Below, one piece after another: positions 1-64,000 of a stretch of 64,000 nucleotides of DNA (positions are counted from its first letter, which is position 1; the number at the start of each line of letters is the position of its first letter). Under the pieces are notes generated by a model. The model searched no databases. It was not told the DNA's origin and saw only the letters and a list, made by a program, of their open reading frames with translations. Made by a program: the position numbers and the translations under genes. The stretch is from Bacteroidota bacterium (lineage in GTDB: Bacteria; Bacteroidota; Bacteroidia; Flavobacteriales_C; GCA-002722245). The stretch covers positions 1,293-65,292 of the forward strand of contig JAPLEZ010000152.1 of the NCBI GenBank assembly GCA_026390935.1, given 5' to 3'.

Positions 1-2660
1 AATTTCCTTGGGAATTCTGCCCATCATCTCTTTGGTAACCGTTCCGTTAGCCACTACAGTTGCAGAATCTACTTTAATTCTCACTTTATTGGTAGTGATG
101 AATTCAATAGGTTTTGTTGCCCCAAAAATGTTAGGGAACTTAAGCACTTTCACGCTATCGTCGGCCGACAAAATTTTCATTATTTGGTCAATGTCTTCGC
201 CGTCTTTCCACATTTGTTTCCATTTAGCCATTAAAGGTTCAGGAGTGAATGAAGCTAAGTGACCGCTCATGTTTTCGTTGGTTGGATCAATGACTAAAAC
301 AACATTTCGATTTCTTTCACGGTAAGCATCTTCTGTCAATGAAAAAGGAACAGGATCACTGTCGTAAGCTTTTCTTTTCATTTGGTTGATGAACCAATCG
401 GTGTTGAGGAGACTCAAGTTCACCACGCGCACATCGGTACGGAAACCTTCCACTTCCTGCACATACCACAATGGGAAAGTATCGTTATCACCATTGGTGA
501 AAAGTATGGCGTTAGGGGCGCATGATTCCAAATAGCATTTTGCAATGTCGCGTGCACTTGTTCTGCCAGAACGATCATGATCATCCCAGTTTTTTGCAGC
601 CAGCATATAAGGAATACCAATAGTAGCAATCAGCGCAAGGAAGGCTTTTCCTTTTTCGTTTTCAATCATTTGTCCGAGGTAGTGACATAATATTGGAACA
701 ACAGCCATTGCAGCACCCACAAACATGAGTGAATAGCCAACGCCTTTGTATTCTTTGAGGTAGGCAACAAGGCCCAAACCAATCAATGCAGCGCCTGTAT
801 ACACCACTTCCTTCGCGCCAATTTGTTCCAGTTTTTGAATCAAACTTAATCCAGCTTGTTTTTTAAAGCTGCTCATAAAAAATATGAGCGCCTGCACTCC
901 TAAACCTATCCATATCGCAAAAGTATAGAAGGAGCCCACGTAGGCGTAATCCCTTTCTCTAGGCTGATAAGGAGGTTGATTTAAGTAAATGATGATGCCA
1001 ATTCCCGTCATGAAAAAGAGGAGCAATACCACAAATCCATCTTTTACACTTTTGGTGAAATGGAAGATGAGTCCGATGAGTCCTAGGATTAACGGCAGGA
1101 AGTAATAGTAATTTCTTCCTTTGTTTTCTTTGAGAATCGCAGGTTGTACTTTTTCATCACCGATGCGTTCTTTGTCGATCATTTCAAAACCACTGATCCA
1201 GTTTCCGTACATCACTTCCTGCAAATCGCTGGCTTGTAAATCATTTTGTCGACCTGCGAAATTCCACATGAAATATCTCCAATACATGAAGTTGAACTGG
1301 TATCTAGCAAAAAATTCCATGTCGTCAAAGTGAGTAGGGATGTAAATAACACCACCTTCTCCTTCACCCAGCGTTACTTTTTTTCCACGTTTTCCGCCTT
1401 TAAAACCTAACCAGTTTTCATAGGCATTGCGATGCCTGTCTTCACTGCTGTACATCCTTGGCAACACTTTCATTGTTTTAGGATTGTAGTTGTAGGTTTT
1501 GTCTTTACCATCATCACTTACCAGATATTTGGTAGTGGTTTTGTCGTCTCTTTTGTAGTAGGTAGGATCTTCATCAAGGTAACGTTGCTCACGATCTGCT
1601 ACAGAGTTAAATGTTTGTCCGTAAAGCAAAGGACGATCACCGTACTGTTCACGATTGAGGTATGGAAGTAAACTGAAAGCATTTTCAGGATTGTTTTCAT
1701 CCATTGGCGTGTTGGCGTTAGAACGAATTACAATCACTAAAAAAGTAGAATAACCAATGAGGATTACTGCAAAACTCATCACCAAAGTGTGCATCAAATA
1801 ATATTTTTTCTTGCGTGCATAAAGCACTCCTGCTACAATTGCTCCAATGATTAAAAGCGCAAAGAATATAACTCCAGAGTTGTATGGAAGTCCGAATGAG
1901 TTGACGAATTTCAATTCGAAGAAAGTTCCTATTTTAACCAAACTCTGAATCACGCCGTACTGCACCAATCCTAAAATCAACACACCAATCGCACCTGCTT
2001 TCACAAAGCCCATAGGAGTGATGACTTTGTTTTTTCTGAAATAGTAAACATAAACCAATGCCGGAATGGTCAATAAGTTCAATAAATGGACACCTATGGA
2101 AAGACCCATCAGGTATGCGATAAGGACCAAATATCGATCAGCATATTTTTCATCAGCAATGGCATCCCATTTTAAAATAAGCCAGAAGACGATGGCGGTA
2201 AAAAACATGGACGATGCGTAAACTTCACCTTCCACAGCTGAGAACCAAATGGTATCGGTAAAAGTATAGGCAACAGCGCCAATAAAGCCGCTGGCAATGA
2301 TTCCAATCATTTTAGCTGAAGTCAGTTCCCCACTTTGCAAAGCCACTTTTTTAGCCAATGCAGTGATGGTCCAGAAGAGAAAAAGAATAGCAAAAGCAGT
2401 ACACAAGGCAGAAAAAATATTGACCCAGTAAGCCACCATCATCACATCATCACCGGCCAACAGGGCAAAAGCACGGGCAACCATCATCCAAAGTGGCGCT
2501 CCCGGAGGGTGACCCACTTCTAGTTTAAAGGCACTGGCGATAAACTCACCACAGTCCCAAAAACTTGCAGTATCCTCCACTGTTGAACAGTAGGTAAATG
2601 CTGCGATTGCGAAGACCAGCCATCCGAACAGGTTATTGTATTTTTTATAAATATTTTCCA
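1..2660 (-). CDS. DUF2723-family membrane protein (protein O-mannosyltransferase-like glycosyltransferase), 5'-complete, 3' end beyond window start
   Basis: Continuous minus-strand reading frame from ATG at 2658-2660 to the window edge (not in ORF track because no stop in window); N-terminus MENIYKKYNNLFGWLVFAIAAFTYCSTVEDTASFWDCGEFIASAFKLEVGHPPGAPLW matches the DUF2723 signature; many TM segments. Confidence 0.8.
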
Positions 2661-2854
2661 TTGTTTTCTGTGCTAAAAAATTTTACTTTTTTTCTCATCG
2701 CGAATTTAGCAAAATAATAGGCTTATAAAAATTTGAAAACAGAGTAAACGTTAAATTAGCAAAGAGTTGGATTCTAATCTTTTCAGAGAAAATTAGATTA
2801 AAATTTGCGGATGTAGACAAAAACCCTAAATTTGCCCTTCGTTTTTTGAGTTAT

Positions 2855-2925
2855 AGACCCATGGTGTAATGGTAGCACTGCACATTTTGGTTGTGTATGT
2901 CTAGGTTCGAGTCCTGGTGGGTTTA
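2855..2925 (+). tRNA. tRNA-Gln (anticodon UUG)
   Basis: Cloverleaf folded by hand: acceptor agaccca/tgggttt (one G-U), D-arm gtgt-aatggta-gcac, anticodon stem gcaca/tgtgt with loop ttttggt (anticodon TTG), T-arm ctagg-ttcgagt-cctgg; closely resembles Bacteroidetes tRNA-Gln. Confidence 0.85.
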
Positions 2926-2932
2926 CAAAATA

Positions 2933-2968
2933 GGCGGTACAGAAATGTACCGCCTTTTTGTTTTTTTA
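2933..2968 (+). terminator. Rho-independent terminator after tRNA-Gln
   Basis: ggcggtaca-gaaa-tgtaccgcc perfect 9-bp hairpin followed by T5GT8. Confidence 0.8.
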
Positions 2969-2983
2969 CCATTGAACAAGGCT

Positions 2984-4543
2984 TTACACGCCCTTCAGAT
3001 ACGCTTCCATATTTTCTTTCTTCAATAAACTTCCTTCTTCAATGTATGGAAATATGTCGCTGTATTTCATTGCTTTGGTTTGACTGATCCGTCGATTGAT
3101 GTGTTCTCTACGGATGTTTTCTGGATCTTGAATACCAGCTGCTGCCGTCAACTCAACAAAACTTTTTAGTGTTGCTTCATGGAAATTCGCTACACGTTCG
3201 GATTTATCAGGAACGTCTAATCCCTTTATGAGTTTTTTGTCTTGAGTGGCAACTCCCACCGGACAGGTATTGGTGTTACATTGCAAAGCTTGTATGCAAC
3301 CCAAGGCCATCATCATGCCTCTCGCGCTATTTACTAAATCGGCTCCCAAAGCCAAAGCTCTCACAATATCAAAACCGGTAATTACTTTTCCGGAAGCGAT
3401 GATCTTTATGTCTTTTTTTAAATTGAGTCCTACTAAAACATTGTACACAAAAGCGAGTCCATCTCTAAGGGGCATTCCCATGGAATTAGAAAACTCCATT
3501 GGTGCCGCTCCAGTTCCTCCTTCACCACCATCAACAGTAATGAAATCGGGTTTTATTCCGCTTTCAATCATGGCTTCGCAAATGTCGGTGAATTCTTTTT
3601 TCTTGCCTACACATAACTTAAATCAAACTGGTTTTCCACCAGATAATCCTCGTAATTTTTTGATGAATAGAAGAAATTCTTTCGGATTACTAAATGCGCT
3701 GTGATTGGGTGGAGAATGCACATCTTTAAAAGGTTCAATACCTCTGATTTTTGCAATTTCGGGAGTGTTTTTTGCAGCTGGCAATAAGCCTCCGTGCCCT
3801 GGCTTAGCACCTTGCGAAATTTTTATTTCAATCATTTTTACGTTGGGAAGTGTTGCTCTTTTCTGAAATTCCTCATCATTGAAATTCCCTTCTTTGTCGC
3901 GAGCACCAAAATATCCTGTACCAATTTGCCATATTACGTCACCTCCCAGTAAATGATAATCGCTCAATCCACCTTCGCCAGTGTTGTGTGCGAATTTATT
4001 TTTTTTGGCGCCGAGGTTCAATGCGCTCACTGCTGCATGACTTAAAGCTCCGTAACTCATGGCCGATACGTTTAGCAAACTCGCAAAATAGGGAGTGGTG
4101 CAATCGGGTCCGCCAATCAAAACTCGGGGTTGTTTTTGGTAATATTTGGAAGGACTGGCGTAAATGGAATGATCCATCCATTCATAGCCCGAAGAATACA
4201 CATTCATTTGTGTACCGAAAGGAGTAGAGTCGTTGGCTTTTTTTGCACGGCGGTAAACAATGCTTCTTTGCAAACGGTTGAAGGGTTTTCCTTCGGTATC
4301 GGTTTCAACGAAATACTGCATCATTTCCTGTCGGATGGCTTCGAGCAAATAGCGGAAATTTCCAATGACAGGGAAGTTTCTTTTGATGGTGTGTTTTTTT
4401 TGGATCATGTCCCGAACACCAATCAGAATTATTGGAGCAACAATTAACATTGCGTACCAAGCATCTGGCCAATAGCAACCTGCTGCAATGACTGCTGCCG
4501 TAGTGACTATTGAGCTTACAATGAAAATGGATCGTGCGTTCAT
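2984..4543 (-). pseudogene. FMN-binding glutamate synthase family protein (GltS FMN domain-like), interrupted by one in-frame TGA at 3623-3625
   Basis: ORFs 3623..4543 and 2984..3571 are in the same frame, separated only by TGA; flanking translation GGKPV*FKLCVGKKKEFTDICEAMIESGIKPDFITVDGGEGGTGAAP is the conserved glutamate-synthase FMN-domain core, where homologues have Gly at the stop position. Confidence 0.65.
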
Positions 4544-4666
4544 ATATGGAGTTTTATGCTGTTCTTACTAAACTATGATATCAATTTTAAAGTTGATACG
4601 ACGATAGTTGTTAAACGTTTAATTTAAGCGAAATAAATATGAGAATTTAACTGTTGATAAAGAAAA

Positions 4667-6295
4667 CTAGAGAGGATTTCTCTTTTTAAATCTTAAAATA
4701 ATTGCAGCCAATAGCAGTACTGCAGCACCAATAAAAGCAATGCTTCCAAGTACTTTTGGGAAACGTGTAAAGATTGTGAGTTTGTCGTTGGCGTTAATAG
4801 TTTGTGCTAATGCATCGGGCACCCAAAATTCGCTGGCAGCAATAATATCTCCGCGCTGATTGATAAAGCCTGATGTGCCAGTGTTAGCTGAACGAGCAAT
4901 GCTTCTTCGATTTTCAATTGCACGCAGGCGGGCAAAAGCAAAATGTTGCTGATAGCCTGGTGAAGTGCCCCACCAGCCGTCGTTGGTCATGATGAACAAC
5001 AGTTGAGCGCCATTTTGAACATACTCGGCAACGTAATCGCTGTAAATGGATTCGTAGCAAATAATGGGAGCAATTGCCATTGAGGAGTCGGGCGCAGTGA
5101 AAACACTGCGTCGGCGCTGAACACCAAGCGATCCTGTTGTGCCACCATAATCCAGAATTAAATTATTTAAGGGTTTAAGCAAGTTGGCAAAAGGCATTTT
5201 TTCAACGCCAATCACCAGCAACGACTTGTGATAAATTTGAAAATTAAAAGTTGTATCAATTTGCACCGCTGTGTTGTATGATTCATACCATCCTTTGTCA
5301 TCTTTTCTGAAAGAACCCGGAACATCCTGTACGTTTTCTGGAAAAACTTCGGCATAGGAGGAAATACCACTAACGATTTTAATTTTCGGATTTTGATTGA
5401 AAATGCCACTTGATAGTCTTTCGATGTTTGCCGATTCAGAAAACTGTTCTTCCCATTCGCCTCCAGGCATAGCGGTTTCGGGCAGAATAACGTATTGAGT
5501 GGAATCGGTAATTTTTGCTTTTGCTAGTCCGAGCATTTTATCAATTTGCTGCCGCTCGCTCATGCTTCCAAATTTTTCATTGTAGGGATCAATGTTCGGT
5601 TGAACAACCAGCACATTCACTGGTTTTATTTCTTCAGTATAAGAAAGGTACAGTGCAATGGAAAGCACCATTGGTGCCAGTATGTAAAAGTCGGTGCGAA
5701 TGAAAATGCGAAAAGCATCAGGGGTCACCTTCTTGTTTTCGCGCCAAATGATTACTCCTTGAAGCAACATCCAGTTAATAACTAAAACCCATAAACTTCC
5801 TCCCAAAGTACCTGTGTATTCATACCATTGAACGAGGTAAGGCATGTTGGCAAAAGCATTTCCGAGTACCAACCACGGCCACGACAATTCCCAATCCTGA
5901 AAATGCAGGTATTCCAAAGCCATCCAAAATAACACGAAACAAAATGGCCAAAGGGATTTGTTGAGCGTTTTTTTTGATAGATGAAAAACCAAAAACATGA
6001 GAGCGTAAAGCAAACTGTTGGCGAGTATTTCAAAGGCAGCACCTACAAATGCAGCATTGTATATCCACCAGCAGGAAAGCAAATTCCAGGTAAAAAATGC
6101 AAGATAGGAGAGTAAAAAAACCTTGCGTCCTGTTTTACCTTTCAATCCCTGTTCTTTTACAATTTTATGTTCCAAATAAAGCAGCGGGATAATACCTACA
6201 AAAACACTTAATGTAAAGTTGTAGGGAGGAAAACTCATGGCTAGAAGCACTCCAGAAAGAAGAGCCAAAGCCGGAAGTTTTAGTTTGTTTTTCAT
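4667..6295 (-). CDS. lnt: apolipoprotein N-acyltransferase
   Basis: Multi-TM N-terminal half plus C-terminal CN-hydrolase domain (VVQPNIDPYNEKF...), 542 aa typical of Lnt. Confidence 0.8.
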   Translation of the reverse strand: MKNKLKLPALALLSGVLLAMSFPPYNFTLSVFVGIIPLLYLEHKIVKEQGLKGKTGRKVFLLSYLAFFTWNLLSCWWIYNAAFVGAAFEILANSLLYALMFLVFHLSKKTLNKSLWPFCFVLFWMALEYLHFQDWELSWPWLVLGNAFANMPYLVQWYEYTGTLGGSLWVLVINWMLLQGVIIWRENKKVTPDAFRIFIRTDFYILAPMVLSIALYLSYTEEIKPVNVLVVQPNIDPYNEKFGSMSERQQIDKMLGLAKAKITDSTQYVILPETAMPGGEWEEQFSESANIERLSSGIFNQNPKIKIVSGISSYAEVFPENVQDVPGSFRKDDKGWYESYNTAVQIDTTFNFQIYHKSLLVIGVEKMPFANLLKPLNNLILDYGGTTGSLGVQRRRSVFTAPDSSMAIAPIICYESIYSDYVAEYVQNGAQLLFIMTNDGWWGTSPGYQQHFAFARLRAIENRRSIARSANTGTSGFINQRGDIIAASEFWVPDALAQTINANDKLTIFTRFPKVLGSIAFIGAAVLLLAAIILRFKKRNPL

Positions 6296-6338
6296 GAAGG
6301 CAAAAGTAGGTTTTTAGAATTGGTTTTCCCCTTTCGGA

Positions 6339-9300
6339 TCAACGCATGATGTAAATTTTTCCAAAACCTTTTTTGAAGTATTTATCTTCCAGGTTTGTAG
6401 TTCCCTGATTGGTACTCAGACTCACTTCACGATTGTCGATTTCTTGTCCGTTAACTTTTGCAACAACGCTATACAAATAAACACCGTTGGCCAAAACATC
6501 GCCAAATTCATCGGTTCCATTCCATTTGTACTGAGTTATATTTCTTCCAATGTTGATTGGTCCGAGTTCATCCATTGTAATTTCTTTCACCACTTTACCA
6601 GTGATGGTCATGATTTTAATTCTGAATTCGTCGGGCAGCTCTGAACCTGTTAAAGTAAAAACAAACTGAGTGCTGGTGGTGAAAGGATTAGGCCAGTTCA
6701 AAATATTGGTGATGCTTGATTTAAGTACAATTTCAAATTCAATTCGATAATCGTAGTTGCCATCGCCTTTTCCTGATTTATTGGCTGAGCGGTCAATTGC
6801 ACGAATCATCAATTCATATTTCCCTTCAATTTTATAATCGCCTTTGATTTCAATTTTGCTTTTGTTTTCAGGCAATGAACCTGGATAGAAAGTATATTTT
6901 GAACTATCTAAAGTGGTGATATTTCCGTTTGGATCTTTGATGTAAATTTGAAATAACGAAGCATTATCCAATGCTAAAAACTGGTTTTCATCTTTCAGTT
7001 GAATGCTGATTAAAGCCGTTGGTGAAACAATGTCACCGTTAATGATGTGCACGCCATCAAAAGCAACATCTAGCAAAGGGTTGGTTTTATCTGGATATAC
7101 TGAAAAGTGTGTTTCTAAAATATTATTGAAATGGTATTGTTCGGCCTGCCATGGGCGCGGACCGGTGTAGGGATTGGCTTCGTACCACATATGGTTACTT
7201 CCATTCAGTTCCAAGGTGCTCAACACAACAGTATCCACATAAAAATTACCAGCCTTGATTGGAGGTAATAGTTTGTACTGTTTGGTAGAACTGGTTAAAG
7301 AAGCATCGGAAAACCAGTAGGTGATTTGCAAAGTATCGGCATCTGTTTCCGATACGTTGGTGAGTGCCAAGGTCATTCTGTAATCATTTCCTTCCTGCAC
7401 AGAGTCGCTTGGAATGGAGAAGACAATGTTCGGACTTACCGCGATTTCAGTCACTTCATCATACACCACCTGCATTCTTTTTAGCTGTCGGGGAGTATGC
7501 ATGGAATCATCAGAAAGATAACTTTCCAGTCGCATGTAAGGATATTTTGAAGCATCAACTAAGGTATCCAAAGAGAGAACATCGTCTTTTGGAGACACAT
7601 ATGATTTGATTACTGTTTCGTTGTTGTTGGCATCTATACCAATCACTTTCAAAATCAATGTGTCTTTCAGGTTGTTGATTTCATTGCTTTGCGATTCCCA
7701 ATGTAATGAACTCCATTTCATAGCTGGTCCGATGGCTGGTGATTTAATGCTACCGTTGACCCAGTTGTTGGTCATGGAGGAGTTGAGACCAATGGTGCCG
7801 CAGCCATCCGTGAATTTTTCTTTTGTATAAGAGAGATTACCTTTTTGGGCAATTAAAATGTACGGATATGGGCAACTTCCTACTGAACCAATATAGTTGT
7901 TCAAAGAATCAACACTTGCGCCAAGTGCTTGCAAAGTTGATTTAAATGTTGCGCCATTGGCTCCATGATTGTTGAAGTTTTCTTTAAATAATGGATAACG
8001 GAAATTGTACATTAAAATGTAATCACCAGGGTTTGCATCGTTGATCAATTTGGTGATACCTGTTACTGTACTATCATCCACTCTGTCTGAACGGTACCAA
8101 TATATTTTATCACTCCAGGTAGGAACTACATACGAGTTCTTATAGTTGATTTGATTGTAATATGGTTTTTTGTTTACTTCCCATGGCTCCAATGCATATT
8201 GGTCAATCACTGCCACCATTAGTAAGTTGCCACCAATCAAACTCCAGTAGCCTTGCAATGCACCATCTATCTTGTAGGTGGTTTGTGCTGTTAGCCAACT
8301 CGACGTTGAAGCTTCTAATTGACTGACGTGCTGCAGAAAGCTAAAGGATCTGGCGTTGTCATCGTGTTCTATAAATTTAAATTCATCGTCGTCAATTTGC
8401 TGGTAATGCGCTTGTCCCCAACCACTTTTTCCTTGCACATATTGGAAGCTGCTGTATTTCCAGTTGAACTTATGAGTATAAGTTGAATCCAGACTGACCC
8501 TCCAAAAGAAAACTGTTGGCGTGGCCAAAGTGGTGTTGGTGGAGAGTGAGTTGAAAACATTAGCTAGTCCTGGGTCATCTGATGGATCCCACGACACCAC
8601 TCCTCCGGACTTTGTGATGGCTGCTTCGTAAAAGAGCGGTGAAGAAGATGAAAAATTACTGTTGGTGTCAATCTGGAAAATGTATTTTCTCTCAGGCGCC
8701 AAAGGATTAATGGTACTTGCTTTGAGCACCAGTGATTTTTTAGGTACAATGGCATATTGGTAAGGATATACTGGAATGATGTCCCCTGACCTTATGTTGA
8801 TATCAAAATCGTATTGATTGTTGGTTTCATCTAGCTCAGAAATAGCATACTCACTGTCTACTAAAATTGAAAAGTGATTGGTTCCAACGCCATTAATTAA
8901 ATCTACTGGCAATGAAAATTGCAAAGACGTTTTGTATTTCACTCCGCCTATTTTTTTATAGTAGATAGTGTCAGGGGCATTTGTGTTTGGAAATTTTCTG
9001 ATGATGCGCACTGTCAAAGAATCTCCAATTGCTTTTCCAATATTGGCGATGTCCATATTGATAGTAAAGGAACTCAGTTCAGAAGTGACTTCTGTAGGAT
9101 TTACGCTTACCATCGGCTGGTTAATTCCATTTTGACCGTATAGCGTATAATCTGGTTTTGTATGCGAATTGATAACAATGGCTGGATCACAATGCAATGT
9201 CATCATCATACAAACATCCTCAATGTATGCATCGTCACTCAAAAGGATATTATCAGGTTTTTGCACATTGCGAATCGCTCCCTGCATAATTTTTCCTATT

Positions 9301-11588
9301 CCCTTTCCATATTGTTTTTTGCTAAGGTTTCTATAAAGCTCTGTGCTGTATTGATTTAAGGGAGTGGGAATTCCAAGGGATACAGAAGCCAAAAAGCCAA
9401 TCGATCCACGGTTTGGAGCCAGCACCCATGTTTCGCTACCACTTGATGTTGTTGGCAAGTGGATGTTACCAATTAAACAGGAATTGGCAATTATTAGCGG
9501 ATACTTTCCTTGATTGGTGTAGCTTTCAGGAGCATCAATACTTTGATCAAAACCTTCTCCGTACGCGTGGCCGAAGAAAGTCATGATAGAAGCCCCGTCA
9601 TTAATGTTGGTACGAATAGAGTCAGAAACATTGACTTGCAAAGGATCTGTGGTGTTTTTTAAGTAAGTATTTACAGTTCCGCCAAAGCAAGTGTCTTCAA
9701 TAATACTTTTGTAGTAATTAAGGTAAGTAGCAAATTGGTCGCCTTGAGCTTTATCGGTACCACCGCCAAAATGCAAAACGCGTTTCATCCAGTAGGCATG
9801 CGGATTGGCCTCATATTCCTGCACTTTGCTTAAGTACTCAGTAATTTTTGCTCCGGTGGTTACCGATATACGTCCCAAAGGAATGTCAGGATCATACAAG
9901 GAAGAATCGCTGATTTGTGCCGTTAAAAAAACGTCGGATCCAGGATAACCGAAAGTGGGTATTTTGTTTAAGTTATAGTTAGTTGGATTTCTTCGTGAAC
10001 TATTGTCCTGACTAAAACTTGCTTTTTTTGAATCAGGTACTCCAGGCTGAATTGATTTTCCCATTAGGAAAAAGTATTGTGGCTTTATTCCCCAATTTTT
10101 TAAAATGTCGGAAGCAAAGCTTCGAATTGCCATTGGATGTTTTCTGATACCGTCGGAATATTGCATATACAATTCTTCTATATCAATCACCACCGCTTTG
10201 TAGCCTGTGCTATTGCGATAGGTTTTGTAAGCCTCGGCCTCTGTTTTAAATTCCTTTACGGTTAAAATGTAATAATCGTAACCACCATTTATTTGCGACA
10301 AATTTCTGTAATTGGTGAAAATATTTGAGTTGTAAATTGCCGGCTCCAGTGCTCCAACATTAATAAAATTGGCTTCGGTAGTGAGCAAACATTTTTTGTT
10401 GCTAGAAACGGTATTGGGAACTAATGCCTTGTAAAAACCTCCGCTTTTGGTGACTGGTAATTTGTAGTGATTCGTGAGATCGAAAATCCAGGCGGTGCTG
10501 CTTTGATTGTTGAAGTTCGACATCAATAAATATGCTTTATTGGAAACTCCGTTCATTATTTCCATTTCAATTGAAGTGGAATTCCCTAGGTCGAAACTGC
10601 GCGGGTACTTCATTTTCACATACCCAACAGCACTGCGATCGGCTTTAGTATCGGTGTATGTCCCGTCACTTTCCACTTTAAGAGTGGACGTAGTCGACCA
10701 TTCCGCTGGAGCTAAGGAATATTTGAATTTTAAAGAGGCGTGACCTTCATAAATAGTGTCGCTTTTCAATGCATTGTTAAAGGAAACCAATAGTTTATGA
10801 TCACCCCAATTGGATTGGTCGTTGGTTAAGCCAACCACAGTAGCTTCCACAATGCCATTGCCCCCTGGAGCATAATAAGATGGGGTGGAAAAGGAGTAAG
10901 ATTGGCTCTGACTGTAATACATTGTTGGTCCAACCCAACCTTCGCCTGCTGAGTAAGAAGGAAGATAAGTGTCGATAGCTGTTGTACTTCCTCCACTATA
11001 TTGATTGCTTAAAGACTGAACCTGCTCGAAATTAAAATATGGAGATGCAGTATATCCTGTATAATTGTTGTCAGTATCTTCAATAATTCTTCTGTTGCTT
11101 TTCGAGCTATTGTATGTGACGAAATAGTATGAAGTATCGTTCACCATACTATAGTAAGGATTAGGATTGTTTAGAGTATCCTTGAACATTCTATTGTCAA
11201 AATAACCATCATTTTTTTGTCCGTAAACAAGAATATAATCTGCAGGATCAAAAATTTCATCGTCTTCACCGTTGATAAAAATGTATTGTTCTTGACCTCT
11301 TCCAAACACTTGAAAATTGAGAGGATTTATCGCATTCACGTTGATGCCTGCATTAAATAATGTTTGGTAGGATATTTTGTAAATGCCATTAGCAGTTACG
11401 GGAAACTTATAATATTTTTGAGAATAGTTGATCCATTGATTGGTGCCGGATTGTGCTGCAATGTTGCCTAATCCAAATAAGATAAAGACAATATATAAAA
11501 TGTGTTTTTTCATTTTCAAATTAACGTCGCATGAATCCTCTGTTGATATCAATTCTGAGGGAAAATACATTGGAATAAACAGCTGCAC
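6339..11588 (-). CDS. porU: type IX secretion system sortase PorU (gingipain-like C25 peptidase family), very large (about 1,725-1,749 aa)
   Basis: Signal peptide from internal Met (MKKHILYIVFILFGLGNIAAQ, true start about 11513); C25-like core (FGHAYGEGF ... IIANSCLIGN); C-terminal T9SS CTD (ILNWPNPFTTSTQFVFTL...RIKIMTITGKVVKEI); immediately upstream of porV as in other Bacteroidetes. Confidence 0.75.
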   Translation of the reverse strand: MQLFIPMYFPSELISTEDSCDVNLKMKKHILYIVFILFGLGNIAAQSGTNQWINYSQKYYKFPVTANGIYKISYQTLFNAGINVNAINPLNFQVFGRGQEQYIFINGEDDEIFDPADYILVYGQKNDGYFDNRMFKDTLNNPNPYYSMVNDTSYYFVTYNSSKSNRRIIEDTDNNYTGYTASPYFNFEQVQSLSNQYSGGSTTAIDTYLPSYSAGEGWVGPTMYYSQSQSYSFSTPSYYAPGGNGIVEATVVGLTNDQSNWGDHKLLVSFNNALKSDTIYEGHASLKFKYSLAPAEWSTTSTLKVESDGTYTDTKADRSAVGYVKMKYPRSFDLGNSTSIEMEIMNGVSNKAYLLMSNFNNQSSTAWIFDLTNHYKLPVTKSGGFYKALVPNTVSSNKKCLLTTEANFINVGALEPAIYNSNIFTNYRNLSQINGGYDYYILTVKEFKTEAEAYKTYRNSTGYKAVVIDIEELYMQYSDGIRKHPMAIRSFASDILKNWGIKPQYFFLMGKSIQPGVPDSKKASFSQDNSSRRNPTNYNLNKIPTFGYPGSDVFLTAQISDSSLYDPDIPLGRISVTTGAKITEYLSKVQEYEANPHAYWMKRVLHFGGGTDKAQGDQFATYLNYYKSIIEDTCFGGTVNTYLKNTTDPLQVNVSDSIRTNINDGASIMTFFGHAYGEGFDQSIDAPESYTNQGKYPLIIANSCLIGNIHLPTTSSGSETWVLAPNRGSIGFLASVSLGIPTPLNQYSTELYRNLSKKQYGKGIGKIMQGAIRNVQKPDNILLSDDAYIEDVCMMMTLHCDPAIVINSHTKPDYTLYGQNGINQPMVSVNPTEVTSELSSFTINMDIANIGKAIGDSLTVRIIRKFPNTNAPDTIYYKKIGGVKYKTSLQFSLPVDLINGVGTNHFSILVDSEYAISELDETNNQYDFDINIRSGDIIPVYPYQYAIVPKKSLVLKASTINPLAPERKYIFQIDTNSNFSSSSPLFYEAAITKSGGVVSWDPSDDPGLANVFNSLSTNTTLATPTVFFWRVSLDSTYTHKFNWKYSSFQYVQGKSGWGQAHYQQIDDDEFKFIEHDDNARSFSFLQHVSQLEASTSSWLTAQTTYKIDGALQGYWSLIGGNLLMVAVIDQYALEPWEVNKKPYYNQINYKNSYVVPTWSDKIYWYRSDRVDDSTVTGITKLINDANPGDYILMYNFRYPLFKENFNNHGANGATFKSTLQALGASVDSLNNYIGSVGSCPYPYILIAQKGNLSYTKEKFTDGCGTIGLNSSMTNNWVNGSIKSPAIGPAMKWSSLHWESQSNEINNLKDTLILKVIGIDANNNETVIKSYVSPKDDVLSLDTLVDASKYPYMRLESYLSDDSMHTPRQLKRMQVVYDEVTEIAVSPNIVFSIPSDSVQEGNDYRMTLALTNVSETDADTLQITYWFSDASLTSSTKQYKLLPPIKAGNFYVDTVVLSTLELNGSNHMWYEANPYTGPRPWQAEQYHFNNILETHFSVYPDKTNPLLDVAFDGVHIINGDIVSPTALISIQLKDENQFLALDNASLFQIYIKDPNGNITTLDSSKYTFYPGSLPENKSKIEIKGDYKIEGKYELMIRAIDRSANKSGKGDGNYDYRIEFEIVLKSSITNILNWPNPFTTSTQFVFTLTGSELPDEFRIKIMTITGKVVKEITMDELGPINIGRNITQYKWNGTDEFGDVLANGVYLYSVVAKVNGQEIDNREVSLSTNQGTTNLEDKYFKKGFGKIYIMR

Positions 11589-12699
11589 TATTGTCGCCGA
11601 TGTCGGTTAAAGCATAGTCTAGAGAAAATCCAGCCAGTTTCAATCCCAAACCTATATTGGGTTGAAAAGTGGTTATTTTTTCACCTTTAAAATTGCTTTC
11701 TTTTTGAATATTTCCTGCACCTCCACGGATGTAAATCATGTTTTTGTAACTCAATTGTAATCCGATATGCGGATCGATACTTGCGAAATTGGAAGAAACC
11801 AAAGTATTTCTTTTACCATCGAAGGTCATATCTAAATCCAACTCTGGATAAATCCCAAAATCATCTTTCACTGTAAATTGGTGTCCTGCGGCCAGAATTA
11901 ATCGAGGTAATGCAATTTCAATACTGTTGGTTGGCATTGCATTCCCGGTGGCGGCAAATACATCTTTAAATTGGTCGAGGTTAAAACTCCAGGCACTAAA
12001 AGTGGAAGTAACATCTCTTGCCATTGCGGCAAAGCGCCAGTTACCAGTTTGGTATTGAGCGCCTCCATCTAAGCCGAATCCCCAAGCGTGTGCGAAGGCT
12101 CCCACCTGACGATAGATCACTTTAGCGCTTCCTCCAATGCTCAAACCTTCAACTCCTGTTTTGCGAGCATAAGAAAATAAAAATGCGTTGTCGGCCGAAG
12201 AGAAAGAAGTGATTTTATCATAATTGATGTTGCCATTGGCGTCAATTAAATCGGCGGTGTTAGGAATGTTATCTACGCCAAATCTCATGTAGCTGATGCT
12301 CGCTGCTGATTGGTCGTCGATTTTAAATGCAACTGCGCCGTATTCGTACTGCGCAATACTTGCAAAGTAAGAAGCGTGCATTAATCCAATTTCAATATTA
12401 TTTTCTATTCGCGTTAATCCGGCAGGATTCCAGTATCCAGATGTAACGTCTCCTACCAAAGCAGTGTTTGAATTCGACATTCCTAGGGCGCTTGCGCCTA
12501 CACCGATGTTCAAAAATTCGTTGCTGTATTTTCTAACGGTTTGAGATTTTCCTTCATTAGGAAAAACGAAAACTGCTAGTAGTAGCAATATGCAGATTCT
12601 AAATTGATTCATGTATATTTTTAACCTGTGAAACGCGCCTAAAGTAAATATATTTTCTTTAATTTGTCCACTCAATTTTTTGAGGAAGTACCTATACAT
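11521..12699 (-). CDS. porV: T9SS outer-membrane shuttle protein PorV (LptO), FadL-like beta-barrel
   Basis: LNIGVGASALGMSNSNTALVGDVTSGYWNPAGL motif typical of PorV; likely true start at internal Met near 12612 (MNQFRICILLLLAVFVFP signal); adjacent to porU. Confidence 0.75.
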   Translation of the reverse strand: MYRYFLKKLSGQIKENIFTLGAFHRLKIYMNQFRICILLLLAVFVFPNEGKSQTVRKYSNEFLNIGVGASALGMSNSNTALVGDVTSGYWNPAGLTRIENNIEIGLMHASYFASIAQYEYGAVAFKIDDQSAASISYMRFGVDNIPNTADLIDANGNINYDKITSFSSADNAFLFSYARKTGVEGLSIGGSAKVIYRQVGAFAHAWGFGLDGGAQYQTGNWRFAAMARDVTSTFSAWSFNLDQFKDVFAATGNAMPTNSIEIALPRLILAAGHQFTVKDDFGIYPELDLDMTFDGKRNTLVSSNFASIDPHIGLQLSYKNMIYIRGGAGNIQKESNFKGEKITTFQPNIGLGLKLAGFSLDYALTDIGDNSAAVYSNVFSLRIDINRGFMRR

Positions 12700-12719
12700 A
12701 TTAATAAAGACGCATTTTC

Positions 12720-13424
12720 TTGTTTAATCTACCTAATATAATAACGCTGTGCAATTTAATTTGTGGGTGTTTGGCCATACAATCGGTGTTTATTTCTGGC
12801 TTTGCGTTTGATGCTCAGCCTGCTTTTATACCTGCATTTTGGTTTTTGGTTGCAGCGGCGGTATTTGATTTTTTTGATGGCTTTGCAGCGCGTTTATTAA
12901 AAATACAATCTCCCATTGGAAAGCAGCTGGATTCCTTAGCTGATGTGGTTACTTTTGGTGTAGCGCCTGGAATGATTATGTATCAGTATCTTGAAAATAT
13001 TCAATCGGATTTCAGTTACATAGCTTTGCTAATTCCTCTTTTTTCAGCTTTGCGTTTGGCAAAATTTAATGTTGACGAAAGACAAAACGAAGGTTTTTTA
13101 GGTTTGCCAACTCCAGCCAATGCTTTGTTTTTTGCAGCTCTGGCAACATTTAATAATAGCGGACAGATGTTGCATCTTGAAATTTTAAACAATCAATATA
13201 TAATAGGAGCAATTGTACTGGTGTTTTGCTTCATCATGATTTCCGAAATACCTTTACTGGCTCTTAAATTCAAATCCTTTAAATGGAAGGACAATCAGCT
13301 GAAATACATTTTTTTAATTTTAGGAGTGGTGCTTGGTGCAATATTTTTAATTCAGGCAACGCCTTTTATTATACTTTTGTACATCTTAGTGAGTGTTATC
13401 AATAACAAATTGACCAGAATATAA
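12720..13424 (+). CDS. pssA: CDP-diacylglycerol--serine O-phosphatidyltransferase (CDP-alcohol phosphatidyltransferase family)
   Basis: DFFDGFAARLL...GKQLDSLADVVTFGVAP CDP-alcohol transferase motif; 234 aa multi-TM, size typical of Bacteroidetes PssA. Confidence 0.75.
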   Translation: MFNLPNIITLCNLICGCLAIQSVFISGFAFDAQPAFIPAFWFLVAAAVFDFFDGFAARLLKIQSPIGKQLDSLADVVTFGVAPGMIMYQYLENIQSDFSYIALLIPLFSALRLAKFNVDERQNEGFLGLPTPANALFFAALATFNNSGQMLHLEILNNQYIIGAIVLVFCFIMISEIPLLALKFKSFKWKDNQLKYIFLILGVVLGAIFLIQATPFIILLYILVSVINNKLTRI

Positions 13425-13435
13425 AATCAACAGAT

Positions 13436-13687
13436 ATGAAATTCAAAGCAGAAATTGACATCATGCCTTTAAAAGCATTATTGGATCCACAGGGAAAAGC
13501 AGTTGGTCACAGCATGAAAAACATTGGTTTATCGGAAATAGGCAATGTGCGTATTGGAAAACACATTTCGTTAGAGCTGGAAGCTGCCGATAAAAAGGAA
13601 GCAGAAGGTAAAGTGGATACGGCCTGCAAAAAATTACTGGCCAACCAAATCATGGAAAGCTATGAATTTTCTTTAACGGAAGTTTAG
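13436..13687 (+). CDS. purS: phosphoribosylformylglycinamidine synthase subunit PurS
   Basis: 83 aa; MKFKAEIDIMPLKALLDPQGKAVGHSMKNIGLSEIGNVRIGKHISLE matches PurS. Confidence 0.85.
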   Translation: MKFKAEIDIMPLKALLDPQGKAVGHSMKNIGLSEIGNVRIGKHISLELEAADKKEAEGKVDTACKKLLANQIMESYEFSLTEV

Positions 13688-13773
13688 TAGCGATTTCCGT
13701 TCACAGATAAAAAGCAGTCGTTCATCGAATTTAGAAAGCGTTTAATCTAAATTTCGTTTTTTGTCCTTTACAA

Positions 13774-15021
13774 GTGGTTAAATCCGTCGTATTATTGCGG
13801 CGTGGAATAACTAACTCTTGTATTATGAAGGTAAACGCAACGCGTGCACTACTACTTGCATGCGCACTATTCACAGGAAATCTGTTGGCACAAACGTATG
13901 CCACCCTTCCTCTCACCGATAATTTTACTGCTGGTTCATTAGGTGCTTCATGGAGCACCTCATCTTCCGATGCTGCCGGAGTGCTTGCTCCATTAAATCT
14001 TTCGGGGGCATGGCCTCAATTTGGCACTACCACCGATGCAAGCAGCACTTCTACCGGAGGAAATGGATTGGCAATTTATAATACATCGACTTTAGCCACT
14101 GAGAATCAACTTTCTGCAAAACTTGCTTTGAACTTGGCTACTTTGCAAGGAGTGTCGGTTAAGTTTTCTGTAGTGGATTGGGGCACAGGCGCCAACTGGG
14201 GAGCAGGATCAACACAATGTATGGACTCACTGAAAGTATATTTGTCTACAAATGGTGGAACATCTTTCGGAGCAACCTACACTTTAGTGAATCTAAATCA
14301 ATTGCCATATTCTGATGGTATATGGAACAACGTGTCTGTTGACATATCAGCAATTGCGACGGCGAACAGTTTAACAATGACTTCAACTTCGGTGGTGAAA
14401 TTTGTTTTCAATTTAAAAGGAAGCGGTGATATTGTAAATCCGAAATCAGGAAATCAGTTCATTTATATAGACAACTTCAAAGCAAATTACACTTCCATTT
14501 TACCAGTGAAATTGCTTTATTTCAATGGTGAGAAGGAGAAAGAAGGAAATTTGCTTACTTGGTCAACAGTCACTGAAATCAATAATGATCATTTTGAGAT
14601 TTTGCGTTCTTATGACGGAACTTATTTTGAATCCATATACTCTGTTGAAGGAAAAGGCAACTATTCTGGAATTTCAAATTACTCCTTTTATGATGATTCA
14701 TATAACAAGGGAGTGGTGTATTACAGATTGAAACAAATAGATATTGATGGCTCAACAAGCTATTCAAACATCATTTCATTGGAGGACAAACAAGAAATCA
14801 GCATCAAGCGTTTCTCCGAACAGTCGTTGAGCATCAGTGGAGAAAATTTGAGTGCCGTGGAAGTGTATGATTTAAATGGAAAATTGATCGCCATTCAATC
14901 TTTGAATAAAGGTTTGGCTGCACAAATAGTTTCTTTTGATTATTCAGTACTGTCGGAAAGCATTTATTTGGTAAGGGTGGTTGGAGGCGAGACGGCCTTT
15001 ACTCAGAAAATCATGTTTTAA
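13774..15021 (+). CDS. secreted protein with T9SS C-terminal sorting domain (T9SS cargo), function unknown
   Basis: Signal peptide from internal Met at about 13825 (MKVNATRALLLACALFTGNLLAQ); C-terminal Por_Secre_tail-like beta-sandwich ending ...SIYLVRVVGGETAFTQKIMF. Confidence 0.7.
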   Translation: MVKSVVLLRRGITNSCIMKVNATRALLLACALFTGNLLAQTYATLPLTDNFTAGSLGASWSTSSSDAAGVLAPLNLSGAWPQFGTTTDASSTSTGGNGLAIYNTSTLATENQLSAKLALNLATLQGVSVKFSVVDWGTGANWGAGSTQCMDSLKVYLSTNGGTSFGATYTLVNLNQLPYSDGIWNNVSVDISAIATANSLTMTSTSVVKFVFNLKGSGDIVNPKSGNQFIYIDNFKANYTSILPVKLLYFNGEKEKEGNLLTWSTVTEINNDHFEILRSYDGTYFESIYSVEGKGNYSGISNYSFYDDSYNKGVVYYRLKQIDIDGSTSYSNIISLEDKQEISIKRFSEQSLSISGENLSAVEVYDLNGKLIAIQSLNKGLAAQIVSFDYSVLSESIYLVRVVGGETAFTQKIMF

Positions 15022-15060
15022 CCTTCGTTGAATTTGTCTAGTTGTTTTTCAAAAAATAAT

Positions 15061-15092
15061 AAAGCCTGTTTAAAAACATTAAACAGGCTTTG
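15061..15092. terminator. bidirectional intrinsic terminator between convergent genes
   Basis: Perfect 13-bp stem aaagcctgtttaa/ttaaacaggcttt with 6-nt loop, T/A-rich on both flanks. Confidence 0.7.
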
Positions 15093-15114
15093 TCTGGTGA
15101 ATTTTTAAAGGTTT

Positions 15115-15720
15115 TCAATCTGTTATTTCAGATTTCATTATAGATGATAAATCGAATTTTCCAGTGATTCCAAGTCCAAAATAGAAAGTGCCGCCATCAC
15201 CGTCTGCAAGCATACTACTTCGTATTTCTGGTTCAAGCATAAAGTTGTTTTTTAAGTAATACGACCTGCTTAGCTTTAAACTTACACCACTTCTCCATTC
15301 AGCGTAAGCAGAAGGATAAAAAAATGGCTTTGAATCTGGAATTTCAGTATAAATTTTATCACCTACTAGATAGTCGAAATTAAAACCTATCGAAAAATTA
15401 AGTTTGTTCCAGTAATGCTTGTAATAAAGGGGAAAGGAAATATAGCGGTGAATTACCACAGCATCATAAGTTTTTATCGTTGTATCAAAAATGGTTGCTG
15501 TTGCATCTTCCAAAATTCCCCTATAAAATAGGCCAGCTTCCAAACCATGATGCTCTCGAAACTTTTTTTCAAACGTTATTCCGCTTCCAAAACGGGGATT
15601 ATAATCTCCTAATAGTTCACAATTAATATTCGCTCCGATATATATATATTTTTGAGCTATAGCGTTTATGAAGCAGGTAGCTACTAGAAAAATAATAATA
15701 CACAATTCTTTGATTTTCAT
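15115..15720 (-). CDS. outer-membrane beta-barrel (porin-family-like) protein, hypothetical
   Basis: Signal peptide; alternating aromatic/hydrophobic beta-strand pattern; ends in aromatic-rich C-terminus; 201 aa. Confidence 0.5.
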   Translation of the reverse strand: MKIKELCIIIFLVATCFINAIAQKYIYIGANINCELLGDYNPRFGSGITFEKKFREHHGLEAGLFYRGILEDATATIFDTTIKTYDAVVIHRYISFPLYYKHYWNKLNFSIGFNFDYLVGDKIYTEIPDSKPFFYPSAYAEWRSGVSLKLSRSYYLKNNFMLEPEIRSSMLADGDGGTFYFGLGITGKFDLSSIMKSEITD

Positions 15721-15770
15721 TAAATTGATTTTTGTTGTTTTAAATGAGATTCTGTGTTTTTTATTTAGCG

Positions 15771-16910
15771 TTAATTTAAATCGAACTTAAACGATCCCCA
15801 ATTATGTTCTACACTAGTATCAAAAAAATTAACATAGCTTTCAGATACAGTGATGTCCTTTGTTGTGCCACTTATAGTTGTGCTCAATGTTGCGCCATTC
15901 GCTAAAGGCAAGTTAACATTTCTAGTTGTGCTATTTCCTGAATCTTCTTCAATAAAAATAAATTTACGATTAAGATCTTGATCGGCAGTATTCCAAATAG
16001 GTAAAGTAATTAAAACATAATTCCATTTTACTTTTGTGCCGCCAAGCCATTGTTTTGGCCAATAAAATTGATTTAATTGAGCTGTTCCTCCTAAGTTATA
16101 TACGACATAGGATTTAATGTCAGGTTCGCCATCAAGCCATGCTTCCACGCTTCTAAGTGCTGAGTAAGAAGTAAAAGAAGCTCGTGTAATTTTGGTGGCT
16201 CTAGTTGCTTGTGTTTTAAATGAAGATTGGTTAGAATCAATGTTGTTTTCATTCGTTAAATGCCCTGATCGTTCATTGCTAGACACTACTAAATAGTTTT
16301 TTGTTGGATCAATATCGGAACGTACAGTAGTTTCCGAACCATCTTTATTGATTACTAAAAGATCAATAGGGACGTTGTTTTCAATTTCAAATGGTCTAAT
16401 AACGATCCCTTCAAATGATAGTGAATCATTAGAATTTCCTAAGAAGAAATAAAGTTGAATTAAGGAATCATTTTCAATTAAATTTTCCGAAAAATTTTCA
16501 CCAGTTTTATTTGAACCTTCTATAGATGCTAATTCATTTAAAACAGTTCCAAAAGTTTTTGTCCCATTGGTTTTTGACGTCTGAGCATTTGGAGCACTTA
16601 CTGTTTGTGAAAACAGTGTGCTACACAATACATTTCGGTCTCCATCAAATTTTTCATTACATGCAGAAATTGTTTGTGTTGCCATTTCTGGATTTGTTTT
16701 GAATGCTTCCACCAAAGTTTTAGCAAGATCAACCCGTTGTTGGCTGATTGGATCAGAATAATCAGCCGTTTTTCCAACTAAATTGACTGAATCTTCAGTT
16801 AGTGCTTGAGAATCTTTTTTACACGAAAAGAATAAGCTTGAAATTGCAACTATTGCAATTAAACAGAAATAATTAGGGGATTTCATAAATGGACGGTTAG
16901 GTTTATACAT
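15771..16910 (-). CDS. hypothetical lipoprotein
   Basis: Lipobox-like LFFSCKK after signal peptide; no recognisable domain. Confidence 0.5.
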   Translation of the reverse strand: MYKPNRPFMKSPNYFCLIAIVAISSLFFSCKKDSQALTEDSVNLVGKTADYSDPISQQRVDLAKTLVEAFKTNPEMATQTISACNEKFDGDRNVLCSTLFSQTVSAPNAQTSKTNGTKTFGTVLNELASIEGSNKTGENFSENLIENDSLIQLYFFLGNSNDSLSFEGIVIRPFEIENNVPIDLLVINKDGSETTVRSDIDPTKNYLVVSSNERSGHLTNENNIDSNQSSFKTQATRATKITRASFTSYSALRSVEAWLDGEPDIKSYVVYNLGGTAQLNQFYWPKQWLGGTKVKWNYVLITLPIWNTADQDLNRKFIFIEEDSGNSTTRNVNLPLANGATLSTTISGTTKDITVSESYVNFFDTSVEHNWGSFKFDLN

Positions 16911-17107
16911 TAAATTAGGTGGAGCAAACCTATTTTTTTTTTTTTAATTCCGCAATAATTTCTCTTTTTTTTTGAGTGGCGTCACCTTATACTACATAAA
17001 TGCACTTTATCGGATTTTTCAGTGGATTCATCTGTTGTAGTGAAGAATTGAGCGGTGTTTTTATAACCTGAGTTCGGGATAAAAATGGGGCTATTGGCTT
17101 ATAAGGC

Positions 17108-17839
17108 TTAACTCATTTTCCTCAACACAAAATTCTGTCCGAGGTAAACTCTTCTCACTTGTTCATCAGCCGCCAATTCCTCAGCAGATCCTGTTTTCAG
17201 GATTTTTCCTTCAAACAATAAGTAAGCGCGATTGGTGATGTGCAGGGTTTCCTGCACGTTGTGATCGGTAATTAAGATGCCGATATTTTTGTCTTTCAAT
17301 CCGTTGACAATGCTTTGAATGTCTTCCACGGCAATAGGGTCAACCCCTGCGAAAGGCTCATCCAGCAATATAAATTTAGGCTCTACGGTTAAGCAGCGCG
17401 CAATTTCAGTTCTTCTTTTTTCACCACCCGACAAAACCTCGCCTTTGGTTTTTCGTACTTTTTGCAAACCGAATTCATCCAGCAAAGTTTCCAGTTTGAA
17501 CTCCTGTTCTTTTTTGGTGAGTTTAGTCATTTCTAAAATCGACTTGATGTTGTCTTCCACCGTCATTTTTCTGAAAACAGAAACCTCTTGTGGTAAATAA
17601 CCAATGCCCATTTGCGCCCTTTTGTACATGGGCATTTTGGTGATGTTCAAATCATCTAAAAAAACATTTCCTTCATCCGGACGAATAAAGCCCACTATCA
17701 TGTAAAATGAAGTGGTTTTTCCAGCGCCGTTCGGTCCCAGCAAACCCACAATTTCACCTTGTTTTACTTCCACCGAAACATCATTTACAACGGTGCGGCC
17801 CTTGTAAGTCTTTACTAAATTTCGTGTGGATAATATCAT
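17108..17839 (-). CDS. lptB: LPS export ABC transporter ATP-binding protein LptB
   Basis: Near-colinear with E. coli LptB ([13 protein letters not shown]...[16 protein letters not shown]...LSGGEKRR...[15 protein letters not shown]...[10 protein letters not shown]). Confidence 0.9.
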
Positions 17840-17842
17840 GGC

Positions 17843-18697
17843 TTATGCTTCTTTTTCTTTTTTGCGCTGAATCATTGCGGAAAGCAAGATACTGATTTCA
17901 TATAAAATGATGAGCGGAATACTTACTACTATCTGACTGAATACATCTGGCGGAGTGATAATCGCTGCAATGATCAATATTACAACAATGGCGTGTTTTC
18001 TGAATTTTCTTAAAAATGCAGGTGATACAATTCCAAAACTTGACAATAGATAAATGATGATAGGCAACTCAAAAGCCAAACCTGTGGCTAAAGTGGTAGT
18101 AGCCAAAACACCCATGTACGAATTGAGCGTTGGTAATTTTTTTACCATTTCGTGGGCCGAGAAAGTTCCAAGGAAACTAATGGATAGCGGACTGATTACA
18201 TAATATCCGAATAATACACCCGAGAGAAAAAGCACTGAAGTCCAAAATACAAATCCACGCGCTTTGCCTGCTTCTTTTTTGTGCAATGCCGGTCGGATGA
18301 AAGTCCAAATTTGCCAAAATAAAAACGGAGCGGCAACGATGCAACCAACTATAAACGACACCATCATTACTGCCGAGAAATCGCCGCCCATCGTAGTGGT
18401 GGTGATTTCCAAAGGCAATTTGTCAAAGCAGCCGGCATCGGCATCAGCCAAGCCAGGAGCGTAAACAGCGAGTTTTTTTGAAACTTCGCACATGATTTCA
18501 TAAGTAGGAAAAGAGGATTTTAGCGGCGCTAAAATAATGAAGTCGAAAATTTCATAATAGTAAATGAAAGCAGCAACTGTAAAAATCCCAATGACCAATG
18601 CCGAACGCAGCAAAACCTTTCGCAAGGCCTCAAGATGGCCGAGAAAGGAAAGGTTGTTGTGCTTGTGGTCGCTGTTGGGTCCGCGTTCGTCTTCCAT
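17843..18697 (-). CDS. tatC: twin-arginine translocase subunit TatC
   Basis: LSFLGHLEALRKVLL N-terminal TatC motif, six TM segments, 284 aa. Confidence 0.85.
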   Translation of the reverse strand: MEDERGPNSDHKHNNLSFLGHLEALRKVLLRSALVIGIFTVAAFIYYYEIFDFIILAPLKSSFPTYEIMCEVSKKLAVYAPGLADADAGCFDKLPLEITTTTMGGDFSAVMMVSFIVGCIVAAPFLFWQIWTFIRPALHKKEAGKARGFVFWTSVLFLSGVLFGYYVISPLSISFLGTFSAHEMVKKLPTLNSYMGVLATTTLATGLAFELPIIIYLLSSFGIVSPAFLRKFRKHAIVVILIIAAIITPPDVFSQIVVSIPLIILYEISILLSAMIQRKKEKEA

Positions 18698-18749
18698 TAA
18701 AAAAGTTCAAAGTTTAAAGTTCAGAGTTTAAAGTTAGCAGAGTTTAACT

Positions 18750-20297
18750 TTACACCAGTTTTTTTAACGCACTACTCAAATCTACTTTTTCGCGGATTAT
18801 TCTTTCCAGCTGATCTACAGCAACTCTCTCTTGTTTCATGGTATCGCGATCACGAATGGTGACCATGTTGTCCTCCAAAGTTTGTGGATCTATCGTTACG
18901 CAAAATGGTGTTCCGTATGCATCATGTCTTCTGTAACGCTTACCAATAGCATCTTTTTCTTCGTAGTGACAGTTGAAAGAAAATTTCAATTGATCCATAA
19001 TTTCTCTTGCTTTTTCCGGCAAGCCATCTTTTTTCATGAGTGGAAGAATGGCTACTTTATATGGAGCAAGGAAAGGAGGGAGGCTCAGCACTACTCGTGT
19101 GGATCCGTCTTCCAAAGTTTCTTCTTTGTAAGAAGCAGATAAAATAGACAAGAACATTCTGTCCAATCCAACCGAAGTTTCCACTACATAAGGAACGTAG
19201 TTTTCATTCAGTTCGGGATCAAAATATTGTAATTTCTTTTTGGAGAATTCCTGGTGTGCGTTCAAATCGAAATTGGTGCGAGAGTGAATTCCTTCCAGTT
19301 CCTTGAATCCCATTGGGAATTCAAATTCAATGTCGCAAGCTGCATCAGCATAATGTGCAGTTTTCAAGTGATCATGATATCTGTATTTTTTATCAGATAA
19401 ACCTAAGGCCTGGTGCCATTTCAAACGTGCTGTTTTCCAGTATTCGTACCAGTGTTTTTGTTCGCCTGGTTTTACAAAAAACTGCATTTCCATTTGCTCA
19501 AACTCACGCATTCTGAAGATGAACTGACGCGCTACAATCTCATTTCTGAAAGCTTTTCCGATTTGCGCTATACCGAAAGGAATTTTCATTCTTCCTGTTT
19601 TTTGCACGTTGAGGTAGTTCACAAAAATTCCTTGCGCAGTTTCTGGTCGAAGGTAAATTTTGTTCGCTCCTTCTGCCAATGAACCAATTTCAGTGGCGAA
19701 CATGAGGTTGAACTGACGAACTTCGGTCCAATTTTTAGTGCCTGATATCGGACAAGCGATTTCCAAATCAACAATGATTTGTTTCATCTCGTCCATGTTG
19801 GAATCTTCCAATGCCTTTTTAAATCGGGCATTGATTTCATCAATTTTCTTTTGGTATTCTACTACTCTCGGATTGGTAGATAAATATTGTGCTTCATCGA
19901 AAGCAGCACCGAAGCGCTCTTTTGCCTTTTCTACTTCTTTTTCAATTTTAGCGCGGAGCTTGTTCTCAATATATTCTTCAATGAGGACATCAGCGCGGTA
20001 TCTTTTTTTGGAATCTTTGTTATCAATCAAAGGATCATTGAACGCATCCACGTGTCCGGAAGCCTTCCAGGTAGTAGGGTGCATAAATATTGCAGAGTCA
20101 ATGCCCACAATATTTTCGTGCATTTGCACCATTGCTTTCCACCAATATTCCTTGATGTTGAATTTCAGTTCCGATCCTAGTTGCCCGTAGTCATACACGG
20201 CGCTCAATCCATCATAAATTTCACTTGATGGAAATACAAAGCCATACTCCTTCGCGTGGGAGATAATGGTTTTTAATTTTTCTTCATTTGTTGCCAT
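18750..20297 (-). CDS. glyQS: glycine--tRNA ligase (dimeric class II GlyRS)
   Basis: GFVFPSSEIYDGLSAVYDYGQLGSELKFNIKEYWW ... class II aaRS motifs; 515 aa. Confidence 0.9.
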   Translation of the reverse strand: MATNEEKLKTIISHAKEYGFVFPSSEIYDGLSAVYDYGQLGSELKFNIKEYWWKAMVQMHENIVGIDSAIFMHPTTWKASGHVDAFNDPLIDNKDSKKRYRADVLIEEYIENKLRAKIEKEVEKAKERFGAAFDEAQYLSTNPRVVEYQKKIDEINARFKKALEDSNMDEMKQIIVDLEIACPISGTKNWTEVRQFNLMFATEIGSLAEGANKIYLRPETAQGIFVNYLNVQKTGRMKIPFGIAQIGKAFRNEIVARQFIFRMREFEQMEMQFFVKPGEQKHWYEYWKTARLKWHQALGLSDKKYRYHDHLKTAHYADAACDIEFEFPMGFKELEGIHSRTNFDLNAHQEFSKKKLQYFDPELNENYVPYVVETSVGLDRMFLSILSASYKEETLEDGSTRVVLSLPPFLAPYKVAILPLMKKDGLPEKAREIMDQLKFSFNCHYEEKDAIGKRYRRHDAYGTPFCVTIDPQTLEDNMVTIRDRDTMKQERVAVDQLERIIREKVDLSSALKKLV

Positions 20298-20330
20298 AGC
20301 GCGAATTTAACGCAAATAAGTGATATTTTT

Positions 20331-20897
20331 GTGCGCATGATTGAAATTAACGATACCCTCATTTCCGACGAATTATTGGAAACCCGTTTTGTGTGCGACC
20401 TCACTGTTTGCAAGGGCGCATGCTGTGTAGAAGGTGATTCGGGCGCTCCACTGGAGAAAGATGAATTGGGTATTCTCGATGATATTTATGAAGATGTTAA
20501 ACCGTACATGGTTCCGGCCGGAATTGCTGAAATAGAAAAACAAGGAAGGTATGTGATTGATAGCGATGGAGATTTTGTAACTCCCTTAGTCAACAACAGA
20601 GAATGCGCCTATGTTTTTTTTGATGCAAAAGGCGTAACGAAATGTGCCATCGAAAAAGCTTATGAAGATGGAAAGGTCTCTTTCAAAAAACCAATTTCCT
20701 GTCATTTGTTTCCTGTGCGATTGAAAAAATACAGAACCTTTACTGCCGTTAATCTAGAGTCCTTGCAGGTTTGCGCAGGTGCCTTTGCCTGTGGTGCAAG
20801 ATTGCAAGTTCCGGTGTATCAATTTTTGAAAGGACCCCTCGTCCGCAAGTTTGGTGAAGAATGGTACGAAACCCTCGATGCTGTAGCTAAACGCTAA
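20331..20897 (+). CDS. DUF3109 family protein
   Basis: Cys-rich CDLTVCKGACCVEGDSGAPLEKDE motif characteristic of Bacteroidetes DUF3109. Confidence 0.7.
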   Translation: MRMIEINDTLISDELLETRFVCDLTVCKGACCVEGDSGAPLEKDELGILDDIYEDVKPYMVPAGIAEIEKQGRYVIDSDGDFVTPLVNNRECAYVFFDAKGVTKCAIEKAYEDGKVSFKKPISCHLFPVRLKKYRTFTAVNLESLQVCAGAFACGARLQVPVYQFLKGPLVRKFGEEWYETLDAVAKR

Positions 20898-21371
20898 AGG
20901 TTTCAGGACTTATTAACCTTCTCCTGTTCGTGTTTTCAAAAAACTTTTTCCCTTTTTCCTCTGTTTCAGAACTAACTTTAGAAGAGTAGACATTGATAGA
21001 CGAATTGCAAAAAATCATCGATCAATTTCACTTTAACAAAGCAGTACACACCAATCGTTCTTTCAATTATGAATGTGTCGGCAGAATATCGAGTTACAAA
21101 AATTTATTGCTTCAACTCTTTAACATGTATTCTTTAATCAGCTGTTTTTCAAAAGGCTAAATTGAATGTTTAAAACTTCAATGCTTTGTGAAAAACTATG
21201 GATTGGTACTACGATAAATTTTGTCAATTTTTGTATCCTGCTTCGGTTGACTGATTACAGCCAGTTAACCACAACTCAAAAACAGTTTGGCAGTCACACA
21301 TAAAAAGCTCTCCTCGCAAGGGAGAACAAGGATATAGTCTTCTTTAAGAACGAATAAAAAGTAAACGGGAA

Positions 21372-22421
21372 ATGAAGGATCAAGAAATAAAAATCACCAC
21401 GCTCACCACAGAATCGGAGCTAAACCAAATTTTACCAAATAACAAGATTGAAGTGGAAGAACCAATTTTGAAGGAGAGCAAAGATCGTTTCGTTTTATTT
21501 CCTATCAATCACAATGACATCTGGCAGATGTACAAACAACAACAAGCAAGTTTCTGGACAACAGAAGAAATTGATTTGTCGGCTGATGTTATCGACTGGG
21601 ATAATAAATTAAATGATGATGAGCGTCACTTCATCAAACATGTTTTGGCTTTCTTCGCAGCAAGCGATGGTATCGTAAATGAAAACTTGGCTGAGAATTT
21701 CTTGAGCGATGTTCAATACACTGAAGCTAAATTTTTCTACGGCTTCCAAATCATGATGGAGAACATTCACTCTGAAACTTATTCTTTGCTGATTGATACT
21801 TTGATCAAAGATCCTAAAGAGAAAAAATATTTGTTCAACGCTATCGACACTATTCCATGTGTGAAAAAGAAAGCGGACTGGGCATTGAGATACATTGACA
21901 ACGGTACTTTCGCTGAAAGATTAGTTGCTTTCGCTGCGGTGGAAGGAATTTTCTTCTCTGGTTCTTTCTGCTCTATCTTCTGGTTGAAGAAAAGAGGATT
22001 GTTACCAGGATTGGCTTTCTCTAACGAGTTGATCTCAAGAGACGAAGGTTTGCATTGCGATTTCGCTTGTTTGTTATACACCAAACATTTGTTGAATCAA
22101 TTGCCGAAAGAAGAGCTTCAGAAAATTATCACTGATGCTGTTGAAATTGAAAAAGAATTTGTTTCCGATGCCATTCCAGTAAAATTAATCGGAATGAATT
22201 CAGATATGATGTGTCAGTACATTGAGTTTGTAGCCGACAGATTATTGCAGGAATTAGGAGGCAGTAAAATATACAATGTTGAAAATCCATTCGATTTCAT
22301 GGAGTTGATTTCCTTACAAGGAAAAACCAACTTCTTCGAAAAGAGAGTGGGTGAATACCAAAAATCGGGAGTGATGAGCAATAAGGAAGACAATGTTTTC
22401 CGCTTGGACGAAGATTTTTAG
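21372..22421 (+). CDS. nrdB: ribonucleoside-diphosphate reductase class Ia small subunit (R2, eukaryote-like)
   Basis: Ferritin-like di-iron/tyrosyl radical motifs ([33 protein letters not shown]); followed by nrdA. Confidence 0.9.
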
Positions 22422-22476
22422 GCAAAAATCAAATCATAAAAAAAACGGAGTAATGAAATAAAAAATTGGGAAGCGT

Positions 22477-24852
22477 ATGTTTGTAGTAAAGAGAGACGGC
22501 AAAAAGGAGTCGGTTAAGTTCGACAAAATCACAGCAAGAATTCAAAAGTTGAGTTATTCACTAGATCCTTTGGTGGATGTGGTGAGTGTGACAATGAAAG
22601 TTATTGAAGGATTGTATGATGGTGTCACGACCGTGGAGTTGGACAACCTTGCTGCTGAAATCGCTGCTTCAAATACTACCAAACACCCGGATTACGCATT
22701 GCTTGCTTCCCGCATCGCGGTTTCCAACTTACACAAAAACACAAAAAAATCTTTCTCCGATACGATGAAAGATTTGTACGAATACGTTGATCCTAAAACT
22801 GGAGAGAAAGCTTCATTGATCGCTAAAGATGTGTATGAAATCATCCAAGCAAATGCTGAACTCCTTGATTCTACTATCATTTACGATAGAGATTTCGGTT
22901 ACGATTATTTCGGATTTAAAACTTTGGAGCGTTCTTATTTGTTGAGAATGCACGGTAAAGTTGCTGAGCGCCCTCAACACATGTTGATGCGTGTTTCAGT
23001 TGGTATCCATAAAGAAGATATTTCAGCTGCTATTGATACTTACAACTTGATGTCGGAAAGATGGTTCACTCACGCTACTCCTACATTATTCAACGCTGGT
23101 ACTCCTAAACCGCAAATGTCTTCATGCTTCCTGTTAACAGTGAAAGACGACAGCATCGATGGTATTTACGATACATTGAAACAAACTGCAAAAATTTCAC
23201 AATCTGCAGGTGGAATCGGTTTAGCTATTCACAACATCCGCGCTACAGGTTCATACATCAAAGGAACTAACGGTACTTCCAACGGAATCATTCCAATGTT
23301 GAAAGTATTTAATGATACTGCTCGCTACGTTGACCAAGGTGGTGGAAAAAGAAAAGGTTCTTTCGCTATCTATCTTGAGCCATGGCATGCTGACATCTTT
23401 GATTTCCTTGATTTGCGTAAAAATCACGGTAAAGAGGAAGCTCGTGCAAGAGATTTGTTCTTCGCGCTTTGGATTCCGGATTTATTCATGAAACGTATTG
23501 AGGCTGATCAACACTGGACTTTAATGTGTCCGAATGAATGCCCTGGATTGGCTGATACACACAGCGCTGATTTCGAGAAATTATATTTGAAATACGAGAA
23601 AGAAGGAAAAGGAAGAAAAACCATTAAAGCACAAGAATTGTGGTTCGCTATCTTGGAATCTCAAACTGAAACTGGTACTCCGTACATGTTGTACAAAGAT
23701 GCTTGTAACTCAAAATCAAACCAACAAAACTTAGGAACCATCCGTTCTTCTAACTTGTGTACTGAGATTGTTGAGTACACTGCTCCTGATGAAGTAGCGG
23801 TTTGTAACTTGGCGTCTTTAGCACTTCCTAAATTTGTGGAAGATGGTAAATTTGATCACCAACGTTTGTTCGACATCACTTATGTAGCGACGAAAAACTT
23901 AAATAAAATCATCGACAGAAACTACTACCCAGTTCCTGAGGCGAAAAACTCTAACATGAGACATCGTCCGATTGGCCTAGGAGTACAAGGTTTAGCTGAT
24001 GCTTTCATCTTAATGCGTTTGCCATTTACTTCCGACGAAGCGAAAAAAGTAAACAAAGAAATTTTTGAAACCATATACTTCGCAGGTTTAACTGCTTCCA
24101 AAGATTTAGCAATGGAAGAAGGTGCTTACGAAACTTACGCTGGTTCACCTGCTTCAAAAGGAGTTTTCCAACACGATATGTGGAATGTTACTCCTACCGA
24201 CAGATGGGATTGGGATGGTTTAAGAGCTGAAATTTTGAAATACGGTATTCGCAACTCCTTATTGTTAGCGCCAATGCCAACAGCTTCTACTTCTCAAATT
24301 TTAGGAAACAACGAATGTTTTGAGCCATATACTTCAAACATTTATTCAAGAAGAACTTTATCAGGTGAGTTTGTTATCGTAAACAAACACTTAATGAAAG
24401 ACTTAGTGAAATTGGGCTTGTGGAACGATGAATTGAAAAATGAATTGATCGCTGCCAACGGATCTGTACAAGAGATTGATGCTATTCCTGATAACATCAA
24501 AGAATTGTACAAAACAGTTTGGGAAATGAAAATGAAAGACATTATTGATATGGCTGCCGACAGAGGTGCTTACATCGATCAGTCTCAATCATTGAACTTG
24601 TTCATCGAAAATCCAAACTTTGCGAAATTGTCTTCTATGCATTTCTACGGCTGGAAAAAAGGTTTGAAAACTGGTATGTACTACCTGAGAACCAAAGCTG
24701 CTCGTGATGCCATAAAATTCACAGTAACTAAAAAGGAAGAAGTTGCTGCTCCAATAGTAGTGAAACAAGAAGAGGTTACAAAAGAACAGAGAGAAGCGGA
24801 AATCTCTTGTTCATTGGATAATCCTGATGCTTGTGAAGCTTGCGGAAGTTAA
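22477..24852 (+). CDS. nrdA: ribonucleoside-diphosphate reductase class Ia large subunit (R1)
   Basis: ATP-cone N-terminus ([23 protein letters not shown]), catalytic core CFLL...SNLCTEI, C-terminal CxxC tail; 791 aa. Confidence 0.9.
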
Positions 24853-24872
24853 GATTTAGAATAATAAAAGAA

Positions 24873-24910
24873 AATCCTGTGGTTGAAAAATCACAGGATT
24901 TTTTGTTTTT
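24873..24910 (+). terminator. Rho-independent terminator of nrdBA
   Basis: aaatcctgtg/cacaggattt 10-bp stem followed by T-run. Confidence 0.75.
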
Positions 24911-25073
24911 ACGATTTCCTTCAGTGTGGATGAGTATGGGTTTCCCTCTCGGAGGAGAGGGGTGCGTTGGAAAGTGTGTTGGCAGGGAGATGGACTTTTA
25001 CTTCCTAGCTCCGTGAAGTTTTAGAGCAGCGTAACTTCGCGGAATCTTTTATTGAGGCTTGCAGCCTCTCTTT

Positions 25074-25232
25074 GATACTTTTTGTCTTGAAACAAAAAGT
25101 ATCCAAAAAATTCAAGAGCCAAGAGATGCTTCCACCGCACGTCGCGAAATTTTTTATCCGTCGGTGACGGAAAAATTTCGCTCCCGCCACCGCCGGCTCG
25201 CCTCTTGGCTCATCCCCCCGCACGAAGTTACC
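25074..25232 (+). repeat. GC-rich structured element, copy A (candidate structured ncRNA / repeat family)
   Basis: Shares a collinear ~160-nt architecture with 37605-37764: hairpin with conserved loop TCTTGAAA, conserved CAAAAAATTCAAGAGCCAAGA.ATGCTTCC, variable nested hairpin, TCTTGGCTC, 3' CGCACGAAGTTACC; stems maintained by compensatory changes. Confidence 0.55.
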
Positions 25233-25457
25233 GACCATCTCCTGATGATCTATGCATGAAAATCGATGCGTACTGCACTTCTCCCTTTGAAAAAAGGGAG
25301 AGTGTGATGGAATAGCTGTGCGTTGGCATGAGGGATTTTAGATTTCTTCACCGGGAGACCTATCGCCCTCTACGTCCTTGCGAAATTTTTGTACTCAAAA
25401 ATGAAGCAATCTCATTTTGTTTTTTAATATTCATATATTTGGTAAAATGCCTACAAT

Positions 25458-26495
25458 ATGGAAGATTTCAAAAGTAAACTCACTCAAATTTCAGAAAGAA
25501 TAGGTTCACTGAAAGAACAAATTCAAACCGAAGAAGCAACAAAAAACGCATTCATCATGCCTTTTATTCAATTGTTAGGCTACGATGTATTTAACCCTAC
25601 TGAAGTAGTTCCAGAATTCATAGCAGATCATGGAATCAAAAAAGGAGAAAAAGTAGATTATGCTATTTTCATTAATGGCAAGCCTGAAATGATTATTGAA
25701 TGCAAGTCATGGAAAGAAAATATTGATCATCATAGTTCTCAGTTGGCAAGATACTTTCACACTTTGGATTGTAAATTTGCCTTACTAACAAACGGTATTA
25801 AATATCATTTCTTTACTGACCTAGTTAAAGTCAATGTGATGGATGAAAAGCCCTTTTTGAAGTTTGATATCACTGATATTACAGAGTTTCACTATGAAGA
25901 AATTTATAAATTTCACAAATCATTTTTCAATATTGAAAACATTGTCAATACCGCCAGCAAATTAAAATGTGAAAGTGAGTTAAAAGGAATTTTAGTTCGT
26001 GAATTTGAAAATCCTTCTGAAGCGTTCCTTAAACATTTTATCGGTCAAGTATACGAAGGTAGAGCAACAGAAAAAGTAGTCAATGATTTTAAATTGTTGT
26101 TTTCTAGGGCGTCTAACTTTTTCATTCAAGATCATATTAAAAAGAAATTAAACATTGCCTTTGAACAACAAACTCCTACTGTTATTGCTGTTCAAGAGAT
26201 TGTTGAGGACATAATAGATACTTCAAGTATTGCTCCTGGAGAGGAAAAGACAATTGAAACTACTATTGAAGAAATAGAGGCGTTTTACATTGTTAAATCG
26301 ATTCTGCGTACTAAAACGAATTCTTCTAGGATCATCATGAGAGATACTCATAGCTATTGTGGAGTTCTTTTAGATGACAATAACAGAAAGCCGATTTGCA
26401 GATTTTGGTTTAATGCGAAAAAGAAATACCTAGGTCTTTTTGATGATCAAAAGAAAGAAACAAGATTTGAAATTACTGCACTTGACGATATCTAA
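25458..26495 (+). CDS. type I restriction enzyme HsdR N-terminal (PD-(D/E)xK nuclease fold) domain protein, standalone
   Basis: EEATKNAFIMPFIQLLGYDVF...KVDYAIFINGKPEMIIECKSW matches HSDR_N core with D...E.K catalytic triad spacing; no helicase or methylase partner in window. Confidence 0.6.
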   Translation: MEDFKSKLTQISERIGSLKEQIQTEEATKNAFIMPFIQLLGYDVFNPTEVVPEFIADHGIKKGEKVDYAIFINGKPEMIIECKSWKENIDHHSSQLARYFHTLDCKFALLTNGIKYHFFTDLVKVNVMDEKPFLKFDITDITEFHYEEIYKFHKSFFNIENIVNTASKLKCESELKGILVREFENPSEAFLKHFIGQVYEGRATEKVVNDFKLLFSRASNFFIQDHIKKKLNIAFEQQTPTVIAVQEIVEDIIDTSSIAPGEEKTIETTIEEIEAFYIVKSILRTKTNSSRIIMRDTHSYCGVLLDDNNRKPICRFWFNAKKKYLGLFDDQKKETRFEITALDDI

Positions 26496-26568
26496 CAGTA
26501 TTCTGAGCAATTACAGAAAACGCCAGAGTATTATAATGTGAATATAGGAGCATAAAATTTGGCTTTCT

Positions 26569-27273
26569 TTACTTCTCCCCCTTCTTCGGCCCACCAATAA
26601 AATCCTTCAAATAGAAAGGCTCAAAGTAAGCCACGTCTTCAAATGCTTTTGCGTTGAATTGCGCTTCAGAGAATGTAATCATCCATTGCGCTGAGGTTTG
26701 AATATTTGGAAGAAGAGAAATGTTTGAGTTGGATAAAACCGACATACATTTTTGTGCACCATCTCCGAAGACGAACATTTTTTGAGTGGAGTCAGCAAAG
26801 GAATTCTCGTCGATTATTTGTGCTTCAATGCCGCGCAGTTCATTTCCTTTTTCATCAAAAATTTGCGAGTAAACTTCCATGCGTCGCGCATCCAGCATAG
26901 GGCAGAGGAGTGATCCTGAAATATATTCGGGATGGGAAGATGCGCCATAACTTAACGATTTTAGGGTGTCAATGGCTAGCAATGGAATTCCTAATCCGAA
27001 ACACAAACCTTTGGCTGTTGAAACGCCAATACGCAAGCCGGTGTAGCTTCCCGGACCTTTACTAACAGCAATTGCATTTAGCTCTTTGAAAGAAATTTTT
27101 GCTTCAGATAAAGCGGCTTCAATAAAAACATTTAGCTTTTCTGCGTGAGAATAATTGTCGTCATATTCTTCTTTTAAAGACAGTAAAACGCCATCTTTCG
27201 CTACGGAAACAGAGCAAAGCTTAGTACTTGTATCTAAATTGAGAATGACGGCCATAGCTGCAAAAATAAGCAT
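26569..27273 (-). CDS. tsaB: tRNA threonylcarbamoyladenosine biosynthesis protein TsaB
   Basis: LNLDTSTKLCSVSVAKDGVLL...AIAVSKGPGSYTGLRIGVSTAKGL Kae1/YeaZ-family inactive paralogue signature; 234 aa. Confidence 0.85.
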   Translation of the reverse strand: MLIFAAMAVILNLDTSTKLCSVSVAKDGVLLSLKEEYDDNYSHAEKLNVFIEAALSEAKISFKELNAIAVSKGPGSYTGLRIGVSTAKGLCFGLGIPLLAIDTLKSLSYGASSHPEYISGSLLCPMLDARRMEVYSQIFDEKGNELRGIEAQIIDENSFADSTQKMFVFGDGAQKCMSVLSNSNISLLPNIQTSAQWMITFSEAQFNAKAFEDVAYFEPFYLKDFIGGPKKGEK

Positions 27274-27303
27274 ATTGCGGCATGATTTTTAGCATATTCA
27301 ATT

Positions 27304-27756
27304 ATGAAAAATTTGATTTTTACTTTTTTATTCCTTCCTGTTGTTGCATTTTCACAACGAGGATTGAAATTAGTATCCGCTACTTCACAGCGCTGGAGCG
27401 GAGGGATCCCTGGAAATGTAGGCACCAACTATTCTTTAGATTTTGTTTTTTCTCTCAAAGATTCCATCAGCATTGATTCCATTTATATCAACAATGTCGC
27501 TTACGCCACTGTGAACTCCAACAGTGCGTCCTCTAATGCTTATTGGTTCAAGAACAATAAAAATCACATTTCATTAATAGTGCATGAATCAATGGTGCAG
27601 TGCACTTATCCTGTGGATGGGGATACTAGTAAGAAACAACAAAAACCTACAATTAACATGGATGGCGCCGCTTTGGTGGTGTATCACTACAAACACAAAA
27701 AGAAAAAATTGCTTGTCAAATCTTTTGTTGCCTTGCCTCCTTTGCATTATCCCTGA
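27304..27756 (+). CDS. hypothetical secreted protein
   Basis: Signal peptide MKNLIFTFLFLPVVAFSQ; no recognised domain. Confidence 0.45.
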   Translation: MKNLIFTFLFLPVVAFSQRGLKLVSATSQRWSGGIPGNVGTNYSLDFVFSLKDSISIDSIYINNVAYATVNSNSASSNAYWFKNNKNHISLIVHESMVQCTYPVDGDTSKKQQKPTINMDGAALVVYHYKHKKKKLLVKSFVALPPLHYP

Positions 27757-27807
27757 CTAACATTCTTTGTTTGATAAATTCAGGTCATTGTTCCAGCGCG
27801 AGCTTAT

Positions 27808-28413
27808 TTGCAGTTGTATTATTACAGAAAAATAGCTGTGGATACTTTCGATTATTACAACTGGTTAATTCTTCCACTCATCATTTTCTTTTCAAGAGTA
27901 ACAGACGTTACCTTAGGAACTTTACGCCATGTATTTGTTTCCCGCGGATTTAAAAATTTAGCACCCTTGTTGGGCTTTTTTGAAGTGTTGCTGTGGATTA
28001 TGGTAGCCAAGCAAATCATGACCAGTGCCAATAGCTGGCAGCATTACATTGCTTGGGCTGGCGGATTTGCTACTGGAAATTACATTGGTTTGCGACTGGA
28101 GGAAAAATTGGCTTTGGGCTTACAAATCATTCAAATTATTACCGATAGCAATAGTGATGAATTGATGAAACAATTGAGTGCTGCCAATCATGGCGCTACA
28201 ATAGTGGATGGACACGGCGCAACAGGTCCGGTTAAAATTATTTTCACCATCGCCCGTCGCAAGCAAGTGAAGAAGATTGTACAATTAGTGGAGCAATGCA
28301 ATCCTAATGCATTTTATTCCATTGAGGATATTCGCAATACCAAAAACGGAATTTTTACGCAAGGCAACTCCAGCTCAATGTTTGGAATGAGAAACATAGG
28401 GAAGATGAAATAG
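27808..28413 (+). CDS. UPF0316 / DUF2179 family membrane protein
   Basis: Three N-terminal TM segments plus DUF2179 C-terminal domain; resembles B. subtilis UPF0316 proteins. Confidence 0.65.
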   Translation: MQLYYYRKIAVDTFDYYNWLILPLIIFFSRVTDVTLGTLRHVFVSRGFKNLAPLLGFFEVLLWIMVAKQIMTSANSWQHYIAWAGGFATGNYIGLRLEEKLALGLQIIQIITDSNSDELMKQLSAANHGATIVDGHGATGPVKIIFTIARRKQVKKIVQLVEQCNPNAFYSIEDIRNTKNGIFTQGNSSSMFGMRNIGKMK

Positions 28414-28434
28414 AAATTTCACCTTCCTCAAATT

Positions 28435-28683
28435 TTACTGTTGCAACAAATTATACAATTGATCTTTTAGAAATACACGATGAGTTCTTAATTCATTCAA
28501 ATGTTCGTCGATGGCCACTTCTGCGCCACTTTCAATGCGATGAATATGATTATCGGTTTTGTCATAATCATCAAACAGCTTTTTGAAATGAGCATTTTGC
28601 ATTTTTAAATCGTGAATTTTCTCTTTGTATTGAGGGAATTCCTGAGCAAGATTATGTTTTTCCATAGCTTTAATTTTCTTCAA
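28435..28683 (-). CDS. DUF465 (YdcH-like) family protein
   Basis: 82 aa; HNLAQEFPQYKEKIHDLKMQNAHFKKLFDDYDKTDNHIHRIE matches the DUF465 pattern. Confidence 0.7.
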   Translation of the reverse strand: MKKIKAMEKHNLAQEFPQYKEKIHDLKMQNAHFKKLFDDYDKTDNHIHRIESGAEVAIDEHLNELRTHRVFLKDQLYNLLQQ

Positions 28684-28775
28684 ATTTACATGGTAAATGA
28701 GAAGTGAATTATGAGCCAGGTCAGGAGGATGACTGTATTTGATCAGCTATGCGTGAATCAATGCTGCAATTTTTT

Positions 28776-28886
28776 CCTCGCGCGCGTCTGTGACGCGTGC
28801 GCATTTAGGAAGGCATTTGTAATGCCTATTATTAAAGCAATACAATTGCTAAGATAAGTCCGCACGCGTCACAGACGCGCGCGAGG
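28776..28886. mobile_element. MITE-like palindromic element with 28-bp terminal inverted repeats, inserted at proS 3' end
   Basis: Left arm cctcgcgcgcgtctgtgacgcgtgcgca (28776-28803) and right arm its reverse complement with 1 mismatch (28859-28886); flanked by 22-bp direct repeats (28753-28774, 28894-28915; 20/22 identical, two mismatches near the ends) that both encode the proS C-terminus. Confidence 0.65.
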
Positions 28887-28887
28887 C

Positions 28888-30150
28888 TCACCCGTGAATT
28901 AATGCTGCAATTTCTTTGATGGTTTCTTCGCCTTTGTAAATCATCACTCTTTTCTCCCCTGTAGCGCGAATCTCCAATTCAAATTCTTTGGCTTCATTGA
29001 ATCGTCGACCTATGATGATTTTAAATGGAATACCAATTAAATCAGAGTCTTTGATTTTCACGCCCATACCTTGGTCGCGGTCGTCCACTAAAGTAGTCAC
29101 GCAAGCTTTTGTGAACGCTTTGTCGAATTCGTCAACAACAGCTTCAAACTCCGAACCTGCATATTTTAAAGGGATAATCGACAATTGATATGGAACAACA
29201 GCAACAGGCCATTTGATGCCTTTTTCATCGTTGTTTTGCTCAATGATGGCATTGATGATTCTGCTTACACCTATTCCGTAACAGCCCATCACCACAGGTT
29301 CTTTTTTACCTTCTTTGTTCACGAAGTTGAAGTTCATCGCGGCAGAATATTTCGTGCCGAGTTTGAAGATGTGACCTACTTCAATGCCTCTGAATATTTC
29401 GTGCGTAGCCGAATATTTCTCGACTTCATTTTCTTCAATTTTTACTACAACGCCTTTCTCTTCAATGAAATAATCTTCACCGAATTTGGATAATGCTACA
29501 ATTTCTTCGGAACCATCTCCGCCAATTTCGCCCGGATCGGCAGCAATACCAATCACTTTCAAGCCTAAACGTTTGAAAATAGCAAAGTAAGCATCGCGCA
29601 AAGCATTGTATTCTCTGTCTAAATCTTCATTGGAAATATGAAAGCTGTATGCATCTTTCATCATGAATTCTTTTCCGCGCAAGAGGCCGTTTTTAGGACG
29701 CATTTCATCGCGAAACTTTCTGCCGATTTGGTACAAGGTAAAAGGAAATTGTTTGTAGGACGATACTTTAGAACGGGCTAAATCAATGACTACTTCTTCG
29801 TGTGTAGGACCGAAACAAAACTCTCTTTCATCGCGGTTTTTAAATTTCAACATCTCTTTTCCGTAAGCATTCCACCTTTCCGATTCTACCCACAGTTCTT
29901 TCGGTTGCACAATAGGCATCGCTATTTCCTGACAGCCGATGGCGTCCAGTTCTTGACGGATAACCGTTTCAATTTTTTGCAACACTTTATTTCCCAAAGG
30001 AAGAAAGTTGTATAATCCAGCCGATACCTGTTGGATCAATCCAGCTTGTATACATAGCTTGTGACTTGTGGCGTCGAGTTTTTCGTTAACCGTTCTTTCG
30101 GTGTGGATGAATGCTTTTGAATACTTCATGATATTAATTTGAAAGGGCAA
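28888..30150 (-). CDS. proS: proline--tRNA ligase (bacterial-type without editing insertion)
   Basis: GPTHEEVVIDLARS, KFRDEMRPKNGLLRGKEFMMKDAYSF class II motifs; C-terminal anticodon-binding domain; probable start at MKYSKAF. Confidence 0.85.
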   Translation of the reverse strand: MPFQINIMKYSKAFIHTERTVNEKLDATSHKLCIQAGLIQQVSAGLYNFLPLGNKVLQKIETVIRQELDAIGCQEIAMPIVQPKELWVESERWNAYGKEMLKFKNRDEREFCFGPTHEEVVIDLARSKVSSYKQFPFTLYQIGRKFRDEMRPKNGLLRGKEFMMKDAYSFHISNEDLDREYNALRDAYFAIFKRLGLKVIGIAADPGEIGGDGSEEIVALSKFGEDYFIEEKGVVVKIEENEVEKYSATHEIFRGIEVGHIFKLGTKYSAAMNFNFVNKEGKKEPVVMGCYGIGVSRIINAIIEQNNDEKGIKWPVAVVPYQLSIIPLKYAGSEFEAVVDEFDKAFTKACVTTLVDDRDQGMGVKIKDSDLIGIPFKIIIGRRFNEAKEFELEIRATGEKRVMIYKGEETIKEIAALIHG

Positions 30151-30167
30151 AAATAGTAAAAGAGCAA

Positions 30168-31145
30168 CTACTTCAACGCTCTTTTTTTAATCATTCCGCC
30201 TTTGATGTCCTTAACGCCCGTCATCACCATAAATGCATTGGGATCAATTTCGTCTACTTCCTTGCGGAGGCGGGCCAATTCCAAACGAGTGATGATGGTG
30301 TAAATGATGGTGTAGTTTCGCGACGGACCTTTGGTGTTGTAACCGCCACTTCCTTGATAGAGCGTTACACCACGCCCCATTTCATTGATTAACATGGAGC
30401 GTATTTCTTCGTGCTTGGCAGAAATGATCGTCACACCAACATATTCTTCCACCCCTTCCACCACAAAGTCGACAGTTTTAGAAGCGATAAAATATGTGAG
30501 CATGGAATACAAAGCAACTTCAACCGTTGGTAAAACATAAGCTGCAACCAGGAAGATGAAAACGTTGAAAACAATGATGACGTCACCTACAGTAAATCCA
30601 ACAGCCCTGCTAATGTATATCGCTAGAATTTCCGTTCCATCTAGCACAGCCCCGCCCCTCATGGATAAACCAATTCCAGCGCCTAAAAATATCCCGCCAA
30701 AGGCCGATACTAAAAGTTTGTCGTGCGTGATTTCCGGAAATTCAACCAATGCGATTACCAAAGCCAAACCAACAATGGAGGTGATGCTGCGAATTGCAAA
30801 GCGTCGACCCACTTGCGTGTAAGCCAGGAAGATGAAGGGGATATTTAAAATCACAATCAGCCACGATAGATGAAAATCGAATACATTGTTCATCAAAAGA
30901 GAAATTCCAGTAACGCCTCCATCCACGAAATCATTGGGAAGTGAAAAACTTTTGAGTCCGAAAGCAGCTGAAAATATTCCTAAGCTGATGAGTAAAAATC
31001 CTTTAACGATATAGGCAACAGACACCACTCGATGCAGCGCTTTTTTCTTTAGTTCGCTGTCGGCTTCAATGTGCTCTCTCTTTTTGCTGCGGCGAAAAAG
31101 TCGAACTGTTTCTCTTACTATTACTCGTTGAAAAAAAGGAAGCAT
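30168..31145 (-). CDS. YitT family membrane protein (DUF161 + DUF2179)
   Basis: Five TM segments with GGVTGISLL motif and C-terminal DUF2179 domain. Confidence 0.7.
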   Translation of the reverse strand: MLPFFQRVIVRETVRLFRRSKKREHIEADSELKKKALHRVVSVAYIVKGFLLISLGIFSAAFGLKSFSLPNDFVDGGVTGISLLMNNVFDFHLSWLIVILNIPFIFLAYTQVGRRFAIRSITSIVGLALVIALVEFPEITHDKLLVSAFGGIFLGAGIGLSMRGGAVLDGTEILAIYISRAVGFTVGDVIIVFNVFIFLVAAYVLPTVEVALYSMLTYFIASKTVDFVVEGVEEYVGVTIISAKHEEIRSMLINEMGRGVTLYQGSGGYNTKGPSRNYTIIYTIITRLELARLRKEVDEIDPNAFMVMTGVKDIKGGMIKKRALK

Positions 31146-31244
31146 TCTTTTTTTAGTGTTGAATGTTGAATTATGAATGTTGAATAGAGGTCACTTTCAA
31201 TAGCACGACTTTATTCAAAATTCAACATTTAAAATTTATAATTA

Positions 31245-32099
31245 TTAATTCCCCACCACTAAAATTTCCACCCTTCTGTTGAATTTCATCTCCAGTTCGG
31301 ATTTGGCATTTGGAAAAATCATTTGTGTGTTGCCAAAGCCTTTGTAGCCAAGACGGGATCCATCAATTCCATTTTTAATCAAATAATCGTAGATGGCTTT
31401 GGCTCTGCCTTCCGACAGTTGAAGGTTGTAATCGGAGTTTCTTTCTTTTGGTGCGTTAACGTGCCCGTGCACCTCAATTTTTAGTGTAGGGTTGTTTTTC
31501 ATCAAGTAAACTAAACTGGATAATTCTGAGCGGGAGCGAGGAATCATTTGCGTGGAATTGGCCTGAAACAAGATGTTGTTCAAAACCAGCTTGTCGCCCT
31601 TCTTATATTTTTTTTGGTACCATTTTAACTTTTTCTCTCTCTGCAGTGCAAGGATGTCATCGGTAATACGAGTATCCAGAAGCACCGTGTCACAATCGGT
31701 TTGCAGCACCACTACAAACTTTTTACCATGCTCCAGCTGTATTCTGTGGTTTTGTGAGCAGGTGGCGCAAAAGCATTGACCGTTTAAAATTTCTTCGGTC
31801 TCTAATGTTCTTTCAAAAGTGGTGAAGCCAATGCTTGGCAATATGGAATCTTCGTTGGTAGTGCAGTATTTGTTGTAGTCGTAAAAATCGTATTGCATAT
31901 GGCAAGAGGAATCCACCAGAAATTTCATGTCGTAAAAAGACGAATCCACATCAAACCAAAACAATTGCTTTTTTGATTTGACGAAGGAAAGGGGCTCTTC
32001 TGAAAGTATGTTGAGATGTGGGATTTTATCGCACGAAGGTCTTTGCGCCGCAAGCACGCCGGCAATAGATAGAAATATGAAAAGTGCTATGATGCGCAT
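31245..32099 (-). CDS. OmpA family protein
   Basis: Signal peptide; C-terminal OmpA-like peptidoglycan-binding domain (NLQLSEGRAKAIYDYL...FNRRVEILV). Confidence 0.75.
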   Translation of the reverse strand: MRIIALFIFLSIAGVLAAQRPSCDKIPHLNILSEEPLSFVKSKKQLFWFDVDSSFYDMKFLVDSSCHMQYDFYDYNKYCTTNEDSILPSIGFTTFERTLETEEILNGQCFCATCSQNHRIQLEHGKKFVVVLQTDCDTVLLDTRITDDILALQREKKLKWYQKKYKKGDKLVLNNILFQANSTQMIPRSRSELSSLVYLMKNNPTLKIEVHGHVNAPKERNSDYNLQLSEGRAKAIYDYLIKNGIDGSRLGYKGFGNTQMIFPNAKSELEMKFNRRVEILVVGN

Positions 32100-32191
32100 G
32101 ATTCTCTTGGAATATATTCTAAATATAAAGACTTCTTTTGGTATAAAGAAGATGATTTATGTGCGCTTATAACGCGTAGCTGCTATAAAAG

Positions 32192-32860
32192 TTACTTAGC
32201 TGTAATGATGATTTCCACTCTTCTGTTAGCGGCAGTTTCTTTTTCGTTGATGGCTGCAGGAAAGATCATTCTCGTATTGCCAAAGCCTTTTTTATCAATT
32301 CGGTTGGCTTTGATCCCGTGTTCCATTAAATACATTTGTACAGCCTGACAGCGGTCTTCGGATAGTTTTTGGTACGCTTCGGTGTTTGGTGATCCCGGAC
32401 CGTTGACATGTCCCTGAATAGAGATTTTTACGGTAGGATTTTTTTTAAGAAAGGCCACCAATTGATCCAATTCGGGAAAAGACTTTTCTATGAAAACCGC
32501 TTGGGATTCAACAAAGCGTACGTGTTGCAAAACGTAAACCTGCCCGGTGTCAATGCTTGCGCCAGCTTCATTTAAAGAGAATTCTTTCTTTTTGTAAATT
32601 CGCACAATTTCATTGCTTTCTTCTTGCGCTATTGTTATTTTTTTTGTTTCGCGTTGTTTCCCATATTTCACACAGTGATCGCAAAAACAGCGGCCGCTTA
32701 AATCAAGTTTAGTGGAATCCTGCGCTGAGAGAGCTGTTATAAAAAGAGAAGAAAGAATAAGAAAGTAAAGCTTTAGATCCTGAAACAAGTTCAGGATGAC
32801 ATTAGCAGCCCATTCTTTAATATACATTTTCATTTTTTGAGTATCGTTTACATTTGTCAT
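32192..32860 (-). CDS. OmpA family protein (start uncertain)
   Basis: C-terminal OmpA-like domain (KLSEDRCQAVQMYL...ANRRVEIIITAK); N-terminus overlaps a palindromic element, several candidate starts. Confidence 0.7.
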   Translation of the reverse strand: MTNVNDTQKMKMYIKEWAANVILNLFQDLKLYFLILSSLFITALSAQDSTKLDLSGRCFCDHCVKYGKQRETKKITIAQEESNEIVRIYKKKEFSLNEAGASIDTGQVYVLQHVRFVESQAVFIEKSFPELDQLVAFLKKNPTVKISIQGHVNGPGSPNTEAYQKLSEDRCQAVQMYLMEHGIKANRIDKKGFGNTRMIFPAAINEKETAANRRVEIIITAK

Positions 32861-32886
32861 CCTGAACTTGTTTCAGGATCTAATTA

Positions 32887-35610
32887 TTAATAATTCAAAT
32901 TTGGCGATAGCCATTTTTCAATAAATTCAACTGATTCACCTTTGCGTTGCGCGTATTGTTCCACCTGATCTTTTTCAATTTTACCGATACCGAAATACTT
33001 GCTTTGCGGATGTCCGAAATACCAGCCACTTACAGAGGAAGCAGGATACATGGCCAAACTATCTGTTAATTGGATACCAGCATTTTTCTCAGCATCGAGC
33101 AATTTAAAGATGGTCCATTTTTCGGTATGATCCGGACAAGCTGGATAGCCCGGTGCCGGACGAATTCCTTTGTATTCTTCTTTGATCAGATCTTCGTTGC
33201 TTAATTTTTCCTGAGCATCATAACCCCAAATTTCTTTACGTACTTTTTCATGCATGAATTCAGTGAAAGCCTCAGCCAATCTATCGGCTAATGCTTTAAG
33301 TAAAATGCTGGAATAGTCGTCGTGATCCTTCTCAAATCTTTCCAAATGAGGTTCAATGCCCAAACCTGTAGTAACTGCGAAAGCGCCCATATAGTCGGCC
33401 AAGCCTGTTGTTTTAGGAGCAACGAAATCGGCTAGCGACATGTTGTAAGCATCGTCGGTTTTTTTCGATTGCTGACGCACCATGTGAAATTTATCCAATA
33501 CATTTTTGCGTGTATCATCGGTGTACAATTCAATGTCGTCACCAACTGCATTAGCAGGCCACAAGCCAATTACGGCTTTATTGGTCAACCAATTTTCGGC
33601 AACAATTTGTTTCAACATTTTTTGCGCGTCGTTGTACACTGTTGTTGCTTCAGCACCTACTACTTTGTCTTCTAAAATTTTAGGGAATTTTCCGTGGAGT
33701 TCCCAGGTTTGGAAGAAAGGAGTCCAATCGATGTAAGGAACAATTTCTTCCAGTTTAACATCGGTGATGGTTTTAACTCCGAGGAATTTTGGTTTTACAA
33801 TATCACTCGCTTTCCATTCAATAGGGAAGTGGTTGGCTTGTGCTTCTTCAATGGTGATGGTATCTTTTTGTGCTTTTTTCTTGGCGTGGTTGATGCGCAT
33901 ACGGTCGTACTCGGCCTGTACATCTTCAATGTATTTCGCTTTGTTATCACCTAACAATGAGTTGGCAACAGTAACGGCGCGGGAAGCGTCAAGTACGTGA
34001 ACGGCTTGATTTCCGGTATAATGCTGATCAATTTTAACGGCAGTGTGCACTTTTGATGTTGTAGCTCCACCAATCAACAATGGAATTTTAAATCCTTCAC
34101 GTTCCATTTCTTTGGCTACGTAAACCATTTCATCCAAAGACGGAGTGATTAATCCGCTCAAACCGATAATATCTACATTGTGTTTTTTAGCTTCGGCCAG
34201 AATTTTATCGCAAGGAATCATCACTCCTAAGTCGATGATTTCATAGTTGTTACAAGCTAAAACAACACCTACAATATTTTTACCGATATCGTGCACATCG
34301 CCTTTAACTGTTGCTAACAATACTTTTCCTGCAGAGGTGTTGGTTCCTTCGGCTTTGTCGGCTTCCAAGAAAGGCAGTAAGTAAGCGACGGCTTTTTTCA
34401 TTACACGAGCGCTTTTCACCACTTGTGGCAAAAACATTTTTCCGCTTCCGAATAAATCTCCAACAACATTCATTCCGTCCATTAACGGACCTTCGATGAT
34501 GTGCAGCGGACGTGCGTATTTGTGGCGCGCTTCTTCCACGTCGATTTCAACGAAGTCAGCAATACCTTTTACCAATGCGTGTTCCAAGCGTTTTTCAACT
34601 GTTTCAGATCTCCAGGCGTCATCTGCTTTTTTCTCTTTCACGCCACCTTTTACTGATTCGGCAAATTCCAATAATCTTTCAGTAGCATCGTCTCTTCTGT
34701 CCAATAAAACATCTTCAACGCGTTCCAATAAATCTTTGTTGATGTCGTCGTAAACCTCCAACATAGCAGGATTCACGATACCCATGTCCATACCTTCTTT
34801 AATGGCGTGGAACAAGAAAGCCGAGTGAATAGCTTCACGCATAGGATTATTTCCTCTAAAAGAAAACGACACGTTACTTACACCACCGCTCACGTGAGCA
34901 GCAGGTAGGTTTTCGCGCACCCAGCGGGTAGCTTGGAAGAAGTCGATAGCATTTTTTCTGTGCTCCTCCATCCCTGTAGCGACAGGGAAAATATTTAAGT
35001 CGAAGATGATGTCTTGCGGAGCGAAATTTACTTTCGGACCAACCAATAAATCATAAGATCGTTTTACAATTTCAATTCTTCTTTGATAATTATCGGCCTG
35101 TCCCACTTCATCAAAAGCCATAACAATTACGGCAGCACCGTACTTTTTGACTTGTTTTGCTTCCCAGATGAATCTTTCTTCCCCCACTTTTAAGGAGATG
35201 GAATTCACGATACATTTTCCCTGCACGCACTTCAATCCTTCCTCAATGATTTCCCATTTGGAAGAATCGATCATGATGGGCACCTTAGCGATATCGGGCT
35301 CTGCGGCGATCAAGTTCAAAAAGCGTTTCATGGATTCAACACCGTCAATCATCCCTTCATCCATATTGATGTCGATGACTTGCGCGCCACCTTCCACCTG
35401 GTCGCGAGCAACCACTAAAGCTTCATCGTATTTTTCTTCTTTGATCAAGCGCAAAAATGCTTTTGATCCGGTAACGTTGGTACGTTCACCAATGTTGACG
35501 AAATTGGTTTCAGGAGTTACAATTAATGGCTCCAATCCGCTCAATCGCAGAGAGGGATAATTGTGCCATTTGTATTTGTAATCGCCGGGATAATCAGGAT
35601 GCAGAGGCAT
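32887..35610 (-). CDS. metH: methionine synthase, pterin-binding + cobalamin-binding + AdoMet-activation modules (split MetH)
   Basis: Pterin-binding (ERTNVTGS...), B12-binding ([15 protein letters not shown]), and C-terminal activation domain; lacks the N-terminal Hcy domain, which is encoded separately upstream. Confidence 0.85.
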
Positions 35611-35612
35611 AG

Positions 35613-36002
35613 TTAGTTCACAGTTTTAAGTTCACGGTTCATAGTTTTTTCTGAAAGGGAGTTTTTAAGTCCTTGAATCATTTTAACCAGTTCTTCTATT
35701 TCAGTATATAATTTTTGAAATTGAATTTCATTAATAATATTTCTTGCTTTTGCAAGATGCAGACATGCCACTACTTCGATGCCTGATCGTTGTGCAATAG
35801 ATAAAAATCTTGAAAACTCTTTTTTTGATTGGCCAATAGCACCTTCAGCGATGTTTAGTCCAACAGAGTCTGCAGCACGTTTTATTTGTGAAGAAAGAAT
35901 ATATAATTCTTCCTTTGGAAAAGTAAGAGTTAACTCATGAATGTCCTTAGACAATGCAAGAGCTTTCTGCCATATTTTTAATTTTTCAAAACTAAAAGCC
36001 AT
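35613..36002 (-). CDS. four-helix-bundle protein (23S rRNA intervening-sequence protein family)
   Basis: 129 aa; [46 protein letters not shown] matches the TIGR02436-type family; inserted between the two metH modules. Confidence 0.75.
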
Positions 36003-36006
36003 TCTG

Positions 36007-37029
36007 CTAACTGTGAACTGTGAGCTCTAAACTGAGAACTTTTCTCGGTTTGTATTTCGCAGCAGCATCAGCAATCGCTTTGATGTGCGCAGGTGTTGTA
36101 CCACAGCAACCTCCAATGATGTTCACCAGGCCTCTGTCTAAGAAGCCAACGATTTGTTTTTGCATATCGGATGGAGACTCATCGTATTCTCCCATCTCGT
36201 TTGGCAAGCCAGCGTTAGGGTGAGCACTCACACCAAAGGAAGTGTTGTTGGATAAAACTTCTAAATAAGGTCTCATCAAATCGGCGCCCAATGCGCAATT
36301 GAAACCTACACTGAGTAAATCCATATGTGATACTGAAGTTAAAAATGCTTCAGCAGTTTGACCCGATAATGTTCGTCCGCTGGCATCGGTAATGGTGCCA
36401 GAAATCATCACGGGAAGATTGGTTCCTAGTTCTTCCTGCACGTTACTAATGGCTACCATAGCGGATTTCGCGTTGAGCGTATCAAAAATAGTTTCCACCA
36501 AAAGGATGTCAACGCCACCTTCAATCAATGCTTTTACTTGTTCAGAATATGCAACCACTAATTGATCAAAAGTAACGGCTCTATAGCCCGGGTCATTTAC
36601 ATCTGGCGACATTGATGCAGTTCTGTTCGTTGGACCAATAGAACCTGCTACATACCTCGGTTTATCTGGGTTTTTGGCAGTGTATTCATCTGCAGCTTCT
36701 TTGGCGATTTTTGCTGAACAGTAGTTGATGTCATACACTGCATGTTCCAAATGGTAATCGGCCTGAGCGATGGTAGTACCACTAAAAGTATTGGTTTCTA
36801 AGATATCAGCACCAGCTTCTAAATAAAGGCAGTGAATTTCTTTCAATACATCGGGACGAGATATACCAACTAAATCGTTGTTCCCTTTGAGGGAATGCGG
36901 ATGATCCTTAAATTTTTCACCCCTGAAATCTTCTTCTGTAAGATTATAGGTTTGAATCAAGCTTCCCATTGCGCCGTCCAGCACAAGGATGCGATCTTTC
37001 AATACTTCTCTGACGTCTGGTTTGTTCAT
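36007..37029 (-). CDS. homocysteine S-methyltransferase domain protein (MetH N-terminal Hcy-binding module as a separate ORF)
   Basis: [13 protein letters not shown]...ETNTF...[11 protein letters not shown] zinc/Hcy-binding motifs; first gene after SAM riboswitch. Confidence 0.85.
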
Positions 37030-37045
37030 ATTTTACAAATCATTT

Positions 37046-37085
37046 AAAAACAAAAAAGCCCTTCCTGAATCTTCAAGAAGGGCGC
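37046..37085 (-). terminator. riboswitch expression-platform terminator
   Basis: On minus strand gcccttcttgaagattcaggaagggc hairpin followed by UUUUUUGUUUUU, between aptamer and start codon. Confidence 0.7.
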
Positions 37086-37120
37086 ATAAGTTTATATAGA
37101 TAAATTTTTTTACAATTTAC

Positions 37121-37225
37121 GTTTCTTATTTTGCCCTTTGCAGGGTTGGAATTAGCACCTGTTCCAGTAACGGAATGGTTGCCAAGGTTTCGTAGGGCCA
37201 GTCCCTCCACCTTTCTTAATAAGCA
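37121..37225 (-). promoter_or_regulatory. SAM-I (S-box) riboswitch aptamer
   Basis: Minus-strand sequence CUUAUUAAGAAAGGUGGAGGGACUGGCCCUACGAAACCUUGGCAACC...GGUGCUAAUUCCAACCCUGCAAAGGGCAAAAUAAGAA matches the SAM-I consensus (P1-P4, kink-turn, pseudoknot nucleotides) upstream of a methionine synthase operon. Confidence 0.9.
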
Positions 37226-37261
37226 ATGTTTAAAGAACGAATGATGCAAATGTACAAAAAA

Positions 37262-37609
37262 CTATTTCCGATGTATAATAGAATTGAATTTTTCTTTGAT
37301 TTTTTTTCTGAAAAAATACCAAACTAGTCCCGCTAAAATAATATAAGGAACAACCGCCAATATTAAAATCCCCGTGTTCAGTCCTCTTCCGTACGATTGA
37401 TCCATATCGGAAAGATTACTTCCGTTTTTCAAACCTGATTCGGCTACTGCTTTGCATTGAGAGCATTGGGCGTAGAGAGCATTTGCGCCGGATAAGAATA
37501 GGAAAAATATGAGGAGTAATTTTTTCACGAGGTAAAAATACAGGATTCTGTCTTCTTTTCTAAAGAAGCAAAGACTTACTTTTTTGTCTTGAAACAAAAA
37601 AGTAAGCAA
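37262..37609 (-). CDS. small secreted/membrane protein, hypothetical (annotated N-terminus probably too long)
   Basis: Signal-like LLLIFFLFLSGANALYAQ and C-terminal TM + KK tail; upstream part of ORF overlaps repeat copy B so true start is likely a non-ATG codon near 37525. Confidence 0.4.
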   Translation of the reverse strand: MLTFLFQDKKVSLCFFRKEDRILYFYLVKKLLLIFFLFLSGANALYAQCSQCKAVAESGLKNGSNLSDMDQSYGRGLNTGILILAVVPYIILAGLVWYFFRKKIKEKFNSIIHRK

Positions 37610-37764
37610 AAAAATTCAAGAGCCAAGATATGCTTCCTCCCGCCTCGGCAAAAACGCGTTGCCTGCGGCCGCGCTTTTTGCCTCATCTCCACCGCTGGCC
37701 CGCATCTTGGCTCAGGCCTGCGCACGAAGTTACCCTCCCGTTGCGTGAAGTAGTTTTTCAGGAA
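37605..37764 (+). repeat. GC-rich structured element, copy B (paralogue of 25074-25232)
   Basis: Same architecture as copy A with compensatory stem changes (cttacttttttg/caaaaaagtaag versus gatactttttg/caaaaagtatc; gagccaagat.tgc/gcatcttggctc versus gagccaagag/ctcttggctc). Confidence 0.55.
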
Positions 37765-37829
37765 ATGCCAGCTAACTAACTCTCCTCCTTTTCAAGGAGG
37801 AGTACCCGAAGGGGGAGGTGGTTATTTTA

Positions 37830-38348
37830 TTAATAATAAGGAGCAAGGAAAACATATACCAAAACCCCAGTGAGTGTTACGTATAGCCAAATAGGGTAGG
37901 TCCAACGCACCAGTTTTTTATGGTTTTGAATATCGTTGGTTAATCCACGGTAATATGAAAACAAAATCATTGGAAGGGACACCGCTGCCAGAATGATGTG
38001 TGAGAAGAGTATTGAATAGTAGAGTATGGTGTATTCGCCTTCATATTTTGTGTCGGCATTGAAGAGATGATAAACCACATACGACAGCAAAAACAAAACA
38101 GATAAAATCATTGCTAAAGTGTTGATGCGCTTATGCATGACGATGTTTTTTTGTTTGATCATCAGTAAAGAAAGTATGAGTAAAATGAAGCACGTTCCGT
38201 TAACGATCGCGTTAAATTTGGGAAGCATCTTCGTGAAGGGCATATCGGTAATCGTAGTTTTTTGCAATTCGTGAAGAGAAAGCACAAGTGCGAAAACTAC
38301 TACTGTGAAAATCCAGATCGCTTTTTCAATTTTTTTATTTGGCTGCAT
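37830..38348 (-). CDS. DUF420 family membrane protein (cytochrome-oxidase-associated)
   Basis: Four TM segments; genomic context with SCO1/cox genes. Confidence 0.6.
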   Translation of the reverse strand: MQPNKKIEKAIWIFTVVVFALVLSLHELQKTTITDMPFTKMLPKFNAIVNGTCFILLILSLLMIKQKNIVMHKRINTLAMILSVLFLLSYVVYHLFNADTKYEGEYTILYYSILFSHIILAAVSLPMILFSYYRGLTNDIQNHKKLVRWTYPIWLYVTLTGVLVYVFLAPYY

Positions 38349-39045
38349 TTTTTAAAATTTTAATGTCTTTAATTAATTGGTTGACTTCGTTGGAATCGGT
38401 TCCAGAATAAAATCCGCGGATTCTGCTATGCTGGTCGATTAGCACCAGTTTGTCGCTGTGAAGAAAATCGATAGTATCATTGCGGTATTCAGGTTCAACG
38501 AGCAAAAATCCTTTTTGTCCGAGGCGGTAAATTTTTTGTTTTTCTCCGGTGCAGAAGCTCCATTGCTGGGGATTTGCGCCATTTTTTTCAGCGTAGCTTT
38601 TTAAAACTTCACTTTTGTCTTTGTCGGGATCAACAGTAAAAGAAATGATTTTTAGTGTTGTGTCTCCTTCAAATTCTTTTTGCACTCGGGTGAGTTGTTT
38701 GGTCATTAACGGACAAATACTCGGACAAGTAGTAAAGAAGAAATCGGCCACGTAAATTTTGCCATGGAAAGAGATGCTGTTTACAATTTGATTTTCTTGA
38801 TTGACAAATGAAAAATCAGGAATCGTATGGTAAATGGTGTCTCCGGTGATAGAATCAAAATCAGGTTCTCCTAATATGGGAGGATAGATTCCTGTGTTTT
38901 CATAGGAGATTTGAGGATTTTCATCTTTTGCTTGTGGTTGACAGCCAAGCAATAAAAACGCAAAAAGTAAAGCGCATAACTTTAAACTTTGAACTTTAAA
39001 CTTTGAACTTTTACCGTTGTTCAATTGTTTTTTTAACCGCAGCAT
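38335..39045 (-). CDS. SCO1/SenC family copper chaperone (thioredoxin fold)
   Basis: FFFTTCPSICPLM CxxxC motif and the conserved His in LVLIDQHSRIRGFY; lipoprotein signal LLGC. Confidence 0.8.
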   Translation of the reverse strand: MLRLKKQLNNGKSSKFKVQSLKLCALLFAFLLLGCQPQAKDENPQISYENTGIYPPILGEPDFDSITGDTIYHTIPDFSFVNQENQIVNSISFHGKIYVADFFFTTCPSICPLMTKQLTRVQKEFEGDTTLKIISFTVDPDKDKSEVLKSYAEKNGANPQQWSFCTGEKQKIYRLGQKGFLLVEPEYRNDTIDFLHSDKLVLIDQHSRIRGFYSGTDSNEVNQLIKDIKILKNAAK

Positions 39046-39787
39046 ATTCGTTGTTTAAGCGCTTGAGTCGACCAGTAATTTCTTTTGCGTCCTTCAAACC
39101 GGTAAAAGGAAACATGGCGCGAATTCGTCGTTGTCGGTCGATAATCACGTACGGAGGAAAATATACATTTGTGTAATATTTCCTCAGTGTAGTATCCAAT
39201 TCGGCTTCTGATAGTTTGAAATCATTGTACAGTTTATTCCATTGTGAATGCGGAACTTTAAAGGTTTGCCACAGCGGCTGTGCTGCAATAAAATCTTTGG
39301 GACTAGCCGTTGGCCAAGTTAATTTTCCTGTTGAATCTTCTTCAAAAAATGAAGCTATACGCGCCCCTTTGTGTGCTACTAAAATTCGCTCTATGTAGAG
39401 TAGATGTTTGTCCCAGCGGTCTTTCAATGAGTCGGGAAAAAACGTGATAACGTAGGTGGTTGAATCCGACATGGATTGCAGTGAATCATTGAATGCACTT
39501 GGGAATTTTTCAAGCGGAGCCGAATAGTAGCCTTTGGTTTTTTCGCCATTGGCGTCAGTTACTTCTTCTTGGTAATACTTAGGCAATTGGCCCATGCCCT
39601 TGCCATAAAAAATGAGTGCCATTGCAATTAAGAATGGCACTACAAATAATCCGATAAATAAAATTCTTTTTTTGGAGCCTGAAATTTCCATTACAATGTC
39701 ATCCCGTGTCCAACAGCAACTGCTTCGTACAAAGCAATAAATATCAGATACAAAAGGAACATGATATAAGGTGCAAGAATCATCCAT
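39011..39787 (-). CDS. hypothetical membrane-anchored protein in cox cluster (probable start at 39691)
   Basis: Internal Met MEISGSKKRILFIGLFVVPFLIAMALIFY gives N-terminal TM anchor and start codon overlapping coxIV stop. Confidence 0.45.
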   Translation of the reverse strand: MDDSCTLYHVPFVSDIYCFVRSSCCWTRDDIVMEISGSKKRILFIGLFVVPFLIAMALIFYGKGMGQLPKYYQEEVTDANGEKTKGYYSAPLEKFPSAFNDSLQSMSDSTTYVITFFPDSLKDRWDKHLLYIERILVAHKGARIASFFEEDSTGKLTWPTASPKDFIAAQPLWQTFKVPHSQWNKLYNDFKLSEAELDTTLRKYYTNVYFPPYVIIDRQRRIRAMFPFTGLKDAKEITGRLKRLNNEYAAVKKTIEQR

Positions 39788-40068
39788 TTAAAGTGTTTGC
39801 GCTCTTCGCCCAAATGCATGAACACCAATACAATGTATCCGGCTTTAATTAAAGTAAGAGCAATGTATCCAATTTTGATGCTGGTCCAAAGTCCAGGATT
39901 AGCAAACTCATTCGCAGAGCGAGAGATAAACACACCTACAACAACTTCCACTATCGTTATGATAGATAAAAGCGCAGTAACGAAATAAATTTTCTTTCTG
40001 ATTTTTACACCTTCCTCTGCAGAGTGGTGAGCGTGTAACGAATATTCTATAATGTCATCTCTTTCCAT
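39691..40068 (-). CDS. cytochrome c oxidase subunit IV (prokaryotic type)
   Basis: 125 aa, three TM segments, follows coxIII genes. Confidence 0.65.
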   Translation of the reverse strand: MERDDIIEYSLHAHHSAEEGVKIRKKIYFVTALLSIITIVEVVVGVFISRSANEFANPGLWTSIKIGYIALTLIKAGYIVLVFMHLGEERKHFKWMILAPYIMFLLYLIFIALYEAVAVGHGMTL

Positions 40069-40112
40069 AAATCTTATGTTTAAAGTTGAATGTTAAAAGT
40101 TCAATGTTTTAA

Positions 40113-40862
40113 TTATACGAGGTAGTAGAAGGTAAATACGAATACCCAAACCAAGTCGATAAAGTGCCAGTACAAACCAACTTTCTCTACCATTTCGTAG
40201 TGACCGCGTTTTTCGTAAGTACCACCCAAAACATTCATTAATATAATGAAGTTGAATAGAACTCCCGTGAATACGTGGAATCCGTGGAAACCTGTAATGA
40301 AGAAGAAGAACATTGCATAAGCATGCGGACCTTCTTGTCCTAATTTAGCAGCTCCGTCAACCATTTCACCGGTTGGCAAAAAGAAATTTTGTTTTAAAGT
40401 GGCGTTATCTGCCCATGTGGTAATATCACCATCTGGTCCAGCGATGAAAGTGCTCCACTCCCAAACCTGAGAACCTAAGAAGATCAAACCACCTACAACG
40501 GTTAATGCTAACCAGAAGGCCACTTTCTTTTTGTCCATTCGGTGACCGGCCTCAACAGCCAACACCATGGTAACAGAAGAAATGATTAAGATAAAAGTCA
40601 TGAACGCTACATAGAGTAGCGGAAGATGTGCGTGTGTAAATGGAAAGTGGGTGAAAACCTGTTCCGACGATGGCCAGAACTCACCGGCTGTAACGGCAGC
40701 GTGACGTGCAAATCCAAGTGCAACCAACAACCCACCAAAGGTAAGGGCATCGGAAACGAGGAAGATCCACATCATCATTTTTCCGTAACTGATGCTGAAA
40801 GGGGATACTTTACCTCCCCAGAGAACTTTGCTTTCAATAGTTTTTGATGCTTCTCCTGACAT
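40113..40862 (-). CDS. cytochrome c oxidase subunit III
   Basis: Heme-copper oxidase subunit III fold, YWHFIDLVWVFVFTFYYL C-terminal motif. Confidence 0.8.
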   Translation of the reverse strand: MSGEASKTIESKVLWGGKVSPFSISYGKMMMWIFLVSDALTFGGLLVALGFARHAAVTAGEFWPSSEQVFTHFPFTHAHLPLLYVAFMTFILIISSVTMVLAVEAGHRMDKKKVAFWLALTVVGGLIFLGSQVWEWSTFIAGPDGDITTWADNATLKQNFFLPTGEMVDGAAKLGQEGPHAYAMFFFFITGFHGFHVFTGVLFNFIILMNVLGGTYEKRGHYEMVEKVGLYWHFIDLVWVFVFTFYYLV

Positions 40863-40871
40863 AACTAAGAT

Positions 40872-41597
40872 TTAAAAAAATGTTAAAAATGCGAACAAAT
40901 ATAACCACAAAAAATCTAAAAAATGCCAATAAATCGAACTTACTTGCATCCCTAAATAATTTTCTGGAGTGTACTTTCCACGTAACGTCTTGATAAACAC
41001 GAACAAAAGAGAAAGTAGACCCCCAATTAAATGTACAATATGAATTCCTGTTAAGGCAAAAATGTAGGAAGCAGTGCGATTTACTTTTTCAAAATCTAAG
41101 TTTTCAATCGGTTTTAAATAGCCCGCATCAATGGGGTCGTAAAATAAACCACCTCTTTCTGTAAGCTCAATGTCGTTTTTTACCAACACGTAATCCTTGC
41201 CGTACTCCCCTTTTTCAATCACTGTAGATACTTTTCCGTTGGAAAAGAAAGATCCTTTTTCGTTCAATTGATCAAAGCCTTTTTTCTGATAAATAATGAA
41301 AAGCACACCAAGCACTAAGGTTAATCCGATAAGTCCTTTAGCAGCTGCAAGTTTATTTTTGGCCACGCATCGCTGTCCTAAATAAAAGGTAATACTACTT
41401 AAAACAATGATGACCGAACTGATCATAAATTCATCGGGCAGAATTATTTTAATCCAAATGTTATCAGCTTTTGAAACGATATAACCGCTGCTAAATCCTG
41501 CAAAGAGCATGATGATAGAAGCAATGGCAATCCACATCAAAGGTTTGTACACCTTTTTGTTAATTTCTTCGCGTTCGCTTTTGGAGATTCTGGCCAT
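40872..41597 (-). CDS. cytochrome c oxidase subunit III family protein (second copy)
   Basis: C-terminal SSIYWHFLDFLWLYLFAFLTF subunit III motif; N-terminal divergent region. Confidence 0.7.
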   Translation of the reverse strand: MARISKSEREEINKKVYKPLMWIAIASIIMLFAGFSSGYIVSKADNIWIKIILPDEFMISSVIIVLSSITFYLGQRCVAKNKLAAAKGLIGLTLVLGVLFIIYQKKGFDQLNEKGSFFSNGKVSTVIEKGEYGKDYVLVKNDIELTERGGLFYDPIDAGYLKPIENLDFEKVNRTASYIFALTGIHIVHLIGGLLSLLFVFIKTLRGKYTPENYLGMQVSSIYWHFLDFLWLYLFAFLTFF

Positions 41598-42511
41598 TAT
41601 TTTAGGTAATAATCAATGAGTAGAGCAAGTTGAACAATTGGTAAATAAAGGAAAGAGCCAAACATGAGTTTGGTTGCTGACGCGATATCTAACTTTGTAT
41701 ATAAGGTGTAAGCCTGATACGCAAAAACACTTCCGGCTATGATGGCAACCACAGTGTAAAACATCCCTGACAGAAGGAAAGCACCAGGCAATAAGCTCAC
41801 AGGAATTAGGAAAAGAGAATAGAGTAAAATTTGAAAAGCACTGGCTTTGTCTCGTCCGCCAGGAGATGGCAGCATTTTAAATCCGGCCTTTGTATAGTCT
41901 TCATGCAATCTCCAGGCGATGGCCCAAAAGTGAGGAAATTGCCACATGAACTGCACTGCAAATACCGATAAGCCAAAGAAATTAATTTCATTGGCATAAG
42001 CTACCCATCCGATGAGTGGAGGCAAAGCACCTGGAAATGCTCCAACAAAAACTGCGAAAGGTGTTTTTCTTTTCATTGGCGTGTACACCAATGCATATAG
42101 TATTAAAGCGATGAGTCCAAGTAAACCGGTGAGCGGATTTAAATAGTAGCCCAAAATGAATACGCCACCGATGCCCATAATTGAAGCCAATATAATTCCT
42201 TCGGTAACGCTCATTTTATTTTGTGGAAGCGGACGGTTCATGGTGCGACTCATCAGCTTATCAAGATCTTTTTCAATCACTTGATTGTAGCCGTTAGACG
42301 CAGCAGTTACTAAAAATCCGCCTAGCGTAAGCCATAAAATTTGCATTCCTGTGTAATCCCCACCACCAGTTTTTACGGCTACTATAAAAGTGATCACCGC
42401 TGAAAACACCACTAAGGATGCGAGACGGAACTTAGAAAACTGAACGTACGAGGAAATCTTAGACAGTATTAGCGGAGAAGAAGATTGTATGTGGGCTTTT
42501 TCGGCTAACAA
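41597..42511 (-). CDS. ctaB: protoheme IX farnesyltransferase (heme O synthase)
   Basis: UbiA-family prenyltransferase with NGYNQVIEKDLDKLMSRTMNRPLP motif, nine TM segments. Confidence 0.85.
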   Translation of the reverse strand: MLAEKAHIQSSSPLILSKISSYVQFSKFRLASLVVFSAVITFIVAVKTGGGDYTGMQILWLTLGGFLVTAASNGYNQVIEKDLDKLMSRTMNRPLPQNKMSVTEGIILASIMGIGGVFILGYYLNPLTGLLGLIALILYALVYTPMKRKTPFAVFVGAFPGALPPLIGWVAYANEINFFGLSVFAVQFMWQFPHFWAIAWRLHEDYTKAGFKMLPSPGGRDKASAFQILLYSLFLIPVSLLPGAFLLSGMFYTVVAIIAGSVFAYQAYTLYTKLDIASATKLMFGSFLYLPIVQLALLIDYYLK

Positions 42512-42581
42512 GGTTGTACAGTTTTGACAAAAGTATTAATTAATTGTTTAGACTTTCGTTTTTTAACGATTGCCCTTGTTT

Positions 42582-44570
42582 TTATTTTTTTGAGGTCACC
42601 TTTTTGGGTTTTATGGCCTCTTCTTTTTTAATGGGTTGAGCTTCTTCAACTGCTTGCTCATAGTCTGAATGCGGTGCTGATACATCATATGTTCCGTCTT
42701 CTTTTAAATACAGTTCGTCAGGTTCACCCACAGGACCAGTGGTTGAGTCCAATGCATATGCGCTGTCAACTGCCACTGATTCGTAATCATAGTCGTTGTA
42801 AGAGTAACGATTTTTCTGTTCCAGGTAATACTGATTCATGCATTCTGTAAGGAAAGGCAGTACATTTGATTTGTCGCTGGTTTTATATTTCAAAGTTGTA
42901 GAGACACCAAACCAGGAAAAGCTTTGTTCGAAATGCAGTTTTCCCGCAGCTGACCTAAGCAATTTGTTGCTGCTGATAAGCGCGACTTCATCTAAACTAT
43001 CGGCGAGGGATTTCATTAATTTGTCGGCAGAAAAATCAAGGTACATGGTTTTGCCCTTGTAATTTTTTTTCGCTTTAGCGTTCAATTTTTTATCATAACC
43101 TTTATTCGGAATGACGTTGTATATGAAGCTGCTGTCGTTGGAAACAAAGAAAAGTTTATCAGTAATTTGAATGTACAATGCGCCGCCAATTTGATTTAAA
43201 TCGTTGTCTCTAATCACATAAACGTCGTTCTCTTTTACGTATACTTTGGATAGGTCCAAACCAATATCCATTAATTTTTCCAATTGTTTCGGATTGCCTG
43301 TAGAACCGATCAATGAAAAGGAAGGGACTTTATATTCGTTGAATTTAGTGACTTCGGTGGAATTGTAATCTTCATCGTAATCATAGGTGGTGTAGGAGAT
43401 GTTTTTTTTGCTGATGTTGTTGAGGCTGAAAATCATATCACCACGAACCAATTCGCCAATCCCTTTTTCATCCATAAAAGTTTGGAGAAACGTAATCACT
43501 CCAACGCCATATCTTCCGTAGCGCGGGATTTTGCTGTAAACGTCAGCCAAAATATCAAAGGTAAAATTGATGTAAGCTTCAGTATTTATTTTTATTCCGG
43601 CCGATAGTAGTGCATCTTCAGGAACATAATTGAATATACCCGGGTTGTATTTGCGTTTGTAAACCTTAAGCAATTTTTTGCGCAGCTCTTTGCCCATTTT
43701 GCTTTTGGCTTTAATTACTAGTTCGTCGTTGTTGAAGTATATGCCGATGTTCACTTTGGAATCAAGAAAAGGAAGCGCATTGTTTACTGGTGAAAAAATA
43801 TTTAAGGCACCGTAATATCTGAATTTCGCAGTCATAGCATCTAAGTAGATATTGTAAAGCCCTTTCATGTCCATATATGTTGCGATTGCAGCGTCCTGGT
43901 ACATTTTCTTCAAATATTTTCTTTTTGCCACCAGAGTGTTTGCGTGAAAAATTTTGTGAATGGCATTGGCGTCTCTTTCGTTCAATTGCTTTTCTTGTAG
44001 CACTTTTTCAGCATCGGTTAAATCCCATGAATTTTGAGTTTCCATGCGCAATGACATTCGGGCACCAACTATAAAAAGCTCATTGTTCCATGCCATGTGC
44101 AAATCTTTGTAGATAAAGAGCTTGAAATCATTGGCTGCCGAGTAATATACAGTGCTGTCGCCAACTGGAAACAGGAGATTAATGTTTTTTTCAAGTTCAG
44201 TGATGTTATTGATTTGAAAGTAGATATTGCTTTGTATGAGTGAATCTTCCTGACTTACTACAATATGCATATCGCTGTTTAAAGAAAGTCCAAACTTTTC
44301 AATGTCGTTGATTATTCCTGTTAGCAAAGAATCTGCATCTTGCTGGCGATTGAAAGGCACTTCCTGCATAAAAGCTTGAAAAAAGGCATACTCTTTTAGG
44401 GAGTCCAGCGGCTGACTTTTAAAAATTGTTGGTAAGGCGAAACGCCCGTACAACAAAGGATTTTCAGGCAAATATTTAATGAGATCCTGAGCATTCAAAT
44501 TAATAGATGCCGAGAGCAGGAATAAGAATAATAGTTTTTTCATTTGTAGTGTTTGTCTTTGATTTGCCAA
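42582..44570 (-). CDS. hypothetical secreted protein (662 aa)
   Basis: Signal peptide MKKLLFLFLLSASINLNAQ; Lys-rich C-terminal tail; no recognised domain. Confidence 0.45.
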   Translation of the reverse strand: MANQRQTLQMKKLLFLFLLSASINLNAQDLIKYLPENPLLYGRFALPTIFKSQPLDSLKEYAFFQAFMQEVPFNRQQDADSLLTGIINDIEKFGLSLNSDMHIVVSQEDSLIQSNIYFQINNITELEKNINLLFPVGDSTVYYSAANDFKLFIYKDLHMAWNNELFIVGARMSLRMETQNSWDLTDAEKVLQEKQLNERDANAIHKIFHANTLVAKRKYLKKMYQDAAIATYMDMKGLYNIYLDAMTAKFRYYGALNIFSPVNNALPFLDSKVNIGIYFNNDELVIKAKSKMGKELRKKLLKVYKRKYNPGIFNYVPEDALLSAGIKINTEAYINFTFDILADVYSKIPRYGRYGVGVITFLQTFMDEKGIGELVRGDMIFSLNNISKKNISYTTYDYDEDYNSTEVTKFNEYKVPSFSLIGSTGNPKQLEKLMDIGLDLSKVYVKENDVYVIRDNDLNQIGGALYIQITDKLFFVSNDSSFIYNVIPNKGYDKKLNAKAKKNYKGKTMYLDFSADKLMKSLADSLDEVALISSNKLLRSAAGKLHFEQSFSWFGVSTTLKYKTSDKSNVLPFLTECMNQYYLEQKNRYSYNDYDYESVAVDSAYALDSTTGPVGEPDELYLKEDGTYDVSAPHSDYEQAVEEAQPIKKEEAIKPKKVTSKK

Positions 44571-44599
44571 AAGTAGAAGAGATTCCGTAAAGTTTGGAA

Positions 44600-45253
44600 T
44601 TATTTAAATATTATTTGAGTATTCAGGTAATTGGGATCATTCACAAGGTTTTCCAGTGAGGAGCTGACGAACATATTTTTTTTGTCTTTGGATAATTTGC
44701 AGTTTTTGTTGCTACAAGTATTGATTTCTTTAGGGAAATGAATGATGCTGGTGTATGTACTTTGTGTAAAAAGTGCAGCGTACTCTTTTTTCTTTTTGGC
44801 CATGTCTTTTGCAGTCGTTTGTAGTTTATCCTTACGGTTAAAGCTATTTCCGCTTTGTGAGAAGGGGAAAAAATCATTGGTAGTTTTTTTGTCGGAAGTG
44901 AGTATGGAGTGTGCTTCTTTGAAAGAGTTGAGGTTATCGAAATCAAATTTCACAGTGAAGATGAACGATACATAATCTCTGGTAATGAGCACATTTTTTA
45001 TTCCTTTATGGGCTTTGAGGAGGTTTTCTTTTCGTTGAATTTCCTTTTCTATTTCGGGTTTTTTGGGAACATGAGAACCAAAAACACTATCAAGTTTCAT
45101 GTATGAATTGATTTGAACTTTGCTGGCGCTCATGTTAATCGTGACTTTATAAGTCCCAGAGTAATTGGCCTGAAAGCGAATGTCCTCAATGATTTCAAAG
45201 CATGATGAAAGAAATAGTACTGCGAAGAAGCAAAGTATCAGTCGCATTTTCAA
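44600..45253 (-). CDS. hypothetical lipoprotein
   Basis: Signal peptide with lipobox-like LSSCFE; no recognised domain. Confidence 0.45.
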   Translation of the reverse strand: MKMRLILCFFAVLFLSSCFEIIEDIRFQANYSGTYKVTINMSASKVQINSYMKLDSVFGSHVPKKPEIEKEIQRKENLLKAHKGIKNVLITRDYVSFIFTVKFDFDNLNSFKEAHSILTSDKKTTNDFFPFSQSGNSFNRKDKLQTTAKDMAKKKKEYAALFTQSTYTSIIHFPKEINTCSNKNCKLSKDKKNMFVSSSLENLVNDPNYLNTQIIFK

Positions 45254-46923
45254 AAGTCGTAATAGTAGTTATATAATGAGCTGCGTAATCCGAAATAGAG
45301 GTAACTTAAATCCGACGTCATTAGTGCATTAGATTGCTGGCGGGTCATCCAGCCGAGTTCAACACGAAGATTAGTTTTAGGATTTACCAAATACGCTACT
45401 TTGATATCGGTATATAATAAGGTATTTCGAAGACCTTGTCCGATTTGATGCCCGAAGTCACCATCTGTCCCCGAAATTTTAGCGCGATTGTAATTGTAAT
45501 TCAAGTTTACATTTTGTCCGAAATTTACATTTCCGCTGTCGGCGCCATAAACTGCATAGCTGATTCTTGATTCAATGAAAAATCGTTTGTGGTGATAATT
45601 TAAAAAGGCCAAACCTTCTACAAAATTGGCGCCCAGTGGATGTGCAAGAGGCATGTTGTAATGCGTGTATGTGCTTGATGAATACTGCGCTGTGGCCGAA
45701 TCACCGTAATGCGAGTAAGTATATGGCCGCACCATATTTCCTTCTACCTGCAAATTCAGGTTTTTGATTTTAAACAAATCAAAGGACTTCATTCCTAGTT
45801 GAAATCCGAATTTATTTCCCCACCATCCTGGTGCTTTTTTGAGCAATTGAAAGTTGAATTCATCTATCATCACCTGACCGTACAAGTAGCTTTTGTTGTT
45901 GAGTTTAAATTTGGAGGTGGCGCCCATCAAAACATTGTCGGAAGAGCCGTTGGCAAATTCCACTGGTCGGAGGAAAATTACCGGATTGAGGTATTGAAAC
46001 TCATACATTCGGTCATTGGACGCAGCAGAAACAATGGCTTCAAAAAAACTAAGGTTCCAGCGTTTGGTGACATTCCAGCTGAGATAATGGAAGTTGCCGT
46101 ATTTTTTTGGAAGCAGCGCATCCTGCTGTCCGCCAAAACCAATTTGCTGAAACTGCGTGAACAGATTGATGTATTCAATGTTCCAGAACTTGGTAGTAAT
46201 TTTTATAAAAGGATAATTGAAAGCATTGTCCGACAGCAATAAAGAGCGGTAACCATCGCCTATGAACAATTTGTCGTGACCGAACTGGAAGTTAAAATGT
46301 TTGTTCGGACTGTAAGAAATCAATCCGTTGGCACGATTGTAATCGTAGCCCACCGTATCCTTAAACAATTTTGCCCTTCCTTGTCCAGGTATCACTGCAT
46401 TGTTTGCATTTATAAAATCATTGACATAAGGAAGGAATTTACCTTGAGATTCCAGGAAAGAGGAAGAAAAGAAAAATTTCTTTCCAATCTGTCCTTCTAC
46501 CAAAAAACCTCTGGTATTGGTGAAGGTAGTAGATTTATTGTCGATGGTTTTTCCGTAAGCAAAATCAAACAAAGGATTTATGTTGATTTTAAAATCATCT
46601 TTTTTTCCAACGGAAATTAGGTCTTCATCATTGATTTTTCTTTCGGCCCATTTTAGTCCTTTGCTCCACCAAGTTGTTCCCAATAAGTACCAATGTTGCT
46701 CTCTGTTGAATTGACGGAAAACAGTATCGGTGCTCTCCTGAACAACCTGATAAATAAAGGGTCGGAAGGAGGTATGAACGTTTTGATCGAGTTTATTTAC
46801 ATCTTTTTCAATCAATTCATTCCATTGATGATTCAAAGGGAAGTTTACTGTTTGTGAAAAAGCAGAGGTGACAATGCTTAGCTGAAATACAATGAAAAAT
46901 AATTTGCTGTAGGTCGCTTTCAT
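45250..46923 (-). CDS. outer-membrane beta-barrel protein, possibly capsule-assembly Wzi family
   Basis: Signal peptide, long beta-rich sequence ending in aromatic residues, located in a polysaccharide-biosynthesis cluster; family assignment tentative. Confidence 0.4.
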   Translation of the reverse strand: MKATYSKLFFIVFQLSIVTSAFSQTVNFPLNHQWNELIEKDVNKLDQNVHTSFRPFIYQVVQESTDTVFRQFNREQHWYLLGTTWWSKGLKWAERKINDEDLISVGKKDDFKININPLFDFAYGKTIDNKSTTFTNTRGFLVEGQIGKKFFFSSSFLESQGKFLPYVNDFINANNAVIPGQGRAKLFKDTVGYDYNRANGLISYSPNKHFNFQFGHDKLFIGDGYRSLLLSDNAFNYPFIKITTKFWNIEYINLFTQFQQIGFGGQQDALLPKKYGNFHYLSWNVTKRWNLSFFEAIVSAASNDRMYEFQYLNPVIFLRPVEFANGSSDNVLMGATSKFKLNNKSYLYGQVMIDEFNFQLLKKAPGWWGNKFGFQLGMKSFDLFKIKNLNLQVEGNMVRPYTYSHYGDSATAQYSSSTYTHYNMPLAHPLGANFVEGLAFLNYHHKRFFIESRISYAVYGADSGNVNFGQNVNLNYNYNRAKISGTDGDFGHQIGQGLRNTLLYTDIKVAYLVNPKTNLRVELGWMTRQQSNALMTSDLSYLYFGLRSSLYNYYYDF

Positions 46924-48014
46924 TAAACGGTATCCGAAATAGATTGTGCTGCCTTATTTTTTTTCAATATTAAAGAAGGGGTATATGCCAAAAAGCTGCA
47001 AATTCCTATTACTATCAATAGCATCCAAAGGCCGCCTACATTAAAATATTGCAGAGTGATTACTAGAGCGATGATGAATATATTACCCAACACGATGGTG
47101 ATAGAGGATTGAACGTGGGTTAAGCCCAAGTCGAGCAGTCGGTGATGAATATGATTTTGATCAGGGTGCAGCGGTGATTTGCCATCCATTAATCTTAAAG
47201 TAAATACTCTTAAGGTGTCAAACAATGGTGCTATCAATATTCCGAAAGCTACGATTGGCACAGAGTTGAACTGGTAAGTTAGAAATTCACCTTTCAGTCC
47301 TGCATTGATGTCGATGAACTTGATGGTTAAAACCCCAATTACTAAACCAGAGATTAGGGAACCGGTATCTCCCATGAAAATTTTGGCCGGACTAATGTTA
47401 TAGTACAAAAATGCCAGCAAGGCAGCCATGGTGGTGAAAGCCAGTATTGACCAGTCCATTTCATGACCAGATAAATAAAACCAGCAACCGAAAACAGCTA
47501 AAATTAAAATGCCTACCGAAGCGGCCAAGGTGTTGATGCCATCAATAAGGTTGAAACCATTCATGATCACCAGGATGGTGAATATTGAAAGGGCAATACT
47601 TAAGTACTCGTTGATCTCTTCGATGCCCATGAATCCGTAAAACCCATGCAATCTTACGTCGCCTAAAACCACTACTATGGTAACGGCTACAATCTGACCA
47701 AGCATTTTTTTCACTGGTGCAATCACGATGATGTCATCTTTCATGCCTATAAAAAACACGACTACAATGGCACAAGTGATGAATCTTCTTTCGGGAAAGA
47801 CAGCATTTGAAAAGAGGCATAAGGACACGATGAGTCCTGCAAATATGGCGAGTCCGCCTAAAGTGGGTATTCTTTGTGTATGAGATTTTCTTTCATCGGG
47901 TTCATCTAACAAGTGCTTTATTTTAGCAATATTGATGATAGATGGAATGGAAAAAAAACAAATGAGGAATGCCGTGAGACAAGACAATAATATTAACTCC
48001 GCGTTTGATAACAT
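46923..48014 (-). CDS. MraY/WecA-family glycosyl-1-phosphate transferase (undecaprenyl-phosphate sugar-phosphotransferase)
   Basis: NGFNLIDGINTLAA and MGDTGSL motifs, 10-11 TM segments. Confidence 0.8.
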   Translation of the reverse strand: MLSNAELILLSCLTAFLICFFSIPSIINIAKIKHLLDEPDERKSHTQRIPTLGGLAIFAGLIVSLCLFSNAVFPERRFITCAIVVVFFIGMKDDIIVIAPVKKMLGQIVAVTIVVVLGDVRLHGFYGFMGIEEINEYLSIALSIFTILVIMNGFNLIDGINTLAASVGILILAVFGCWFYLSGHEMDWSILAFTTMAALLAFLYYNISPAKIFMGDTGSLISGLVIGVLTIKFIDINAGLKGEFLTYQFNSVPIVAFGILIAPLFDTLRVFTLRLMDGKSPLHPDQNHIHHRLLDLGLTHVQSSITIVLGNIFIIALVITLQYFNVGGLWMLLIVIGICSFLAYTPSLILKKNKAAQSISDTV

Positions 48015-48095
48015 TGATTCCGTTTAATGTTGCAAAAATATCAAAATAAAGATATGGTTTAAAAATAATGTGGAAACTACCCAAAAAAGGTAGGT

Positions 48096-49307
48096 TTAAT
48101 TGAGCTCTTTTAGATAGCTGAGCATCTTTTCAGCGAGCTTTACACGGTCGAATTCCTTCACCAATTCCTCACAGCCTTTTTGAAATTCGGCATACAAAAG
48201 CTTGTCGTCTTTCATTTCATATAAGCAGTTCAAAAAGGAGTCTTTGTCTTCGGGAATGAAGCACAATCCGGCATTAAAATTTTCTATTATTTCCTTGGAT
48301 TCCCCTTCAACACCAAGGAGAATAGGTTTTCTCATGGCGGCCGACTCAAATATTTTGGATGGGATAACGGTTTTAAAAGTATCCGATCTTTTTAAGTGAA
48401 CGAGGGCAACATCCACTATAGAAACGTAATCGATGACTTTGTCTTTTGGAACGTTATCCAGAAACATAACATTGGTGATTCCTTTCTCTTTGGCGATGCG
48501 CAATAAATTTTGTTTTTCAGCACCTTCCCCCAGAAACAAAAAGTGAACATTATCGTTTTCTGTTTCTTTGGCAAAATTCAAGAAAAAGTCGAGTTTGTGC
48601 GCCATTCCATGCGTTCCTATATAACCTACAATAAATTTATCCTCTAAACCTAATTCTTTCAATAATTCGGCGCTTTTGTCTTTTGGTTGAAAGAGGTTGA
48701 GGTTAGCGCCATTTTTCACCACATGAATTTTATTGTCGTCGATCCCGCGTCCTGCGATGTTCTTTTTAAAGGCTTCCGTCACAGTAATAATCATGGTGGC
48801 ACGGCGGTACAGAAACATTTCCAGTTTCTCCAGGTACTTGAAAATCTTACTATCTTCTTTTATGGCACTAACTGCTTTAATGGATTCGGGCCAAAGGTCG
48901 CGGACTTCAAACACCCAAGGTTTTCTTTTAAAAACCGATAGTAGCCATCCTGTGGGAGTTGTAAAAAACTGAGGGGAGGTAGCAATAATCAAATCGGTTT
49001 TAACAAACAAACCAGCCCAAAAAGCCATAAAACCAAAGCTCATGAAATCTAAAATTCTTTTTACAAATCCTTCGTTGGCAGTGATGTACGACCAAACGCG
49101 AATCACTTTAATGCCATTGATGTATTCTACTTGTCGGAGTTTGTTTTTATAGCCAGGATAAACTTTTCCTTTCGGGAAATTTGGAGCGCAGGTAATTACA
49201 GTGACTTCAACACCTTGTTTCATCCATTCCATACAATGCTCGTAGGTACGGGTGGCGGGAGCATTGACTTCCGGTGGAAAATTATCTGTAATAAATAAAA
49301 TACGCAT
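48096..49307 (-). CDS. glycosyltransferase family 4 protein (WbuB-like)
   Basis: MRILFITDNFPPEVNAPATR N-terminus, GT4 E-x7-E region. Confidence 0.8.
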   Translation of the reverse strand: MRILFITDNFPPEVNAPATRTYEHCMEWMKQGVEVTVITCAPNFPKGKVYPGYKNKLRQVEYINGIKVIRVWSYITANEGFVKRILDFMSFGFMAFWAGLFVKTDLIIATSPQFFTTPTGWLLSVFKRKPWVFEVRDLWPESIKAVSAIKEDSKIFKYLEKLEMFLYRRATMIITVTEAFKKNIAGRGIDDNKIHVVKNGANLNLFQPKDKSAELLKELGLEDKFIVGYIGTHGMAHKLDFFLNFAKETENDNVHFLFLGEGAEKQNLLRIAKEKGITNVMFLDNVPKDKVIDYVSIVDVALVHLKRSDTFKTVIPSKIFESAAMRKPILLGVEGESKEIIENFNAGLCFIPEDKDSFLNCLYEMKDDKLLYAEFQKGCEELVKEFDRVKLAEKMLSYLKELN

Positions 49308-49309
49308 TT

Positions 49310-50857
49310 CTATACTTTCACCCTTGAGACAGAAGTGTTTATGTCGCTTTCAAATTCAATTACGGCTTTCGTGCCTTCCTCTAATGTATTAAATTCTTCT
49401 GAAAGGGTATACTTTTGCAAAGATACGTTTTTTACCTTATCGAAAGATATTTTCCATTTGTCGGCTTGCAATATATTGTTATTCAAAACAACATTGACAG
49501 AGGGGTGGAAGTGAATATTAAACGTGCCTATTAAATTGCTTCCTTCGAGCGTGTCACTAATCGTAAATTCTCTGTCATTTATTTTCTTCCAGCTTCTATA
49601 GTGGATGCAGTCGCTATAGCCATTGTGGTGGCCAGTAATTTCATTTTTTTGTTCTACATCAATAATAACAGTGCACCTTTTACCTACGCGGAAACCTCCC
49701 CAGGTGTCCACCTGATTTTGCTCACCTACTTGTACAGTGTTGTGATTTTTTGTGGAGCGTTCTTCTTCCCGACGATGATTCTTGTCATAAGTTGAAATTC
49801 CTGGATCAACAATGATGGGTTGTTGGTCGTACAATACAAAAGAAAAAATATCGGCGTGGGCGTGACCAGGAATATAATCGGGTCCGATTTTCCCGATGTC
49901 CATTACGAGTTCAGCGCCATCAATGTCCCATTTTCTGTATCCCGAATCGGAAAGCGCAGCAATACCAATAGAAAGGTTTAAGCGCTTTGCATAAGCGAAT
50001 ATCTCCGCAGAGCTGGGGGCAATATTTTTTGCCGAGTCATTCAATAATGGGATGTCGCCATTTTTCATCGTAATGGTGTTGAGCCACGCGAGCATTTTTT
50101 CGGCATAAGATTTTAACAATGCCTTTTCGTTTTGCTCCTTGGAGAAATTGTAGCAGTCGAGTAACCGAGTGAGAATAATTTGATGGTACATCGGACTCAA
50201 TTCAAAATGACCGCAATCTTGTAAAATTTGTTCCTTCAATTCTGATTCGATCAATGAAAAACCTTTCTTCTTCAATTTCTCATCGTTGAAATACAATCCA
50301 CCAATATATAAGGCAAAAGCATTTTCCAAAAGATGATTGCCCAAAAGATGGTATTCAACATGTTTGTTTAAAATACAGTACTGACTGTATAAACTCTGGT
50401 CGATGGCCTTGTCCTCAATTTTATGTTTGCAAATAAATTTTATCCAATTTATGCCGCGCAAGGAAATTGGGTAAGGCTCGTTAGCGTTTTGGAGGTGTTG
50501 CAATTGACTTTCGAAATTCTCCATCAAAGCCAATCCTTCTTCTTTCGTGATAGAGGCCTGATTTAAAAAATCAAAATAATTTAGGTTGTAGGTCCATAAC
50601 TTTCCGTTCAGCGCATAATCCCAGTTGATTGCTTCAAAAGTGACTGACCGATTCAAAAATGTAAAAGTGTTTTGCTTTGCAGATTCGTTGGCAGGGATCC
50701 ACTCGGTAAAACGTAAAATTCTTCCTTGTTTATACTTGTTGAATTTTGGTCGATAGCCGGTAAATTTTCTGAATAGCGCACGAAACTTATAATAAAGCTG
50801 ATAAAAAATCTGCTTTGCCTTGAGGTGTTTTAATGTATGATAATAGCGGGACAACAT
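49310..50857 (-). CDS. heparinase II/III-like family protein
   Basis: MLSRYYHTLKHLKAKQIFYQLYYKF N-terminus typical of heparinase II/III-like proteins of O-antigen/capsule loci. Confidence 0.65.
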   Translation of the reverse strand: MLSRYYHTLKHLKAKQIFYQLYYKFRALFRKFTGYRPKFNKYKQGRILRFTEWIPANESAKQNTFTFLNRSVTFEAINWDYALNGKLWTYNLNYFDFLNQASITKEEGLALMENFESQLQHLQNANEPYPISLRGINWIKFICKHKIEDKAIDQSLYSQYCILNKHVEYHLLGNHLLENAFALYIGGLYFNDEKLKKKGFSLIESELKEQILQDCGHFELSPMYHQIILTRLLDCYNFSKEQNEKALLKSYAEKMLAWLNTITMKNGDIPLLNDSAKNIAPSSAEIFAYAKRLNLSIGIAALSDSGYRKWDIDGAELVMDIGKIGPDYIPGHAHADIFSFVLYDQQPIIVDPGISTYDKNHRREEERSTKNHNTVQVGEQNQVDTWGGFRVGKRCTVIIDVEQKNEITGHHNGYSDCIHYRSWKKINDREFTISDTLEGSNLIGTFNIHFHPSVNVVLNNNILQADKWKISFDKVKNVSLQKYTLSEEFNTLEEGTKAVIEFESDINTSVSRVKV

Positions 50858-50870
50858 AGCCCGAAGATAA

Positions 50871-52265
50871 TTATTTTTGATAGTATAATTTCTCTTCCTT
50901 AATTATGCCCCAATACTGAAGTAGTTTGCAATTGGTCCTTGAATCTTCTGGTTTTGTGAATTTTCCCCAAGCTATTATTCCGCAATTGCTGTTGATCAAC
51001 ACTATTTTTTCCTTTGATTCCGCCAGTTGGTGCAGCGCATTTTTTTCGCATACATTTCTGTCGAATTTTGCTTTATCTGTAAAAGTGAAAATGCAAGAAA
51101 AAAGTACAATGACGGACAAGTAAATTGTTTTTTTCTTGCCCGTAAAACTTTTAATTAAAAAGACTGAAGAAGCGCCAAAGTAAAAAATCAAACACAACGT
51201 AACGGGTAAGAACGTATCGTAACGAATGATGTTTTCACGGTAGTTTTTATATCCTCCTAAAGGAAGTAGAAGGATGTATAGTAAAGAAAATAGACTGATC
51301 CATTTCAATGTCCGCAACAATTTGGAGCCTTCCTCATTATGGAAATATTTTTTGATGAACAAGCTGTTTGCAATGATCAGCAGAAGTATCAGCGGCCATG
51401 CTATACGTGCACTAAAAATAAAATACAAACCTTTTGGCAATCGGGAATACCTTTCCAAAAGTCCTACATTTTCACCAATAAATATGGAGTTGTTCCTTCC
51501 GATGTAAAGCGAGTAGATGCTTACCAAAGAAATCAAAATTAATATGGTAAGATAAAACGGCGGAATTTCTTTTATTTTTTTTCGTGGATCATTAAAAATG
51601 AAAAGAAGAGAGAGCACCAACACAACTCCCGGATTTAATGGTCCGCTCAAAGGTAAAGCAATGGCCAACACAACAAGAAATATTTTGCCGAGCAAGGAAT
51701 TGTCGGGAGATTTCTTTTGAAAATATATTTGAAAAAATGGCTTATAAAACAGCAATAAAAAAGCACAAGGCAAGGCGTAAAAAAAGCTATAGGTGATGGA
51801 TTGGTCGATAATGCCCATATAAGCCTGATAGCCATTGTTCTGAAAGAGAGGAGTGATGATTACGGCAGCAATCAGGAATTCTATTTTGAAAATGTTTTTG
51901 CTTCCCGAAATGAAAAAAGCCAGTAAATAGAGAATCATTGTTTGGATCAATATTTTGGCAATTGCACAGGATAAATAAACGCTGTTGATTGGGTCGGTTA
52001 TTTTTTGGAGCAACAGAGGAATATTTTTAAAGTATTCTGCAAAAGTCCAGTGCACAAAAAAACGATTGGGGTTAGAATACATTTCATTTTTCGTGATAAC
52101 GCCAATACCAAAAGGATCTTCAAATATTTTTTTTACATCTTCATTAATAATTATCCCTCCTGCAACATCGCCATCCAGTGGAGTGGTGTAATGTTGGAAG
52201 AATGAAAAACTCAAATCGGCCATTAAGGCGACAAAAAGAAAATATATAATATACCGTTTCGACAT
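50871..52265 (-). CDS. polytopic membrane protein, hypothetical (possible polysaccharide polymerase/ligase)
   Basis: About 12 predicted TM segments, first gene of glycan cluster operon. Confidence 0.4.
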   Translation of the reverse strand: MSKRYIIYFLFVALMADLSFSFFQHYTTPLDGDVAGGIIINEDVKKIFEDPFGIGVITKNEMYSNPNRFFVHWTFAEYFKNIPLLLQKITDPINSVYLSCAIAKILIQTMILYLLAFFISGSKNIFKIEFLIAAVIITPLFQNNGYQAYMGIIDQSITYSFFYALPCAFLLLFYKPFFQIYFQKKSPDNSLLGKIFLVVLAIALPLSGPLNPGVVLVLSLLFIFNDPRKKIKEIPPFYLTILILISLVSIYSLYIGRNNSIFIGENVGLLERYSRLPKGLYFIFSARIAWPLILLLIIANSLFIKKYFHNEEGSKLLRTLKWISLFSLLYILLLPLGGYKNYRENIIRYDTFLPVTLCLIFYFGASSVFLIKSFTGKKKTIYLSVIVLFSCIFTFTDKAKFDRNVCEKNALHQLAESKEKIVLINSNCGIIAWGKFTKPEDSRTNCKLLQYWGIIKEEKLYYQK

Positions 52266-52404
52266 GAGTTGAAAGATACTAAAAAAGCTATTTACTTAAT
52301 TCTCTGTAAATCAATAGCATCAATTATTTCAGAAATTTCACACCGTAAATTGGTTATGGTTTGTCCACTTACTTTAGACTTCTAACCTTAAGGAAGAGCT
52401 AAAG

Positions 52405-52749
52405 ATGGAAAATCAAATCACTCCGGTGGCACAAACCATTCTGGATCAAATACAATATACCGATTGCTGTGCTTTAAAGGCTTGGGGAGCCAGCGAATTT
52501 TATTCGGTTCCTGCTTCTAAAGAATACCAAGGCGGATTGCAATTTACGGTTGACGGTGTGGAGTTTAAGGGAACAGTGAAAATTGAATTGCGTTGGATTG
52601 ACGATTATGTTGTTTCATTTATTAAGAGTGGAAAAATTCGACATCAAGTGAAATCCGTGTATTATGATATGCTGGTGGATGTGATTGATTATGTGGAAGG
52701 AAAACAACCCAATACCAGCAATAAAAATTTAAAGTATAAATTATGGTAG
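52405..52749 (+). CDS. hypothetical protein (114 aa)
   Basis: ORF with plausible start; no recognised domain. Confidence 0.4.
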   Translation: MENQITPVAQTILDQIQYTDCCALKAWGASEFYSVPASKEYQGGLQFTVDGVEFKGTVKIELRWIDDYVVSFIKSGKIRHQVKSVYYDMLVDVIDYVEGKQPNTSNKNLKYKLW

Positions 52750-52848
52750 TCAATAACAAGTCTGCAAAATCGCAGGACAAAACATCACTATAGTCATTTT
52801 TATAGGAGGTTTAAGTCGGTAAATTTATTTTCATTTATAAATTTCCCT

Positions 52849-53289
52849 ATGACTAAATTAGAAATGACAGAAATGGTTCTGTTGGCAAAAGCAAAAAAGA
52901 AATTGCAATGGGCAGAGATTTCAGCGGCGCTCGGTTTGTCGGAAGTTTTTACCACTTCCGCTTGTCTCGGACAAAATACTTTTTCCAAATCCGAAGCTGA
53001 AAAATTGGGCGCTATGCTTTCTTTACCAGAAGACGCAGTAGCTGCCTTGCAGGTTTTTCCAACGAAGGGACAAGGGCAAGTAGTTCCTTCCGATCCGCTG
53101 CTTTACCGCTTTTATGAAATTTGTTATGTGTACGGACCAACCATGAAAGAACTTATTCATGAAAAAATGGGCGATGGCATTATGAGCGCCATCGATTTTA
53201 CTATGGACATAGAGAAGGTGGAAGACCCAAAAGGCGATAGAGTGAAAGTGACTTTGAATGGAAAGTTTTTAGCGTATAAAAAATGGTGA
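52849..53289 (+). CDS. cynS: cyanate hydratase (cyanase)
   Basis: Colinear with E. coli CynS: N-terminal HTH (LLAKAKKKLQWAEIS...), C-terminal cyanase domain (YRFYEICYVYGPTMKELIHEKMGDGIMSAIDF); 146 aa. Confidence 0.85.
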   Translation: MTKLEMTEMVLLAKAKKKLQWAEISAALGLSEVFTTSACLGQNTFSKSEAEKLGAMLSLPEDAVAALQVFPTKGQGQVVPSDPLLYRFYEICYVYGPTMKELIHEKMGDGIMSAIDFTMDIEKVEDPKGDRVKVTLNGKFLAYKKW

Positions 53290-53418
53290 TTTACAGTTGA
53301 TGTTTGAAAGCGGAAATTAATAAAAAGTGGCACTAACGAACTAGCATTGTCATGAGTTAAGGTTAATGATCGTAGTAGAATTTTTACTACCTTCATTTTT
53401 TAAAATAAACCTTTTACC

Positions 53419-53769
53419 ATGTCAGAATTTCCTCCTTGCCCGAAATGTAAATCACCCTATACTTATGATTCAGGATCTTTATTAACTTGTCCGGAATGCG
53501 GCCACGAATGGAGCGCCGAAGAAGTGAAGGCCGAAGAATCAGGTGCCAATGATGCGCAAGTTGTGAGAGACAGTAACGGCGCTATTTTACAAGATGGCGA
53601 TACCGTGGTGGTGATAAAAGATTTGCCTGTAAAGGGCTATTCCAAAAACATCAAAGCCGGAACAAAAGTGAAAAACATTCGCTTGACGGATGGTGATCAC
53701 AATATTGATTGTAAGGTAGAAGGTTTTGGGGCAATGGCGCTCAAATCTATTTTTGTGAAGAAGGCCTAA
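53419..53769 (+). CDS. phnA: PhnA family zinc-ribbon protein
   Basis: CPKCKSPYTYDSGSLLTCPECGHEW zinc ribbon and C-terminal KVKNIRLTDGDHNIDCKVEGFGAMALKSIFVKK colinear with E. coli PhnA. Confidence 0.85.
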   Translation: MSEFPPCPKCKSPYTYDSGSLLTCPECGHEWSAEEVKAEESGANDAQVVRDSNGAILQDGDTVVVIKDLPVKGYSKNIKAGTKVKNIRLTDGDHNIDCKVEGFGAMALKSIFVKKA

Positions 53770-53838
53770 CTCTCTTTTTTGTGCTGAGCTCAGCACAAAT
53801 CAGTTTGTATAAAATACTTACTTTTAAGTCTTACAAGA

Positions 53839-54687
53839 ATGGCAAAGTTTAATAAAACCGATATTTCCAACTATTACAGTTCTACGCACACTCATTACGA
53901 ACAGTGGTGGGGTTTAAAAAACACATTGTCGTTGCACTACGGAATTTGGGATGAAACAACGAAAAATTTTGCCGAGTCATTGGTGAACACAAATAAAGTG
54001 CTTTTTGAAAAGGGTAAAATTAGCGATGGGGATTATGTTTTAGATGCCGGTTGTGGAGTGGGAGGTGCCGCTTTTTTTATGCTGCATGAAAAAAAAGTAC
54101 GAGTAGAAGGAATTACATTGAGTGAAAAGCAAATAAAATTCGCTCAGGAAAAGGCAAAAAATTTGAATTTATCTGAAAGGGTTTCTTTTCATTTAATGGA
54201 TTACACGCAAACAACTTTTCCCGACGAAACCTTTGATGTTGTTTGGGCTTGCGAAAGTTGTTGTCATGCAACTAATAAATCCGATTTTATTAAAGAGGCA
54301 TATCGCATTCTTAAAAAAGGAGGGCGTTTGGTTTTGGTAGATTATTTTCTTGAATCGGAAACGCAAAAAGATGAAAATTCATACATTGAAAAGTGGATCA
54401 CTTCGTGGGCAATTTCAAATTTAGTATCGCGAGAATATTTTACTACGGAATTGCAAAACCATGGATTTAAAAATATTCAGCTTCACGATTATACAAAGGC
54501 CATTTACAAAAGTGCACGTCGCATGTATTTGGCAGGTATTGTTGGAGGTGTGGTTTCTAAAATTTACAATGCTTTTCATCCTAACGTAACTCCTTTTGCC
54601 AAAACGCATTCTAAAAGCGTAGTATATCAGTACAAGGCTTTGAATAAAAATTTATGGAAATATGTTGTTTTCTCAGCTGAGAAATAG
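53839..54687 (+). CDS. class I SAM-dependent methyltransferase
   Basis: VLDAGCGVGGAAF motif I, VWACESCCHA, GGRLVLVDYF post-motif II. Confidence 0.75.
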   Translation: MAKFNKTDISNYYSSTHTHYEQWWGLKNTLSLHYGIWDETTKNFAESLVNTNKVLFEKGKISDGDYVLDAGCGVGGAAFFMLHEKKVRVEGITLSEKQIKFAQEKAKNLNLSERVSFHLMDYTQTTFPDETFDVVWACESCCHATNKSDFIKEAYRILKKGGRLVLVDYFLESETQKDENSYIEKWITSWAISNLVSREYFTTELQNHGFKNIQLHDYTKAIYKSARRMYLAGIVGGVVSKIYNAFHPNVTPFAKTHSKSVVYQYKALNKNLWKYVVFSAEK

Positions 54688-54693
54688 CGCAAT

Positions 54694-55944
54694 TTATTTT
54701 CCTTTTTTAAACAGTAGATCGTAATACAATTTAGGATGCATCAGTCTTTTCTTGGAAATCCGATGATGGAAAATATCCTGCATGAGGCTGTTTGTGTTCG
54801 GTCGTTTCGAAATGAAGTTTAATAAACCAAGTAAAATCCAATTGAAAAATCGAATGCGAAGCAGAGGATAAAATAATCTTCCCATGGCTAAAAACTTTTC
54901 AATGCGCGTGTAAATTTCATCTTCATAAGATTGCAAAAATTCTTTTGAAAAATTTTGTTGCGCCAAAGCTTCCTGTGCTTTCAACGCAGCAAGTTTACCA
55001 CTTAACATGGCTTGATAAATTCCGTTGGCAGTAATGAAATCAATTAATCCTGCCGAATCACCAGCCAACAAAAATCTATCGCCAGTGAGGGTTCTTTTTT
55101 GAATGCCTAAATATAATTTTGATCCTTCAAATTTACTTATGCGCGTGGCCTTTGAAAACTTTTGTTTTAATACCGGATTGGTAGCAATAATTTCTTCAAT
55201 CATTTCCTTCAAGGGAATGTTTTTTCTATTGGCTTTTTGAAGCGAAAGCACCATGTTTACATTGTATTCATTGTTTGGCAAAGGAGTGATGAATACTCCA
55301 CCTGGCATTATTCTTTTATCAAAAAATAGTTCTCCGGTTTCTTTTGCACAATCTACATTTTTGTAGTAGGCGCGAATTCCAACATTGCAATATTTTGGAG
55401 ATTGTTCAAGGTTCAATAATTTTAAAACCGAGTTGTTTGAGCCCGTTGCAACAATCACTAATTTGGCCTTGATGCATTCTCCGTTTTTTGTAAAAAGTTT
55501 TATCCCGTCCGACTCTTTTTCCAAGGCTGAAATTCTGCACTTTTCCATCACTGTGGCGTAGGTGCTTTCTTTCACTTTGTTGAGTAAAATACTGTCGAAG
55601 TTTATTCTTGAAATACAATAACAGCTCGGCTCATCTGTACTGCCTCCAAATGGAACTTGTGCAATTTTTAATGGTTTGTTATTGGTAGGGTAAATATGAC
55701 TTTGCCAAATGGGATTGATTTCATTTTTTTCGCGAAGAGAGCGAATGATGTTCGGATCAATTTCATTGAGCATTCTCAATACACCGGCAGTGATAACATC
55801 GGCACATGGTTTCTGACGTGGAAAAGATGCGGCGTCAACAATAATGTGCTTTATTTGATTTTTGGAAAGTGCTAAGCTAGCCGCCGAACCTGCTGGTCCA
55901 GCTCCAATGATACAAACGTCGGTATTGAAATGCACACTTTCCAT
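54694..55944 (-). CDS. FAD-dependent oxidoreductase, geranylgeranyl reductase family
   Basis: DVCIIGAGPAGSAASLAL dinucleotide-binding motif; GDSAGLIDFITANGIYQAMLSG. Confidence 0.7.
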   Translation of the reverse strand: MESVHFNTDVCIIGAGPAGSAASLALSKNQIKHIIVDAASFPRQKPCADVITAGVLRMLNEIDPNIIRSLREKNEINPIWQSHIYPTNNKPLKIAQVPFGGSTDEPSCYCISRINFDSILLNKVKESTYATVMEKCRISALEKESDGIKLFTKNGECIKAKLVIVATGSNNSVLKLLNLEQSPKYCNVGIRAYYKNVDCAKETGELFFDKRIMPGGVFITPLPNNEYNVNMVLSLQKANRKNIPLKEMIEEIIATNPVLKQKFSKATRISKFEGSKLYLGIQKRTLTGDRFLLAGDSAGLIDFITANGIYQAMLSGKLAALKAQEALAQQNFSKEFLQSYEDEIYTRIEKFLAMGRLFYPLLRIRFFNWILLGLLNFISKRPNTNSLMQDIFHHRISKKRLMHPKLYYDLLFKKGK

Positions 55945-56062
55945 TCGGTTAATAACAGCGCAAGTTAATCATCAAATTTGATTCTTTGAATCCTTTTTAT
56001 TTTTTCGTTCTTCATACTTAAGTGCGAATGATCTCCGTTGTCCCTTCACTAAAGAAATCGGG

Positions 56063-56737
56063 ATGCTGACTTTACTTAAAAAAAACGATCGTTTAGGAAC
56101 AAGTTTGTTCCTGCTTTTTTGCACTCTTTTTTGCGCTTCATTGCTATACGCGCGCATGTACATCACGCAAAACAAAGCTTTTGTTTTATTGAACTGGAAC
56201 TTGTTTTTAGCCATAGTCCCCTGGCTATTGACTTCTTTAATGATGCTGAGTGCTACGCTGCGCAAAAGCAAATTGGTGCTGTTTATTTTTTTATGTGTGT
56301 GGCTGCTGTTTTTCCCTAATTCACCTTATATCCTCACCGACCTGATTCACTTGAAAAAAAGAGCGGGCATTCCAATGTGGTTCGATTTATTAATGATTTT
56401 ATCTTATGCCTGGACGGGCTTGCTTTTTGGCTTTGTGAGCTTGCAAGATATTCATCGCCTGTTGTATGATAATATGTCGAAGTGGATAAGCAATTGCATC
56501 ATTGTTTTCTTATTGTTTCTGGGAAGTGCCGGAATTTTTTTAGGTCGGTTTTTGCGTTGGAACAGCTGGGATATCATTCACCGTCCCAAAGGAATCGCCA
56601 ATGAATTAAGTGAGCGTATTTTTAATCCCGAAGATTATTTGCCCATGTGGTTGTTCACGTTGGTAATGGGAGTGCTGCTGAACACAATGTATTGGTCGGT
56701 AAGTTTGCTGAAGAAAAATAGTGAGTTGAGTGTGTAG
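56063..56737 (+). CDS. DUF1361 family membrane protein
   Basis: FFPNSPYILTDLIHL signature, five or six TM segments. Confidence 0.7.
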   Translation: MLTLLKKNDRLGTSLFLLFCTLFCASLLYARMYITQNKAFVLLNWNLFLAIVPWLLTSLMMLSATLRKSKLVLFIFLCVWLLFFPNSPYILTDLIHLKKRAGIPMWFDLLMILSYAWTGLLFGFVSLQDIHRLLYDNMSKWISNCIIVFLLFLGSAGIFLGRFLRWNSWDIIHRPKGIANELSERIFNPEDYLPMWLFTLVMGVLLNTMYWSVSLLKKNSELSV

Positions 56738-56801
56738 TGACCAACTTTTCCAACATCATGATTTTATTTATATTTAAACCATCCTTTAAATAACTTATAT
56801 C

Positions 56802-58565
56802 ATGAAAAAAATTGGTCTTCTACATTTAATCCTCCTTTCATTTTTTGTTAACTCAGTAGCTCAGGAATCTCCTGCCATCATGATTGAAGACTTTGAAGAT
56901 GGAAATACTCAAAGTATTTTAGGCGGATATTGGTACAGTTTTAACGACAATCAGGGTGGTGGAAAAAGCACCATTAAACAAGCCTCATGGCAGCAAGGTT
57001 TTGTAACAACAGGCGGACATGAGTCAACGGGAATGTTTCAGGTAGAGGTGGTGTTGGACAAAGGAAATTATCAATGGGATCCATACTATGCTTTTGGAAC
57101 TTCTGTTGCAAAATCAGCTTCAGTTAATCCATCTTTATTCGCAGGAATATCATATTGGCACAAAGGAGTAGGGCATGAGCTTCGGGTGGAAACGGAAGAA
57201 ATTACTGATTATGATTTTTATGCAATTCCTGTGCCTGCCGCTGCCGACTGGACTTTGGTGACTATTGATTTTTCAACGCTTACGCAAGGTGGATGGGGAA
57301 AAAAGGTAAATCTCAATTTGGCCAATTCAATAAAATTGGTGTGGAATGCCAACAAAACTTCTGGTAATTTTCAAATTGACGACATTGGTTTTGTCAAAGA
57401 AATCAAGTACGAAAAACAAAACAATATGGTCATTCGTCCTGCTGAAATTCCAGCGCCAGTATTGGTAAAAGGAAATATTTCCAGTTCCTTAAATGACTTA
57501 TCAAAAAAGTATTTAACCAAAGGAATGAATTTGGCGAGTTGGGCCGAAGCAGGAAAAATTAATACGGCTAACACTTCGGATTGGAAATACAATGAAGCAA
57601 CTATAAAACTGCAGGCGGATCAAGGATTGCTGGGCATTCGTTTTCCTATCGATTTGGATTTGTATGTGGTGGATAGAATCAATGTTTTAAATGGCACGCT
57701 AAAGAAAATTGAAATAGAACCAATGCTATATACTTTGTTGGATTCCATGAACACGTGGACAAAGCGCTACAAATTATCTTTAACAATCGACTATCACGCT
57801 TACGATGGAAGTTACAATCGGTCCTCATCAAAAGATCCTAAATTTCGTGAAGCCGTATCATCTTTATGGCGTGTAATTGCTGCGCATTTTATCACTGAAA
57901 AACGCGAAGATCTTTTCTTTGAATTGACGAATGAACCTTGTTTAAGTTTACCAGAAGGAGAGTATATTGATCAGGCTGATTGGACCCTGCTCGCACAAAT
58001 GATGATTGATTCCATCCGTACAATCGACAAAACTCGTCCCATAATTTTTGGCGATACAAAATGGTACAGTCTGGATGAATTAATTAAAAATAAACCACTC
58101 AAAGACAAATACGTGATTTACTGTTTTCACATGTACGATCCTTTTGTTTTTTCACATCAAGGCGCGTCATGGGCAAGCATGGGAACCATGAAGAATGTTC
58201 CTTTTCCGTATTCACCTGAACGTTGGTCAACGGAGTATCGCGACTTTGGTGTCACCAATGGAACGCCACAGTGGGTGAAGGACAACATGGGTAAATATTA
58301 TCAGGAAGGCAACAAACAGTTCATCAAAAATCGATTGGCAAAAGTAAAAAACTGGGCCTTCGATAATCAGGTGCCTTTAATTTGTAACGAGTGGGGCGCT
58401 TATCCTAAATCTGCTAAAATTGAAGACTTAAATGCCTACTTCAAAACCATGGGTGAAATTTTTAAGGAGATGGATATTTCATGGCAGGTGTGGTTTGGTA
58501 TTATGGATTCGGAAAATAAATTATTGCCAGGAATGGCGGAGGCTTTGGATTTAAAAAAGAAGTAA
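56802..58565 (+). CDS. glycoside hydrolase family 5 (cellulase-like) with N-terminal beta-sandwich domain
   Basis: Signal peptide; GH5 catalytic region with FFELTNEP acid/base motif; 587 aa. Confidence 0.75.
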   Translation: MKKIGLLHLILLSFFVNSVAQESPAIMIEDFEDGNTQSILGGYWYSFNDNQGGGKSTIKQASWQQGFVTTGGHESTGMFQVEVVLDKGNYQWDPYYAFGTSVAKSASVNPSLFAGISYWHKGVGHELRVETEEITDYDFYAIPVPAAADWTLVTIDFSTLTQGGWGKKVNLNLANSIKLVWNANKTSGNFQIDDIGFVKEIKYEKQNNMVIRPAEIPAPVLVKGNISSSLNDLSKKYLTKGMNLASWAEAGKINTANTSDWKYNEATIKLQADQGLLGIRFPIDLDLYVVDRINVLNGTLKKIEIEPMLYTLLDSMNTWTKRYKLSLTIDYHAYDGSYNRSSSKDPKFREAVSSLWRVIAAHFITEKREDLFFELTNEPCLSLPEGEYIDQADWTLLAQMMIDSIRTIDKTRPIIFGDTKWYSLDELIKNKPLKDKYVIYCFHMYDPFVFSHQGASWASMGTMKNVPFPYSPERWSTEYRDFGVTNGTPQWVKDNMGKYYQEGNKQFIKNRLAKVKNWAFDNQVPLICNEWGAYPKSAKIEDLNAYFKTMGEIFKEMDISWQVWFGIMDSENKLLPGMAEALDLKKK

Positions 58566-58566
58566 G

Positions 58567-58956
58567 ATGAATAACGACATTCAAAAATACAACAACGCAC
58601 AAGCTCCTGCAGACAGCGAGATTTGCAACTTGCTTGCCGAGGAAATCAGCAAGCATTTACCTGATGCAGAAAATAAAATTTGGCATGCACATCCAGTTTG
58701 GTTTCTGGATGGAAATCCAATTGTTGGATACAGTAAATTGAAAAACAGCGTTCGTTTGTTGTTCTGGAGCGGACAGTCATTTGAAGAAGAAGCATTGCAA
58801 AGTGAAGGAAGTTTCAAAGCTGCTGAAGCGCGATACACTTCGGTGAAAGAAGTAAAAAAATCTGATTTGAAACGCTGGCTTAAAAAGGCAGAAAACATTC
58901 AATGGGATTATAAAAACCTCATTAAAAGAAAAGGAGTTTTGGAACGATTGAAATAA
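58567..58956 (+). CDS. DUF1801 domain protein (YdhG-like)
   Basis: 129 aa, pattern LPDAENKIWHAHPVWFLDGNPIVGYSKLKNSVRLLFW. Confidence 0.65.
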   Translation: MNNDIQKYNNAQAPADSEICNLLAEEISKHLPDAENKIWHAHPVWFLDGNPIVGYSKLKNSVRLLFWSGQSFEEEALQSEGSFKAAEARYTSVKEVKKSDLKRWLKKAENIQWDYKNLIKRKGVLERLK

Positions 58957-58966
58957 AATTTTTACC

Positions 58967-59206
58967 ATGGAAGAAATTACAAAAACATATACGAACGGAG
59001 AAATAACGATCGTGTGGAAACCTAAGACCTGCAGTCATTCCACGAAGTGTTGGAGAGGTCACGAAAGTTTAGTTGAGGTGTTTAATCCAAAAGACCGTCC
59101 GTGGATAAAACCAGAAAACGCGAGCAGTGAAAGAATTGTTGAACAAATTAAAAAGTGTCCTTCTGGCGCATTGAGTTTTTATTATAATGAGGACAAAACT
59201 GTTTAG
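58967..59206 (+). CDS. divergent 4Fe-4S mono-cluster (DUF1271-like) protein
   Basis: 79 aa with C...C..H and CPSGAL motifs. Confidence 0.55.
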   Translation: MEEITKTYTNGEITIVWKPKTCSHSTKCWRGHESLVEVFNPKDRPWIKPENASSERIVEQIKKCPSGALSFYYNEDKTV

Positions 59207-59250
59207 CAGTTATTTTGATCCATCCAGTACGTCTTGCATATTGCTTCCCT

Positions 59251-59369
59251 CTTTAAGAAGAGGGGTGTGAAAGCCTTTTGCGCGGAAGCAGGGAGATGGA
59301 CTCGTGCTAATCCATCTCCCTGCTCACACACTTTCCTAACGCACCCCTCTTCTTCAAGAGGGAAGCAGT
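59251..59369. repeat. GC-rich doubly palindromic element (MITE-like)
   Basis: About 27-bp terminal inverted repeats (gcttccctctttaagaagaggggtgtg / cgcacccctcttcttcaagagggaagc), each arm itself a hairpin, flanking a perfect 13-bp-stem hairpin gcagggagatgga-N10-tccatctccctgc; degenerate partial copy at 24931-24985. Confidence 0.6.
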
Positions 59370-59394
59370 GTGCAAAAAGCCTCCGTTAGTTATA

Positions 59395-60690
59395 TCACTC
59401 ATTGAACTGCGCTCTAATCGCACCAGGTAAAGTCCCCGTCGCCGGAGATTTTATACACACCAGTTTAGAAGGTGATCCTTCATAGCCAATCGTACCAACA
59501 TATACTTTTCCATCAACTGACATCGCCGGCGAGCAAGTGCCCACGTCACTGCCTAAATCATATTGCCAGATAATTTTTCCTGTATTGATGTTCATCACAT
59601 GAATGCGATTCCATCCTGGTTCTACACCCTGACCGTTATTGAGTAATTCCGAAGCGAAAAACACGGTGCTGTCGTTGGCTAAAACCGAACAGGTATAAAT
59701 CTCGCCAAAAGTAGTGTTGCTCCACAACACTGCTGAACCATCGTGTTTCACTTTATAAAAAGCCGAAGCCTTGTTGTGATTTTTTCGTCCTATGTACATA
59801 TTTCCTGCAGCGTCAATGGCCGGAGTGCCGCGCATAAAACCTTCATGCGGCGGATTGTACTTCCAATTGATGCTTCCGTCAGAACAGTTGATGTTGTACA
59901 TCCACACATCGTAACAAAAAACAATTTTGGTTTTTGCTGCATCGGCAAAAGATGCGTTGGAGGTGGCGTCTCCATTTTCGCTGAATGGGTCAATTGGCAG
60001 TATTTTCCACCTTACAGCACCATTGGGATCAATAGACATAAAACATCCCCATTGTACCATGTAAATATTTCCTGAATTATCGATCAGTGGTTTTGAAACG
60101 CTGGCAGTTTGCGTCACTTTCCAGGCCTCCGTTCCATCGGTTTTTGATAAGGCATAAAAATCAGCCCCTTGTACATATACTTTGTCGCCAACATTTAATT
60201 CATAAGCGCCTATGTCTTTAATTTCGCTACCTGTGGCAATAAGTTTTTTCCAGCGCAATGTACCACTGTTGCTGAGAGAATAAACGTAGATAGTTGACGA
60301 ACTCATATCACCGTTTTTTCTTCCCGATTGCACCGTAAAATAAATGTTGTCATCACTGTCTAAAGCAGCACTTCCGCGCACTTCATTGCTGTCGAGGTTA
60401 TATGACCAAATCACGTTAAGTTGCAAATCGAATTTGTAAAATTTATTGTCTTTAGCCGGATCGGAAAACATTTTTTTAGAAGTACCGATGTACAAAAAAT
60501 TTCCTTTGATGATGGGTGAGTTGTAATCGAAACCACTTTCTCCAGGCGCAAAGGAATACTCAATTTTGTAGTTGGAATTTTCGTTGGTGTTGTTGGTCTG
60601 ATCGTCTTTTTTGTCCTCAGTTTTTTCTTTTTTACAGGAGAAAAGCACGAGACAAAAGAGGGCAAGGGACAGAAATTTTAAAGTCTTCAT
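59395..60690 (-). CDS. PQQ-like beta-propeller repeat lipoprotein
   Basis: Lipoprotein signal LVLFSCKK; repeated beta-propeller blades (GNFLYIGT, DNIYFTV, GNIYMVQ, GNMYIG, GKVYVGT). Confidence 0.6.
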   Translation of the reverse strand: MKTLKFLSLALFCLVLFSCKKEKTEDKKDDQTNNTNENSNYKIEYSFAPGESGFDYNSPIIKGNFLYIGTSKKMFSDPAKDNKFYKFDLQLNVIWSYNLDSNEVRGSAALDSDDNIYFTVQSGRKNGDMSSSTIYVYSLSNSGTLRWKKLIATGSEIKDIGAYELNVGDKVYVQGADFYALSKTDGTEAWKVTQTASVSKPLIDNSGNIYMVQWGCFMSIDPNGAVRWKILPIDPFSENGDATSNASFADAAKTKIVFCYDVWMYNINCSDGSINWKYNPPHEGFMRGTPAIDAAGNMYIGRKNHNKASAFYKVKHDGSAVLWSNTTFGEIYTCSVLANDSTVFFASELLNNGQGVEPGWNRIHVMNINTGKIIWQYDLGSDVGTCSPAMSVDGKVYVGTIGYEGSPSKLVCIKSPATGTLPGAIRAQFNE

Positions 60691-60790
60691 AAAGTGGATT
60701 TATGGGGGCTTTTACATGATTTTTGTGAACTTGTTTCATAAAGTTAAAGGCGCTTGTTTTTGTTTGTAAAAGTAATGTAGATTATTACTT

Positions 60791-61765
60791 TTGATATGGA
60801 TAAGAAATGATACCATGAAAAATTTATTTGCCCTGTTTTTTATATTGATCACTTCCGTTGGTTTTGCTCAAACTCAAATGGAAATGAATGAGGAAGCATA
60901 TAGAGATTTTCACCAATCAGATTCTGTTCTCAATAGAACATACAGCGATATTATTAAGCTTTATAAGTCTGATCCTGAATTTATCAACGCTTTAAAAAAA
61001 TCGCAACGCTTGTGGATTAAATTCCGTGATGCGGAATTGGAAATGAAATTTCCCAATTATAAAGAAGCAGGATATTATGGAAGCATACATCCTATGTGCA
61101 GAGCATATTATTTGAAGGAATTGACGGATAAGCGCATTGAAACGCTCATGGAATGGAGAATAGGAGGAGAAGAGGGCGATGGTTGTGGTGGCTCGGTGAA
61201 GTTAAGAGAAGATTTTCTTATGGATTCTTTATTGGCTGTCGCGAAAATTCATCCTGATCAGTTGTATAAACCTTTTGATTCTCTTGATTTTGATAAGGTA
61301 ATGGCCTTTAATTTTTTTATTGATAGTAAGACTTTTCTCCCACTTAGTACTTATGAAGTTGGAAGTATCGTAAGCAATGGTTCACTTATTTATTCCACCC
61401 ATTTTCCAGGCGTTGAGTTAACGAAAAATCAAATTAATACGCTTAATAATCTGTTCTCCGACACTCTGACTTTTGGTGGCGAAAAACGCGCTTGTTTTGA
61501 ACCACATCATGCCTTTGTATTTTATAAAGGAAACAAAATTGTCAATGCGATTAACATCTGTCTCGATTGTAATCAAATGAATTCCGATTTTAAAATCCCT
61601 GCAATGGAGTATTATATAGCAGACTATGGAATGACTGATGGTCAGCTCGGTATCTCTTTTCAAAATGGTTTTACTGAATCAGGCCGGACTCGATTGATCA
61701 ACCTGATCAGAGAGTTGAAATTACCTTATGTGAGCAGGAAGGATTTAAAAGGGGAGAAGCATTAA
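60791..61765 (+). CDS. DUF1311 (LprI-like) domain protein with uncharacterised C-terminal domain
   Basis: Signal peptide; LNRTYSDIIKLY...SQRLWIKFRDAELEMKFP...HPMCRAYYLKELTDKRIETL matches DUF1311. Confidence 0.6.
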   Translation: MIWIRNDTMKNLFALFFILITSVGFAQTQMEMNEEAYRDFHQSDSVLNRTYSDIIKLYKSDPEFINALKKSQRLWIKFRDAELEMKFPNYKEAGYYGSIHPMCRAYYLKELTDKRIETLMEWRIGGEEGDGCGGSVKLREDFLMDSLLAVAKIHPDQLYKPFDSLDFDKVMAFNFFIDSKTFLPLSTYEVGSIVSNGSLIYSTHFPGVELTKNQINTLNNLFSDTLTFGGEKRACFEPHHAFVFYKGNKIVNAINICLDCNQMNSDFKIPAMEYYIADYGMTDGQLGISFQNGFTESGRTRLINLIRELKLPYVSRKDLKGEKH

Positions 61766-61975
61766 AAAGCAATTTCTAGAGAGAGATTTTTCACATTAGG
61801 ATTCCTGTGGAACTGATGTTTTCAATATTTAAGCTATACGTTCTGCAAGGCTTTAACGTCTAAATATCCCCACCAAATCAAAATCTTACACATTATTTTC
61901 AAAATTCCACTACACTATTTTCCCAAAAAAATCGTCAATTTATTAGAACACAATTATTCACTTAATTTTTAGGTT

Positions 61976-62311
61976 ATGGGAATTCTAATATTGAACGACG
62001 ACAAATCTTTTTTGGACAAAGCAAGAAGATATTATTTCAAAAGAGGCTTCCAAATTCATTTGGAAGATAATGGTGTGGATGGTTTGGTTTCTATTGTAAA
62101 GCATCAGCCTGAAGCCATTATTACCAACATCGACCTGAATGCATTGAGCGGAATAGATCTATACCGTTTGGTAAAAAGCAAAAGTTCTTTTGACGGAAAA
62201 TTTTATTTCATCAGCAATAATATTTCCGACGATGAATTTGATTGCTACAATGAGCGTCATAAAATTTATTCAGAGAAAACTGCTTTTAACAGGATATTGC
62301 CGTTGTTGTAG
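61976..62311 (+). CDS. single-domain response-regulator receiver-like protein (possibly pseudo-receiver)
   Basis: 111 aa with CheY-like pattern (ILILNDDKSF..., AIITNIDLNALSGIDLYRLV); alignment of phospho-acceptor residue ambiguous (N or D). Confidence 0.4.
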   Translation: MGILILNDDKSFLDKARRYYFKRGFQIHLEDNGVDGLVSIVKHQPEAIITNIDLNALSGIDLYRLVKSKSSFDGKFYFISNNISDDEFDCYNERHKIYSEKTAFNRILPLL

Positions 62312-62325
62312 CAGAATCAGTGAAT

Positions 62326-64000
62326 TTATTTAAGCAAGATATAAAATTCAACATCCTTAAATTCCTTGTACTCTTCGGTGTACATTGGTGAATAATGTCC
62401 GTACCAAAAACGTGTCACTCTTACAGAAGGAATTTTAAATTTTGCCATGTATCCTTGCGAACATGATTTTCCATTTCCTTGCACTACAATTGGTGTAGCC
62501 GACACCAATTCAATTTGAAACTGATCACCATTCATTGTTTTGTAAGAGTAAAAATCGTCACCATTTTGTGTGTGAAATGAAAACTCTATATCAGCCGCCA
62601 AATTTTTACCATATAGTTCCCAGGAGATGAGTTTTGGGGCCATTTTCTGTCCGTTAACTTTGAAAGGAACTGAGTCGAGCCAGAATGGTGTGGAAATGTC
62701 GCCTATTGTTTGACCTTTGTATTTAGTGAAAAGCGTTTGAATGTTTTTTGCAGTTAAGTTGTTGGTGTCTTTTGCATACAATTGTATTGTCATTCCCGAG
62801 AACTGTCCTTGTTTTACAATCAACCCTTCTTTGGTGTAGCAATATATTTTATAGCTTTTGCCAGCACTAGCTTCGCCAGAACCCAGAGATAAACTTGCTT
62901 TTTTGAAGTCGTAGGGAACTCCATCCAACATAAATTTAAAGGTGGAATAAAATGCAGTGCTTGAAAGTATGGTGTCGCCTAAAGTAAGTTCTTCAACCAG
63001 TTGCTTCGCTGTGCCTTTCGCAATATCTTCCAACTCTTTTATATCCTTTGCGGTTTGAGCAATTGGATTCCATGGTTTTGTATCAATGGCCTGTTTGGTG
63101 TAGGTATAATTGTAAGTGCTGTAAAATCCCTTACGGTAGAAATGGCGACTCCTGTATCCGTTTTTGGCAAGATACTCTTTCACCATATTTACATTTTCTT
63201 TGATGATTCCAGCTTCATAAGTCTTGTAGTCATTTTGTGTAATTTTTTCTGCTGTACTTAAAGCATCATCAAATTGCTCCAGCCACAATTGTGAAACAGC
63301 AAGGTTAAATAGGTACACAAATTTTAGTTTCTGCTCATATTTATCAGCAGAAGATAATTTCTCGGCACTCGCCAACCACGAACTTAAAACAGGTTCCAAT
63401 GCCAACTGAACTTTTTGCAGTGGTTCGCTGTAAGGTGCGCTGGATAATGCGCTGCTAACTTTTGTGATTTCGTTATGCAGGCTTTGCAAGTCGGGACTTT
63501 TTTTAACGTCCACATCCATAAATTCCTGCTCGTAACTTTGCTTTTCAAATGAGTAAGCATTTTTTATTTTTCTGATTTCTGCGTTCAAAGCATCTATGTA
63601 ATTTTTTTTAACGCTCATGTTGAGACCCGCTGTTTTAAAACTGATCACTTTCTCGGCACCTTCTTTTGTGCTGGGTTCCGATTTAAAAACTGTTGGATTG
63701 TCTTGGGTGGAAAAAACTGCAACATGAAGGATTGCACCATTTTCATTATTAATTAGCTGAATAATTGTTGGTGCCGACATTTCAATGATGGCGCTGTACA
63801 GAGTGCTTTTTGTTTTTGTGCCATCGGCATTTTTTACTTCAACAATTGATTCTACCACTTGTTCTTTTGTGATAGAGGGTTCGCCAATTTGAATGGAATA
63901 AATAAAATCGCCGTTGCCTTCTTTTACAAAGGAGTATCCTTCCAAATGGAAAAAATCTTCAATTGTTTTTGGACGCAATTCCAACTTATTCAACGTTTCT
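62326..64000 (-). CDS. hypothetical protein, probably 5'-truncated by window end
   Basis: 555-aa ORF whose listed first codon is TTG at 63991-63993, with open frame continuing to window edge. Confidence 0.45.
   Translation of the reverse strand, partial: ETLNKLELRPKTIEDFFHLEGYSFVKEGNGDFIYSIQIGEPSITKEQVVESIVEVKNADGTKTKSTLYSAIIEMSAPTIIQLINNENGAILHVAVFSTQDNPTVFKSEPSTKEGAEKVISFKTAGLNMSVKKNYIDALNAEIRKIKNAYSFEKQSYEQEFMDVDVKKSPDLQSLHNEITKVSSALSSAPYSEPLQKVQLALEPVLSSWLASAEKLSSADKYEQKLKFVYLFNLAVSQLWLEQFDDALSTAEKITQNDYKTYEAGIIKENVNMVKEYLAKNGYRSRHFYRKGFYSTYNYTYTKQAIDTKPWNPIAQTAKDIKELEDIAKGTAKQLVEELTLGDTILSSTAFYSTFKFMLDGVPYDFKKASLSLGSGEASAGKSYKIYCYTKEGLIVKQGQFSGMTIQLYAKDTNNLTAKNIQTLFTKYKGQTIGDISTPFWLDSVPFKVNGQKMAPKLISWELYGKNLAADIEFSFHTQNGDDFYSYKTMNGDQFQIELVSATPIVVQGNGKSCSQGYMAKFKIPSVRVTRFWYGHYSPMYTEEYKEFKDVEFYILLK

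Follow-up and report, generated by a model that had tools for sequence, protein, structure and literature searches.

The element that occurs in two copies (A and B) in the window, the whole 64-kb (64,000-nucleotide) stretch of DNA analysed here, probably belongs to a new lineage-specific family of REP/BIME/MITE-like nested-palindrome repeats. The best explanation of the observations is a set of short GC-rich nested-palindrome repeats which fills the intergenic DNA of a narrow, low-GC clade of uncultured Flavobacteriales; the nearest known counterparts are REP/BIME mosaics and MITEs. A reading as repeat DNA, probably mobile, is preferred over a dedicated RNA gene because the copies are scattered between genes in one uncultured Flavobacteriales group. 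Between close relatives copies are gained, lost, truncated and recombined, with their pairings retained.

The unit has a length of ~160 nt. Copies A and B are collinear on the + strand (25074-25232 and 37575-37734) and share 73% column identity. Their collinearity had been recognized in an earlier note on this DNA, which placed the second interval ~30 nt off, at 37605-37764. The two long conserved blocks reported there are exact, each with two matches in the 64-kb window compared to ~0 expected by chance, and a repeat survey of the 64-kb window yielded no third copy. The high GC content is confirmed as well, with 0.50-0.51 for the copies versus 0.386 for the whole window.

Both copies have the same layout. 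An AT-rich hairpin of 11-12 bp with the loop TCTTGAAA (hairpin 1) is followed by an A-rich linker, after which comes the segment TTCAAGA, the complement of the hairpin-1 loop. A 10-bp closing stem, formed by GAGCCAAGA(G/T) with (C/A)TCTTGGCTC, encloses C-rich unpaired strands around an interior hairpin, the interior being wholly different in A and B, and the unit is completed by a tail that ends in CGCACGAAGTTACC. All of the features described previously could be confirmed, namely hairpin 1, the long stem, nested inner hairpins that differ between A and B, and the complementarity of loop and linker. The parts are located as follows.

25074-25232, + strand: core copy A, A-type subfamily, with hairpin 1, A-rich linker, closing stem with nested interior hairpin, and tail
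25074-25103, + strand: hairpin 1 of copy A, GATACTTTTTG / loop TCTTGAAA / CAAAAAGTATC
25111-25117, + strand: linker segment TTCAAGA of copy A, complement of the loop TCTTGAA (25085-25091), an interleaved pairing of pseudoknot topology
25116-25125, + strand: 5' arm of the copy A closing stem, GAGCCAAGAG, with its partner CTCTTGGCTC at 25202-25211
25140-25184, + strand: interior of copy A, with a CGTC tag, the nested hairpin GCGAAATTTTTT[ATCCGTCGGTGACGGA]AAAATTTCGC, then TCC
25202-25232, + strand: 3' arm of the copy A closing stem, CTCTTGGCTC, and the conserved tail ...CGCACGAAGTTACC
37575-37734, + strand: core copy B, B-type subfamily, 88% identical to 13171-13328 of the related locus L212, a different locus
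37575-37606, 37615-37621 and 37620-37629, + strand: 5' side of copy B, namely hairpin 1, TTCAAGA and stem arm
37647-37682, 37704-37713 and 37714-37734, + strand: 3' side of copy B, namely CCTC-tagged interior hairpin, stem arm and tail

The interior hairpin is exchanged between subfamilies, and the tag preceding it in the core is CGTC in A-type copies, CCTC in B-type copies, CGCC in L215 and CTCT in D-type copies. The unpaired segments ATGCT.CC, CCACCGC.GGC.CGC and CGCACGAAGTTACC are kept within subfamilies. In copy A the tail CCGCACGAAGTTAC is an inverted repeat, over 9-12 nt, of GTAACTTCGCGG at 25031-25042, that is, 5' of the earlier-drawn start of the element. The earlier statement that terminal inverted repeats are missing is consequently wrong for copy A, and the argument against a MITE that was made from it had been built on boundaries drawn too narrowly. 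The core tail (25219-25232), the A-type upstream hairpin (25031-25042) and the sequence just downstream of both copy B (37741-37752) and the L001 copy (about 15140-15150) have in common a motif that resembles CG(T/C)GAAGTT or its complement.

Compared to shuffled sequence, the + strand folds with z-scores of -6.0 (copy A) and -3.7 (copy B). The minus strand performs nearly as well (-4.4 and -3.0, respectively), so that folding cannot name a strand. Paired changes were analysed in a hand-curated, N-padded structural alignment of nine related rows fitted to the structure; it was used because a MAFFT alignment left hairpin 1 out of register. In the three helices (hairpin 1, loop/linker and closing stem) 94% of the cells are paired, in contrast to 35-54% after a shift of the 3' partners by 1-3 columns, and 10 pairs are changed on both sides versus 0-3 in the shifted controls. 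The covariation score observed in this nine-row alignment was reached by no shuffle. The compensatory changes claimed from two sequences are thus borne out in nine copies, more strongly than two sequences could show.

Within the nine rows, the hairpin-1 helix comprises 12 columns, is 94% paired and contains four pairs changed on both sides. The closing stem (helix 3) likewise has four such pairs, with changes from G-C to A-U and from G-C to U-A, as well as a paired deletion in one of the L006 copies. For the loop/linker pairing, proposed earlier as a possible pseudoknot between TCTTGAA and TTCAAGA, three versions with changes on both sides are found across the copies, namely TCTTGAA/TTCAAGA, CTTGAT/ATCAAG and TCTTGGC/GCCAAGA; 97-98% of the cells of this helix are paired and one position displays three pair types (A-U in five rows, U-A in three and C-G in one). 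One-sided pair variation does not occur in the nine-row alignment. On the + strand 2 G-U cells stand against 4 A-C cells, hence there is no G-U strand bias, and about 9 of the 12 double changes are transversion swaps. These pair statistics, small in number, are more readily reconciled with a constraint that is strand-neutral or acts on DNA than with an RNA evolving step by step via G-U, and compensatory changes are equally expected of a DNA palindrome.

Hairpin 1 with its loop directly adjoins the linker, and this block of ~50 nt can be exchanged as a whole. Since the hairpin-1 and loop/linker pairings interleave, a topology that nested palindrome insertion cannot give, a folded single strand appears to be under selection; this strand could be either RNA or DNA. 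Simple nesting of palindromes leaves a single feature unexplained, namely this interleaved pairing and its compensatory changes. It is quite unlikely, albeit conceivable, that a mobile palindromic repeat carries the core as a functional structured RNA or ssDNA of ~160-250 nt, which would contain a true H-type pseudoknot and represent a class outside Rfam. Such a pseudoknot would consist of a 12-bp AU-rich stem with the A-rich strand in its groove and a second stem of 6-7 bp, and the RNA or ssDNA could then aid its own mobilisation or control the 3' ends of adjoining transcripts.

Further copies were sought by profile searches of ~450 kb of related loci (~282 kb non-redundant) from Flavobacteriales MAGs and metagenomes, referred to by L numbers. 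The relatives are uncultured Flavobacteriales MAGs or metagenome contigs with 84-96% identity in ProRS and 89-99% in NrdA, and several bear groundwater or freshwater sample names. Beyond the two copies of the window this homologue search, which the earlier note had suggested as a check, detected seven further copies or fragments. In total, five unrelated intergenic sites in the ~282 kb are occupied by full copies, seven in number; these sites follow nrdA, DUF420, pheS, an M42 peptidase gene and a 944-aa gene. A 3'-decayed orthologue and two fragments come in addition, and the copy density is modest, roughly one per 40 kb of sampled DNA.

L001 and the L002/L205/L215 group have orthologues of copy A 3' of nrdA; in the group, 3' arm and tail have been lost. 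The L086 copy is situated downstream of pheS and the L212 copy downstream of the M42 peptidase gene; L212 also harbors a decayed 3' half. At site B, L007 possesses an internally deleted copy. In L006 two copies are arranged tail-to-tail, 145 nt apart, as an inverted dimer. With this single inverted doublet among five occupied sites, doublets are not the predominant arrangement. Four of the six independent copies are sense and downstream of a gene, the other two antisense to the neighbour gene.

Three subfamilies are distinguished by identity, A-type (86-92%), B-type (88%) and D-type (78%), with 59-74% between subfamilies. Copy A is 86% identical to its L001 orthologue and likewise 86% to the L086 copy at another site. 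Copies from different loci of different genomes (L086 at pheS versus L001 at nrdA, 92%; copy B versus L212, 88%) are at least as similar as orthologous copies at the nrdA site (86%). Moreover, the copies are far more similar than neutral sites, as nrdA four-fold sites agree in 77% or 49%; for the window and L002, the core is ~85% identical and the nrdA four-fold sites 49%. Module similarity well above that of neutral sites therefore indicates strong constraint, or recent spread together with homogenisation. In copy A the hairpin-1/linker block is B-type (96% identical to L007) and the interior A-type, and owing to this combination copy A looks recombinant. In L086 and L213 a copy lies at or next to the contig end, and repeats are where assemblies commonly break off.

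Half-element nhmmer profiles gave no extra copies, and three patterns had 0 matches in viral contigs. An exact 22-base block likewise had 0 matches in a genome collection that does not include the source genome, and exact look-ups of two window proteins gave no record. A BLAST comparison with plasmid and phage collections retrieved only a chance match of 54 nt in a Lactobacillus parA gene. In a metagenome scan with a loose 17-base pattern, 119 of the 120 loci among the matches listed were chance hits and only L086 was real.

The comparison of close relatives depicts the turnover of the element. L219, L001 and the window are 99% identical in NrdA, with 76-77% identity at the nrdA four-fold sites. 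In L219 nrdA is followed by a terminator, 22 nt and a lone CGTC-tagged hairpin, the core being absent, while the same interval spans ~330 nt in L001 and ~470 nt in the window, both with the core and the latter with further modules. At site B unrelated hairpins take the place of the element in L001, and in L202 the flanking modules are kept and the core is missing. No direct repeats indicative of a target-site duplication were found at the junctions in the filled/empty comparisons, none of which is base-exact. Deletion could account for the presence/absence patterns as well.

The gene after nrdA also varies: an HSDR_N-domain protein is encoded there in the window (24853-26500), VanW in L001 and L219, TsaB directly in L202, a protein with a Por-secretion tail in L215 and others in L209. 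Because the next gene differs between close relatives, the repeat-rich nrdA junction is regarded as a hotspot of gene-content change.

The flanks of A and B had been called unrelated. This holds between A and B only, since each flank is a repeated module found beside other copies, as depicted in a module map made with blastn-short. The conserved unit often extends ~60 nt past the tail into a CGTC-tagged hairpin. The following modules surround the two copies.

24941-24993, + strand: repeat module upstream of copy A, TTTCCCTCTCGGAGGAGAGGGG...GGCAGGGAGATGG, recurring at 59312-59364 on the other strand (89%)
25008-25072, + strand: two flanking hairpin modules of A-type copies, GCTCCGTGAAGTT..GTAACTTCGCGG and GAGGCTTGCAGCCTC, common to L086 (pheS site), L202 and L002
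25233-25372, + strand: ~140 nt of extra hairpin-bearing sequence between tail and CGTC unit, with CTTCTCCCTTTGAAAAAAGGGAGAG at 25278-25302
25373-25414, + strand: CGTC-tagged REP-like unit, CGTC / CTTGCGAAATTTTTGTACTCAAAAATGAAGCAAT / CTCA
37551-37574, + strand: 5' flanking hairpin of B- and D-type copies, TCTTCTTTTCTAAAGAAGCAAAGA, found at both L006 copies and in L007, with a remnant in L202
37770-37824, + strand: hairpin module downstream of copy B, AGCTAACTAACTCTCCTCCTTTTCAAGGAGGAGTACCCGAAGGGGGAGGTGGTTA, identical in 55 of 55 positions in L007 and missing in L001

The module at 24941-24993 also occurs in L202 (12467-12519, 98%) and twice in L003 (9768-9889). It represents a second repeat family, TTTCCCTCT..AGAGGGG..GGCAGGGAGATGG, which is present as this singleton beside copy A and as an inverted REPIN-like dimer at 59240-59375 of the window; the 98% identity to L202 contrasts with ~49% at the nrdA four-fold sites. 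The 3' arm of the GCTCCGTGAAGTT..GTAACTTCGCGG module is the inverted repeat of the core tail mentioned above. The extra sequence at 25233-25372 is missing in L086 and L212, where the tail almost abuts the CGTC unit, and is shorter in L001. The 55-nt module CTCTCCTCCTTTTCAAGGAGGAG + TACCCGAAGGGGGAGGTGGTTA (37770-37824; L007 1403-1457) is 100% identical between the window and L007, compared to 73-84% for the adjacent coding DNA.

In four genomes (window, L001, L086 and L212) the CGTC unit follows the core, and in L219, L209 and L006 it stands alone. Its consensus is CGTC / ATTGCGA..GAAGCAAT / C(C/T)CA. The tag precedes the stem in the window, L001, L086, L212, L006 and L209 and is degenerate (GTCGTT) in L219. 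The unit ATTGC...GCAAT is followed by CCCA in L212 or by CTCA in the window, L001, L006 and L209; in the window the stem begins with CTTGC, the first pair being lost. The stem consists of a 5-bp outer part, a 3x3 internal loop and a second hairpin, AATTTTTG-TACT-CAAAAATT or ATCCGTCAGCTGACGGAT. In terms of the features that define CGTC REPs, the unit at 25373-25414 and its relatives possess the tag, begin their stem with A-T pairs and have a tail similar to CCA; a simple stem of 8-9 bp with a loop of 4-5 nt is not found in them. The core, with ~160 nt and three helices, differs from a single palindrome of 20-40 bp with a terminal tag.

A search against Rfam 15, likewise proposed in the earlier note, gave no family at the gathering threshold over the copies and, with permissive filters, only chance matches (E 0.3-10), hence no reclassification to a known RNA family results; in the window only a SAM riboswitch and tRNA pass. 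Neither a promoter of the Bacteroidota type (TTTG-N17-23-TAnnTTTG) near either copy nor sigma-70-like sites at corresponding positions were found, and no shared promoter is possible because the upstream modules differ between the copies. No terminator follows the tail in either copy, and hairpin 1 is terminator-like only in copy B on the minus strand, not in copy A. A transcription terminator was rejected as the identity of the element, as nrdA has a canonical terminator of its own before copy A is reached and the element is not followed by a T-tract. A riboswitch, leader or 3'UTR element of one gene family was likewise dismissed, since neighbour genes and orientation differ between copies. 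Among the Pfam hits of the window (25 of its 48 families listed) and of the annotated loci, which represent a small part of each genome, there is no mobilising gene (transposase, RAYT or Y1/HUH), and neither these sequences nor the plasmid and phage collections yielded a full-length parent IS. An upstream partner of the tail, and with it terminal inverted repeats, is restricted to A-type copies; B- and D-type copies are without it.

Several other explanations have to be weighed against repeat DNA. Judged from the sequence, it is rather unlikely that the copies are paralogous structured small RNAs or a cis-acting RNA module expressed from the + strand, in which an H-type pseudoknot would be built from hairpin 1, the A-rich linker and TTCAAGA and the C-rich strands would bind targets or a protein. 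The three helices kept by both-side changes, including the interleaved loop/linker helix, the conserved unpaired blocks, a GC content well above the genome background, the fold z-scores of -6.0 and -3.7 and the four of six independent copies in sense orientation downstream of a gene are in line with this explanation, and a core ~85% identical where four-fold sites are ~50% identical would fit purifying selection. However, a conserved promoter or terminator is absent and the upstream modules differ, two of the six copies are antisense, the minus strand folds about equally well, and the pairs show neither a G-U strand bias nor one-sided change. Furthermore, one genome lacks the core despite 99% identity in NrdA, copies persist in truncated or 3'-decayed form, the interior is exchangeable, and the element travels in mosaics with REP-like repeats and has no Rfam match. 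The earlier note had offered a structured RNA or a repeat family and regarded covariation as the mark of a functional RNA. The latter finds no support in the context, given the presence/absence patterns, the REP-like mosaics, the missing conserved promoter and terminator, the lack of wobble bias and the prevalence of transversions among the double changes; the repeat family is supported by the further non-orthologous sites, both orientations and the truncated relics.

Two more specific kinds of mobile DNA would account for part of the observations. That the element is non-autonomous and moved as ssDNA by an HUH/Y1 enzyme of the RAYT or IS200/IS605 TnpA type is decidedly unlikely; this would be a specific mechanistic version of the best explanation, with subterminal hairpins being recognised and the loop/linker complementarity guiding the enzyme to the cleavage site. 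No Y1/HUH gene is present in any annotated locus, CGTC-type REPs are without associated transposase (PMC3733652), and the element has no GTAG tag, is at 160 nt much longer than a REP and displays no identified cleavage-site motif. On the other hand, the pairing constraint is strand-independent, inverted dimers exist both in L006 and, for the other repeat family, at 59240-59375 of the window, and tagged REP-like hairpins are associated with the element, RAYTs being known to recognise and cleave REPs as single-stranded hairpins (PMC3733652). Very improbable is a classical MITE, i.e. a deletion derivative of a DDE-type insertion sequence moved via terminal inverted repeats. The size in the MITE range, the intergenic location, the variable presence between close relatives and the 9-12 nt inverted repeat of copy A (GTAACTTCGCGG at 25031-25042 versus the tail) agree with such an origin, but B- and D-type copies lack the upstream inverted-repeat partner, no target-site duplication was seen at any junction compared, no related IS occurs in the plasmid and phage collections or the window, and the boundaries are modular instead of fixed.

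For the preferred family of nested-palindrome repeats, spread or homogenisation would take place as DNA, either via a single-stranded folded intermediate or by recombination or gene conversion among copies. The moving would presumably be done by a trans-acting enzyme encoded outside the sampled DNA. The pairings may be retained because the spreading process, or a hairpin-templated repair, needs them. A copy downstream of a gene is probably co-transcribed with it, and the mRNA may then be influenced at its 3' end or in its stability, a role also proposed for REPs.

From its gene content the window belongs to an aerobic, low-GC member of the Bacteroidota: it encodes a class Ia ribonucleotide reductase and a short ProRS, has a cox/SCO1/DUF420 cluster, and its metH is split and preceded by a SAM riboswitch. 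The riboswitch is full-length (85 bits, 37123-37225, minus strand) and lies upstream of the homocysteine methyltransferase part of metH. A cassette of ~387 bp (35653-36039), bounded by the inverted repeats AGTTCACAGTT / AACTGTGAACT, interrupts metH between domains and leaves a homocysteine methyltransferase ORF of 340 aa and a remaining part of 907 aa. The cassette encodes a four-helix-bundle protein of 129 aa, a '23S rRNA intervening sequence protein' (PF05635, 35613-36002, minus strand); metH is uninterrupted in L001 and L007. A link of the core to this cassette was dropped, the inverted repeats of the cassette being unrelated to the modules described here. The ProRS is a 420-aa short form (28888-30150, minus strand) with its best matches in the genome collection, outside the clade, in SAR86, Patescibacteria and similar groups (36-47%). 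As these best matches beyond the immediate clade are not other Bacteroidota, an unusual or horizontally acquired type is suggested.

Open reading frames have been called across several copies. The 115-aa ORF at 37262-37609 (minus strand), earlier termed a small membrane-protein gene, has its TTG start inside hairpin 1 of copy B, so that its listed 5' end overlaps the element; it may be a real gene with a more downstream start, as 37226-37540 is conserved in L001 (83%) and L007 (78%). In L205, L207, L208 and L215-L218 a 56-aa minus-strand ORF is called across the element (e.g. 12649-12819 of L215). The 77-aa and 66-aa ORFs over copy A in the window have no Pfam match, and the former has no homologue in the protein database. 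The 56-aa, 77-aa and 66-aa ORFs are taken to be spurious.

Together with several companion families, this previously unrecorded repeat family populates an uncultured freshwater/groundwater clade of Flavobacteriales. Such repeats break metagenome assemblies, attract spurious ORF calls and mark hotspots of gene content, as downstream of nrdA. They also illustrate that base-pair covariation, even of the pseudoknot type, can arise in repetitive palindromic DNA, for which reason covariation alone is no proof of an RNA gene.

Several known systems invite comparison. The GC clusters of yeast mitochondria are likewise palindromic and GC-rich, and as modules they spread through an AT-rich genome and become nested within each other; they belong to another domain of life and have no sequence relationship to the present family, so that the resemblance is an analogy only. 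Bacterial MITEs such as Correia/NEMIS, RUP, ERIC and Nezha are non-coding, strongly folding elements of 70-300 bp which are located next to genes and are probably co-transcribed, with a likely effect on the mRNA. Size, non-coding nature, strong folding, gene-adjacent position and likely co-transcription with an effect on the mRNA are shared by the family described here, which in contrast has no consistent terminal inverted repeats and modular boundaries, and for which neither a target-site duplication at the junctions compared nor a parent IS in the DNA covered was found. These four families are named as background in PMC3733652.

REPINs are mobilised by RAYTs (PMC3116915, PMC3337134). According to these two papers, they resemble the present family in forming inverted palindrome doublets, in a sequence kept across lineages and in mostly vertical persistence with turnover at loci; the family in the Flavobacteriales differs from REPINs in consisting mostly of singletons and of a larger, more structured unit, and in having no RAYT gene in the loci sampled.

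According to Di Nocera et al. (2013, PMC3733652), CGTC REPs are defined by an unpaired tag at one end (CGTC or TGTC/CCTC), a stem that begins with complementary A-T pairs and a short unpaired tail close to CCA. They are present in Bacteroidetes, lie downstream of genes, often as inverted dimers and sometimes nested in larger family-specific palindromes, and have no dedicated transposase (PMC3733652). Contrary to REPs of 20-40 nt, the core described here comprises ~160 nt with three separate helices, one of them interleaved with hairpin 1, and its own ends carry no GTAG or CGTC tag. The companion unit shares with CGTC REPs the CGTC tag, the A-T stem start and the CCA-like tail, and differs in its stem, which in place of a simple one of 8-9 bp has an outer part of 5 bp, then an internal loop, and a nested hairpin rich in AT. 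A linked transposase is not known for CGTC REPs, and none was found in the window or the loci sampled. Like REP/BIME mosaics and CGTC REPs, the members of this family are GC-rich, intergenic palindromes, mostly downstream of genes and variably present between relatives, which form inverted dimers and mosaics with other motifs and are sometimes contained in a larger family-specific palindrome.

Follow-up and report, generated by a model that had tools for sequence, protein, structure and literature searches.

Within the window (the whole 64,000-nucleotide stretch of Bacteroidota DNA analysed here), the prolyl-tRNA synthetase gene proS is followed, 2 nt past its stop codon, by a near-perfect palindrome of 111 bp, beyond which lie a second copy of the proS 3' end and a small DUF465 gene. 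The features of the locus are as follows.

28435-28665, minus strand: DUF465 gene, 76 aa from the ATG at 28665, downstream of proS
28747-28775, minus strand: orphan proS 3' end AAAAAATTGCAGCATTGATTCACGCATAG, reading ..KIAALIHA*, which abuts the other end of the element
28776-28886, no strand assigned: REP doublet (REPIN-like element) of 111 bp, two inverted REP hairpins and a 55-nt core
28776-28803, plus strand: REP unit 1, head CCTC, then CGCGCGCGTC tgt GACGCGTGCG, a 10-bp stem with a 3-nt loop
28804-28858, no strand assigned: AT-rich core of 55 nt with two small hairpins
28859-28886, minus strand: REP unit 2, inverted, the unit closest to the proS stop codon
28887-28917, minus strand: live proS 3' end AAAGAAATTGCAGCATTAATTCACGGGTGAG, stop codon TGA at 28888-28890, abutting the element
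28888-30129, minus strand: proS, a 413-aa bacterial-type prolyl-tRNA synthetase without INS domain (TIGR00409, 498 bits)

The proS product is an exact match to MCX6183213.1, and gene order around it is conserved in the relatives L012, L016, L020 and L022. The neighbours of the element are proS, DUF465, DUF5698/DUF2179 and TsaB-like genes; no integrase or recombinase is encoded among them or in the element itself, which contains no ORF. A conserved TAAATTTG box lies at 28681-28688, and it may be a promoter element like those of Bacteroidetes promoters.

A first-pass annotation had described the palindrome as a MITE-like element with terminal inverted repeats at 28776-28803 and 28859-28886 (one mismatch) around a 55-bp core with small hairpins, and all of these parts are indeed present. 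Complementarity between the 28-nt arms extends, at 82%, to 50 nt per arm, leaving 11 nt between them, and shuffles of the window give an expectation of 0 chance matches for an arm 24-mer. The core hairpins are ggcatTTGTaatgcc at 28812-28826 and gcaatACAattgc at 28837-28849. Folded as RNA, the region reaches -81.5 kcal/mol (z = -8.1), and the element by itself, folded as single-stranded DNA, -49.5 kcal/mol (z about -12). Each arm also contains a hairpin of its own, CGCGCGCGTC-tgt-GACGCGTGCG, of about -12 kcal/mol (-12.1 kcal/mol for REP unit 1). Because each arm alone forms a hairpin, the classification of the element changes: it consists of two inverted REPs with a short spacer that together fold into one long hairpin, as in a REPIN. 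Both units match the covariance model of the repeat (REP unit 1 with 51.7 bits, E = 1.5e-11; REP unit 2 with 47 bits). REP unit 2 was flagged as terminator-like on the minus strand, and ACUUAUCUUA comes after its hairpin when read on the proS strand. No Rfam family matched the region at the gathering threshold, and with the limit relaxed to E <= 10 only generic long-hairpin matches appeared, far below threshold.

The direct repeats reported earlier on either side of the palindrome, carrying the end of proS as IAALIHG* in the live gene and IAALIHA* in the orphan, were likewise recovered. They match at 22 of 24 positions (28752-28775 and 28893-28916) with a period of 141 nt, and their local alignment score of 39 compares with a shuffle mean of 12, none of 2000 shuffles being as good. 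If one gap is permitted, the repeats extend to 28887-28917 (live) and 28747-28775 (orphan) and abut both ends of the element, translating as KEIAALIHG* and (EE)KIAALIHA*, respectively. The repeat is thus an imperfect one of 24-31 nt, in which the orphan is about 80% like the live end (about 25/31) and the differences are clustered in the last 6-7 nt (GGGTGAG versus GCATAG). From the orphan stop codon to the ATG of DUF465 there are 81 nt, compared with 84 nt from the true proS stop codon in L016, a relative in which the element is absent. In a MAFFT alignment the orphan pairs with the native L016 end, colinearity continuing into the native DNA downstream, and it is therefore read as the native proS end. 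That the orphan was truly copied from the end of proS is thereby upheld.

Such a junction could in principle be made by an assembler, as the source is a MAG and the 141-nt period equals the largest k-mer of some assemblers, so that the join between element and orphan might be a chimera of two strains. We regard this as extremely unlikely. A repeat of 24 nt cannot make a cycle or join in a k=141 graph, which renders a k-mer artefact implausible, and a chimeric join needs a shared junction k-mer that would itself require a real repeat. Moreover, at least ten other contigs (from ENA, JGI, Logan and NCBI) are separate assemblies with the element at this position, though none of them carries an orphan of the window type.

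The element is absent from the same site in several relatives: L016 and L017 (with 84 nt from proS to DUF465), L015, L024 and L025. It is present in the window and in the clade formed by L012, L020, L022 and L028. Since relatives have empty sites, the element is an insertion, as had been proposed, and among the genomes lacking it are the outgroup as well as the closest relatives. The window and L020 agree at 109 of the 111 positions of the element, against 82.8% identity over proS as a whole and 39% at its 4-fold sites, which are saturated. In an alignment of 4.4 kb it is the best-conserved stretch, the only two of 88 40-nt windows to reach >=39/40 both lying inside it. This identity across saturated lineages, together with an orphan that has kept about 80% identity to the live end, argues for a recent arrival. 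The element would thus have reached the lineage of the window recently, after its split from the closest sampled relatives.

The same conservation could be read in another way, namely as that of an old fixed structural element kept by selection (a protein-binding site, for instance, or a proS terminator or a hairpin stabilising the proS mRNA), with the repeat as an unrelated local duplication. Besides the 111 nt being the most conserved of the region, a hairpin of such stability directly behind the stop codon would suit this role, the first hairpin with its U-rich tail scores as terminator-like, and effects on mRNA stability and termination are known for REPs that follow genes (PMC3733652). 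The element is nevertheless dispensable in the closest relatives and the outgroup, and in L012, L022 and L028 it has uncompensated arm changes, a 2-nt deletion and an overall drift of 4-6%; in the L020/L012 clade, element and adjoining DNA drift at roughly neutral rates. A neutral orphan predating the split between the window and L020 could not have stayed about 80% identical, and repeats abutting both sides tie their origin to that of the element. We therefore consider an old structural element improbable.

The occupied sites of the two lineages differ in arrangement. In the L012/L020 type, a partial copy of the proS end lies between the stop codon and the element, on the other side than in the window, and no repeats flank the element. 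The att-like geometry, with a repeat abutting both ends, is present in the window, and the diverged clade is occupied at the same gene end without flanking repeats. A third remnant of the proS end, on the right-hand side of the L012/L020-type element, seemed plausible by eye but was dropped as not significant (p about 0.1-0.2 under three scoring schemes).

The arms of the element belong to a dispersed REP family of the Bacteroidota. The exact REP 20-mer occurs at 9 Bacteroidota loci in at least 8 MAGs with GC contents of 38-56%, all copies lying outside ORFs of >=120 aa. The stretch that recurs in these MAGs measures 20-23 nt. When up to 4 mismatches are allowed, single arms, doublets and arrays come to light, the arrays having periods of 84-128 nt; L004 has as many as 17 copies within 2.7 kb. 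The first-pass annotation had suggested looking for other copies and asking whether they consistently sit at gene 3' ends; many REP copies have a gene 3' end 13-100 nt away. In the family alignment the outermost stem pair covaries (C:G, G:C and A:T), which supports the REP hairpin. The REP head reads CCTC, GCTC, GCTG or GTTA, with no GTAG-type guide tetranucleotide. Matches in L002 (Blastocatellia) and L005 (Rhodobacteraceae) were rejected as family members and treated as chance, since they have no head or flank similarity, and the 20-mer had no match in viral contigs.

A covariance-model search of the 64-kb window found no second REP copy, so the doublet stands alone there, and it also upheld the view that its arms are distinct from the other palindromes of the window. 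At least 3 REP loci (L009 twice, and L023) are known from the related genome CH-Oct18-48, and the doublet at 138-260 of L009 has the same arms as that of the window with a core only partly homologous to 28804-28858. In a metagenome scan with a core 22-mer, which missed a JGI contig known to carry the element, the only matches were the L020 contig, at the orthologous locus, and a chance match in a DnaC-like gene. A whole doublet, spacer included, was thus not found as a replicating unit common to many copies. Flanking direct repeats were absent from seven other family sites (two in L009, and those of L006, L011, L010, L001 and L003). Because the other family copies examined have no flanking repeats, the duplication of the proS end is specific to the locus in the window.

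The only transposase linked to the REP arms is a RAYT of the HUH/Y1 type. The L008 gene at 744-1310 encodes a 188-aa protein that scores 98 bits against NCBIfam REP_Tyr_transpos (NF047646, cut-off 80), and it is bordered on both sides by the same REPs, so that the family is accompanied by its cognate RAYT in MAG RA.bin61 (L008 and L006). Its motifs SNHLHMI, KVWQDG and YIHQNPV correspond to the signature of RAYT subclass 2.6, or group 5 (NH[LIV]H, WQ and YIH[QN]NP in Bacteroidetes proteins of about 180 aa, mean 179; PMC6006769). No RAYT gene was found in the 64-kb window, and the element, which is non-autonomous, may have been mobilised by a RAYT elsewhere in its genome. Close relatives yielded a single Y1 transposase (L009, 4562-5290), which was rejected as a cognate RAYT, being below the NCBIfam cut-off, with subclass-2.1-like motifs and TIRs of its own.

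In its architecture the element resembles REPINs and BIMEs (Bertels & Rainey 2011, PMC3116915; Nunvar 2010, PMC2817692), in which imperfectly palindromic REPs are inverted around a short spacer within about 110 bp. Like them it is extragenic and beside a gene 3' end, its family forms doublets, singlets and clusters, and the same REP flanks the RAYT of L008. It differs in its head (CCTC or GCTC rather than GTAG), its pure GC stem with a 3-nt loop, a core that varies between copies, an apparently low copy number in this lineage (one copy in the 64 kb, three or more loci in CH-Oct18-48) and the direct repeat flanking the window copy, which has not been reported for REPINs. The non-GTAG heads agree with the 'atypical secondary structures' of TnpA_REP subclass 2.6 in Bacteroidetes (Quentin et al. 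2018, PMC6006769), a comparison made by description and, for the genome of the window, whose 64 kb showed no RAYT, an indirect one. Other points of likeness to that subclass are the L008 signature and length (188 aa versus a mean of 179) within the same phylum, the hairpins flanking the L008 transposase and copies that are dispersed in genomes. The CGTC/CCTC-tagged REPs (Di Nocera et al. 2013, PMC3733652) are also reported in Bacteroidetes, and they share an unpaired CCTC-type head beside a stem of 9-10 bp, a predominance of head-outward dimers and a position downstream of ORFs that sometimes touches the stop codon. Theirs, however, have A/T at the first stem positions, loops of 4-5 nt, a CCA tail and no associated transposase that was found, whereas in the family of the window the stem consists of G and C only, the loop is of 3 nt and a RAYT is associated.

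With MITEs that have TIRs and target site duplications (Correia/NEMIS; MITEAba12, PMC6382973) the element has in common its small size, its TIRs and a presence/absence polymorphism, but it has no family-wide duplication and no parent DDE insertion sequence, and its arms are autonomous hairpins that also occur singly or in tandem. The 28-bp TIRs might still have been used by a DDE transposase making a long staggered cut, with a 22-31-bp target duplication as in IS1634-type elements. Some elements of the IS4/IS1634 group do have long and variable target duplications, and direct repeats abut both ends here. The interpretation as a MITE with a 22-bp target duplication, which the first-pass annotation had considered, is unsupported and seems very unlikely: the duplication is lacking at other copies of the family, the arms are REP-type hairpins commonly found as singlets or tandem arrays, no insertion sequence with these ends was found and the linked transposase is an HUH/Y1 RAYT, and the orthologous or parallel copy in the sister L020 clade has no flanking repeats, with its partial proS-end copy on the other side. 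Target duplications are not known from transposases of the HUH/Y1 RAYT class. Variable and template repeats of diversity-generating retroelements (DGRs), integron attC sites, dif/Xer sites and group II introns were also discarded, there being no reverse transcriptase, R'/R'' boxes or dif-like core, and the repeats being far too short.

The first-pass annotation had also likened the pattern to site-specific integration into a gene 3' end that regenerates the ORF. In favour of such integration it can be said that the repeats abut both ends and that two deeply diverged lineages carry the same element at the end of this gene, and against it that the element has no recombinase. Likewise, integrative elements at gene 3' ends (tRNA/tmRNA islands with att-core duplication) share with the locus the 3'-end repeat on both sides, the intact ORF and the recurrence at one gene end, but not its size of 111 bp, its lack of an integrase, repeats that are imperfect especially at the stop codon, or the partial copy of the sister clade on the gene's own side.

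A variant of this idea needs no recombinase. The doublet would pass from lineage to lineage carrying a piece of the proS 3' end and re-enter the same locus through 16-24 nt of homology, by Campbell-type integration of one 141-nt unit or by homology-facilitated illegitimate recombination, regenerating the ORF and leaving a gene-end duplicate as a scar. Several observations would suit such homing: the repeats abut both ends of the element with a period of exactly one such unit; they differ most at the stop-codon end, as expected for a foreign allele; the live HG* end agrees with other lineages, the sub-clade of the window having several C-termini (HG, HN, KG and one extended form); and two lineages saturated at synonymous sites have the same element, in the same orientation, behind this gene, both with a partial proS-end copy directly to its left. 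Examined for a recombination breakpoint, proS shows a shift over its last 225 nt, which come relatively nearer to the L020/L028 clade than do the first 990 nt (86-88% versus 82%), the identity to L018 being 85% versus 90%, but this mosaic signal is weak (p about 0.04, uncorrected). Furthermore, RecA-dependent exchange over 16-24 nt would be marginal; beside the element, proS and its counterpart in the L020 clade agree at only about 85%, so that no co-transferred tract matches the 98% of the element; the order in the L020 type (live end, partial copy, element) is unlike a simple Campbell product; and the allele ending in IAALIHA* is absent from all 45 cluster members. We consider homing of this kind unlikely.

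The explanation that seems to us reasonably probable is that the element is a REPIN-like doublet of REPs, and that on its arrival the proS end was duplicated at the junction, by which proS was kept intact. A non-autonomous doublet of REPIN/BIME architecture would have arrived at the proS stop codon, its arrival creating a one-off duplication of 24-31 nt rather than a family-typical target duplication. The gene-side copy would then supply the functional C-terminus and stop codon, and the downstream copy would be the displaced native end, still joined to native intergenic DNA. As the duplication included the last 8 codons, proS would have remained intact and the insertion been tolerated. That the flanking duplication formed when the element arrived is suggested by the repeats abutting both of its ends. 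Several points weigh against the REP-doublet reading. HUH transposition leaves the flanking duplication unexplained, so that an unspecified repair or recombination event is needed; a clean duplication would not give differences clustered in the 6-7 nt at the end; random transposition would not predict that two deep lineages have the element behind one and the same gene; an old element under strong purifying selection could look recent; no RAYT and no second REP turned up in the 64 kb; and the GTAG head that marks classical REPs is missing from the family.

On the proS transcript the doublet would form a very stable hairpin from 2 nt past the stop codon. Its most likely role, going by the predicted fold, is that of a 3'-end structure, terminator-like or a barrier to exonucleases, upstream of a separate promoter for DUF465. 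A hairpin of about -80 kcal/mol 2 nt past a stop codon, together with an orphan in-frame tail, can also mislead gene callers and assemblers.

The element itself is of a known kind, a REP doublet, and it is the short gene-end duplicate beside it that is unusual. REP/REPIN-RAYT systems are well described in Proteobacteria, and in Bacteroidota they are mostly represented by the 'atypical secondary structures' linked to group-5 RAYTs. This locus provides a concrete REP sequence for such RAYTs, with stem covariation, a doublet form and a clean presence/absence polymorphism. What needs explaining is a REP doublet that is about 98% identical across saturated lineages, with partial duplicates of the proS end in both. 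If homing were true, a REPIN-like element would spread horizontally at a fixed locus without transposition; if the duplicates are scars of arrival, they would have a bearing on how REPINs insert.

The 111-bp palindromic element, its 28-nt near-perfect arms (1 mismatch between them), its AT-rich core of 55 nt with two small hairpins inside and the proS-end repeats flanking it are all present as the first-pass annotation described them. Beyond the arms, weaker complementarity reaches 50 nt per arm, and the element region has a predicted RNA fold of -81.5 kcal/mol (z = -8.1). The minus-strand ORF proS has the element on its 3' side, and the flanks form a direct repeat of the last 8 proS codons, one copy on each side directly adjoining an element end:

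28747-28775, minus strand: orphan copy of the proS end, on the far side of the element, reading KIAALIHA*
28776-28886: palindromic element, 111 bp
28887-28917, minus strand: live copy of the proS end, on the gene side, reading KEIAALIHG*
28888-28890, minus strand: proS stop codon, TGA
28888-30129, minus strand: proS, encoding a 413-aa bacterial-type ProRS without INS editing domain (MCX6183213.1), in a Flavobacteriales-like genome

The two copies match at 22/24 positions of their ungapped core, a likeness far above chance. Archaeal-type ProRS is the usual form in Bacteroidota; NCBI gives a close homologue of this ProRS no more specific name than 'aminoacyl--tRNA ligase-related protein'.

Each arm by itself forms a hairpin with a CCTC head, a 10-bp GC stem and a TGT loop (-12 kcal/mol). 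The first-pass annotation had raised the matter of copies elsewhere, and the arm motif indeed recurs in other Bacteroidota genomes. The exact arm 20-mer is found at 11 loci of a species-representative genome set, nine of them in Bacteroidota MAGs (Flavobacteriales, Bacteroidales, Hymenobacteraceae and unclassified; GC 38 to 56%); the two outside this phylum look like chance. At up to 4 mismatches the motif occurs as singlets, inverted doublets and tandem arrays, often accompanied by other small hairpins, as at locus L004 (17 copies within 2.7 kb, periods 84-128 nt). Positions 1-2700 of that locus are BIME-like arrays of composite units (periods 97, 84, 128 and 322 nt), each a REP (repetitive extragenic palindrome) hairpin with one or two others (CGCGTTTGYAACGCG, GCTCGTCAGAGACGAGC), extending over 2.7 kb of non-coding DNA. 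Every REP copy falls outside ORFs of at least 120 aa, and many are 13-100 nt from a gene 3' end. In an alignment of 24 distinct REP units the outermost stem pair covaries (C:G, G:C, A:T); a covariance model built on this alignment found no REP in the 64-kb window besides the two arms of the element.

Two transposase genes lie close to copies of the motif:

L008 744-1310 (MAG RA.bin61): REP-associated tyrosine transposase (RAYT) ORF, with the same REP on both flanks
L009 4530-5400: Y1 transposase, 242 aa, motifs NHVH, WQ and YVELNP, subclass 2.1-like

The first scores 98 bits on the NCBIfam model 'REP-associated tyrosine transposase' (cut-off 80) and carries the motifs NHLH, WQ and YIHQNP, which are the signature of TnpA_REP subclass 2.6, or RAYT group 5. 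This subclass is described as specific to Bacteroidetes and as having 'atypical secondary structures' on its flanks that are scattered through the genome as well (PMC6006769). A truncated copy of this RAYT adjoins REPs at another locus (L006). The second, whose genome is the closest relative of loci L012 and L022, has a REP singlet 145 nt away; it was set aside as belonging to a different subclass and bracketed by its own ~30-nt inverted repeats (TACGTCTGTCCCCTATTTGTC...), a 'TIRYT'-like arrangement. A search for a Y1 gene in the window found none.

The arms, REP-type hairpins of a dispersed family that flanks a RAYT, are therefore REPs. Built like a REPIN or BIME unit, the element is a REP doublet, and the Bacteroidota REP family to which it belongs is linked to group-5 RAYTs. 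It differs from classical REPs in having no GTAG head, and its CCTC head is similar to that of the CGTC/CCTC-tagged REPs (PMC3733652), from which stem and loop differ. The earlier reading as a MITE with a long target duplication is not supported, as the arms are REP-type and 0/7 other family sites have flanking direct repeats. Their absence agrees with HUH/Y1 (IS200/IS605-like) chemistry, which is not known for target duplication. Nor does the REPIN literature report flanking target duplications.

The window holds other palindromes, and two RNA genes or elements that are its only matches to Rfam at gathering threshold:

2855-2925, plus strand: tRNA gene (Rfam)
31150-31243: imperfect inverted repeat, AT-rich, 79% complementary, with TGTTGAAT motifs, between YitT/DUF2179 and OmpA-domain genes
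32773-32883: second palindromic element, 111 bp, perfect 29-nt arms, arm hairpin ATCCTGAA-caag-TTCAGGAT
37123-37225, minus strand: SAM-I riboswitch (Rfam, 85 bits)
59234-59375: palindromic element, 142 bp, 34-nt arms (91% complementary), CCCTCTT..AAGAGGG arm hairpins

The element at 32773-32883 ends 3 nt from the stop of a minus-strand, metH-like ORF of 907 aa (32887..35610), and the next ORF has its predicted start within the element; no further copy was found in the fetched loci or elsewhere in the window. A 54-nt inner part of the 59234-59375 element recurs at 87-89% identity at 24942-24994 and in a relative (L027 4189-4241), which makes it another small repeat family.

The proS 3' flank varies among relatives, presence and absence of the element both being found, as its mobility had been proposed to be judged.

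The proS 3' flank in relatives, by proS DNA identity with the window
L018 (closest), 88.5%: unrelated 134-bp palindromic element 10 nt past the stop; no DUF465 gene
L024 and L025, 87.1% and 86.2%: element absent; DUF465 gene missing
L012/13/14/20/21/22/23/28/29/30/31 clade, ~83%: same element, oriented as in the window
L015, 77.6%: element absent; downstream gene different
L016/L017, 77.5%: stop, 84 nt, DUF465; element and duplicate absent
L018 2774-2907, also in L019: the 134-bp palindromic element, perfect 31-nt arms (CTCCGCGCTCACGGCTTCGCCGGCGCGGAAT), CACAC on both sides

With this unrelated element so near the L018 proS stop, palindromic insertions seem to have a hot spot in this flank. The orphan copy in the window and the DNA past it are colinear with the native gene end of L016 and its downstream DNA, the DUF465 ATG being 81 nt from the orphan stop vs 84 nt from the true stop in L016; the orphan thus occupies the native gene-end position. 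In the L012/L020-type clade a truncated proS-end copy (CGCAGCATTGCTTAAG or ACACGGCATTGATAG; similarity significant) lies between stop codon and element, and ~95 nt with a REP remnant come after the element. A second candidate proS-end remnant, right of the element, was not significant.

Window and L020 proS are 82.8% identical, with 4-fold degenerate sites saturated (39%) and intergenic DNA scarcely alignable, whereas their elements are identical at 109/111 positions. Only 2/88 40-nt windows of the 4.4-kb alignment reach 39/40, both from the element. By direct comparison, the window element equals the inferred ancestor of the L020/L012-clade element bar one base. An old element kept by strong selection would also be near-identical, but this explanation is weakened by the absence of the element from the nearest relatives and by its drift in L012-type genomes: within the clade (4-fold identity 80-95%) it shows 2-7 differences, arm changes are uncompensated and the adjoining 95 nt are 87-95% identical, so that it evolves roughly neutrally there. 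Orphan and live end still agree at ~25/31 positions, a level that neutral sequence older even than the split of window and L018 (4-fold identity 50%) could not have kept. These comparisons indicate that the element and abutting duplication probably reached the window lineage recently, the element not being simply inherited from a common ancestor with the L020 clade.

Because the repeats abut both element ends, the duplication is tied to the arrival of the element. The differences between its copies are clustered at the stop-codon end (GGGTGAG live, GCATAG orphan), which is not expected of a clean duplication. One copy may have come from another allele, proS end and element having been imported by short-homology or homology-facilitated illegitimate recombination; this would account for the clustering. 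The window proS is relatively nearer the L020/L028 clade over its last 225 nt than over its first 990 nt (a weak signal), although in similarity that tract falls far short of the element. Alternatively, an imprecise secondary deletion would have followed, giving the same stop-codon-end differences. Template switching at a stalled hairpin and a tandem duplication already in place are possible too. An assembly error is unlikely. The direct repeats start exactly 141 nt apart (28752 and 28893), which is also the maximum k-mer size of a metagenome assembler in common use, a match we judge coincidental. The best hint that the element may travel with or target the proS end is the proS-end fragment directly left of it in both lineages.

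The duplicated gene end is locus-specific, leaves proS intact and is unusual, as is the occurrence, in two lineages that diverged deeply, of a near-identical element at the same gene end. The DUF465 ATG has a TAAATTTG box, a putative promoter element, 16 nt upstream. Its conservation in relatives, whether or not they carry the element, suggests that DUF465 may have its own promoter. On the proS transcript the hairpin begins 2 nt past the UGA, possibly at some cost to translation termination, and the first REP hairpin followed by ACUUAUCUUA has a terminator-like score. We infer that the element may provide proS with a 3'-end structure, in termination or as a barrier to exonucleases.
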